Positions 1 through 64,000 of a DNA stretch of 64,000 nt are shown one piece after another. The position numbers and the translations under genes are program-made. Source of the DNA: a virus (Duplodnaviria; Heunggongvirae; Uroviricota; Caudoviricetes). Numbering within the stretch: the stretch's first letter is position 1; every line of letters begins with the position of its first letter. The stretch lies in IMG/VR virus record IMGVR_UViG_2519899835_000003; one strand, 5' to 3'. Below the pieces are notes generated by a model. That model had not been told where the DNA came from. It searched no databases and worked only from the letters and a program-made list of their open reading frames with translations.

Positions 1-8048: not shown

Positions 8049-11000
8049 TTAATCCACTCCCACTTTTTTGTTGTACTCGCGGTTAAACCGATCCACGGCA
8101 ACCTTCATATCCCGCTCTACCGATTTCACCATCGCCGCCTGCTGCGCCAGACTGAGAGAACTGTCGGCATAAATGGCATCGCGCTGTTTGCGCAAATCCT
8201 TCAGTCTCTTCCGGGTATCCTGCATAAGCCCGTTCATCAACAATTTTCCGTTGTTCTCGTCAATGAACGCCGTTCTTTCTGCACCGGTCAGACTCTTCAG
8301 CTCTGCGTGATACTGCGCAACCTCTGTCATCCGGTCGTACATCTTCTGCTGGTCTGCATACGGCATCACCTCACCCGAAATTTTCCCCAGGAAGGGCACC
8401 TGCTGTTCCGGTATATCAATACCATTCAGCGATTTCACCGCCGCATCCGTGGTTTTGGAAATGAAGCGCCCTGTCCCTCCGGAGATATAGTCAATCCAGA
8501 ATTTCAGCGATTCCGGTGTGATATCCACCGCGCCGGGACGATACTGGCTGCCACCTGAGAACGCATTCAGCCAGAATGCAAACGCCTTGTACGCTTCTGG
8601 CGTTGAACGTCTTCCCAGCTGGCTGTCAGGTTTTGGTGTACCAAACGGCATGTTCTCCTGGTAAATCTGCGCCCCCATGAAGTTTTCGTTCATGGAAAGA
8701 TTCGCAAACGGACGCAGAATTGTCGGTGCTGCATTTTTCAGCAATGCCCCCGACAACGTTTCCGACGTCTCGCTGCCGATCGGGCTGAATGCCCCCAGGA
8801 TACCGCCGACAACATTACCGGCAGCACGTGAAGCAGTCAGGTCGCCCGCTGCCACACCTTCAGCTGTATGACCAAGCAGGAAGAACACGTTGTACCCGTA
8901 AGGCAGAGGAATACTCCAGTACTCACCGGCCTTGCCCCCGAACATCGATTTCATGATGACGAGGTTACGCTCTTTCACATGAGACGGTACTTTGTCGTAC
9001 CAGTTAACCCCGTCATCATCCTCACCCGCCACACTGCGGTTAAGCGAGCCAAGCAGATAACCCGCTCCCACAGCTGCAAGCACGATTTTCTGCGGTACAT
9101 TGAGATTCTTCCAGCGAAGGCGCTCCAGTAACGGCCCGTCGCCATTAAGATGTCCGAGCGTTCTCACCAGGTTTGCGGTCCCCTGAATGCTGGCGTTGGC
9201 AAACATGTACAGCGAGTTCATCAGCATCCCCTGCTCACCACGACGGTTAAAGTTCACCGTCATGTTTTTGGCAAGAGACGCCGCCTGCTGGCGTGACAAA
9301 CCGGCATCACGGGCGTGTTTATAGGCAGAAAGACGCAGAGCGTTTTCAACCGCGCCGTTGGCATCCTCGACCAGGTTCAGGAACGAATGCCATGCACCGA
9401 TACTCTGGCCTTTCCATCCGCCCTTCGCCAGCGACACAAGGCGATCCATTTCCTTCTGCTGGCCCTCAAGGTCACCCATGTTAAACCAGCCGGTTTTACC
9501 TCCGTCCTCAACAAACTCTTTCCACACTTTCTGCCACTGTGCGCCTTTGCCCGTGAGGGTTTTACCCCGCAGACTTGCGTATACGGCTGACATGGCGGAA
9601 CGGCTGTCTTTCACCACAGCCAGCGCGGATAAGTTATCCAGCTCTTTCAGTTTACCGTCGCTCCTTCCCTGCTCAGCCTTCAGGTTCATCACCGCAGTCT
9701 GCACGTCACGGATGAAGTTACTGACCAGAAATTCCGGGTTATACGACGTGTTCACCGTTGCCAGGAAGCGGTTAACTTTCCCCAGCGTACGGATTACGGC
9801 GTTACTGGTTTCCGGCCCCATGTTCTTCATCGCACGCATCAGGCGCGGATCATGAAGTTTAATGTAGTAAGTTTTGCCGTCCTTTTTGGTGGTGAAGTAG
9901 CGATCCGCCATCATTGCCATCGGCACAGGGCGCTCGACAACTTCGCGAATGGTTTCACCAGTTTCCTGGTCCTTGCGCTCTGCAATCACACGCATTGTAT
10001 CCGGTCTGTCATCAGTGAATACCTGCCAGTAATCCTTGTCGGGATTATCCTGTACCAGTTTCAGGAAGGCGTTACCCACTTCATTTTTGCGATTGCGGAT
10101 CAGCGATTCACTCAAATCCTGTATCGCCTGAGTGGAAGGAGACTGTGCGCGGGATGCACGCCCCATGGCCTGCTTACTTTCACGCCCGCCGATGGTGAAT
10201 CCCTTGCCTGTACGTGGCTGTGACACCACACCGTCAACATCCTGCCCTTTCAGGGGGACGTAGTAACGGTAGGCTTTCTGCCAGGCATCCACCACGCCGC
10301 TCTCTTCCAGTCCTGCCTCACGGATAATCTCACGGCGACGGGCCAGCATATCGTCAATAATCCCTGCCAGACGGTCATACTGTGCCTGTTTGCCGCTGTT
10401 ACGCACACGCTGCATGATTTCCGTCGCTTCCGCGTTGGTCATCCCCGAACCGCCGTCCGGCATTTTCGGGTTGATTTTCGCAATATGCACGTTACGTTCC
10501 GGCGCGTGACGGGCGTAGAGGTACTCATCCAGATCGGCCTGCGCAATTTTGTAGTCCGCCAGCAATTTGGCCAGCGGCTGAACGTAGCGCTCCTTCATTA
10601 CGTTCAGGTCGTTTTCCGCCTTCCCGTGGAAGAGTTCTTCAGCCATATAGGCGTTATTGCTGTCATCTATTTTTCCGCCAGTTTTACGGATATTCTCCTG
10701 CACCGCCTTCAGCACCTGGAATTTATCCTGCATCTGGCGAACAAAACGGGATGCAATTGTCTCTTCCGGCGTCAGACTGCTGGTGCGGGAGTAATACGGC
10801 CCCTTGCGAATATCTTCAGGATAGAGTATTTTATCAACAGAGCCGCGATAAGAATGTTCCCCTTTGGGCAATTGGAGCCCTCTGTGCAGAAGGTTATCGC
10901 GGCTTAATTTTTCTCTCCGGTACAACGTTAAACCGGTCATTTCCATACTCTTCAGTTTTTTCCCGTTTTCCGTACCGTAAACAGATGCCACCTTGTTGAT

Positions 11001-14000
11001 TTCCAGGCGCGACCGGACAGCCTTCATGTGTACCGCTGACACCACCGGATCACCATTTTTATCCACGGCATCAAGCAGCATCACAACCGCGTTTCTTTCT
11101 GTCGCGGAACGGTAAATTGCATCCGGATCGTGCATCAGTTCCGGTAGTCTCTCGATAACATCCATCGGCACCACATGTTTCACACCATTGGTGGCCTTAC
11201 GCACAGTGTCGCGGGAGATAACCAGCGGCAAATCTGGTGCGCCAAGGTGACGCAATACCGGCGGCGTACGCCCGATGTTTACCGTTAAATCCGTTGAGCG
11301 CAGAGACTTCATCATTCTGGCAAGGTCATCACGATAACGCTCGCCCTCACCTTCCGGCACTTTGAACGGATCAGGCTTACCGCTACGGGAGTACTGAGAC
11401 GATGCGTCCGCGCCATCCTCACGCGGCGTGTAACCTTCCCGCACACGCTGGCCTAACGTGCGAATAGTTTCGCGAACAAGTCTGATATCGTTCAGTTCCG
11501 TCGGCTTCAGTAACCCCGTACGACGCAGTACCCCTTTGACCAGGGCAACAACACGCTCCCATGCCGCCACGAATTTAATCGGCTGCTTCTCTGCCATATG
11601 CGCCAGAAATTCACCCGCCTGCACTTCCGGTGATTCCTTACCATAAGACGCATCAACCTTACGCCAGGCTTCACGGATGGTGGCGTTATCACTGTCACGG
11701 GTTTTCAGCACGGTCTTAATAATCGTCTGATATTCCGCTGGCGTGACTACATGCTCCATTGCATGGTGAATAATCTCGTGACGTAACTTCTCGCGAACGG
11801 TCCGCCCGTCAGGGATGTTATCCGCCACCAGGACAATTTCACGTTTATCCGGACGATAGAACGCGTGCACCTTGCCGTAACCGTCGAATGATTCACCCGC
11901 CAGTGCTTCAGCCTCTTTCTGTGACTTCACCACGCGGACCTTCAGGTCACTGTCCTTAATGCCACTAATCACGCCACGGGCAACAGCTTCAACCTGCGGG
12001 ACCGGACTGCCTTTGGCTTCCGCACTACGGTTAACATCCGAAATCAGATTGCCTTCAGGTGTGCGGGTCACGCCCTTACGGGAATAAAACGCAACTCCCT
12101 TGTCCGTCTCACGGGTTTTCAGTGTTCGGAACAAGTGATCGAATGCCTCACGAATACCGCCATCCAGTTCTGCATTCGTCGGATAAGCGTAGGTGTCCGG
12201 CTGTCCATGGTCATCCGCCTTACGGATATTGACCAGATAATCATTCTCCACGCCAGCCATACGCGCTTTATCCTGAACATAACGCTCAAAGGCTCGCGCC
12301 GCCATTTCAACATCCGTTGACCAGTACGGTTTTGAACGAACGCCATCCAGGCGTTCAGAACGACGCAACATGTCACTGCTGTTAATGGCTTTCATCACGC
12401 CTTTAAACGCGTCGTAAACCTCCTGACGTACCGGATATTCCGCATCAACATACCTGCCGTCTTTAAATACGCGCACGGCACGCTGTGCTTCCGTCATATA
12501 GTCGCCACCTGACGTGATCTTCCCGTCAGTGGAAACATCATAACGACCAAAATAATTATCCAGTGAATGGAACCATTCGTGGGCCAGCGCCCCCGGTCCG
12601 TTACCTTTTGTCAGGTTGATTGCCACCTCACCCGGCTCATAGTGTGCCGCCGCCTTACCCTTACCACGGGCACCAAAAGCAAGCCCAAGACGACCGTTCA
12701 GAGAAAGCGCTTTTGTCGGCACGTTCAGCACGTCAGCCAGGTCATGCAGCGAGTCATAAGCCCGGTTCAAATCAGCCTGACGACGCGGACTTTCCACATA
12801 ATTACCAAACTGCACACCACGAAAACCAAACGCATCACTGAACTGCTCCGGCGAAACATCCCCCTTGCGGCGTTCTGGTCCGGTACGATCGCGGTTGGTG
12901 GCGTTACGCTGCTCCTCACGCGAGACTTCACGCAGCGCCTTCACCTGATTAACCAGCTCATCACGATGTGTGCGCACATAATCATGTGCATCACGGGCAG
13001 ACTCAAAACCGCCCTTCAGTTTCTGCCTGTTTTTGCCATAACCGATAAAAATGTCGCCACTGGCCTTATGCCGGTACACGTCAAAGGTTATTCTGTCATC
13101 AGCAGAGGTTGCTGGCGTTTCCCTTTCTCTGGAGCCTTGTTCATCGAAATATGCTTTCGCCTTTTTCAGTAACTCATCCCGGCTTTCCGAGAAAAAGAGG
13201 TCGCGCCCCTTGCTATCACGAAGCGAATACATCATTTGCGGCGGATCGTAACGTTTTCCCCCGACAAACGAATAAACACCGGACCTGACACGATAGCCGG
13301 ATGCTTTATCAATCTGCAATGCAGAAAGCGTACGGAGCAGTTTCCAGGTATCCGACATGCTCCGTAACCCCGGCTTACTGTCCATCATATCAGCCAGTTT
13401 CGCTGCCGGAATTTTCCCCTCCAGCATACCGGCAGTAGCTTCGCGACCGCTTTTAACAATGCTGATCCATTTCTGCATGTTACGGCTTGTTCTGGTGGGA
13501 ATTTCACTGCGATACAACGCCATCATTGCCAGCGTGTCACTATCCACACCTTCTTTTTCCAGACGGGCATAATCCGGCTTTGGAAACAGTTTGCTCAGTG
13601 GTTGTGTCGCGTACTCCCCATCCTCCAGCGTTTTACCCATAGCTTCAGCAAGCTGCGCATAACGGTGTTTTGCCGCGCCCTTAATCTCCTCGCCAAAGTC
13701 TTCAATTTTCGCACCACGCACCTGCTGGTGAGTGCTCGGTTTATCTACCGGCACCGGCACCTCAGTATCCGGAACATCGGTTATGGTCTGGCGATTATCC
13801 CCGGTCTGTCTGCGTGCTTCTGCCTGCTGTGCCAGTTCCGGAAGGGAGTCACGAACCATACGAGGGAGTGATTCAGGCTGTGGCATATCAACCCCACGCT
13901 GACTTTCAGGTGCAGGAAGTCCTTCACGCACTGGTGCTGTGGCGTTCTGCTCATCCGGTGACGGCAGACCACGACGAACTGTTTCGCCCTCCAGTATTTC

Positions 14001-16400
14001 CCCCTGGCGACCAGCGGCATTTTCCGGTGCCTGCGCACGTCCTTTCTGGAAACTCTGGCCCTTCACCTCACCGGTTGTGGTAAAACGACCACCACGTCCG
14101 GCCTGATTTTCATCCGGCGTACGCGCCACTTCTCCTGGTAACGGATATCCCTGTCCGGGATGAATATCGCCGGGAGCGGGAAGGCGTGGACGCTCAGTTA
14201 ACTCCTGTGCTGTCGGACCGGCATCACCTTCAGCCATCTGGGAACGCACCAGTTCTTCCGCCGTCGGCGCGTTGCCACGGGCAAGACGGGCCTGCACTTC
14301 TGTATCATCCCCCGTAAAACCACGGAATCGCGGGTCACGCATGAACGCGGGCTGTTCCATCGGATCAGCATCAGTAATACGCTCTCCGTCAGCCAGAGTG
14401 TTAATGGTCTCCGTTGCCACATCTTCAGAGAACGCAGGATTATCCATTTCAACGGCATACTGATTCTCGCCTTTCTTCACTACGGACGGTTTCAGGCCGG
14501 TGGCGCTGGCATTGCGGAAAACGTCGCTCCCCAGAGCACTTTTTTCATCCGTGAAATAACGGTTGTCCGGACGCACCTTTTCAATGCGTTCTGCTGGTCT
14601 GGACGCACCACTCTCGTTAATTTCAATACGAACTTCATCCGGATCGCGGAACCGCACCGTCGGGTAAATACTCCCGTCGCCATCATCCGCATTTTCCGGC
14701 TGTGGCTGTGCCTCCGGTCTGGCCTCCCGCTGAGGGCGAAGCACATCACGTATTGCCTGTAACTGCTGCTCTTCAGTATCAGTACGCCCTTCCTTCTGGC
14801 TGAGTTTTCGGTATTCCTCAAGCAGTTCAGGGCGCGGCTTCGCCTTCAGCTCATCCATCACCGCCTGTCGCTTCGCCTGTTCATCCAGTTCATTCAACAG
14901 CTGGCTGGCGGCTTCCCGGCGATGAACGGCAGACGTGTCTCCCTCATGTGCCATATCCGCATCAGCATACTGTTCCAGAAGCTGCTCGCGATTCATCCCC
15001 TGCATAGATTCACGATGCTGTGCCACCGGATCAACCGGTTCGGGTTGCGGAGCCGATTCGTCCTGAGGAACGCTTTCAGCCTCACGCATGGCTGCTTCAT
15101 CTGCCGCCTGACGTTTTCCACGATATCCGGCAGCCGCACCGAATGGTGCCCCCATTGCAGCACCAAGGGCTGCACCTTCGATCGTTGCGTCAGCCACGCC
15201 CTCCCACGGTGACACATCCATTCCGGCGGTCTCACGCAATGCCGTGTTTTCCTGATAGCGTGAATAGCCACCCTGCGCCGCATTAATCGTCCCCTGTTCC
15301 GTGGCATTTCTGACAATGCCGCTTTTAACGGTCTTCGCCGTGCCCCGCATCGCCAGATTAAGCAACTGAGCATCGCCCAGTTTTGCCGCCATGGCATTCA
15401 CAGCCAGCAATTCAGGATCGGTTGCCAGTTGCGCACGCACCTCATCGGCAACACGCTCTTTTGCCAGGTCCATTTTCTGGCGGTCAGTAAGCTGCGCGTG
15501 CTGCGGATCTGCATCAATTGACAAAAAGGTCTGCTGAAATTTCGGTGACTTCGCCAGCTCAGAATAATCCGCGTTAAGAACAGCATCTGCCGCTGCCATT
15601 GCACTCCGCCCTTGCGCACTGACAGTGGAATGGGTGATCAGGCCTGCCTGGAAAAAATCCGGCATTTTTTTATCGACAGCTTCGGCTGCCAGTGCTGTGG
15701 CTCTTTCCGGCTGCATCCCTACCGCGATGTATTTTTTCTCCAGCCCGGCGGTCAGCACTTTTCGCAGAGTGACATCACCCAGCTTTTTAGTCACACCGCC
15801 TGCAACCATATCCGGTACAAGCGCACCAATCAGGTTAACCCCTTTCGCTACCCAGACCGCTGAATCATCATATCCTTCAGTCATCGGTGTATTCAGCGCC
15901 CGCTGCGCCCCCGGCGACATCTTGCCAGTCAGCCATTCATCCGAGGCTTTAGCGCCGCCACTGACTGCCTTGCCTGTGACCTTCAGACCTTTACCGACAG
16001 TATCAGTAACCGCATTTTTTCCATCAGGCAGAGTGTCGATGACCTCATCCGCCCCCTTGCTGCCACCGACAAAAATATCCTGAACAGTTGCTACTCCCGG
16101 CAGCCCCATACGGCTGAACTCATTTAAAATACGTGCCCCTGTTTTTACCGGGCTCTGAATCATCGCATCACCGAGTCCACGGGCCATTTCCCCTGTCCCC
16201 CGGACGGACTGGGCGACACCTTTCCCCATAGTTGGCAATACATCGCCCAGGCTGAACGACGTGCTGTTGTCCTTCCAGCGATTGGGATCGGAGAAAAACA
16301 CATCATAGCTGTCAGTCTCTCCCGGCTGCTGAATGTTCAGGCTGTTGCGGCTCTGGTTGCCAAATTGCGCTTCAGGGCGCTGTTCATCGGAATAAGCCAT
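8049..16400 (-). CDS. Giant 2783-aa virion-associated multidomain protein with two HExxH zincin-like motifs
   Basis: Single uninterrupted ORF; HEWFH at 12567-12581 and HEIIH at 11766-11780 confirmed in DNA; sits at the distal end of the virion gene block. Confidence 0.8.
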   Translation of the reverse strand: MAYSDEQRPEAQFGNQSRNSLNIQQPGETDSYDVFFSDPNRWKDNSTSFSLGDVLPTMGKGVAQSVRGTGEMARGLGDAMIQSPVKTGARILNEFSRMGLPGVATVQDIFVGGSKGADEVIDTLPDGKNAVTDTVGKGLKVTGKAVSGGAKASDEWLTGKMSPGAQRALNTPMTEGYDDSAVWVAKGVNLIGALVPDMVAGGVTKKLGDVTLRKVLTAGLEKKYIAVGMQPERATALAAEAVDKKMPDFFQAGLITHSTVSAQGRSAMAAADAVLNADYSELAKSPKFQQTFLSIDADPQHAQLTDRQKMDLAKERVADEVRAQLATDPELLAVNAMAAKLGDAQLLNLAMRGTAKTVKSGIVRNATEQGTINAAQGGYSRYQENTALRETAGMDVSPWEGVADATIEGAALGAAMGAPFGAAAGYRGKRQAADEAAMREAESVPQDESAPQPEPVDPVAQHRESMQGMNREQLLEQYADADMAHEGDTSAVHRREAASQLLNELDEQAKRQAVMDELKAKPRPELLEEYRKLSQKEGRTDTEEQQLQAIRDVLRPQREARPEAQPQPENADDGDGSIYPTVRFRDPDEVRIEINESGASRPAERIEKVRPDNRYFTDEKSALGSDVFRNASATGLKPSVVKKGENQYAVEMDNPAFSEDVATETINTLADGERITDADPMEQPAFMRDPRFRGFTGDDTEVQARLARGNAPTAEELVRSQMAEGDAGPTAQELTERPRLPAPGDIHPGQGYPLPGEVARTPDENQAGRGGRFTTTGEVKGQSFQKGRAQAPENAAGRQGEILEGETVRRGLPSPDEQNATAPVREGLPAPESQRGVDMPQPESLPRMVRDSLPELAQQAEARRQTGDNRQTITDVPDTEVPVPVDKPSTHQQVRGAKIEDFGEEIKGAAKHRYAQLAEAMGKTLEDGEYATQPLSKLFPKPDYARLEKEGVDSDTLAMMALYRSEIPTRTSRNMQKWISIVKSGREATAGMLEGKIPAAKLADMMDSKPGLRSMSDTWKLLRTLSALQIDKASGYRVRSGVYSFVGGKRYDPPQMMYSLRDSKGRDLFFSESRDELLKKAKAYFDEQGSRERETPATSADDRITFDVYRHKASGDIFIGYGKNRQKLKGGFESARDAHDYVRTHRDELVNQVKALREVSREEQRNATNRDRTGPERRKGDVSPEQFSDAFGFRGVQFGNYVESPRRQADLNRAYDSLHDLADVLNVPTKALSLNGRLGLAFGARGKGKAAAHYEPGEVAINLTKGNGPGALAHEWFHSLDNYFGRYDVSTDGKITSGGDYMTEAQRAVRVFKDGRYVDAEYPVRQEVYDAFKGVMKAINSSDMLRRSERLDGVRSKPYWSTDVEMAARAFERYVQDKARMAGVENDYLVNIRKADDHGQPDTYAYPTNAELDGGIREAFDHLFRTLKTRETDKGVAFYSRKGVTRTPEGNLISDVNRSAEAKGSPVPQVEAVARGVISGIKDSDLKVRVVKSQKEAEALAGESFDGYGKVHAFYRPDKREIVLVADNIPDGRTVREKLRHEIIHHAMEHVVTPAEYQTIIKTVLKTRDSDNATIREAWRKVDASYGKESPEVQAGEFLAHMAEKQPIKFVAAWERVVALVKGVLRRTGLLKPTELNDIRLVRETIRTLGQRVREGYTPREDGADASSQYSRSGKPDPFKVPEGEGERYRDDLARMMKSLRSTDLTVNIGRTPPVLRHLGAPDLPLVISRDTVRKATNGVKHVVPMDVIERLPELMHDPDAIYRSATERNAVVMLLDAVDKNGDPVVSAVHMKAVRSRLEINKVASVYGTENGKKLKSMEMTGLTLYRREKLSRDNLLHRGLQLPKGEHSYRGSVDKILYPEDIRKGPYYSRTSSLTPEETIASRFVRQMQDKFQVLKAVQENIRKTGGKIDDSNNAYMAEELFHGKAENDLNVMKERYVQPLAKLLADYKIAQADLDEYLYARHAPERNVHIAKINPKMPDGGSGMTNAEATEIMQRVRNSGKQAQYDRLAGIIDDMLARRREIIREAGLEESGVVDAWQKAYRYYVPLKGQDVDGVVSQPRTGKGFTIGGRESKQAMGRASRAQSPSTQAIQDLSESLIRNRKNEVGNAFLKLVQDNPDKDYWQVFTDDRPDTMRVIAERKDQETGETIREVVERPVPMAMMADRYFTTKKDGKTYYIKLHDPRLMRAMKNMGPETSNAVIRTLGKVNRFLATVNTSYNPEFLVSNFIRDVQTAVMNLKAEQGRSDGKLKELDNLSALAVVKDSRSAMSAVYASLRGKTLTGKGAQWQKVWKEFVEDGGKTGWFNMGDLEGQQKEMDRLVSLAKGGWKGQSIGAWHSFLNLVEDANGAVENALRLSAYKHARDAGLSRQQAASLAKNMTVNFNRRGEQGMLMNSLYMFANASIQGTANLVRTLGHLNGDGPLLERLRWKNLNVPQKIVLAAVGAGYLLGSLNRSVAGEDDDGVNWYDKVPSHVKERNLVIMKSMFGGKAGEYWSIPLPYGYNVFFLLGHTAEGVAAGDLTASRAAGNVVGGILGAFSPIGSETSETLSGALLKNAAPTILRPFANLSMNENFMGAQIYQENMPFGTPKPDSQLGRRSTPEAYKAFAFWLNAFSGGSQYRPGAVDITPESLKFWIDYISGGTGRFISKTTDAAVKSLNGIDIPEQQVPFLGKISGEVMPYADQQKMYDRMTEVAQYHAELKSLTGAERTAFIDENNGKLLMNGLMQDTRKRLKDLRKQRDAIYADSSLSLAQQAAMVKSVERDMKVAVDRFNREYNKKVGVD

Positions 16401-16411
16401 ACAGACTCCAT

Positions 16412-16437
16412 AAAAAAACCCGGCACAATGACCGGGT
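16412..16437 (-). terminator. Hairpin plus T-run immediately upstream of the giant gene start
   Basis: cccgg-cacaatga-ccggg followed by T7 on the minus strand, between the 421-aa gene stop and the giant gene RBS. Confidence 0.45.
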
Positions 16438-16468
16438 ATCAGGAAATAGTATTAACGGGAATGGTGAA

Positions 16469-17734
16469 TTACTGCGCGTAATTCTGTTTCAGACCACGGA
16501 TAAACTCAGATGCAGAGGCCGCGCTATCATCCCTGGCCTGTTCCCCCCTGGCCTTTTGAATACGGAGAAAATTCGCATACCCGTGTTCCAGCAATTTCTG
16601 ATTCTGAGGCTCCAGCATTTCTGGCTGACGGGAGGCCACTTCTCTGGCAAATGCCTGCTTATCCGGATCATCACCCGCCCAACTGGTAATCCCTTGTTGA
16701 ATTTTTTGCTGCTGAATTTGCTGCTGATACTGCGGCAGTCCCATCGAAGCATAATATTGCGTCACTGCTCCCTGCGCATCACCGCCGTCCTGTGCAACCT
16801 TTATCGCTACCTGGCTGGCTCCTTTCTGAAGTTGATCCGCAGAAAGTCCCTGCTGCTTCGGCGTGAAATAGCCGAAATTTTTCGAAATTTCCGCGAATTT
16901 ACTGCGATCCCTGACAAGCTCAACAGCCTTATCAACAGGCACCGCCAGCACGGTTTGATCATCAGGATGTGCACTGCCGTATTCCGTAACGGGTTTATGT
17001 GCTGTAGAGCCATCACTGTATGTGAGATCAAGGCCGATAAGTATGTACCCTTCCTGCTGTGCCGGTACTATACTGCCAATCCTGGCCTCTTTTATCGTCT
17101 TTTTCCCGGTTGAATCGGGCATGCCAATACGCTGTTGCAGTTCCGGGCCAAACACCCCGGAAAGGACATCAAGATTCTCCGGCGTATTAAGTGAAGCGAT
17201 AGCCCTGTCTGGCTTGTCATCAAAGATTTTTTGCAGGTTGTTCACGGCCTGACCCGCTTTCGCTACATAGCCATCATTCGCCATCAGCCTCAGCGGATTA
17301 CCCTCTGACAACTGGCCGTAAAGACGCATTGCTGCATCCCGATCGCCAGCATCCACAGCCTTTCCAAGCGCCGCCATCACAGGCTGATCGCGCGCCAGCA
17401 TATCGTTATACTCAAGCCGTCGCTGGTTGTATTTCTGCATCCGGAGTCGCTGCTGCTCCATACCCAGCGACGCATTCCGGTAATTCTGGTTGGCGTTAAA
17501 CTCCCTTTCCTGCAGTGCATAATTACGGTCGTCGACTTTGGCTCTGTAATCAAAGTTCCGCTGATCAACGTCTTTATTATGTTCAAACTGCGACTGTGCA
17601 AATTCAAAATCGCGCTCGTTATTTTTCTGTTGTTGAGCAAGCTGTGCTTCTCGCAAACCAAGTTCCTTACGACGGGTCATTGCCTGGTCAACCGTGCTGA
17701 ATCCGGCAAGTAAACCCTGTGCAAATCCGCTCAT
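16469..17734 (-). CDS. Putative internal virion protein, Q-rich
   Basis: 421-aa ORF in the late operon directly upstream of the giant gene. Confidence 0.55.
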   Translation of the reverse strand: MSGFAQGLLAGFSTVDQAMTRRKELGLREAQLAQQQKNNERDFEFAQSQFEHNKDVDQRNFDYRAKVDDRNYALQEREFNANQNYRNASLGMEQQRLRMQKYNQRRLEYNDMLARDQPVMAALGKAVDAGDRDAAMRLYGQLSEGNPLRLMANDGYVAKAGQAVNNLQKIFDDKPDRAIASLNTPENLDVLSGVFGPELQQRIGMPDSTGKKTIKEARIGSIVPAQQEGYILIGLDLTYSDGSTAHKPVTEYGSAHPDDQTVLAVPVDKAVELVRDRSKFAEISKNFGYFTPKQQGLSADQLQKGASQVAIKVAQDGGDAQGAVTQYYASMGLPQYQQQIQQQKIQQGITSWAGDDPDKQAFAREVASRQPEMLEPQNQKLLEHGYANFLRIQKARGEQARDDSAASASEFIRGLKQNYAQ

Positions 17735-17744
17735 TCACCACTCC

Positions 17745-17996
17745 TTAAAACAAAGAACCAGCAATACCACCTATGACAGCACCAATAGCCGCACCGGGGA
17801 GACCACCAACAGCAGCGCCCATAGCTGCACCCGTACCAATTCCCGTGCCGATATTCTGTTTGTTCTGCGCTTTCTGTTGCGCCGCCATCTGTTTGTTCGC
17901 GGCCTCAATTTCTTCACGTCGTCTGTCGGCATCACTTATTCCCTGTAATGCCTCACGCCGCGACTGATTCACAATATCCAGTAAACCGTATCCCAT
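17745..17996 (-). CDS. Small glycine-zipper membrane protein
   Basis: C-terminus GAAMGAAVGGLPGAAIGAVIGGIAGSLF. Confidence 0.5.
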   Translation of the reverse strand: MGYGLLDIVNQSRREALQGISDADRRREEIEAANKQMAAQQKAQNKQNIGTGIGTGAAMGAAVGGLPGAAIGAVIGGIAGSLF

Positions 17997-18005
17997 ATTG
18001 CCCCC

Positions 18006-18458
18006 TTACGCTGACACCAGTTTTCCGCCAACACTCAGTTGTTGTCTTGCAGGTGCAGAAGCCCCCGTCAGTATGTTCATCTGGCGATCCTGCTCTGCTT
18101 CACGGATACCATTTTTCGCGCCAGCAATTGCCAGAGCATTACGCAAACCCAGTGTGTTACTGTTGGGATTATCCGGGCGGCTTACCCCGTATCTCGCCAT
18201 CTGGTTATCCTGCGCCATCTGCGCTGTACGGAGACTGGAAGTGGCAAGGCCGCCCACCCGGGCAAGCTGTGCATTCATCAGGCTGTTGTTCTCGCCAAGG
18301 TCAGCCAGCCTTGCCACGCGGGGCAAATATCTGGTTCGCCAATCGTCGTATTGTTGGCGTGTCAGCGCTGCTGACGTCTGCCAGTCACCCTGTGGACGGG
18401 CAGCTCCGGTATAACCGTATCTCGCAAGTGTTTCGTATTTACCGTACTCCATAATCAC
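18006..18458 (-). CDS. Hypothetical virion protein
   Basis: 150-aa ORF, start overlaps upstream stop. Confidence 0.5.
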   Translation of the reverse strand: MIMEYGKYETLARYGYTGAARPQGDWQTSAALTRQQYDDWRTRYLPRVARLADLGENNSLMNAQLARVGGLATSSLRTAQMAQDNQMARYGVSRPDNPNSNTLGLRNALAIAGAKNGIREAEQDRQMNILTGASAPARQQLSVGGKLVSA

Positions 18459-19030
18459 AGTCTCCAGTTCTGAGCCTGATGCTGAATGGCATTAGCGCCG
18501 GTGCCAGGTGTTTTAGCACCGCCACTTCCTCCGCTACCGCCAGCCTTATACATCGCATATGCACCTACCGCACCCAAACCAGCGCCAACAAGAGAGGCTC
18601 GCCCCTGCTGTTTCGTAAACGCAGCCTGTGCGTCCGATTTAGCTTTTGCCAGACTGCTGTCTGCCAGCGAGTTAAAACTCTGTAACGCATCCGCCTTTTG
18701 ACCAGAACCGAGAGCAGCAACATCCTGTAGCCCGGCAACATACTTATCTGCCTGCGATACCTGCCCCCGTGTGGTTGTGTCAATCTGCCCGGTTACCTGA
18801 TCACTCTGGTTCGCATTCATTACCGCGTTAAAGCGACCACTGGACGGGTCAACACCGGACTGAGCAAGATTATCCGCCAGCTCCCTTCCGTGCTTCGCCA
18901 AACTGTTTCTGATACCCAAGATTTGTGGTGCCAGCGATATTGTCGTACTGCTGCTCACTGTTAAGGTCATCGACCTTTTCCATGAAGTTATCTTCAGCCG
19001 GGCGGAGGATATTTTTGATAATCCTGCCAC
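18455..19030 (-). CDS. Hypothetical virion protein; start uncertain
   Basis: 191-aa ORF; a 39-aa ORF (18994-19113, MGGKKGGG...) with AGGGG RBS lies upstream in another frame. Confidence 0.4.
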   Translation of the reverse strand: MAGLSKISSARLKITSWKRSMTLTVSSSTTISLAPQILGIRNSLAKHGRELADNLAQSGVDPSSGRFNAVMNANQSDQVTGQIDTTTRGQVSQADKYVAGLQDVAALGSGQKADALQSFNSLADSSLAKAKSDAQAAFTKQQGRASLVGAGLGAVGAYAMYKAGGSGGSGGAKTPGTGANAIQHQAQNWRL

Positions 19031-29170: not shown

Positions 29171-29733
29171 CAGTAAAACCTTTGTCTGCGGACAGGATTG
29201 CGGTATGAGGAGTACGGACTTGTCGCCAGTGTGTCGCGATATGCCCGACGGATACCCTCAGAAAACAGCACAGAGAAATACTGTGCGCGCGACGGGTCTG
29301 ACCATGAAACCCCGGTCTGCATGAACAACCGTTCAAGCGCCCCTGCTGCCACTTCTTCAGACCATGCCCGCAGTTCATCCTGCACCTGACGGCTCCCTGC
29401 TTTCGGAGCAACGGCATAAAGCACACTCACCTCTCCGGGCGAACAGGCAAAATGCATTACCCGCCCCGGGCGGATTTCTACATCATGACCGGCAAAAAGC
29501 TCACGCCCGTCAGCGAGGATACGAATAATATGTACGCACTCTTCATTCTCCGCGTCATATGGCAGCACACAGTCCTCTCCAGCTGACGGTGACAGCGTGG
29601 CTTCACGGCGGCACAACAGGGACTGACGGCAGAATGCCACTGCCGACATGGATAACGCATCCGTCATCATAATGTTCAGCGGACCACTGATATGGCGACG
29701 GACATACGGTAAAAAATCAGTCAGTTCCGCCAT
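29170..29733 (-). CDS. Hypothetical virion protein
   Basis: Probable start MAELTDFL at 29733. Confidence 0.5.
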   Translation of the reverse strand: MAELTDFLPYVRRHISGPLNIMMTDALSMSAVAFCRQSLLCRREATLSPSAGEDCVLPYDAENEECVHIIRILADGRELFAGHDVEIRPGRVMHFACSPGEVSVLYAVAPKAGSRQVQDELRAWSEEVAAGALERLFMQTGVSWSDPSRAQYFSVLFSEGIRRAYRDTLATSPYSSYRNPVRRQRFY

Positions 29734-30178
29734 GCTGTTCAGTCTCCGCAACACGACGGCGAAATGCCTCACGCACACGGATACGGAATGCATCAGCCGT
29801 TTCTTTCGGGTCTTTGTGAATATTCAGCTCTTCTGCCTCACACAACGTTGCCAGCCGTGCGGACGTGAGTTTGCTCAAATCCACATCCTGACCACCAACG
29901 CTAACCACAAAACTGTTCTCCGCTTCTGCAAGAGCAACCTGTTCTCTTTCCTGCGCCTGCTGTGCCTGCCGCAACTGCTCATCCTGTTGTTGCTTTTTCA
30001 GTACGCCATCAAGCTCTTCATGACGAACCCAGACGTCAGAAAAGGCCAGCAACTGCCAAGCAAACGCATTGTCAACATGCACCGGCTCAAGACGCGGGAA
30101 CAGTGTACGACTCCCGGTAAGGGTATCCTTTTTCACGGGTTTGGGGCCGATATAGACAACGGCAATTTTTTCGCTCAT
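29717..30178 (-). CDS. Hypothetical virion protein
   Basis: 153-aa ORF downstream of the capsid gene. Confidence 0.5.
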   Translation of the reverse strand: MSEKIAVVYIGPKPVKKDTLTGSRTLFPRLEPVHVDNAFAWQLLAFSDVWVRHEELDGVLKKQQQDEQLRQAQQAQEREQVALAEAENSFVVSVGGQDVDLSKLTSARLATLCEAEELNIHKDPKETADAFRIRVREAFRRRVAETEQHGGTD

Positions 30179-30228
30179 ATAATTCCCCGGGTAAAAAAGC
30201 CCGCATGACGCGGGCCAGAAGGTTTATA

Positions 30229-30618
30229 TCAGTAACCCACCACGGTATAACGCAGCAGAACATTCAGGGTGCCGGTTGCAGCGGCAGTCTTAATGGTGAC
30301 AGTAACCAGCTCCCCGTCACGCAGTGTGGTGTACGGCTCCACGGGCACATATCTGGCAAATTTTGCAGAAACAGCTTCGCTGTTATCGATGAGAACATGC
30401 TCACCGGACTTAATGCTGACGGTTGCAGTACCCAGACCGCCCGTTGAAACCAGTTGCAGTGAGTTGATACGGATACCAACTGGCAGTGAAAGAAGATGAA
30501 TAACACTGTCCGCTTCCGCAGCGTTCACTGTAAACACACCTTCTGCCACCGACTCATTACCGTGCGTACCTGAATAAATCCGCTCACTCAGTGATGGAGC
30601 AAGGATAGTCTTTGCCAT
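30229..30618 (-). CDS. Hypothetical head protein (possible decoration protein)
   Basis: 129-aa beta-rich ORF directly after the capsid gene. Confidence 0.45.
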   Translation of the reverse strand: MAKTILAPSLSERIYSGTHGNESVAEGVFTVNAAEADSVIHLLSLPVGIRINSLQLVSTGGLGTATVSIKSGEHVLIDNSEAVSAKFARYVPVEPYTTLRDGELVTVTIKTAAATGTLNVLLRYTVVGY

Positions 30619-30672
30619 AATTAATGACTCCTGAAAAAGCCGGGCGATAACCCGGCATGGGGAAAGGAAAAA

Positions 30673-31887
30673 TCACAGCTTCACTGCGGTATCAATGGCA
30701 ATCACGCCGTGATCCTGCATCTTGCCGCTCTTCTCGGGGAAACGGATTTTTTTCAGACCGTTGATCCAGCTGATTGCTATCTCAGTACGGTTATCCATAT
30801 CCGTTTTCTTCTCAACCATGTTGAAGTGACCGCCGCCCTTCTGACCGTACGCATTCGCCAGCGCCTGAGCCCCCAGCAGCATGGCACGGTCGATGTTGGT
30901 TGCAGCAGCCTTTTCTGCCATCGTTGCCGTAAGGTCATTGTTCGACACCATAACCTTTGACCCCTGATAGAAACGGATCGGCATCCCCGCATACTTACGG
31001 ACCAGAATATTGCGCCACATCGCACATTCGCCTTTGAACAGCGGATGGTTAAAACCTTTTGAGCGGTTTACGGCACGCGTCATCATCTGGTTCCAGTCCT
31101 TGCCGGACGTGGAGGTGTACCAGTCATTCCACTGACGCGGCGTGACGTAGAGGACGTAATACGGATCTTCGCCATACAATTCATCACCGGACAGGCGTAC
31201 CGGTTGTAACGGATGAGCCATCTCGTCAATAAACAACGAGAGATTATCGACCAGCGCAAGGGTGAACAGGTCAGACTGGTCAATACTCTCAAAACTCGTC
31301 GCATCCCCACCGAAAAAATGACGATCATGCGTCGGCGGCAGTACGTCGTTGATCATGATTTTTTTGAATTCAGGGTGATCTGCCGTTGGCAGAATGGTGT
31401 CATCAGCAACAAAATCACCGCGGGCACCGGCAAGATGCACTATCGCACACTGGTCTTGCAGGTCGTTAAAGTACGTACCCAGCAGCGTTCTGGCAGAGGA
31501 TGCCAGGTTGAACTTCGTACGCTGCTGGCTCATACGTCCGCCCGCATCCACCAGGTGACGGCCCTGATTAATTTTCAGGGAAAAATCAGCATGGCTGAGG
31601 TCTTCACCACGGCCTTCAACGCGCTCATCCCCCATCGTCGGACGTTTAGAGAGTTTGTGCATGATGCTGAACGTCACTTCATCACCGGCCTGTTTGTTGA
31701 GGTCCGTGATTCGCACAACCGGTGCACCTGCACTGGTCTGCTTCGTGCTTTTCTTGTCAGGCGAAACTGCTTTTGGTGCATCCTGCTGTTCAGTGAGAAT
31801 ATTCACCATCGAGCGGTTTCGGTTGGCAGCCGTGAAAAGCGCCACCTGATACAGCTTATTCGCCTGGGCTGTTGTTACTGTGGTCAT
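30673..31887 (-). CDS. Major capsid protein
   Basis: 404-aa ORF after the scaffold gene in portal-scaffold-capsid order. Confidence 0.7.
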   Translation of the reverse strand: MTTVTTAQANKLYQVALFTAANRNRSMVNILTEQQDAPKAVSPDKKSTKQTSAGAPVVRITDLNKQAGDEVTFSIMHKLSKRPTMGDERVEGRGEDLSHADFSLKINQGRHLVDAGGRMSQQRTKFNLASSARTLLGTYFNDLQDQCAIVHLAGARGDFVADDTILPTADHPEFKKIMINDVLPPTHDRHFFGGDATSFESIDQSDLFTLALVDNLSLFIDEMAHPLQPVRLSGDELYGEDPYYVLYVTPRQWNDWYTSTSGKDWNQMMTRAVNRSKGFNHPLFKGECAMWRNILVRKYAGMPIRFYQGSKVMVSNNDLTATMAEKAAATNIDRAMLLGAQALANAYGQKGGGHFNMVEKKTDMDNRTEIAISWINGLKKIRFPEKSGKMQDHGVIAIDTAVKL

Positions 31888-31909
31888 TACGTCAGTACTC
31901 CTTCAGTGG

Positions 31910-32917
31910 TTACCCGAGTTTTTCCAGAATCGCGTCAATTTCAGCGTCCGTCATGCCTCGCATGGCTGCTTCAATTTCGGTATGGGAAGCACCAAGTAAC
32001 CGTTCAAAATTATCACCGGTTCCGACGGAAGCCGTGTTGCCAAGCTCTGACGGGGAAGCAGGCACTGCCATCTCCCGTTCAGCGGCTTTCACTTTTTCTT
32101 CTGCCGTTTTCCGGATATCCGTGTTGTCTGCCTTGTCATCAGAAGGCGGCTCACTGGCTTCACCGAAAGCGAGCTGCGTACGGCGGGCCACTTCGGCGAA
32201 ACGTTCAGTGAGCGGTTTGTCTTTCCATACGGGGTCATTCTGGAGCTTCCCGTCGATGGATACGGCAACCGAGAAGCGATCCGGATCGGAGTTCTGCCAC
32301 GTTTTCAGCACCGGCACGTCATTCATTGCATCAAGAACCGGTGATAAATCCTCACCACCATGACCTTCTGCCTGCTGTGCTGATTGCTGAACACGGGACT
32401 GGAGATAGTTATTTTTACGGATAAGCGAAGCCACCGCGTCACCAATTTCCGGATACATCTCCCTGATACGGGCAATCTTCTCATCAGAGATTTTTTCGTT
32501 TTCCGGTAACGGTGCGGGTTTCATACCGGCCTGGTGAATCTGAGACGTCAGCAGTTCAACCAGGCGTTTTTCTTCGGCTATCTGTCCCCGAAGAAGTGCG
32601 GCTTCCTGTTCGGCCCGCTGCTTACCGGAACGTTCAGCCTCAAGGACTTCATAGGGAATGACGTGTTTACCATCGCGGGTGAGCACACCCTTCGCCTCCG
32701 GCTCCTTCACGTCCTGCGTCTGCTCAGCACTGGCATCCGGCGTCGGTGCCGCAGTGTTATCGCCCGTCTGTGTCTGTGCTGCCTCATCCGCATGATTTTC
32801 TGTGGCGGCCTCTGTCACGCCGTCCTGTTCGTGACCGTCAATATCCACATCCCCAAGTCCTTCCAGCATTTTTTCCAGTTGTTCCGGGGTTTCTTCACCC
32901 GTAAATTCAAAATCCAT
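31910..32917 (-). CDS. Scaffolding protein
   Basis: 335-aa acidic, helical ORF between portal and capsid genes. Confidence 0.6.
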   Translation of the reverse strand: MDFEFTGEETPEQLEKMLEGLGDVDIDGHEQDGVTEAATENHADEAAQTQTGDNTAAPTPDASAEQTQDVKEPEAKGVLTRDGKHVIPYEVLEAERSGKQRAEQEAALLRGQIAEEKRLVELLTSQIHQAGMKPAPLPENEKISDEKIARIREMYPEIGDAVASLIRKNNYLQSRVQQSAQQAEGHGGEDLSPVLDAMNDVPVLKTWQNSDPDRFSVAVSIDGKLQNDPVWKDKPLTERFAEVARRTQLAFGEASEPPSDDKADNTDIRKTAEEKVKAAEREMAVPASPSELGNTASVGTGDNFERLLGASHTEIEAAMRGMTDAEIDAILEKLG

Positions 32918-33074
32918 AAATAACTCCGCATGGTCTGTTTATCGGACAGATCCGAATGGTTGAGTAAATAAGGCTTATCGCTGCCCCCGCGAATAAGCGC
33001 ACCGCTCCCGGAACGCTTACCTCCGGAAACAAAAAACCCCGTACGATGACGGGGTTCCGTTAAGTTCAGGATAT

Positions 33075-35219
33075 TCATAGCGGCAATTCATGCATCCGCT
33101 GTTGTAGTGTATGTAGCATCTGTTGCTGAAGAGCTTCCTGCTCCTGTTCCATATTCTGTATGCCGGTAATGATTTCTGCCGTATGCGCCTGGTTGAGCGC
33201 ATCCACATAACGCTGTCCCTGTGCCGCGGCGACATCCCGTTGTGCGCCAGCATTATCCCGTTGCGCAGCTGCCTGTGCCCTGGCAGCTTCTGCTTCCAGT
33301 TTAGCCACCCGGCCTGCCATTTCGCGCATCTGCAGTTCTTCCTGTTGTTGCTGCTGGGCCTGTTGCTGCTGAGCGGCCTGCTGCTCTTCCGGGGTCATCT
33401 CATCCGGTGATTTTGGTGTCCCCAGCGCCGCACGAATACGTTCGACAAATTCCTGTTTCTGCGGCACATCCAGAAGGTTAACCCACAGGTCGAGCACGAC
33501 GGCCTGCACCTGAGGTGGCAGCCCCTGAATAACCTCTGACATTCGCTGTGCAAGCTGTGCCTTAAACGCCGGTGTCTGCTGAACAGGAGCCAGCGCAATA
33601 TGTGTATTTAACCTTGAAATATCATTGGTCAGTTCACCATTATCACCTTCAGCATTGAGAACAATGGTCTGGCGACGCTGGCGATCATCACGATTAATCA
33701 CCACCGCATGATTACGCCGCTTTTTCAGGCCATCGAGAAGATAAGCGAGCAACAGCCTTCCCACCTGCTGGCAGGCAAACTGGTAGTTATCGTTGATTTC
33801 GGCAAGGGTTGTGGCTCCCTGCTCCACCAGGTTGCTGATCGCCACGCCGGACGATGCATTTGAATCCTGCCCGAGAAATGCGGAATAAACCCCCATCGTG
33901 TCCTGGATAAGTTTTTCCGACTCCTGCATGACCTGAAACTGCTGGCTGGCAACCTGAAAATCCTGTTCAACCCGGAAAACATCAGCAACGCTTTTCTGAT
34001 TTTTTCGGGCCGGATTCAGTTTAATAATGCCATCCGGACGCTCGATCTGCTCCATCAGCTCGTTGTCTGACAACTGGGTGGCATCCTCGTCCATAATCAC
34101 GCGTTTGGCCTGAAGCAACCACGTCAGTTTTATACGACGAAAATTCACCTCATCCTGTGCCGGAATGGCCCGGGAAATCAGCCCGTAAGGCTCCCCGGTT
34201 TTATCCTTCCGGTATCCCCAGAAGGGAACCAGCGGGAACATCCCCTGCGGCGCACTGCAGGGGCGATCCACAATAAAGTGCGGTCCCACAAACCAGGCTT
34301 CACGAATACGACTTACCCGCCCGACTCTCACCTGCACCCGCCCGGATGCCACAGCCACCGCATGCATCAGATTATTTTTATCAAAGGCCACCACCCGTCC
34401 ATTACTGAGTTCAATCACCGGAAGACGCTCGAATGTACGGTAATAAACCACCTGAAGCAGCACACGACGGCGTTCACGCTGAAGCCATTCGTTCTCCTTA
34501 CGATCCCATGACTGATACTCTTCCCATGCACTCATCAACGGACTGGGCTGGCCTTCAGTAACCGTGGTATCGACAAAACCACGCCAGTCATCAATGGCAT
34601 AATCGATAACCTGAGCCATTCCCGGGAATGTGGCTTTTGCCTCATCGGTATCCATCCAGCGGCGGCGCATCAGCCAGCGGCAGTCACTTAAATCAGCTTC
34701 CCGGCTGAGCCAGTCCCAGAACACTTCATTCCGGCTGACAGTAGACACCTTAAACTCAGGCCCGAACGGATCGCTGTTCCGTCTGACCTCCACCCAGCTG
34801 AGCCCCGCCTTGATTTGTTCCGCATAGGCATCAGAGCGGGCTTTATTCATATTGCCAAGGCGGCATGCATCGGCAAATTCAGCATTAATAGCTTCAGCCA
34901 GTTTTTCAGTTTCATCATCTGGCTCGTCTGACATCACCACCAGATCAGTCCGTGTTTTGGCCTCCATTCCCAGAACACCATCAACGGTAGGCGCGATGAG
35001 GTTATGGATAGTCATCGGCTGACCGCGATCTTTCAGTACCTGAAGAACTTCTGGTGGCAACTGGTCACCATCGTAATACGCACAGGCCTTGTTTGCGGCA
35101 TCGCGCCATTTAGGCTGACTGTCAATATCAGAACAAAGCGCCTGTAACTGGCGCTGAGAAAAACGCGGCGTGGCTCCGTTGTCGTTTTTCGTCGCCATGG
35201 TATTAGTTTCATTTTTCAT
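33075..35219 (-). CDS. Portal protein
   Basis: 714-aa ORF directly after the large terminase gene; Q-rich helical C-terminus. Confidence 0.8.
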   Translation of the reverse strand: MKNETNTMATKNDNGATPRFSQRQLQALCSDIDSQPKWRDAANKACAYYDGDQLPPEVLQVLKDRGQPMTIHNLIAPTVDGVLGMEAKTRTDLVVMSDEPDDETEKLAEAINAEFADACRLGNMNKARSDAYAEQIKAGLSWVEVRRNSDPFGPEFKVSTVSRNEVFWDWLSREADLSDCRWLMRRRWMDTDEAKATFPGMAQVIDYAIDDWRGFVDTTVTEGQPSPLMSAWEEYQSWDRKENEWLQRERRRVLLQVVYYRTFERLPVIELSNGRVVAFDKNNLMHAVAVASGRVQVRVGRVSRIREAWFVGPHFIVDRPCSAPQGMFPLVPFWGYRKDKTGEPYGLISRAIPAQDEVNFRRIKLTWLLQAKRVIMDEDATQLSDNELMEQIERPDGIIKLNPARKNQKSVADVFRVEQDFQVASQQFQVMQESEKLIQDTMGVYSAFLGQDSNASSGVAISNLVEQGATTLAEINDNYQFACQQVGRLLLAYLLDGLKKRRNHAVVINRDDRQRRQTIVLNAEGDNGELTNDISRLNTHIALAPVQQTPAFKAQLAQRMSEVIQGLPPQVQAVVLDLWVNLLDVPQKQEFVERIRAALGTPKSPDEMTPEEQQAAQQQQAQQQQQEELQMREMAGRVAKLEAEAARAQAAAQRDNAGAQRDVAAAQGQRYVDALNQAHTAEIITGIQNMEQEQEALQQQMLHTLQQRMHELPL

Positions 35220-36925
35220 CAGTGAGCCATCCAGTGTGTGGTTCTGCGTTTATCCGTTTTCTGTCTTACCCTCACCGGCATTCTGGCGCGCATCTCCTGG
35301 GCAATCATGTAGCTCATAAGCTGATCATCAAAACAGCCTTCCTGTGCATTCATGGAGCCTTTCGCGTCATAAACGTAGGTGTTCATTTCTGATAATGTGC
35401 CCGTCCAGCGGATCCCCGACAGGCCGTTATTCAGCAGCGTTTTCATTCCCTCAGTCAGGACCGGTTTACTCTGGCGGGTTGTCAGCCAGCCAAGACGGGG
35501 CGTATCGTCGTCATATGCCTGGTCAAGGTGCTGTTCGTTGTAGATATAACGCGTCGGATAGAGTTCCCGGAGTTTCAGGATAACGGCATGTCCGTGATTG
35601 TTACGCTCCGGCCCCACAAACGCGTTGTTGTACATACGGCAGACCTGCGCAATGAGATGAGCGAAAAGCTCCGCATCGAGATGACCAAACCAGTGGGCTA
35701 CCTGCTCACCATTACTACATCTGATGATATCCAGCGATGAGCGGTCTCCGTGCTCCAGCCCCTCAGCGGTATCCGCTCCGCATACATACTCTTCATCCGG
35801 ATCCGGTAGCTCCCAGACCAGCAGATAATTCATCAGCGTCCGGTGCTGTTCGGCTTTATTCCCGTCACGCAGAGACTGCGCTTTGGTCTTCGTTCCTGTA
35901 ACCGGTTCAATGTCATAAACAATCAGCGGTGGCGAACAGAATGACTCTGCCTGCAGCGTGCTTTCCGCACTGAACACCCGTCGTCCGGACGTCAGAAACG
36001 CCTCCTGTGGTGTTGAGGGAAACTCCTGCTTCATTTCCTCACGCTGTTCAGTTTCCTTGCAGATGTACCAGTGTTTCTGCTCATCGGTAAGCGTGATGTT
36101 CATTGCTTTTTCAACCGCAGAAAAATACGCTGTTTTTTCCCGTGACAGCTTAAGTCCGCTTTCCGGCACTCTGGCGCTGTATTTGAGATCCTGCCACCAG
36201 GCGTAAAAATGGAATTTATAATCCTGTGGCGTCAGCGCCAGCCCTGATGCAGTGATTTCCTGTGCCCGGTTACTCATCTCGTAAAAATCGCCACCCACAC
36301 CTTCAGCAGTGGATTCATCAAAAATAATGCACTCATCAGAGACGGCATTAAGTGTACCGGTTCGCAGCTCTTTCGCCTTAGCCGGATATTTTGCGCAAAT
36401 TTTGCCGTGCTCTGAGATATGCAGGCGCTGCACCGTACCTGAACGGAATGAGGTTGCCACCTGGATACTCGAGCCGTGCCCAAACAGGATATAGCCACCG
36501 CTGGCTCCGCTACGACGTTCAACGATGGTGAATGAGGCTCTCAGCCAGTCAGGAAGATGATCAAACGGTACAGCAATTTTGGTGCGGAAAATTTCACTGG
36601 CAGCCTGTTTATCCTGAGCGACAATCCCGCATTTGAGATGCGGTATGAATAATGCCTGGTCGAGAAGATAAATATCAATGGCCGTGGAAAACCCCAGCTG
36701 GCGTGCTTTCAGGATAATATTTTTATTGTGCATGCTCCGGAACAACTGGCGCTGCGCCGGTCGCATTCTGAAGGTGACCAGCTCACCTTTTTCGTTCTGT
36801 ATCTTGTAGAGATGATTGAGCCGCCACCAGGGATTGCTCAGTTTAGTCATGATGAACAGACGTTGTTCGGCCTCTGTCATTTCTGACGGTTCATCACATC
36901 GCGGTTCATTCTTCCGGAATGTCAT
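35219..36925 (-). CDS. Terminase large subunit
   Basis: 568-aa ORF following the small terminase subunit gene; overall impression of a terminase ATPase-nuclease. Confidence 0.85.
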   Translation of the reverse strand: MTFRKNEPRCDEPSEMTEAEQRLFIMTKLSNPWWRLNHLYKIQNEKGELVTFRMRPAQRQLFRSMHNKNIILKARQLGFSTAIDIYLLDQALFIPHLKCGIVAQDKQAASEIFRTKIAVPFDHLPDWLRASFTIVERRSGASGGYILFGHGSSIQVATSFRSGTVQRLHISEHGKICAKYPAKAKELRTGTLNAVSDECIIFDESTAEGVGGDFYEMSNRAQEITASGLALTPQDYKFHFYAWWQDLKYSARVPESGLKLSREKTAYFSAVEKAMNITLTDEQKHWYICKETEQREEMKQEFPSTPQEAFLTSGRRVFSAESTLQAESFCSPPLIVYDIEPVTGTKTKAQSLRDGNKAEQHRTLMNYLLVWELPDPDEEYVCGADTAEGLEHGDRSSLDIIRCSNGEQVAHWFGHLDAELFAHLIAQVCRMYNNAFVGPERNNHGHAVILKLRELYPTRYIYNEQHLDQAYDDDTPRLGWLTTRQSKPVLTEGMKTLLNNGLSGIRWTGTLSEMNTYVYDAKGSMNAQEGCFDDQLMSYMIAQEMRARMPVRVRQKTDKRRTTHWMAH

Positions 36926-37721
36926 CCAGTCTCCCCGAATTACTCATTTCATGCAGCGATGACACGATGTCACTGACAGGCGTAACAACGCCCCGACGCT
37001 GGCTGGTCAGAATATCGGTTTCCGCTCTGAGTTTATCTCTGGCAGCGTTGGTTCTTTCCCGGTCAGCACGAAGTTTTGGTGCTGTTTCAGCCAGAACGTC
37101 CAGCGTCAGCAATGAGCGTTCAATTGACTCGATACGGGCAATATTCCGGTCAAGAGCCTGTTCAGCTTTGAGTATTTTGTCGTACAGAGCAACGCGGGTT
37201 TCCACGTCAGCCGCCTCTTTCAGGTCGGCGAACATTTTTTTCAGTGTTCCTGTTACTGAAAGTGCGCGGGCCCGGGTAAACACCAGTTCATCGGCAAGTT
37301 CCATTCCGACTGCATCATCTATGAGGTTATCTGCCTCGAGATACTTCGCGTATCCACGGTGTCTGACGGCGTGGGTGTTACGCTGAGAAAAAGCATTTGA
37401 AGGTGGCAAAAGTCTGGAACCACGAGTCCGTTTCGTTTCTGCCAAATTTGCGCATTTTTCATCACAACCATCATCGCCTGAAGGCTCGTCATGACTGGAG
37501 TTGCCGTCAGATTTCTGCGCACTTTTTTGATCATCAATTTGCGCATTTTTCTGCGCACTTTTCTCTGTATTTCTGGGGGAGTGTTTGCGCAGTTTAATGT
37601 ACCGCCGAGCCGTGTCATAACTGATATTGTTCTGACGGCACCAGTCCTGAAGCTTTATGCCGGTTTTGACATGTTCGCGTCGAAATGCCTGCTCCAGCTT
37701 TTTCCAGTCCAGCTTTGCCAT
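36906..37721 (-). CDS. Terminase small subunit
   Basis: 271 aa, N-terminal HTH-like region (NNISYDTARRYIKL); first gene of the late structural block. Confidence 0.7.
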   Translation of the reverse strand: MAKLDWKKLEQAFRREHVKTGIKLQDWCRQNNISYDTARRYIKLRKHSPRNTEKSAQKNAQIDDQKSAQKSDGNSSHDEPSGDDGCDEKCANLAETKRTRGSRLLPPSNAFSQRNTHAVRHRGYAKYLEADNLIDDAVGMELADELVFTRARALSVTGTLKKMFADLKEAADVETRVALYDKILKAEQALDRNIARIESIERSLLTLDVLAETAPKLRADRERTNAARDKLRAETDILTSQRRGVVTPVSDIVSSLHEMSNSGRLDDIPEE

Positions 37722-38323
37722 GTCACCTTCTGACGTTCTCTGTTAAAAACTGATGCACAATGACTGCTGTAAATTTTCAGATTTCACACAGCAGAGCCAT
37801 GTCTGATTAATGTTTAACCTTATTTAGGTTATATCCGCTTCATTCCACTACAGCACCAGATAGGCTGCCTCGCGGATAAATGCCAAAGTCTCCTGATATA
37901 GAAACCCGTCGCCACATCGAGCGCTGATCAACATTTGTATATTCACTGCGACAGAAAGAATTTATTTTATTGAATAGTTAGAAATACAGAATTGCATGCT
38001 TTATAAGCATTGACGCACACTTCATTTTTAGCAATATATTCTGTTCTCATAGACGATCAGCCCTGCATGCACTGCCGGACACCGTCGGCAATTTTACAGA
38101 CCTAAGAGGCAATACCAAAAAGCTAACGCGCTTTATCAAGACTTGAGCAACCAACCAATAAAAAAAGCACCAGTACCGCTACCAATGCCCATTTCGTCGT
38201 TGTTCACAGCATTCTGTGTACCCACTGTATTTCGCGTCATATCACCACGTCAGACAATCCTTAAGGATTACATAAGATTTACGCATAATAATGCCCATTT
38301 TCAACACAGACAAGGGAATTTAT

Positions 38324-38905
38324 ATGTTAAATCAAACGCTAACAAAATCTCTTCTTATATTTTTACTTGTCATAATCGTTTCTGTATCCATCATATACAT
38401 TGTAAGAACTCCAGTCAGACTTGATGTGAACGATGTCACTGAGATTAACCAGAAACATCCCATTATTTTTCTCATCCGGCATGGGGAAAGATGCGATCGC
38501 TCCCAAAGAATATGTCTTTCAGCACATGAGGGAATCACAGTAAACGGAGCTAACAAAGCTCAACAATATGGAGATAAATTCAGAAGAATGTTTCCATACT
38601 ACAGTCTCTATTCTACAGACACACTCCGAACAATGCAGACAGCCACTTTTTTTTCGGGAGGTAAGACAGCAACTATTCCGGACATATCGACATGTGATGA
38701 TAACGCAGTAAATAATATCCTTAAAATATCAAAATCAGATCATGTTACTGTGATTTTCACACATAATCACTGTCTGTCCAGAATTGCAAAAAAAATGAAT
38801 GGATGGAGATTTAAACCTGATTATATGGGCACACTGGTTCTGCATCGGGAAAATCACAATCTGATTCTCGACGGACATTTAAAACCAAACGAGCTTACCC
38901 AGTGA
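38324..38905 (+). CDS. Histidine phosphatase similar to Ais/PmrG (LPS core heptose(II)-phosphate phosphatase)
   Basis: Signal-anchor then LIRHGERCDRSQRICLS...VIFTHNHCL...FKPDY, matching recalled Ais; AT-rich; opposite strand to late genes. Confidence 0.8.
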   Translation: MLNQTLTKSLLIFLLVIIVSVSIIYIVRTPVRLDVNDVTEINQKHPIIFLIRHGERCDRSQRICLSAHEGITVNGANKAQQYGDKFRRMFPYYSLYSTDTLRTMQTATFFSGGKTATIPDISTCDDNAVNNILKISKSDHVTVIFTHNHCLSRIAKKMNGWRFKPDYMGTLVLHRENHNLILDGHLKPNELTQ

Positions 38906-38985
38906 TCCATTTGTTGATAATGCACTGGCATTGATTCAGGTTATATCTCTCCTCATAAAAAAGGCCAGCGATTGAGCTGGCTCTG

Positions 38986-39444
38986 TTAATCGAGGCATTG
39001 CATCCTGATGTACTCCTGCAGGTAGTTAACCTGCGCGGTTATCTTGTCGATTCCACTTCGGAGACGGTAATAATTGAGTTCAGCATCTGCTGTAAGTCCT
39101 GAGCTTTCTCCATCGCCCATGCCGCTGGCTCCGGTCGTTGACTTTGCACAGGTGGCGGCGACTTGCAGGCGCTTACGCCCAGCAGAAACATCAGCACGGA
39201 GACTTTCAATAGTCGCGTTAGCATCAGCAAGCTCCCTGGTGTATCTGGCATCGAGTGCAGCAACATCACGCTGGCGCTGCTGTATGTCAGCAATGGTGGC
39301 GTTCGCCTGGCTGAGTTTTGTCTTCGCATCATCTCGCTGCTCTTTGTAGGTGATGGCGTTATCACGGTAATGGTCTGTTGCCAGCCACAGCGATCCACAA
39401 CCAAGCAGCAGGACAATAAGCACGCCATACAGCACACGATTCAT
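38986..39444 (-). CDS. Rz: Spanin inner membrane subunit Rz
   Basis: MNRVLYGVL...NHYRDNAITYK...RQRDVAALDA matches lambda Rz. Confidence 0.9.
   Translation of the reverse strand: MNRVLYGVLIVLLLGCGSLWLATDHYRDNAITYKEQRDDAKTKLSQANATIADIQQRQRDVAALDARYTRELADANATIESLRADVSAGRKRLQVAATCAKSTTGASGMGDGESSGLTADAELNYYRLRSGIDKITAQVNYLQEYIRMQCLD
39039..39224 (-). CDS. Rz1: Spanin outer membrane lipoprotein Rz1, embedded in Rz in the +1 frame
   Basis: 61-aa ORF MLTRLLKVSVLMFLLGVSACKSPPPV... with lipobox and proline-rich region. Confidence 0.75.
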   Translation of the reverse strand: MLTRLLKVSVLMFLLGVSACKSPPPVQSQRPEPAAWAMEKAQDLQQMLNSIITVSEVESTR

Positions 39445-39445
39445 A

Positions 39446-39559
39446 TCACCACCAACGGATTGCCCAGACCAGAACAGCAATTGCCACAATACGAATGGCA
39501 AAAGCTGCCGCTCTTGTTAAATCCAGACTTGCTGGCGTCTCCACCTCAATGCCTTTCAT
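39446..39559 (-). CDS. Unannotated 37-aa single-TM peptide between endolysin and Rz
   Basis: MKGIEVETPASLDLTRAAAFAIRIVAIAVLVWAIRWW; stop overlaps the Rz start. Confidence 0.3.
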   Translation of the reverse strand: MKGIEVETPASLDLTRAAAFAIRIVAIAVLVWAIRWW

Positions 39560-39656
39560 AATGGACAACCTCAGAAAGAATCTTTTATACTTCCTCACAG
39601 GGAAAGAACCTCCCTACCCATAATTTCTCCCTTGCCTTATTCAAGGTCAGAAACAC

Positions 39657-39690
39657 AAAACCCCGCTTGCTGCCAACAAACGGGGTTTTT
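39657..39690. terminator. Hairpin with flanking A/T runs between the endolysin and Rz genes
   Basis: ccccg-cttgctgccaacaaa-cgggg flanked by A-run and T-run. Confidence 0.35.
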
Positions 39691-39779
39691 ACTTTTACTC
39701 ACTTAAATTTTGCCAGTTCGCAGGATTTCGTGTTATCCGTTCGCGTTGGTCAACGGCATTTTTCAGCAGAATATTCTGC

Positions 39780-40313
39780 TTATCTGTCGATACTCCAGCA
39801 CGCCAGCGCGCTCTCCTGGTCACGCCGCGATACCTGCCCGTAACAGTTATTTGAGCGGTTCCGACAGTCCCTGCCGCCGTCATATATCCATCGGCGGATT
39901 TCAGCACATGCACCTTTCCGGTCTCCTGCGTTCAGTTTCCGGTAAAACGTTGAGGTGAAGCATTTCGAAGGCCCGATGTTGTACGGGCAGAATGACGCGA
40001 TGCCCGCTTTCTGCGGTTCGGTCAGTGGCACTCTGATGTTTTTCTCCACCCATGCCAGCGCCTTATCACGCTCAATGGCGTTAACCCGGTCGCATTTTTC
40101 CTTCGACAACTTCATGCCCGGAACGACAGGTTTGCCATCCACCAGGATGGCACCGCGGCAGATAGTCCAGATACCCGCACCATCACGGTATGCCGTGGTG
40201 TGGTTACCTTCTTTTTCGTCAAGAAACTGGTCGAGGATTTCAGGCGCAGAAGCGCCCGCAGCAATCAGCGCCAGAACGACCGCTGATAAACCATAGCGGA
40301 ATTTCCTGCTCAT
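39780..40313 (-). CDS. R: SAR endolysin (T4-lysozyme-like, phage 21 R type)
   Basis: N-terminal hydrophobic SAR segment LSAVVLALIAAGASA then EGNHTTAYRDGAGIWT catalytic region. Confidence 0.9.
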   Translation of the reverse strand: MSRKFRYGLSAVVLALIAAGASAPEILDQFLDEKEGNHTTAYRDGAGIWTICRGAILVDGKPVVPGMKLSKEKCDRVNAIERDKALAWVEKNIRVPLTEPQKAGIASFCPYNIGPSKCFTSTFYRKLNAGDRKGACAEIRRWIYDGGRDCRNRSNNCYGQVSRRDQESALACWSIDR

Positions 40314-40317
40314 CAGC

Positions 40318-40533
40318 TTACTCTCCCCGCGCCGCCTTACGCCGGTCCTCTTTGATTTTGAAATACAGGTTAGTCAGGTACGTCAGCAGCCCAAACAGCA
40401 GACTCCCCAGCACGCCTATTGCCGCCCACTGAGACGGGGAAACCCTGTCCAGCAACTGCAGGAACCAGTAGCCCGTTCCCACCGCTGACGTGGTGTATGA
40501 CACACCTGTTGTGATTTTTTCCATCTGGTACAT
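40318..40533 (-). CDS. S: Class II pinholin (phage 21 S type) with dual-start motif
   Basis: [10 protein letters not shown]... resembles the S21 holin/antiholin dual start; two TM segments; C-terminus [13 protein letters not shown]. Confidence 0.85.
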
Positions 40534-40609
40534 ACCCCGTCTCCCGCAATCCGGAAGCTCACAACAATATAAAGACCACCGGCACACACCGATGGTCCCT
40601 TGCGCATGC

Positions 40610-40855
40610 TTACATCATCATGTCGCTGTCAGGTGTAGGTTCACCGCCATCTGAAGCACTCCCGTCACCCGCGATACCTTCCGGCTCAGGAACCGCTGCT
40701 ACGCCCAGCAGCTCATCCAGAATGGCATCCACTTCTGCATCAAGACGCGACTCAAGATTCTGGCGAAGTTTCTGTTTCAGTGCGCTCCGGACTTCTTCAG
40801 AGCGCAGGACTTCCTTCACTGCCTCTGCAGTGACCAGGGATGTGATTTCTGACAT
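40610..40855 (-). CDS. Hypothetical acidic protein
   Basis: Probable start MSEITSLV within the 135-aa ORF. Confidence 0.4.
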
Positions 40856-40880
40856 GGGATTTTCTCGCTGAAAGGGGTTG

Positions 40881-41063
40881 TTAAGGAGTAACGGGTTCTT
40901 CGGGTTTGCTTCCGGCTGACTGACTGGCGCTGATTTTCTCAGCGGCCCTTTTATCAATCTGCCTGCACCAGAAATCGCGCACAGCCCTGTACCCACCCGA
41001 AAGAAGATACAGCACACAGACCGCCGTACAGAAGTACAGCATCACCTGATGAATAAATGTCAT
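40881..41063 (-). CDS. Hypothetical small membrane protein
   Basis: 60-aa ORF with hydrophobic segment. Confidence 0.3.
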   Translation of the reverse strand: MTFIHQVMLYFCTAVCVLYLLSGGYRAVRDFWCRQIDKRAAEKISASQSAGSKPEEPVTP

Positions 41064-41202
41064 AATTTCTTACCGTTATGGTTGACAATGAGAATTGTTT
41101 TCATTTAAAAAACCAATGTACGAAAGCATCTTTTCTTTACATTCTCCATTGGGATTACCTCCGCCAGCTTCCATTCCTGCCGCTGGCGGCTTTTTTTAGC
41201 AA

Positions 41203-43113
41203 TTATGCGGCTGCTCCAGCTTTGTTTGCTTTAACTTCCACCGTATCAATAAGTACAGGGTAGGTTTCTGCACTACCTGTAATATCCGTAATGACAAACC
41301 TGTTGAGTCCATTAGCAGTATTGGCCCATTTCACCAGGTCAAACGCCTGTCCATCCACACCATCGAGCACCGGAGTAACATTAATGCTGTTACTGCCCTT
41401 AAATTTAAATGCAAGCGTATGCCAGTCATGGTCGAATGCGCCAAACGTGCCAAGTTCTTTTTGTTGATTAACTGTATGATGGTATGCAACATTAATACTG
41501 GCTTTATCTGTCTGGACAAAGAAAGAACTCAGATGGCCTTCACCACCCTCACCCGGCCATTCCGCTATTCGCCAGTACAAACCAAAGGCATACTTGTTTC
41601 TGGTTGTCTCAAGATTGACGTTTTCGGGGATTTTAAACCGGACAGCAATTTCCCCGCCTTTTTCCAGTAAAAGTTTTGCCTTGTCTGCAGCAATATCACA
41701 GTACATTGACCAGGATTTCGCGCTGTTATTTTTCTCAATTCGCAGAGCTTTATTGCCGCTGTCATCAACCAGTGTGCGTCTGCCATACATACCGTCCCAG
41801 CCATAAGGTTTCAGCTGATTGTCTGTAGCTTTTTTGGCATCGTAAAAAATTACAGACTCTGAGGTGGTAACCGGCCTGTCTGGAACAACCACCCCGGCAG
41901 TACCATTAACAAACGCAGAAGACTTACCCGCGCAGCTCAGAATCGCCGTTGCCAGACGGTCGGAAATAATCCCACGGCGAGCCCATGAACTGAAATGGCT
42001 CGCCCTGTCCTGTGACGTCCAGGTGGCTGAGCTGTCACGCCATTTCGAACCGTAATATCCGATACCCGGAATGTCCGGGTCTTCTTCCGGTTTGTTCGTC
42101 GGCACATTCACCCCGTTCTCATCCGTCATGAACGGTACGAAATGGATATTCTTTTCCGTTTTATTTTTATAGCTGCCGTACACCGTCTGGTACGTGGATT
42201 CGTTCTTCTGCTTCCAGAAATACGTCGTGTCCCCGCATATCCAGGGAACACCGCCAGCAGAGCCACCGACGCACTGGCCTGCCATATCCGCCAGGTCTGC
42301 ACGGAATTTATCAACCAGCGCACCAAACTGTGCGGCATGATTTGCCGGCGTACCGCCAAAATCAAATTCCCCCTGCATCCACACCACGGCAAACAGCACA
42401 TTTTTCGGGTTCTTCTCCAGTGCCGCTTTTGTTCGACCGATAAGGTCCTTATACAGCGGCTTGTCCACACCCCAGCGGGTTGAATTCTCCGAGGCACCAC
42501 TCGCGTCACTGTATGTGCCATCAGCTCCGGTGGTGAACGCTGAACCACCACGACAGCACGGAACCAGCAGAATGCCCGCATTCGCCGGTATAAACGGCAG
42601 CAGTTTTTTGGCGATATGCAGCCCCTGCCCCACGGTTCCGTACTGCCCCTTTGACAGGTCCGCTTTCGGATGGTTAAGACGGCTCATGTCCTGCACATCA
42701 TGCAGACAATGGTCCGCCGGAATGATGTCGTTATATTTGCATGCTGCACCGCCCGGTGTCACCGTACTGCGACGCGCTAACTGTTTAATACGTGGATCAG
42801 GGCTGTCGAATGTATCCGGTAATGGCAGTCCCTCACCGTATGACATACCATTGGACTGACCAGCAAGCGCGATCACATAGTAATATTCTGGCGCAACAGA
42901 AGGCGCTGAGGTCGTCGGACGGTTGCCTGGCTCCTCTGGTGATGAGATGCTCCCCTCACTCACAACTGGCTGGATGAACTCCGCACCATAACCAGCTGTC
43001 GAAATCAGCGCACTACCATAAGGCTGCCACCCTTCCTTCAGTTTTTGAGTTATTCGTTTCGCAAGGTCTGACGGCGACGCCGCCCTGACAACATCATAGT
43101 GTTTAAATGCCAT
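41203..43113 (-). CDS. Prophage NanS-like sialate O-acetylesterase (SGNH/DUF303)
   Basis: 636 aa with ALAGQSNGMSYGEG esterase motif; positioned between Q and the holin gene. Confidence 0.75.
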   Translation of the reverse strand: MAFKHYDVVRAASPSDLAKRITQKLKEGWQPYGSALISTAGYGAEFIQPVVSEGSISSPEEPGNRPTTSAPSVAPEYYYVIALAGQSNGMSYGEGLPLPDTFDSPDPRIKQLARRSTVTPGGAACKYNDIIPADHCLHDVQDMSRLNHPKADLSKGQYGTVGQGLHIAKKLLPFIPANAGILLVPCCRGGSAFTTGADGTYSDASGASENSTRWGVDKPLYKDLIGRTKAALEKNPKNVLFAVVWMQGEFDFGGTPANHAAQFGALVDKFRADLADMAGQCVGGSAGGVPWICGDTTYFWKQKNESTYQTVYGSYKNKTEKNIHFVPFMTDENGVNVPTNKPEEDPDIPGIGYYGSKWRDSSATWTSQDRASHFSSWARRGIISDRLATAILSCAGKSSAFVNGTAGVVVPDRPVTTSESVIFYDAKKATDNQLKPYGWDGMYGRRTLVDDSGNKALRIEKNNSAKSWSMYCDIAADKAKLLLEKGGEIAVRFKIPENVNLETTRNKYAFGLYWRIAEWPGEGGEGHLSSFFVQTDKASINVAYHHTVNQQKELGTFGAFDHDWHTLAFKFKGSNSINVTPVLDGVDGQAFDLVKWANTANGLNRFVITDITGSAETYPVLIDTVEVKANKAGAAA

Positions 43114-43597
43114 GAATCCTCCCGGCCGGGATAATATTGTGAGTAAAATAAGGAGCGGGCTGAAGTCCGGAAGTTACAGGACAATGGCAGAAGGGAGACT
43201 ACAGCCCGCAATTCGAAAAAGGTCGCGCAGTTGCGCAGAGTGATTACTATGGGGTATTATTCGCCAGCTGAAATATTACTTCACGTTTCATTGTTCATTC
43301 CTTGCCGCCCGCGTCTCCCAGCGCGGGCTTTTTTGTCCATAAGAAAGCCCCTCCGGAGAGGGGCTGGAGAGTGGCGCTATGTGCCATTGCATGGTGCCGG
43401 GTGCCTCCCGGTGAGTTCAGCCCGGTGCCACTAAACCCGCGTCATTCTCGTTTTGATAATCAGAGATTATACCGTCACCAGTCGCCCCTCCGCTCAGGGG
43501 GATTCACCATGCAGTTTTTTCTAACAAATTCTCATCCGGGCAGACAACATTCAACTGACTTAATTGTGAGGTATGTAACATTCCCGTTGAACGGATA

Positions 43598-43628
43598 CAA
43601 AAAAAGCCAGCCACCAGGGGAGGCTGGC
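43598..43628 (-). terminator. Rho-independent terminator in the Q-to-esterase leader
   Basis: gccagcc...ggctggc hairpin followed by T-run on the minus strand. Confidence 0.45.
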
Positions 43629-43807
43629 AAACTCGTAGAGCAAAATGCTGTTACGCAAACTTCGTTACAGGGTTATCCTGCAATACTTAAAATATACAAT
43701 ATTTAGAAAACTAATAGTGCCATATGAGATTTTTAAGATTTTGTTATTAATTGCGGTCGTACCTTCCTTTCTGTGTACTTTCCGTATAGCTCACAGGATT
43801 CTGGGTA

Positions 43808-43833
43808 CAAAAAAACCCGCGCATCGGCGGGTT
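43808..43833 (-). terminator. Rho-independent terminator about 50 nt downstream of Q
   Basis: acccgc-cgatgc-gcgggt hairpin followed by T7 on the minus strand. Confidence 0.5.
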
Positions 43834-43878
43834 CGGCTGCGTGGCAATGTAACCACTCTTATCATGATATGCAGATTT

Positions 43879-44313
43879 TTACGATCGTAAACTATTTTTT
43901 CGCTGATAAAATACAGAGGTTCTCCCTCCCGGCAATTCACGCTCAACATACCGATCCATCTCAAGCCTCACTCCCAGCATCATCAGCATGCCTTCAACAA
44001 TCCCCTCCGCTTTGTGAAGGCGTTTACCTATACAGGTGTCAGAGCACCCATGTTTCCGTGCCAGCGCCATGAACGTCTCCCCCAACACGTAGTAATCAAC
44101 CAGCAAGTCATGCAGATCGCGATTGTTCCGGTAAAGGCGGGCTATGCACCCGCATATCACCATCGCATCATCGTCACAGCACTGTGGACGTGATTTTACT
44201 TTTTCGGGGATCAGTCCCTTAAATCCGGCAGCAATGGGCGACCATGTAACATCCTCATAGTTATTTACCGCCCATGCCCCCCAGCGCTCAAGAACCTGCC
44301 GGATATCACGCAT
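43879..44313 (-). CDS. Q: Late antiterminator Q
   Basis: [25 protein letters not shown]...[17 protein letters not shown] matches the Q of Stx phages as I recall it. Confidence 0.8.
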
Positions 44314-44503
44314 CAGTATCTTTACCCCATCCGCGATGAACCATAAGGACGCCATTGACGACGGCGTGCTTTTTCGCATCTTTATCATCAATGTATTTTC
44401 TGACTGTAGCACGATTGCAGTTCAGTATTCTGGCGACTTCTGTCTGATTTCCCCTGGTGCAGATCAGTAATTCAGGTATCGTTTGAATTTTAGCATTCAT
44501 CAA
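44306..44503 (-). CDS. ninH: NinH-like DNA-binding protein
   Basis: 65 aa; [19 protein letters not shown]...[17 protein letters not shown]. Confidence 0.7.
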
Positions 44504-44862
44504 ATGTTCTCCAGTTCGGTGATTTTTATCCCCACTCTACCGCCAGGCACTTTCACGCCGCGAATTACGCGAATGTCATCGAATTGCTCGTCGTCGTCCG
44601 CAAATCCGGCGTGGATAAGAGAGTCGAGTAAACCTTTCAGGATGTTATCGAGGTCGCGACGGCGGGAATCTGGTGGTTCAGCAATAATTGTGATGCGAAG
44701 TCGTGATTTAGTGAAAATGTCTAATCTGAGTTGCCGGATGATTTGCTGTACGTCTTTTCGGTATTTCTGGCCTTTATCGCTGATGTAGTACTGGCTTCCC
44801 CGTCTTCGCCAGTAGGTATTCACCGTCGGCGGCCAGGGAAGCACAAACTCATATTCATTCAT
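44500..44862 (-). CDS. rusA: Holliday junction resolvase RusA
   Basis: 120 aa; VLPWPPTVNTYW...DLDNILKGLLDSL matches RusA. Confidence 0.9.
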   Translation of the reverse strand: MNEYEFVLPWPPTVNTYWRRRGSQYYISDKGQKYRKDVQQIIRQLRLDIFTKSRLRITIIAEPPDSRRRDLDNILKGLLDSLIHAGFADDDEQFDDIRVIRGVKVPGGRVGIKITELENI

Positions 44863-45149
44863 GACTTAATCTTCCCCTCCTTCAGCAATATCGCCTGCGT
44901 CCTGATCACGCCTTCCAGGTGGTAAAGTCTGGCGTCGTTGTTGTCGAGAATTCGGGTGCGTCGGTCGATCTCCGCGTGGCAGTCACTACAAGCCCATGCA
45001 CCGATCAGGTCGTCAGGCTTCATTCCCGTTCCGCAAATTCCAGCCATCCGGTAATGTGCCAGAACTGTCGTTTCAGGATTGCCATTGCATACGCCGTAAA
45101 TCCGTACCTGGCATTCTCTGCCGCGCGCTTCTTTGCGTAGGTTAGCCAT
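44859..45149 (-). CDS. YbcO-like (DUF1364) nin-region protein
   Basis: 96 aa; RECQVRIYGVCNGNPETTVLAHYR...CSDCH cysteine cluster. Confidence 0.75.
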   Translation of the reverse strand: MANLRKEARGRECQVRIYGVCNGNPETTVLAHYRMAGICGTGMKPDDLIGAWACSDCHAEIDRRTRILDNNDARLYHLEGVIRTQAILLKEGKIKS

Positions 45150-45877
45150 TAAGCAGCCTCCCCTGTTACTTTCAGCATTCCGTTATCGAGCGGCTTTCTG
45201 GTCAGCCACTGTTGACCACGCCCGGTGATTTTTGTGGTGAACGAGATCTGTATTCCGTGATTTGTATTGACCGCTGTTTCTTTCACTGTGAAATAGCCGC
45301 GATCCATATATTCCTGCATTGGCACATTGCGCCGGGAACCTGAAGCAATAAGGATTTTGTGATCGCGCATCCACGCAAACAGTTTGTTTGGACCAATACC
45401 AACAACCTTTGCAAAGTTTCCAATCAAAATTCCGCTGGCCTCGCCAACTCGATCGGCAAACTCAACTTTAGGTGCTGCGAGAGCAAGCTGTTTCTCCAGT
45501 TCAGCCTTCTGGTCTTCAAGGTCGGCCGCAAGGCGCAATGCCTCAGAAAAGGTTTGTGGTATTTTCGCGGTTGCCCCTTCAAGCTCTCGCCAACGGTCAA
45601 CAAGACGAGCGGTGAATTCCGGCGACAATTGGGCGACGACAATAATGCTGTCTCGCTTACCTTGTTCGCCTTCGAAGACGTAAGCCTCGACACTACGGCG
45701 CAGTCCTAAGTTATTGATTTTTTCGAAAACCTGCAATGCAGGAAGTTGAATAACTCCAGATTCAGCCAGGCGCTCTATTGATATTTTTACGTTATCTGGA
45801 CGACTCCCCACCAACTCAGCGATTTCAATGCTGGTCATTTTGATGATGCTGCTATTTATCAGCTCATTCATTGTCAT
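45149..45877 (-). CDS. Rha-family regulator with KilA-C antirepressor domain
   Basis: N-terminus MTSIEIAELVGSRPDNVKISIERL; start may be 45838. Confidence 0.65.
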   Translation of the reverse strand: MTMNELINSSIIKMTSIEIAELVGSRPDNVKISIERLAESGVIQLPALQVFEKINNLGLRRSVEAYVFEGEQGKRDSIIVVAQLSPEFTARLVDRWRELEGATAKIPQTFSEALRLAADLEDQKAELEKQLALAAPKVEFADRVGEASGILIGNFAKVVGIGPNKLFAWMRDHKILIASGSRRNVPMQEYMDRGYFTVKETAVNTNHGIQISFTTKITGRGQQWLTRKPLDNGMLKVTGEAA

Positions 45878-45945
45878 GTCCTCTCATATTGAAAATTCAG
45901 CAATAAAAAACCCAGCCGAAGCTGGGTTTGTTAAGTTGTCAATTG

Positions 45946-46629
45946 TCAGTAGCGATGCAGTGAAGGCGGCAACTCTTTGTTCTTAAGCCTTTCCCATGCC
46001 AGAAGGTTCGTCGGCCCGTCAGGCTCATAAATATCTATATCCCGCGTGTGATTAATTAAAACGCCCCTCGCCCTCCCGATGATATACGAGAACTCATAGC
46101 CGTAGTCGTGGCATATGCCGGAATAGCCAGACTGAATCAGTTTTAATGCGGGATACAACTCACGGAACAATGCCTGTGAGCGGTTGGCATAATCCCACAG
46201 CCATACAAGGCTGTCTGTTTCTTTTGCGGAAAGCCCGTTGGGCTTCTTCTCTTGTTTGCCAGTATTTTTCTCGCACTGGCTGAAATAGCAGTCTTCCAGT
46301 TTTTCGAACACATCCCACGCCTGATCGGTTTCTAGCATTTTGGCGTGACGGGCTGCGCCTCGTTCTGTCCAGAGGATGAGGGAGCGAACGTTACGGGCAA
46401 TTTTCACAGAGTAGTTAAAAGCTACTCTGTGCTTGAACTCACGTAAAGTTTCACCTTCAAGTTTGAAGAAGTGTTTTTCCTCAATGAAACGACCTTTGTT
46501 TTCGTGGTGATTCTGGCGAATACGAATAGCTTCTGTGCCGTAAAGGTGCGCCAAAAGTTCGGTAGTGATAACGGGGATCTGCTTGTAAGTAATCGTGGAG
46601 AGTGTTTCAACAGAGATTTGAGTTGTCAT
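45946..46629 (-). CDS. ORF6N (Bro-N-like) domain antirepressor
   Basis: N-terminal ~110 aa shared with the 47548-48213 paralog ([20 protein letters not shown]...[20 protein letters not shown]). Confidence 0.7.
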
Positions 46630-46890
46630 AATGACGCCCTCGAGTGGTTTCTTAATAACTCACCACCGACGACGCCAATCGTCTGGTGGTGAACTGTGCA
46701 GGGTTGGCGTAACCGGGAAACCGACCGGCGCGGATCTCTCCGCCCCCACACAGCCCACCATAATTCAGATGTGCGCGTGCATACGACAATAAAAAACACG
46801 CTCGCGGCGTGTATCTGTCGCGGTCTCTATCCAGGACGCCAATCCCGACGCCAGATTTTGCTGGCGCGTGAGGAATATAGCCCCGAATAA
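46630..46890 (-). repeat. Copy 1 of a ~260-bp structured leader upstream of an ORF6N gene
   Basis: Aligns with 48214-48475; shared hairpins with compensatory base changes; hairpin plus T-run at 46789-46812. Confidence 0.6.
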
Positions 46891-47082
46891 ATCATCACGT
46901 CAATCACCTTGTTTTCCTCGCACGATGTCTTAGCCACCGGATATCCCACAGGTGAGCCGTGTAATTGAAGGCTTTAACGTCAGATTCTTTTGGGATTGGC
47001 CTGGGTTTATTTCTGGAACGTTTCGTTGGAAGGTAATTGCAGTTTTCACAGACTATATCGGTAATGCTTCGTCGCTGTCGTC

Positions 47083-47493
47083 TCATTCATACCTCCTGTC
47101 GGTAAATCTGACACCCTGCTCCACAGCCCAGGAAGTTGTGTACTCAATCAGGCTTGCCATACGCTTCACGCTCATCTGCGCACTGCTTTCGCGGATATTG
47201 ACGTATTCACCTTCAAGACCAGGCAAAACATCAGCTTCCTGTTTTGTCGCCACGGCATGACCGCTGATTAACAAAACTTTCCACTGTTCTGGTTTTAGCC
47301 ATCTGCCGCACCACTGAACCTGTCGGGAGATATCAGCGACCATCGCGTGAAATTTGGCATTTTGATCGAGATTCCGCTTGTAATCGGTGATGCGGATCGT
47401 AACGGGTTTGTCTTTATCGAGAGTTGTTGCAAGGATGGCGTTAATGGCGAATTGTTGCTGCTGCTTACTTCGGAGGAAGATAGTCTGGTTCAT
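47083..47493 (-). CDS. ninB: Recombination protein NinB
   Basis: 136 aa; [24 protein letters not shown] resembles lambda NinB. Confidence 0.85.
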
Positions 47494-47547
47494 TATTCCC
47501 TCTCACTGGATTTTCCCAACAAAAAAGGAGCCGAAGCTCCTTTAGTT

Positions 47548-48213
47548 TCAGAATTCAAATTGTCTTGCCCGCAGGCTTTTCAGCATTGGCATGGCCCGCT
47601 GGATAACGGAACTTGACATGTCGAGACGTGTTACCTCCCTCAGTAGCGCGTCTCTGTTCTTCGTCACCATGTAGATGGTCTCAAACGCAATGTCATACAG
47701 CTTGTTCGTGTATGAGGAGTTCAGCTCTTTCATAATGGGATACAGGTGTTTGCTGATGTCCTGGGCTTTTTCCATCCAGAGCTGCATGTAGCAAAGGAGG
47801 ATGATTTCTTCGGCTGTGAATTGTGGCTGAATCTGCGGCTGCTGTTCGGTTGGTGCTGTTTTTCCCTGGCTGAAATAGCAGTCTTCCAGTTTTTCGAATA
47901 CCTCCCACGCCCGATCGGTTTCGAGCATTTTTGCGTGACGGGCTGCGCCGCGTTCTGTCCAGAGGATGAGGGAGCGGGCATTTTTACCAACTAACCCGAT
48001 TGTTTCGGGTCTGTTCTTAAACTCGCGTAATTCGTTTTTTTCAATTTTAAAGTAATGCTTTCCGGGCATGAATCGCGTCGTGTTGTTCAGAAAGTTATCA
48101 GAAATGTTTTTGATTTTTGTTCCGTAAAGGTGAGCCAACAGTTCAGTAGTAATTACGGGGATCTGGTTATAGGTAACAGGGGAAAGGTTTTCGACAGAAA
48201 TTTGAACAGCCAT
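47548..48213 (-). CDS. ORF6N domain antirepressor paralog with the shared C-terminal domain
   Basis: N-terminus like 45946-46629; C-terminus like the 2929-3558 protein. Confidence 0.75.
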   Translation of the reverse strand: MAVQISVENLSPVTYNQIPVITTELLAHLYGTKIKNISDNFLNNTTRFMPGKHYFKIEKNELREFKNRPETIGLVGKNARSLILWTERGAARHAKMLETDRAWEVFEKLEDCYFSQGKTAPTEQQPQIQPQFTAEEIILLCYMQLWMEKAQDISKHLYPIMKELNSSYTNKLYDIAFETIYMVTKNRDALLREVTRLDMSSSVIQRAMPMLKSLRARQFEF

Positions 48214-48475
48214 AATGACCTCGCGTTTCGATAATTTTTACCTCGCCACCGTCAGGTGCTAATCATCGTGGTGGCGAACTGTGCGGGGTTAGCACTACCG
48301 GTCGAAACATCCGGCGAGCCTTTCGGCTCCCCCACACAGCCCGCCATAAATCGCGAATGTGACTGTGCTTAGCGCATAAAAAAACCGCCAGCGCGGTTAT
48401 GCACCGTTTCGATATCCGGGGTGCTAATCCCGACGCCAGGTTTTGCTGGCGCGTGAGGAATATAGCCCCGAACAC
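48214..48475 (-). repeat. Copy 2 of the structured leader upstream of an ORF6N gene
   Basis: Homologous to 46630-46890; hairpin plus T-run at 48378-48398. Confidence 0.6.
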
Positions 48476-48555
48476 GCGACGTTGTCAAACTGATGGCATT
48501 GCAGATCCCTACGCAATGTAACACTATGTGTTATACATTAATAACGGAACAAAAA

Positions 48556-48926
48556 ATGCGCATTTTTAAAAACGCCTGGTTTGAGCGATTTGCACGCAAA
48601 ACAAAATATCCGACCAATCACTGCGCGAAATTGTTAAACAGGCTGATAACGGGCTTATCTCAGCAAACCTGGGTAACGGCGTTATCAAGCAACGTCTGCC
48701 ACGAGTCGGTGGCGGCAAATCTGGCGGTTATCGCACAATCATTTTCTATCGCGTCGGCACAAGGGCCTTTTTCGTATATGCATACGCAAAAAATGAACGT
48801 GAAAATATAACCGCTACTGCGGAAAGTGCATTTCGGAAGGCGGCTCCTCACGTACTCAATCTAACAGATGAACAACTGGCACAACTGATTCTACAGGGTC
48901 AGTTTACGGAGGTACCCAATGAGTAA
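48556..48926 (+). pseudogene. HigB/Gp49-like RelE-superfamily toxin gene disrupted by a frameshift
   Basis: N-terminus MRIFKNAWFERFARK in one frame; toxin-like C-terminus GGGKSGGYRTIIFYRVGTRAFFVYAYAKNERENIT in another frame with no start codon; shift in an A-tract near 48600. Confidence 0.55.
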
Positions 48927-49236
48927 AAATTACCGCAGTGATGCGCTTGCATCCGTACATGAAATGATGGAATCGCTTCATGATATCGGCGCAGTAACGA
49001 AACAGACTATGCGAGAATTCGATGAAACTTGTCTCCAGCCAGCGCCGGTAATGTCTCCGGAAAGGATCCGTGCACTGCGCGAACGAGAGCATCTGTCTCA
49101 ACCTGTTTTTGCCAGATACCTCAACGTCAGTAAAAACCTGATATCAGACTGGGAACGTGGTGTAAAACGGCCGGGAGGTGCCGCTCTTCGCCTTCTTTCA
49201 GTCGTAGAGAAAAACGGAATCCAGGTAATATCATGA
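48919..49236 (+). CDS. HigA-like XRE-family HTH antitoxin
   Basis: 105 aa; LSQPVFARYLNVSKNLISDWERGVKRPGGAALRLL; start overlaps the toxin stop. Confidence 0.7.
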   Translation: MSKNYRSDALASVHEMMESLHDIGAVTKQTMREFDETCLQPAPVMSPERIRALREREHLSQPVFARYLNVSKNLISDWERGVKRPGGAALRLLSVVEKNGIQVIS

Positions 49237-49286
49237 TACTCCAATACAACAAAACCCGCCGAAGCGGGTTTTCATTAGAAGCACCT

Positions 49287-49781
49287 TTAGTTTTGCTGTT
49301 CTATTTTAAGCTTGATAGTTTCATACAAAACAATAGTTGCGCCTGTTTTACATAATTCCCGGCTGTCATACGCACGAGACCAATAACACAACCAGTTCTC
49401 GAGATCTTCTCGAGTATAGGTTTTGCAGGCCAGTCCCTCTGCCATTTCCACGATTTCATCGCCTGGTGCTGTTAACTCATAGCCATTCAACAACAAGAAG
49501 ACATAACCAGCCATCATAGCTGTTCGTTTGTTTGCATTAGCAAATGGATGATTCTGAATCAGACTTTCAATCAATACTGATGCCAGTACAAACATGTCAT
49601 TAGTCTGTTCATACCATCGAACCATGCTGGGACGAGACTGAGAAGAACTTAAATTATCAACACTCAGCACACTAACAGGTTCATCTGGTGTTTGAAGCTC
49701 AATTAAAAGGCGATTAATTTCGGTAAGATCATCAAACGAAAGGTAGTGCACTCCTTCAACAATCTCAGCCATAGAGCACAA
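49287..49781 (-). CDS. Fic/Doc-family toxin
   Basis: HPFANANKRTA motif; TTG at 49781, ATG at 49772. Confidence 0.8.
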   Translation of the reverse strand: MCSMAEIVEGVHYLSFDDLTEINRLLIELQTPDEPVSVLSVDNLSSSQSRPSMVRWYEQTNDMFVLASVLIESLIQNHPFANANKRTAMMAGYVFLLLNGYELTAPGDEIVEMAEGLACKTYTREDLENWLCYWSRAYDSRELCKTGATIVLYETIKLKIEQQN

Positions 49782-49790
49782 TACCCATCA

Positions 49791-49970
49791 TTACACTTTT
49801 GAAAGTTCTTCCATTGCCTTCTCGTAACGAGAAAAACCGAAATCGAAAGCATTTTTCACCTGCTCACGATGAGTGCAATTTTCATCGATAGCCGGGCGCG
49901 GAGCTGCCACAACGCTTTTATCGCGAGGGGGAATAGTCAATCGCGGGTGTTTTTTTAGTGCGTAGCTCAT
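49791..49970 (-). CDS. Putative cognate antitoxin of the Fic/Doc protein
   Basis: 59-aa ORF ending 6 bp before the toxin start. Confidence 0.45.
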   Translation of the reverse strand: MSYALKKHPRLTIPPRDKSVVAAPRPAIDENCTHREQVKNAFDFGFSRYEKAMEELSKV

Positions 49971-50179
49971 TGGGTGTACCCTTACTTCTCCGTCCTGTTC
50001 TTTAACAAAAATCAAGTCAATACAAAATTAGTCAGGCTAATGTTGTTAGCATAGCCTAATACCAATCGTATTCACAACCACAGTAAGTGAAAAAACCCGC
50101 CGAAGCGGGTTAAGTGCGGGTGCGTTGAGGATGCCTGACACATCAGAGGTGGCGAGGGATTTCTCCCTCGCCGGGTCTC

Positions 50180-50335
50180 TTACTCCTCAGGTTCGTAAGC
50201 TGTGAAGACAGCAACCTCCGTCTGACCGGTTCGGATTCGTACCTCGCATAGGTCTTTCCTCGTTACCAGTGCCGTCACTACGACGGTAATACAGATGACG
50301 ATCAGGGCGACTAACATCGCCTTTTGCTGCTTCAT
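50180..50335 (-). CDS. hok: Hok/Gef-family type I toxin
   Basis: MKQQKAMLVALIVICITVVVTALVTRKDLCEVRIRTGQTEVAVFTAYEPEE, near-identical to HokC/Gef as recalled. Confidence 0.9.
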   Translation of the reverse strand: MKQQKAMLVALIVICITVVVTALVTRKDLCEVRIRTGQTEVAVFTAYEPEE

Positions 50336-50580
50336 AGCCTGCTTCTCCTTGCCTTTCGGCGCGTAAGAGGCTAACCTACATGTGTCTAGCATGAAATTGG
50401 CCTCAGATTAATGTTAGGCGTCTTGCAGGACGCGTAATGTTAACTGGGGTTTTTCTCTGTCTGCCTTACGGTGGCATGCCCGAGGCAGACAGCCTCAAGC
50501 ACCCGCAGCAATTCTACTTAACTCTCGCTTTACCGCAAACCGTTTTTACCCGATATGGGAATTCCCATATCGTAATGAAT

Positions 50581-50685
50581 TCAGTTCCCTAGTCGATCCA
50601 TCAAAAACACAACCAGGCAGTAAACGCCCACAACAGCAATAACAGCCAGCGCACCTTCCATTGCCAGTGATATATCATCCGACAT
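50581..50685 (-). CDS. Unannotated 34-aa hydrophobic peptide
   Basis: ATG with AGGAGGG upstream; MSDDISLAMEGALAVIAVVGVYCLVVFLMDRLGN. Confidence 0.3.
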   Translation of the reverse strand: MSDDISLAMEGALAVIAVVGVYCLVVFLMDRLGN

Positions 50686-50720
50686 ATTCCCTCCTTTGGT
50701 GTTAATCCCGGCGAACGTTT

Positions 50721-50804
50721 TTACCCCCACCGACAAATAACATATACTAAAAAAGTGATAGCCATAGCAACGCCTGTAATTGCAAATGCTTCAGGCCAGT
50801 TCAT
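50721..50804 (-). CDS. Unannotated 27-aa hydrophobic peptide coupled to the DUF551 gene
   Basis: MNWPEAFAITGVAMAITFLVYVICRWG; ATGA overlap with the DUF551 stop; degenerate copy at 7644. Confidence 0.3.
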   Translation of the reverse strand: MNWPEAFAITGVAMAITFLVYVICRWG

Positions 50805-51385
50805 TGGCGCACCTCCTGCGGCGGTTCTGGTAGCGGCATCCAGTCGGTTACATTGCGGCTCTGTGTTTCGAAAAATTCATCACCATCACGGACTACATCA
50901 AAAAACTCACCGTCTCGATATTGCGCATAAAGAACGAATGCGCCATCACATAAAATAATTACGTGCTGACCGTCATCCGGCATTCGCTCACTACAGCTTA
51001 TCCAACCATCCAGAGTTACCGGATGGTTGGTTGACGTTTCCGAGATTTCCCGAAAATTATTGGTTGACGAACCCTTCTTTTCCCGAAAGTTTCCAGCCTG
51101 AAGCATGGCGGCGCTGTCTGGCGGGGCAGCATATAGCGGCACGTATATTTCCGGTTCCTTATCAGCACCGGGTTGCTCTTCCAGTGAGAATGTCTTTCCG
51201 GTAAATCGATTCATATAAAGCACGGGCTCTGCTTCCAGCGAAGCCTGAGCAACAAGGGCCAGTGCTAAATCCAACTCAATTGCCTCGAGAGAATTTTTGA
51301 ATGCTGTCTGTTTTACTGCAAATTTCATCGCCTTTACATTTTCACTAACATGACTGATTAACTGCTCTTTTGTAAAAGTGGTCAT
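50801..51385 (-). CDS. DUF551 domain protein
   Basis: Start MTTFTKEQL preceded by the junction cassette; C-terminal WMPLPEPPQEVRQ. Confidence 0.6.
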   Translation of the reverse strand: MTTFTKEQLISHVSENVKAMKFAVKQTAFKNSLEAIELDLALALVAQASLEAEPVLYMNRFTGKTFSLEEQPGADKEPEIYVPLYAAPPDSAAMLQAGNFREKKGSSTNNFREISETSTNHPVTLDGWISCSERMPDDGQHVIILCDGAFVLYAQYRDGEFFDVVRDGDEFFETQSRNVTDWMPLPEPPQEVRQ

Positions 51386-51441
51386 CTCATTCTCCTTTGA
51401 TGCGAATGCCAGCGACAATTGAAGCCTGATAGCTAATTTAC

Positions 51442-51852
51442 TCACAGTACCGCCTCCTGAAAATTCCCCTGATAGAAAGCCAGCACGCGCTGCATAACTT
51501 CACTATTCCGGCACTCGCGACAGATTATGTTCAGGCGTCTATCGTAGCGGCGAATTTCTCCGTCTGGTAACTTTCGAATCAATGTCTGGTCAGTTGTTTT
51601 CTCCGGTGTCTTACGCCATACGCGATACACCTGTTCTGATGCAAAAACACCGTATTTACCGGACATGTATAAATCGCCACAAGCCAGTACATCCACAAGG
51701 CAACGTCTGACTGAATGCCAGCCTGCTCCCGTCGCTCTCTCCAGTTGCGATATCGTCATGCGTTCATTTTTGCGTACCAATCCGATAATTCGTGCCTTCA
51801 GTTCTTCCCGCTGTTCGTGTGTAAAAGGTTTCGCCATAAGCGCCTCCGGCAA
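51442..51852 (-). CDS. Hypothetical protein
   Basis: 136-aa ORF in the early-right operon. Confidence 0.5.
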   Translation of the reverse strand: MPEALMAKPFTHEQREELKARIIGLVRKNERMTISQLERATGAGWHSVRRCLVDVLACGDLYMSGKYGVFASEQVYRVWRKTPEKTTDQTLIRKLPDGEIRRYDRRLNIICRECRNSEVMQRVLAFYQGNFQEAVL

Positions 51853-52623
51853 TCACTTTTCCGACACAATACGACCGGATGAATCGACAATCTGTCGAAC
51901 AATATCCCGGTGCTTGTTCAGCTCCCGCAGCGCGGCGCAGACTCGCTCCCACTTCTGGACCTGTTTTTTGGCGCGACGAAGTTCTCGACTGGCAGCATGC
52001 AGCGATGGAAGCATCACCGAACTGGCAGATTTTTCGGTGAATGATGGAACTTCTCGGATAAACTCATCTGTACTGGCCTTTGCCGTGCTCTCTGATGCCA
52101 ACGGAAAACGATTCATTTCATCGCCTGCCGCGCTGTTTTCTGCGTCATGGTGTGATTGCTTATTCTGCGATGATAAGGCGCTCAAATCGCCGTTTTCGAC
52201 ATCAGGCATTTTGTAACGGAATTTTCCGTTGCTGATCTCGCGTACCAGGCGTCTCGTTGCTGTTACCACCGCCAACGTGGAAGCAACCTTACGAGTGCTG
52301 ACACCGAACTTCCCCGCCAGTTCCTCACAGGTTTTAGCCCCCTCCTGAGAGATAAACTCAATCATCATGTCAGCGCTAACTTTTGGAGCGACCTCTTCGG
52401 TCAGCATATCCTGTGTTTCAGATTTTACTGGCCGCTCTTCGGTTACCCCGGCTTCACCTTCGACAGCCAGAAACCAGGTGTGACCCGTTTTATCAACAAC
52501 GCCATTTTTTTTGAGCTCCCACAGTTCGTTGAGAACTTCTTCACGGCTGATATCAAGCCGCGCCGCCAGTTCAACAGAATTGGCTTTTCCCATCGCTTTC
52601 AGTGCATGCAATACGGTTTCCAT
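51853..52623 (-). CDS. Hypothetical protein with N-terminal winged-helix-like region
   Basis: 256-aa ORF downstream of the helicase loader gene. Confidence 0.5.
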   Translation of the reverse strand: METVLHALKAMGKANSVELAARLDISREEVLNELWELKKNGVVDKTGHTWFLAVEGEAGVTEERPVKSETQDMLTEEVAPKVSADMMIEFISQEGAKTCEELAGKFGVSTRKVASTLAVVTATRRLVREISNGKFRYKMPDVENGDLSALSSQNKQSHHDAENSAAGDEMNRFPLASESTAKASTDEFIREVPSFTEKSASSVMLPSLHAASRELRRAKKQVQKWERVCAALRELNKHRDIVRQIVDSSGRIVSEK

Positions 52624-52648
52624 CGAAAATTTACCTCGTCAAAAATTC

Positions 52649-53389
52649 TCACATACCCTGACGTCCAACGTTTGACCGCCAGCTCTCCCAGTTAAAATTC
52701 ACCCAACGACCACCGTTCATGGTCATCCGGTCCATAATCCTCTCACCAAGAAGCGTGCTCATTGCGGCATGATTCAGGTTTGTCAGCATCCCGACACTGC
52801 GCAGTGATGCCGTCCGGCGGTCAACAATCTGGTGCAGTACCACCTGCTCGTTTTTCGTCTCACGCTGGATGCCAATTTCGTCAAGAACCAGGAGGTCCAC
52901 TTCGCACAGTTCACGCAAAAATTTTTCCCCTGACAGTCCGTCGTCATAGCTGGCATGTAACGCGCTCATCACATCCGCCACGGTGACCACTATCACGGAT
53001 TTACCGGCCTTCAGCAGACGATTACCCACAGCCGCCGCCAGATGATTTTTTCCGGTTCCCGGATTCCCGCTGAACACGAAGTTTGTATAACTGGTCATCA
53101 ATTCATCGACAATGGATTTCGCCTGGCTCAGAGCATGGCGCTGACCGTCGTTCTGCACCCGGTAGTTCCCGAATGAGCACTTCCTGTGAAGCGGCTGGAT
53201 GCCCGCACGGTTCAGGATTTTTTCAACCCGCGCCTGATGATTCAGGCGGTTAATTTCCTCGCTGCGCTTACGGCCCTCAGCCAGTTGCCATTCCCGCCAT
53301 TCGTCGGTCGTCCGGAACGGTGCTGCCACGTGCGGTGGTGCCAGACGGCGCACCCGTTCAAGAATCCCTCCAGTCGAAATGTTTTTCAT
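52649..53389 (-). CDS. DnaC/IstB-like replicative helicase loader
   Basis: Walker A GNPGTGKNHLAAAVG and Walker B LLVLDEIG. Confidence 0.85.
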   Translation of the reverse strand: MKNISTGGILERVRRLAPPHVAAPFRTTDEWREWQLAEGRKRSEEINRLNHQARVEKILNRAGIQPLHRKCSFGNYRVQNDGQRHALSQAKSIVDELMTSYTNFVFSGNPGTGKNHLAAAVGNRLLKAGKSVIVVTVADVMSALHASYDDGLSGEKFLRELCEVDLLVLDEIGIQRETKNEQVVLHQIVDRRTASLRSVGMLTNLNHAAMSTLLGERIMDRMTMNGGRWVNFNWESWRSNVGRQGM

Positions 53390-53395
53390 GGCTGA

Positions 53396-54478
53396 TTACC
53401 CCCTGAAACCCGGCGGAATTTCGGTGTCCGGTTCAGAAATGTGATTCACGCAACGCAGGCTGACTGCGCCAGCCTTCGGCAGCGACCACGGATTTTCGAA
53501 ATTCCTGTTCGGGCCAAAAAACGTCGATGCCTGCTGAACAAATTCAGTTCCCGCTTTCCCGGTAGCCTCCAGGTATCTTGCGTAACGCCTCACGCCATCC
53601 AGCACGACATCCGGTGACACCCCTTCGCGTAATCTGGCCCTCCAGGCATTGAACGCGGATTTCTTCGGGTTTGACCCTGCCCGATGCGGATATTCACGCC
53701 AGACCCGTTCGAACACGTCAGGATAATCAACTCGTCCCGCAGACGGTCCCGGCATCGCCCGGGTTAACCCAATCGGCTTCCCGCTCATCGCGGAATCGGC
53801 TTCAGGCTGCTGCGGTTGGCGTTGTTGCTCCGGTTCGACGATCAGCACCTGCTGCACACAACGCCCGGAATCTGCTTCCGGTGTCGTGCCAGCTGGTCCT
53901 GGACGTTCAGTCAGAACAGGACAAAAATCCCCCTGTGGGTCCGTGGCGATTTTTTCGCCATGGACCAGAAGGGTTTTATCCCTTTCCTGTTCTTGTTCCT
54001 GTTCCTGTTCTTGGCTTGAAAGGGGCTCTGAAGGGGCTTCAATTTTCCGACATGATTCACGTCTGACATCCAGGTGGAAATCATCCTTATATCTATCATA
54101 AAAGGATGATAAAAAAGGATTTTCCAGCAACGCGGAATATTCATTTCTTACCCCAGCACAACGGTTATCGCCAGGTTTCAGCGATTCACCAACCTGCCAT
54201 GCTGCCATTTCATGCACCCATACAACCTCAGAATCATGGTCATAGCTGCAAAAACCAGCCTCGCAAGCCATTTGAAGCCCCTTAGAAGCCCCTTCAGGAT
54301 CAAGTCCGGTTTCGTGAGCAATGTACAAAACAGGCAGGTAATAAAGGCCCAGCATATTGGAATGAGGCGAGGTCATCATATACAACGCCACTACCATACT
54401 TTCCGGACCAGACTTCCTTAGTTTTCGCCCTGTATCGCCTAACCAGAACTGAGGTGAAATTGTTGCGTAATTACGCAT
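53396..54478 (-). CDS. Replication initiation protein
   Basis: 360-aa ORF upstream of the helicase loader; contains an iteron-like repeat (53761-53830). Confidence 0.55.
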   Translation of the reverse strand: MRNYATISPQFWLGDTGRKLRKSGPESMVVALYMMTSPHSNMLGLYYLPVLYIAHETGLDPEGASKGLQMACEAGFCSYDHDSEVVWVHEMAAWQVGESLKPGDNRCAGVRNEYSALLENPFLSSFYDRYKDDFHLDVRRESCRKIEAPSEPLSSQEQEQEQEQERDKTLLVHGEKIATDPQGDFCPVLTERPGPAGTTPEADSGRCVQQVLIVEPEQQRQPQQPEADSAMSGKPIGLTRAMPGPSAGRVDYPDVFERVWREYPHRAGSNPKKSAFNAWRARLREGVSPDVVLDGVRRYARYLEATGKAGTEFVQQASTFFGPNRNFENPWSLPKAGAVSLRCVNHISEPDTEIPPGFRG

Positions 54479-54511
54479 AGTCCCCTCGCATACAAGATTT
54501 ACTCCATACCG

Positions 54512-54660
54512 CAGACGGTCCCGGTATCTCCCGGGTTAACCCAATCGGCTTCAGGCTGCTGCGGTTGGTGTGACTGCACATTGGTGTGACTGCACATCTT
54601 CACAGACGGTCCCGGTATCTCCGGGTTAACCCAATCGGCTTCAGGCTGCTGCGGTTGGTG
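54512..54660. repeat. Two ~59-bp direct repeats (54512-54570, 54603-54660), iteron-like, with a third copy inside the replication gene
   Basis: cagacggtcccggtatctcc(c)gggttaacccaatcggcttcaggctgctgcggttggtg repeated with 91-bp period. Confidence 0.55.
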
Positions 54661-54731
54661 TTGTTGCTGGCGAAATTCTTCCAGATGTGGCAGAATTATT
54701 CCCGTGTATTGCTCCATGCCCTGCCTGAATA

Positions 54732-55028
54732 TCAGATGTTCATCAGGATTTGCTCAGAACGTCCGGCCCCAACCGGACGTTTTTTATTTGCATGAACGTT
54801 AATGGCATGCTGGAAAGCCCGGCTGATCGGACTGATATCAGATGCCATCTGGAACGCGCATAAAATCGCCGCGATGTATCGCCAGTCGGTACGACTGACC
54901 TTCGATTCATGGCAGCCAATCATCTTCGCCAGTCCCCTTTGCGTCAGAGCTGACAGGTTGATAAGTAAATCCGTTTCAGCGCGATCGATATCGCGCTGTG
55001 ACAGTTTGCTGTAACTTGTTTGTGACAT
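54732..55028 (-). CDS. cII: CII-like transcriptional activator
   Basis: 98 aa; ends ANKKRPVGAGRSEQILMNI, like lambda CII. Confidence 0.75.
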   Translation of the reverse strand: MSQTSYSKLSQRDIDRAETDLLINLSALTQRGLAKMIGCHESKVSRTDWRYIAAILCAFQMASDISPISRAFQHAINVHANKKRPVGAGRSEQILMNI

Positions 55029-55095
55029 TTGTTAATTTTCCTATATTGATATGGGGTTAAGCGGCAATCCCCAATGGGTTTGCCACTGATGTTTG

Positions 55096-55137
55096 CTCAC
55101 CCTGTTAGAGGTGAACGACCAGCAATGTTAAAGAGCG
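55096..55137 (-). promoter_or_regulatory. nutR-like site (boxA CGCTCTTTAACATTG plus boxB hairpin)
   Basis: Between cro and cII; boxA identical to the nutL copy. Confidence 0.5.
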
Positions 55138-55144
55138 GTGTTAC

Positions 55145-55369
55145 TTATTCAGCCTGGTTCGGATGAGGAAACAGGTGCGGTAAGTCCGGGCGAATTTCGT
55201 AAGCCTTAACCTGACCATTGGTGGCATTAACGATAGCGAAAACTTTTTCAGGAGAAACTTTTCCGCCTCGCAACCATTTATGAACAGCGGGCTGTGATAC
55301 GCCGCAATCAGCTGCAAGTCGTTTTTGACTGCCAACAATATTCAAGGCTCGCTGAATCACTAAATTCAT
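55145..55369 (-). CDS. cro: Cro-like repressor
   Basis: MNLVIQRALNIVGSQKRLAADCGVSQPAVHKWL HTH; divergent from cI. Confidence 0.7.
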   Translation of the reverse strand: MNLVIQRALNIVGSQKRLAADCGVSQPAVHKWLRGGKVSPEKVFAIVNATNGQVKAYEIRPDLPHLFPHPNQAE

Positions 55370-55405
55370 GAGCATACCTCTACAGCAAATAAAGCATAAC
55401 CAAAA

Positions 55406-55468
55406 ATAACATGAGTTATACACCAGGGCAATAACAATTGTTGTTTTACTTTTGATAACCGTGGTTAT
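55406..55468. promoter_or_regulatory. Right operator region: three ATAAC-N4-GTTAT sites (55406-55419, 55431-55444, 55455-55468)
   Basis: Palindromes at 24-25 bp spacing between the cro and cI starts. Confidence 0.55.
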
Positions 55469-55479
55469 AGATTACAGGT

Positions 55480-56187
55480 ATGAAAACATTCGCAGAAAGA
55501 CTAAATGCCGCCATGAGTTCAGCCGGGTTGTCACAAGCACAACTTGCAGACATGGTGGGGGTATCACAACCAGCCATACAAAAGATGTCATCTGGTAAAA
55601 CAACCGGATCACGTAAAATGGTCGAATTAGCCAACGCGTTAAGAGTTCGCCCTGAATGGCTAAGCTCTGGTATAGGGTCAATGAGACCACAGAGCGCAGA
55701 AGAGCCATCTAATGCTCGGGAATCATCTTTAAAAGCTATCGCCTGGGATGATCATCAAAATGATAATGAAGAATTTGTTGCGCTCCCCCTTCTAAATATT
55801 TCACTTTCAGCTGGCGGAGGAAGTTGTGCATTGGAGGAGTCCGCAGAATTCTCTCTAGTTTTTAGGCGCTATTACCTGAAAAAAATGGGAGTTCCAGAAA
55901 AAGCGGCAAAGTTGGTCAGGGTTGTTGGGCAAAGCATGGAGCCAACACTCCATGATGGTGATGTGGTGGGGGTAAACACGCAAGATACGAGCATCAGGGA
56001 TGGTAAAACATATGCAATTTGCCAAGCTGATTTGTTAAGGGTAAAAACGCTCATAGCCACGCCAACATCGGTAATTATCAGATCGATAAACCGCGAAGAG
56101 TATCCTGATGAAGTAATGAACAGAGAAGAATTCTACAAAAACGTAAGAATCATAGGGCGAGTGTTCTGGTCATCACATAGCTGGTAA
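55480..56187 (+). CDS. cI: CI-like repressor (HTH plus LexA-like S24 peptidase domain)
   Basis: N-terminal HTH QAQLADMVGVSQPAIQKMSSG; C-terminal VGQSMEPTLHDGDVVGV with Ser/Lys dyad. Confidence 0.9.
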   Translation: MKTFAERLNAAMSSAGLSQAQLADMVGVSQPAIQKMSSGKTTGSRKMVELANALRVRPEWLSSGIGSMRPQSAEEPSNARESSLKAIAWDDHQNDNEEFVALPLLNISLSAGGGSCALEESAEFSLVFRRYYLKKMGVPEKAAKLVRVVGQSMEPTLHDGDVVGVNTQDTSIRDGKTYAICQADLLRVKTLIATPTSVIIRSINREEYPDEVMNREEFYKNVRIIGRVFWSSHSW

Positions 56188-56312
56188 TCAGACTCCAACT
56201 GAACTTTTGCTATAAGAACACTCACGAAGAACGGCCTTTTATTGTGCTCAATACCACCGATGGTAAACCATTCGCCAAGTAGCCAATTCATAAAATGCCA
56301 TTTCTAAATCCC

Positions 56313-56338
56313 CCCGGCTCCAGTGCCGGGTTTTATTT
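56313..56338 (+). terminator. Putative terminator downstream of cI
   Basis: ccggc-tccagt-gccgg hairpin followed by ttttattt. Confidence 0.4.
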
Positions 56339-56340
56339 AC

Positions 56341-56562
56341 TTAATTACACAGTCGCATATCCTGAAGTAACACATCTATAGCTAACTTCACAGCGAGATC
56401 ATCCAATTCATCATGGTGAAGCACTCGGATCATTCCCGCAATAGCATCTGCTGAAATAGCTTCCCCAGTAGCAATAACCTCAAGCAACGACACCCCTAGA
56501 ATTTCGACTACCCGCTGGTGCAACACACCAAATTCCCCTTCGATTAACATGCAATCACCCAT
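56341..56562 (-). CDS. Hypothetical 73-aa protein in the rex position, antisense to cI
   Basis: Probable start MGDCMLIEGEF; convergent with cI. Confidence 0.35.
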   Translation of the reverse strand: MGDCMLIEGEFGVLHQRVVEILGVSLLEVIATGEAISADAIAGMIRVLHHDELDDLAVKLAIDVLLQDMRLCN

Positions 56563-56657
56563 AACAATCAGCCTTTCCCCCTTGAAAATATCACGCGGAT
56601 ACCACAAAAAATAAAATATTTTTGTTATCAGTCATTTATAACGTTTTTCATAAAATG

Positions 56658-56696
56658 ATAAATATAGTTATTGCACAACCAGATAACTTAGGTTAT
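56658..56696. promoter_or_regulatory. Left operator region: two ATAA(A/C)-N4-GTTAT sites (56658-56671, 56683-56696)
   Basis: Same half-sites and 25-bp spacing as the right operators; upstream of N. Confidence 0.5.
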
Positions 56697-56744
56697 CTTC
56701 AATTCAACAGCAGGACGCTGGAAGCCAAACGGAACAGATTGGCC

Positions 56745-56784
56745 GGCTCTTTAACATTGATGGACTCTCAACCTAACCGTTGAG
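56745..56784 (+). promoter_or_regulatory. nutL-like site (boxA GCTCTTTAACATTG plus boxB hairpin)
   Basis: About 110 nt upstream of N; boxA shared with nutR. Confidence 0.55.
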
Positions 56785-56895
56785 ACCAAAATCTAAGTGG
56801 TTTTGGGGATGACGCGAATTTCAGTTGCAAGGCCGCGATCGAGAAGAAAAACACCTCGACGCGTCATACACCAAAGCCACTTAAAGGAGACCATC

Positions 56896-57201
56896 ATGGT
56901 AACCATAATCTGGAAAGAATCCAAAGGTACGGCAAAAAGCCGCTATAAAGCTCGCAGGGAAGAACTTATTGCAGAGCGGCGCAGTAGTGAAAGACTGACA
57001 CGGAAGATTGCGCTAAAGATCTCTGGTTGCGTCGGAGCAGACAAAGCAGTATCACTCGGAAGCCTTCGCTGCAAGAAGGCAGAAGAAGTCGAGAGTAAAC
57101 AGAACCGTATTTACTACCGCAAACCACGCAGTGAAATGGGTGTGACTTGCTCAGGCCGCCAGAAACAACGCGGAAAATCAATTCCGGCTTATTACGATTG
57201 A
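56896..57201 (+). CDS. N: N-like antiterminator
   Basis: Arg-rich N-terminus; C-terminus YYRKPRSEMGVTCSGRQKQRGKSIP resembles lambda N WYSKPGERGITCSGRQKIKGKSIP. Confidence 0.8.
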   Translation: MVTIIWKESKGTAKSRYKARREELIAERRSSERLTRKIALKISGCVGADKAVSLGSLRCKKAEEVESKQNRIYYRKPRSEMGVTCSGRQKQRGKSIPAYYD

Positions 57202-57209
57202 GGTTAATG

Positions 57210-57491
57210 ATGAAGTTCAAATTGAACGATGAAGTTAAATGGTCAAGCTCATCAAACGGTGTAACGAAGGTAAAAATCGGGTTTATCGTCGAGGTGATTC
57301 CTCCTGGTGTCAACGTAAAAAAATTCGAACTAGGCCGTCTGCTAGATGCACCTGGCCTTCCGAGGAAAGAAGAGAGCTATATAGTTTGTGTAGGTTCAAG
57401 ACCCGGATCTCGTGCCAAGCCAAAATATTACTGGCCGCGAGTTAATAACCTGCGTCGATTACAACAAAAAACTTGCGCCCTTAAAACTTGA
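57210..57491 (+). CDS. Hypothetical protein
   Basis: 93-aa ORF directly after N. Confidence 0.45.
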   Translation: MKFKLNDEVKWSSSSNGVTKVKIGFIVEVIPPGVNVKKFELGRLLDAPGLPRKEESYIVCVGSRPGSRAKPKYYWPRVNNLRRLQQKTCALKT

Positions 57492-57628
57492 AATTCTTCA
57501 GGCCGCCGGAAAAATGCAGCTTAAACTGGACGAATTCATCGACTGTATGGATGAAATGAATAAAGCAGTTCAGAAGCTTAAAGAGCTGACCGCCTGATAT
57601 TAATAAATTGCAACTACCGGAGTTAACT

Positions 57629-57988
57629 ATGAATGAAACAGAACTGAAGCACATTATCGCCCTGCTTCTGGAAGATGCCAGACAGGTTTATCGACTTAGC
57701 CCAAATTCCGCAACGCAGGAACGCATCCGGATAGCGGAAACAGCACTGAAACAGGACAATGGAAACGGCATATCCAAATTTAGCGCCGCCAGTGAAAATG
57801 AAGTAATAGAAATAAACAGCAATATCAGCGACAGTTGCGTCGCTTACAGCCACCAAATAATTCGTGTAAGTGCAAGAATAATGGAAGTGATGGCAAGTGA
57901 GCTTGAAAAGAACAACATCAAGCCCACTGATTGTTGTTTAAGAACCGTAATGAACGTTATTTATTACTCGATGTTCCGAAGTCGCTAA
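57629..57988 (+). CDS. Hypothetical protein
   Basis: Start MNETELKHII with GGAG upstream; AT-rich. Confidence 0.45.
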   Translation: MNETELKHIIALLLEDARQVYRLSPNSATQERIRIAETALKQDNGNGISKFSAASENEVIEINSNISDSCVAYSHQIIRVSARIMEVMASELEKNNIKPTDCCLRTVMNVIYYSMFRSR

Positions 57989-58166
57989 CAGCGTCGAGTT
58001 TTTCATTAAAAAATGATTCAAATGCATCGTAAAATACGGCAATAGCACCGCCCTTATCTACCGCGGCAGGAACTGCCTTTTGAGGTATATCTTTCTCCGT
58101 AAATTGTGTGTTGTAAGTATCGACAGCCAGCCGCATCAGAAACATCACTTTTTCTTCTTGTGTCAT
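57957..58166 (-). CDS. Hypothetical protein, convergent
   Basis: 69-aa ORF on the opposite strand. Confidence 0.3.
   Translation of the reverse strand: MTQEEKVMFLMRLAVDTYNTQFTEKDIPQKAVPAAVDKGGAIAVFYDAFESFFNEKLDAVSDFGTSSNK

Positions 58167-64000: not shown

Follow-up and report, generated by a model that had tools for sequence, protein, structure and literature searches.

Organization of the locus

Positions 48556–50804 of the window, the whole 64,000-nt stretch of viral DNA analysed here, belong to a lambdoid prophage (100% identity to E. coli FORC_069; also found in O104:H4). They are flanked in the early-right operon by DUF1627, DUF977, and DUF551 genes on the replication side and by the ORF6N antirepressor/ninB on the other. 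This block contains three toxin–antitoxin (TA) cassettes, one with a dead toxin, and two tiny membrane-protein genes, here named p34 and p27 (Table 1). The original prediction described, within 2.3 kb of the nin-proximal region, a frameshifted HigB-like toxin with its antitoxin, a Fic/Doc toxin with a putative antitoxin, a Hok/Gef type I toxin, and two short hydrophobic ORFs with good RBSs. Every listed element was found, in a span of 2.25 kb, and the TA assignments, including the HigB frameshift, were right; the location was also correct, although the HigBA pair falls outside the range 49287–50804 that had been given for the cluster. The TA cassettes are ordinary and common and are already named by PGAP, and the RefSeq annotation covers every element except the 27-aa ORF. 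The new points are an unannotated microprotein family, a tight linkage between a peptide and hok, and a Doc partner that is not Phd.

Table 1. Features of the block between the replication genes and ninB (window coordinates).
Feature	Position	Strand	Remarks
HigB2-like toxin pseudogene (Pfam RelE PF06296)	48556–48926	+	Frames 48556-... and 48588–48926 split by a missing A
HigA2-like HTH antitoxin, intact	48919–49236	+	HTH_3; phrog_2104 3e-43; PDB HigA-2 5jaa 8e-8
Hairpin terminator between convergent higA and doc	49251–49272	.	Left copy of 20-nt direct repeat AAAACCCGCCGAAGCGGGTT
Doc toxin (death-on-curing, Fic-fold), 161 aa	49287–49772	-	TIGR01550 1e-35; PDB 9vzc 1e-12; P1 Doc 3k33 1e-4
Putative Doc antitoxin, 59 aa (phrog_2208)	49791–49970	-	Directly upstream of Doc; not Phd/YefM
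hok mRNA, full-length	50092–50504	-	+1 at 50504; leader, mok/hok, fbi 50117–50130, terminator 50094–50111
mok, 70 aa	50180–50392	-	hok inside in frame; layout as in mokW/hokW
hok, 51 aa (RefSeq name HokD)	50180–50335	-	PF01848 1.4e-23; phrog_251 5e-32
Sok promoter, TTGCCT-17-TAACCT	50350–50378	+	By homology to sokW
Sok antisense RNA (putative)	50384–50454	+	Placed by homology to annotated sokW of phage 933W
hok promoter (predicted), TTGCGG-16-TAGAAT	50538–50533, 50516–50511	-	Read from sequence; 16-nt spacer
Perfect 22-bp palindrome CGATATGGGAATTCCCATATCG	50551–50572	.	47 nt upstream of hok +1
p34, 34-aa single-pass membrane microprotein (MSDDISLAMEGALAVIAVVGVYCLVVFLMDRLGN)	50581–50685	-	AGGAGG 4 nt upstream of ATG
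p27, 27-aa single-pass membrane microprotein (MNWPEAFAITGVAMAITFLVYVICRWG)	50721–50804	-	AGGAGG 7 nt upstream
DUF551-domain protein	50801–51385	-	Last codons QEVRQ carry the Shine-Dalgarno of p27

HigB2–HigA2 pair

A Pfam search placed positions 1–34 of PF06296 in the frame from 48556 and positions 15–120 in the frame 48588–48926. Across the junction, the sequence in P0092, an intact homologue of 123 aa from E. coli, is FARKNKISDQ, indicating that one A was lost from the run at 48598–48601, and the repaired translation is 98% identical to P0092. The downstream frame lacks any ATG, GTG, or TTG codon, and the 1-nt deletion relative to P0092 leaves no intact RelE-fold toxin ORF. The identical frameshift was also found in O104:H4, AST198, and phage PhiR12_3, with higB of O104:H4 and AST198 carrying a second 1-nt deletion. 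Rescue by programmed -1 frameshifting at ACA-AAA-U is unlikely, since the sequence lacks both a canonical slippery heptamer and a stimulator, and a second disabling indel is present in relatives. RefSeq nevertheless lists the dead toxin as an intact CDS with an ATT start, and TA censuses relying on this call would miscount it.

The intact higA overlaps the toxin stop by 8 nt, giving a toxin-first operon with a downstream HTH antitoxin. Among solved structures, HigA-2 was the closest match for the antitoxin, and the repaired toxin matched HigB-2 at 0.005. The pair resembles higB2-higA2 of Vibrio cholerae in its toxin-first order, its RelE-fold PF06296-type toxin, and an antitoxin with a C-terminal HTH and an N-terminal extension; it differs in that the prophage toxin is inactivated by a frameshift and only the antitoxin/repressor is intact. 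It is best read as a decaying pair with a dead toxin and an HTH antitoxin/repressor that survives as an orphan. A palindromic region occupies 48520–48545.

Doc cassette

The Doc cassette is bracketed by a perfect 20-nt direct repeat, and its GC content is below that of its flanks. The catalytic loop of Doc, HPFANANKR, is intact, aligns with HIFNDANKR of P1 Doc, and conforms to HxFx(D/N)(A/G)NKR (TIGR01550 1.3e-35). The 59-aa partner had no match in Pfam, NCBIfam, or PDB and showed no Phd/YefM similarity; its sole match was phrog_2208, a family of unknown function. Its relatives form 17 clusters with at least 66% identity, in which the N-terminal half is disordered and variable, whereas the C-terminal helix (residues 34–57) is nearly invariant and predicted with a pLDDT of 84–93. 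The predicted structure contains no recognisable DNA-binding fold, and autoregulation of the type II style is therefore not evident. In four unrelated settings, namely the present one, the tail module of a myovirus, a neighbourhood with dinI-umuDC, and a hok/ParDE/VapBC cluster of Salmonella, a gene of 59–62 aa precedes a Fic/Doc gene by 6–18 nt, which identifies the two as a conserved pair.

Like phd-doc of phage P1, the cassette is an antitoxin-first two-gene operon whose Doc carries a Fic-type HxFx(D/N)ANKR loop, and the predicted C-terminal helix of an otherwise disordered partner recalls the Doc-binding tail of Phd. Unlike in P1, the partner lacks detectable Phd/YefM similarity or a DNA-binding fold, and Doc has 161 aa as compared with 126 aa in P1. 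If it works as P1 Doc does, the toxin would arrest translation by phosphorylating EF-Tu, and the invariant helix suggests that Doc may be held in check by this part of an unstable 59-aa partner. A partner family with no relative among known antitoxins is one more case of mix-and-match in type II systems and an easy structural target.

hok/mok/sok locus

Judged by its sequence, the hok/mok/sok locus is complete, with a Hok/Gef ORF, a mok frame, an antisense Sok that is complementary to the region of the mok start and has its own promoter and terminator, and a predicted fold-back of the mRNA. The sok region together with its promoter is identical to the annotated sokW and promoter at 131 of 142 nt, so that the sok-like antisense RNA sought in the original prediction could be located by homology. 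Its predicted fold consists of a 15-nt single-stranded 5' tail, a long hairpin, and a U tail (z = -5.4). The Rfam family RF01794 (sok/hok-leader) matched over model positions 1–157 and scored 110 bits (gathering score, 59); this model matches the hok-sense strand and is evidence for the leader/sok region only, the Sok strand being taken from the 933W annotation. In the MFE fold of 50504–50092 (z = -6.3), nucleotides 1–12 pair with CCUCAACGCACCC, the 3' fbi element that immediately precedes the terminator.

These features are shared with hok/mok/sok of plasmid R1 and hokW/mokW/sokW of 933W, all of which have the Hok/Gef domain, the upstream mok extension, the Sok tail and hairpin, and the mRNA fold-back. 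The 933W locus, which is about 92% identical in sequence, lies next to int/xis, whereas the prophage locus lies in the early-right (nin) region and, unlike classical hok/sok, is preceded by a 22-bp palindrome and the p34 ORF. The palindrome is the only one of its kind in the window (chance expectation 0), and of 27 copies found in other phage contigs, 23 precede hok by 47 or 65 nt. As in R1 hok/sok, a stable, folded-back hok mRNA would be silenced by short-lived Sok, and cells no longer making Sok would be killed.

Two membrane microproteins

The two short ORFs are hydrophobic and have good RBSs, as the original prediction had proposed; their best 19-residue Kyte-Doolittle means are 2.72 (p34) and 2.32 (p27), and AGGAGG stands 4 and 7 nt upstream, respectively. 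The description of both in that prediction as unannotated held for the 27-aa ORF in the record of the window but not for the 34-aa ORF, which is already in RefSeq as WP_001278450.1 and corresponds to ECs_5710 (XECs145) of Sakai. p27 was unannotated in all seven annotation tables inspected (the RefSeq record of the window and six phage records), and it is occasionally annotated in other records.

The start codon of p27 overlaps the TGA of the DUF551 gene (ATGA). Its length is exactly 27 codons in every one of 120 viral contigs (120/120); the ORF was also found in 92 phage records, and it occurs in lambdoid, P1-like, and rV5-like phages. Across 54 unique DNA sequences encoding 32 peptides, pN/pS was 0.42, pairwise differences at codon positions 1, 2, and 3 numbered 5528, 2956, and 9950, and both alternative frames were closed in 100% of sequences. 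As a negative control, chance pattern matches in unrelated bacteria gave ORFs of other lengths in 27 of 27 cases. The DNA of the p27 region has diverged from that of 933W, so that homology is plain only at the protein level. For p34, pN/pS was 0.48, and published ribosome profiling in LB gave XECs145 a RIBOseq RPKM of 346, a ribosome coverage value (RCV) of 4.35, and a coverage of 0.99, figures that refer to a multi-copy region and to a 162-nt interval that also takes in the 3' end of p27 (PMC5597208).

p27 and p34 are thus real, conserved, uncharacterised genes under coding constraint. Both ORFs are very short and match no family, and p27 is under gene-caller length limits, features that could point to chance ORFs or to conservation for non-coding RNA or DNA signals in one or both cases. 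Such an explanation is very improbable and is largely refuted by the fixed length, pN/pS, codon-position bias, closed frames, and negative control of p27, and by the pN/pS and ribosome footprints of p34.

Searches with both peptides against Pfam, NCBIfam, PHROGs, and PADLOC returned only sub-threshold noise (POT, OadG-related, SecE, phrog_38566), a full-text literature search for the motif WPEAF returned nothing relevant, and neither peptide appears in the supplements of a survey of the Enterobacteriaceae microproteome (PMC11188072). No fusion of DUF551 with p27 was found, protein P0063 ending at QEVNQ, and exact-sequence clusters joining the peptides with a 789-aa xanthine dehydrogenase and 121-aa DUF551 proteins were artefacts. 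No Rfam family covers either ORF. A promoter scan was no better than shuffled sequences (5 sites against 4.7 expected), with no promoter above chance for p34 or the Doc operon and antisense promoter-like sites in the window at chance level.

Carried by a mobile element, 27–34 aa long, and equipped with a single hydrophobic helix and a strong Shine-Dalgarno, the peptides resemble small membrane proteins of E. coli and its prophages, such as regulatory microproteins and TisB, Ldr, and Ibs. They differ from these in having no sequence similarity to any of them and no detected antisense RNA, and p27 further differs from the small single-pass membrane proteins compared in being translationally coupled to a larger gene. 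A type I toxin has an antisense or overlapping sRNA and is not translated during growth; p34 is well translated in growing lysogens, and its strong translation without induction of the lysogen (PMC5597208) is at odds with a repressed type I toxin. We suggest that both are inner-membrane peptides, p27 being translationally coupled to the DUF551/Ea22-type gene before it and p34 being constitutively translated and always just upstream of the hok promoter. Each may act by binding to a protein in the membrane, which would come from the host or, in the case of p34, could be Hok. A 27-aa gene in hundreds of E. coli genomes (O157:H7 and O104:H4 included) and three phage lineages is essentially missing from annotation, and standard gene callers miss it.

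Linkage of p34 to hok

The p34 unit is a presence/absence segment of about 175 bp between p27 and the hok promoter. The family includes a second subfamily of 29 aa, the two being about 47–50% identical in protein, and the distance from the stop to the downstream hok +1 is 42 or 76 nt in every copy examined. The question arises whether p34, instead of being an unrelated moron, is an unrecognised accessory part of phage-borne hok/sok. It might then be a membrane peptide with a tempering or potentiating effect on Hok, or an ORF of the leader type whose translation would insulate the hok promoter. The spacing, seen in every informative copy, holds across both subfamilies while the adjacent hok is 86–100% identical; p34 is joined to the hok leader in 667 E. 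coli genomes and to p27 in 671; and in L186 remnants of the p34 C-terminus persist beside hok. However, most such hok loci have no p34 (more than 3800 genomes with the leader against about 670 with p34), classical R1 hok/sok functions without it, the linkage could reflect one old insertion inherited with hok, and the samples are dominated by near-identical copies. On balance, we regard an accessory role as unlikely. A wider proposal is somewhat more doubtful still, namely that the 29–34-aa p34 family is a companion gene of Escherichia phage-borne hok/sok, acting with or on Hok at the membrane, for example as a protein-level brake or an exclusion factor, and that p27 is a widespread functional microprotein coupled to Ea22/DUF551-type early genes and systematically overlooked because it is too short for the length limits of gene callers. 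A peptide family tightly linked to hok nonetheless offers a concrete, testable hypothesis on a well-studied type I system.

Modular distribution of the block

To survey module frequencies, 5426 complete E. coli genomes were used. The whole 3.2 kb was carried by 32 genomes, the Doc cassette by 125, HigBA by 217, the two peptides by about 671, and the hok leader by more than 3800. PADLOC-DB v2 models gave no significant match to the encoded proteins, only generic HTH and weak Fic and ORF6N hits.

The density of TA genes had been taken to suggest an addiction or abortive-infection island. The density was confirmed, but the very different module frequencies, the decayed HigB, the repeat-bracketed low-GC Doc cassette, the absence of a PADLOC match, and the strong translation of p34 in an uninduced lysogen argue against a coherent island. 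Phage exclusion has been reported for Hok/Sok and for several type II TA modules, which would be in keeping with a dedicated anti-phage island that protects the host and uses the TA modules and membrane peptides as effectors. Accessory genes are moreover known to occupy this slot, a denser TA pile (hok, Doc, ParDE, and VapBC) is seen in a Salmonella relative, and p34 resembles defence morons in being expressed in the lysogen. Against this, the modules are distributed independently and match no PADLOC defence model, one toxin is a lineage-wide pseudogene that is decaying further, and no mechanistic link joins the modules, making a dedicated defence function improbable.

We therefore consider it likely that the block is a pile of independent, selfish accessory cassettes built by recombination in a variable slot between the replication genes and ninB. 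What is shown here is which genes are intact or decayed, the cis-elements, the modular distribution, and the coding constraint on p27 and p34. As a pile of this kind, the block would comprise five modules and not one co-evolved system, and the live TA cassettes would be mainly selfish, ensuring that they and the prophage persist in the lineage; the exclusion of phages may be a secondary advantage.

Weak Rfam matches to rsmX, istR, and isrK at 49248–49338 and 50090–50177 were below gathering scores and coincided with the two terminator hairpins.

The constant spacing between p34 and hok in two subfamilies that are only about 47–50% identical hints at a functional link that a pure view of independent cassettes does not explain.

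Genomic setting of the toxin–antitoxin block

The block comprises a HigB-like toxin with its antitoxin, Doc with a 59-aa partner, hok/mok/sok, and two single-pass membrane microproteins, p34 (34 aa) and p27 (27 aa). The 3.2 kb around it showed 100% identity to the E. coli FORC_069 chromosome and three sister strains, and 98.6% identity to E. coli O104:H4. RefSeq annotation of the matching record describes a lambdoid prophage whose early-right operon lies on the minus strand of the window, in the order CII, replication genes, DUF1627, DUF977, DUF551, the block, an ORF6N antirepressor, NinB, NinE, and onward to Q. The nin-proximal placement in the original prediction was thus borne out, every element that it listed was found in the window, and its HigB/HigA-like, Doc, and Hok assignments were correct, the frameshift included. 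The block consists largely of common elements that annotation already covers; what is new, to a modest degree, is the p27 family, the p34–hok linkage, and a Doc partner outside the Phd family.

Two tandem sets of a C4-type antisense RNA, isrK, and a1/b1 target elements were also detected, every element scoring above its Rfam gathering threshold. Downstream of each set is a gene of antirepressor type (Ant, and ORF6N/P22_AR_C), and a near-consensus promoter sits at 48488-48459. The arrangement is immI-type control of ant, as in P1/P7, present in duplicate within a lambdoid nin region.

Coordinates of features in and around the toxin–antitoxin block
Feature	Coordinates	Strand	Remarks
C4/isrK/a1/b1, first set	46682-46880	-	
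ORF6N/P22_AR_C gene	47548-48213		
C4/isrK/a1/b1, second set	48267-48465	-	
Near-consensus promoter	48488-48459		TTGACA-18-TATATT
Whole block	48556-50804		
HigB-like toxin, first frame	opens at 48556		RelE profile positions 1-34
HigB-like toxin, downstream frame	48588-48926		RelE profile positions 15-120
Run of A in toxin	48598-48601		one A added in silico
Direct repeat AAAACCCGCCGAAGCGGGTT	49251-49270; 50092-50111		terminator hairpins of doc and of hok
doc	49287-49772	-	161 aa
hok mRNA	50504-50092	-	413 nt; +1 at 50504
Rfam sok/hok-leader match	50330-50504	-	full length
Sok promoter	50350-50378	+	TTGCCT-17-TAACCT; homology to 933W sokW region
Sok	50384-50454	+	homology to 933W sokW
Palindrome CGATATGGGAATTCCCATATCG	50551-50572		22 bp
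p34	50581-50685	-	
p27	50721-50804	-	84 nt including stop

The hok/mok/sok locus

Hok matched PF01848 (1e-23), and mok, the upstream extension of its frame, gives 70 aa. The Rfam sok/hok-leader model scored 110 bits (gathering score 59); because this model lies on the hok-sense strand, Sok was placed using the annotated sokW of phage 933W, to which 131 of 142 nt were identical, promoter included. Sok is predicted to fold into a long hairpin flanked by an unpaired 5' tail of 15 nt and a U tail (z = -5.4). In the predicted fold of the hok mRNA (z = -6.3), the 5' end pairs with CCUCAACGCACCC just before the terminator, and this modelled pairing is the fold-back element of the Hok/Sok family. All of the sequence-level features of that family are present, and the locus looks complete.

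The perfect palindrome upstream of hok is unique in the window. Other phage contigs contain 27 copies, of which 23 precede the hok mRNA start by 47 or 65 nt, with or without p34. The palindrome may serve as an operator or as an insulating hairpin; having no U-tract, it is not an obvious terminator.

A decayed HigB2/HigA2-type pair

The Pfam RelE match (PF06296) to the toxin is split over two frames, indicating a frameshift. The toxin was repaired in silico and used as a query, and its best match was P0092, a 123-aa database homologue found on 654 contigs (98% identity), which reads FARKNKISDQ across the junction, exactly as the repaired toxin does. The frameshift that had been predicted is therefore real, and the HigB-like label is backed by V. 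cholerae HigB-2 and HigA-2, the closest solved structures to the repaired toxin and the 105-aa HTH protein downstream, respectively. The 1-nt deletion is common to O104:H4, strain AST198, and phage PhiR12_3, O104:H4 and AST198 carry a second 1-nt deletion, and ATG, GTG, and TTG are absent from the downstream frame, where the RefSeq CDS begins at ATT. Together, these features mark the toxin as a pseudogene that is decaying further, and the pair is a decayed HigB2/HigA2-type module. RefSeq lists the downstream frame as an intact 112-aa "RelE/ParE family toxin", and the O104:H4 annotation calls only a 68-aa fragment; neither carries a pseudogene flag.

The Doc cassette and its 59-aa partner

Doc matched TIGR01550 (1e-35), and its catalytic loop is intact (HPFANANKR vs HIFNDANKR in P1 Doc). 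The gene for the 59-aa partner, 18 nt upstream of doc, had no match in Pfam, NCBIfam, or PDB, and its sole match was PHROG 2208, with function not assigned. Its family comprises just 17 clusters, none below 66% identity, found in Escherichia, Salmonella, and Ewingella. For each of the three divergent members looked up, a Fic/Doc gene follows 6-18 nt downstream, and the neighbourhoods differ widely: an Ewingella myovirus prophage, where the pair lies within the tail and baseplate genes; the vicinity of dinI and umuDC; and a Salmonella cluster that also includes hok, parDE, and vapBC. The N-terminal half of the family is variable and the C-terminal 24 residues are almost invariant; AlphaFold predicted a disordered N-terminus, one confident helix (residues 34-57, pLDDT 84-93), and no DNA-binding fold. 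This anatomy resembles that of a type II antitoxin, which would bind and neutralise its toxin through the C-terminal helix, as Phd does. Since the toxin belongs to the Doc family and the partner, judged by its sequence, lies outside Phd/YefM, the pair would work like phd-doc, yet its antitoxin side is not a phd-doc homologue. Fic toxins with uncatalogued partners have already been noted in a survey of E. coli TA loci (PMC10790755).

The cassette has a GC content of ~40-43%, vs 47-53% in the flanks, and lies between the two copies, 841 nt apart, of a perfect direct repeat of 20 nt. Such borders around a low-GC unit of 841 bp point to its insertion or exchange through recombination at the terminator. 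In Salmonella enterica contigs L016 (1-6180) and L017, a relative of the pair belongs to a still denser group of TA modules, in which hok, parDE, and vapBC are adjacent, next to DUF1391 and DUF1187 prophage genes.

Distribution of the block and its parts

The whole block was present in 32 of 5426 complete E. coli genomes. Its parts were independently distributed in this set: the Doc cassette in 125, HigBA in 217 (mostly a different allele), the peptides p27/p34 in about 671, and the hok leader in >3800. The block had originally been proposed as an addiction or abortive-infection island. The live cassettes (hok/sok and Doc) could penalise prophage loss and may exclude other phages, but a defence island is the less likely reading and has no specific support here: the parts are distributed independently, one toxin is a pseudogene, repeats mark the borders of the Doc cassette, and the encoded proteins gave no match to a catalogued defence system. 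Accumulation of selfish cassettes at a slot that permits recombination would explain the block most economically.

p34 and its linkage to hok

Both peptides had been described as unannotated, which does not apply to p34 (RefSeq WP_001278450.1; ECs_5710 in prophage Sp6 of O157:H7 Sakai, where the order DUF551 - [p27] - p34 - mok/hok matches) but holds for p27 in the records inspected. p34 lies within XECs145, an entry reported by Hücker et al. 2017 (PMC5597208), for which the values, from a region that is multi-copy in Sakai and a 162-nt interval that also overlaps the p27 end, were a translatome RPKM of 346, a ribosome coverage value of 4.35, and a coverage of 0.99 in LB, and an RPKM of 150 and a coverage value of 1.14 in BHI. 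XECs145 was essentially off under cold/osmotic stress, was classed as "real", and was predicted to localise to the inner membrane; p27 was outside the scope of that study, which took only ORFs of at least 30 aa (PMC5597208). Being translated at a high level during growth, p34 behaves unlike a type I toxin. Like p27, it resembles the general class of single-pass bacterial microproteins, but no named family.

A second p34 subfamily, ~47-50% identical, occurs in phages Evi and HannyBb and several viral contigs (29 aa, GTG start, MLVLKCALAIAAVMAIYCLAVVLMDRLSD), with a conserved GGAGG 5 nt upstream of the GTG. The pN/pS of p34 was 0.48 (15 unique sequences). In every informative copy of either subfamily, the distance from the stop to the hok mRNA start downstream is 42 or 76 nt. 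With this constant spacing, and with p34 joined to the hok leader in 667 complete E. coli genomes and to p27 in 671, vs >3800 with the hok leader alone, p34 is an optional ~175-bp segment between p27 and the hok promoter that, when present, is always at hok. The linkage may reflect function or shared descent.

Two IMG/VR contigs (L186 and L183) retain only a subfamily-2 C-terminus (...FMDHLSD*) 42 nt upstream of the hok start, so hok can persist after the peptide gene has gone. A further small hydrophobic ORF, related to neither peptide (59 aa, two hydrophobic stretches, MKNALQFLFVAFWLF...FMAVMCIEYWR) ends ~89 nt upstream of the hok start in IMG/VR contigs L177, L179, L190, and L198, which are without p27 and p34. 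Some small hydrophobic ORF with an SD was present within 130 nt in ~60% of distinct hok upstream regions, a partly biased sample.

The p27 family

The p27 ATG overlaps the TGA of the DUF551 gene (ATGA), with its AGGAGG inside the last DUF551 codons. The 933W homologue (MTWPEAFANVGTVMAVVLVVYSICRWR) has the same ATGA arrangement with a different upstream gene and diverged DNA. A translated search found p27 in 92 phage records; in the six for which an annotation table was examined, which include lambdoid Stx phages, P1-like vB_EcoM-813R1, and rV5-like virulent phage Av-05, the ORF begins exactly at the upstream CDS stop and is unannotated. A few GenBank records call it "bacteriophage protein". 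The default minimum of common gene callers is roughly 90 nt, and p27, falling below it, is plausibly absent from annotation for this reason.

A DNA pattern fixing only codons 1-6 and 25-26 matched at least 120 viral contigs, and the ORF was exactly 27 codons in 120 of the 120 viral matches listed. A relaxed form of this pattern, applied to a single genome of each bacterial species, gave 35 matches: eight, from Escherichia, Shigella, or tiny, probably contaminant contigs, were all 27 codons, and the 27 from unrelated bacteria, which act as an internal negative control, had ORFs of other lengths. In codons 7-24, which the pattern leaves unconstrained, pS was 0.415 and pN 0.173 (ratio 0.42; 54 unique DNA sequences, 32 peptides). 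Pairwise differences at codon positions 1, 2, and 3 numbered 5528, 2956, and 9950, and the two other frames hold stops in every sequence. By its coding pattern, p27 is a real gene. Its upstream partner is mostly a DUF551/Ea22-type protein, with at least two unrelated families too; 41 of the 120 matches listed have hok no more than 900 nt downstream, so the p27–hok link is not obligatory. E. coli-phage p27 sequence, with the typical CAGGAGGTGAATCA upstream, also occurs on short contigs from Xanthomonas pisi (L147, 431 nt) and Acinetobacter idrijaensis (L165, 369 nt), probably through assembly contamination rather than in true hosts.
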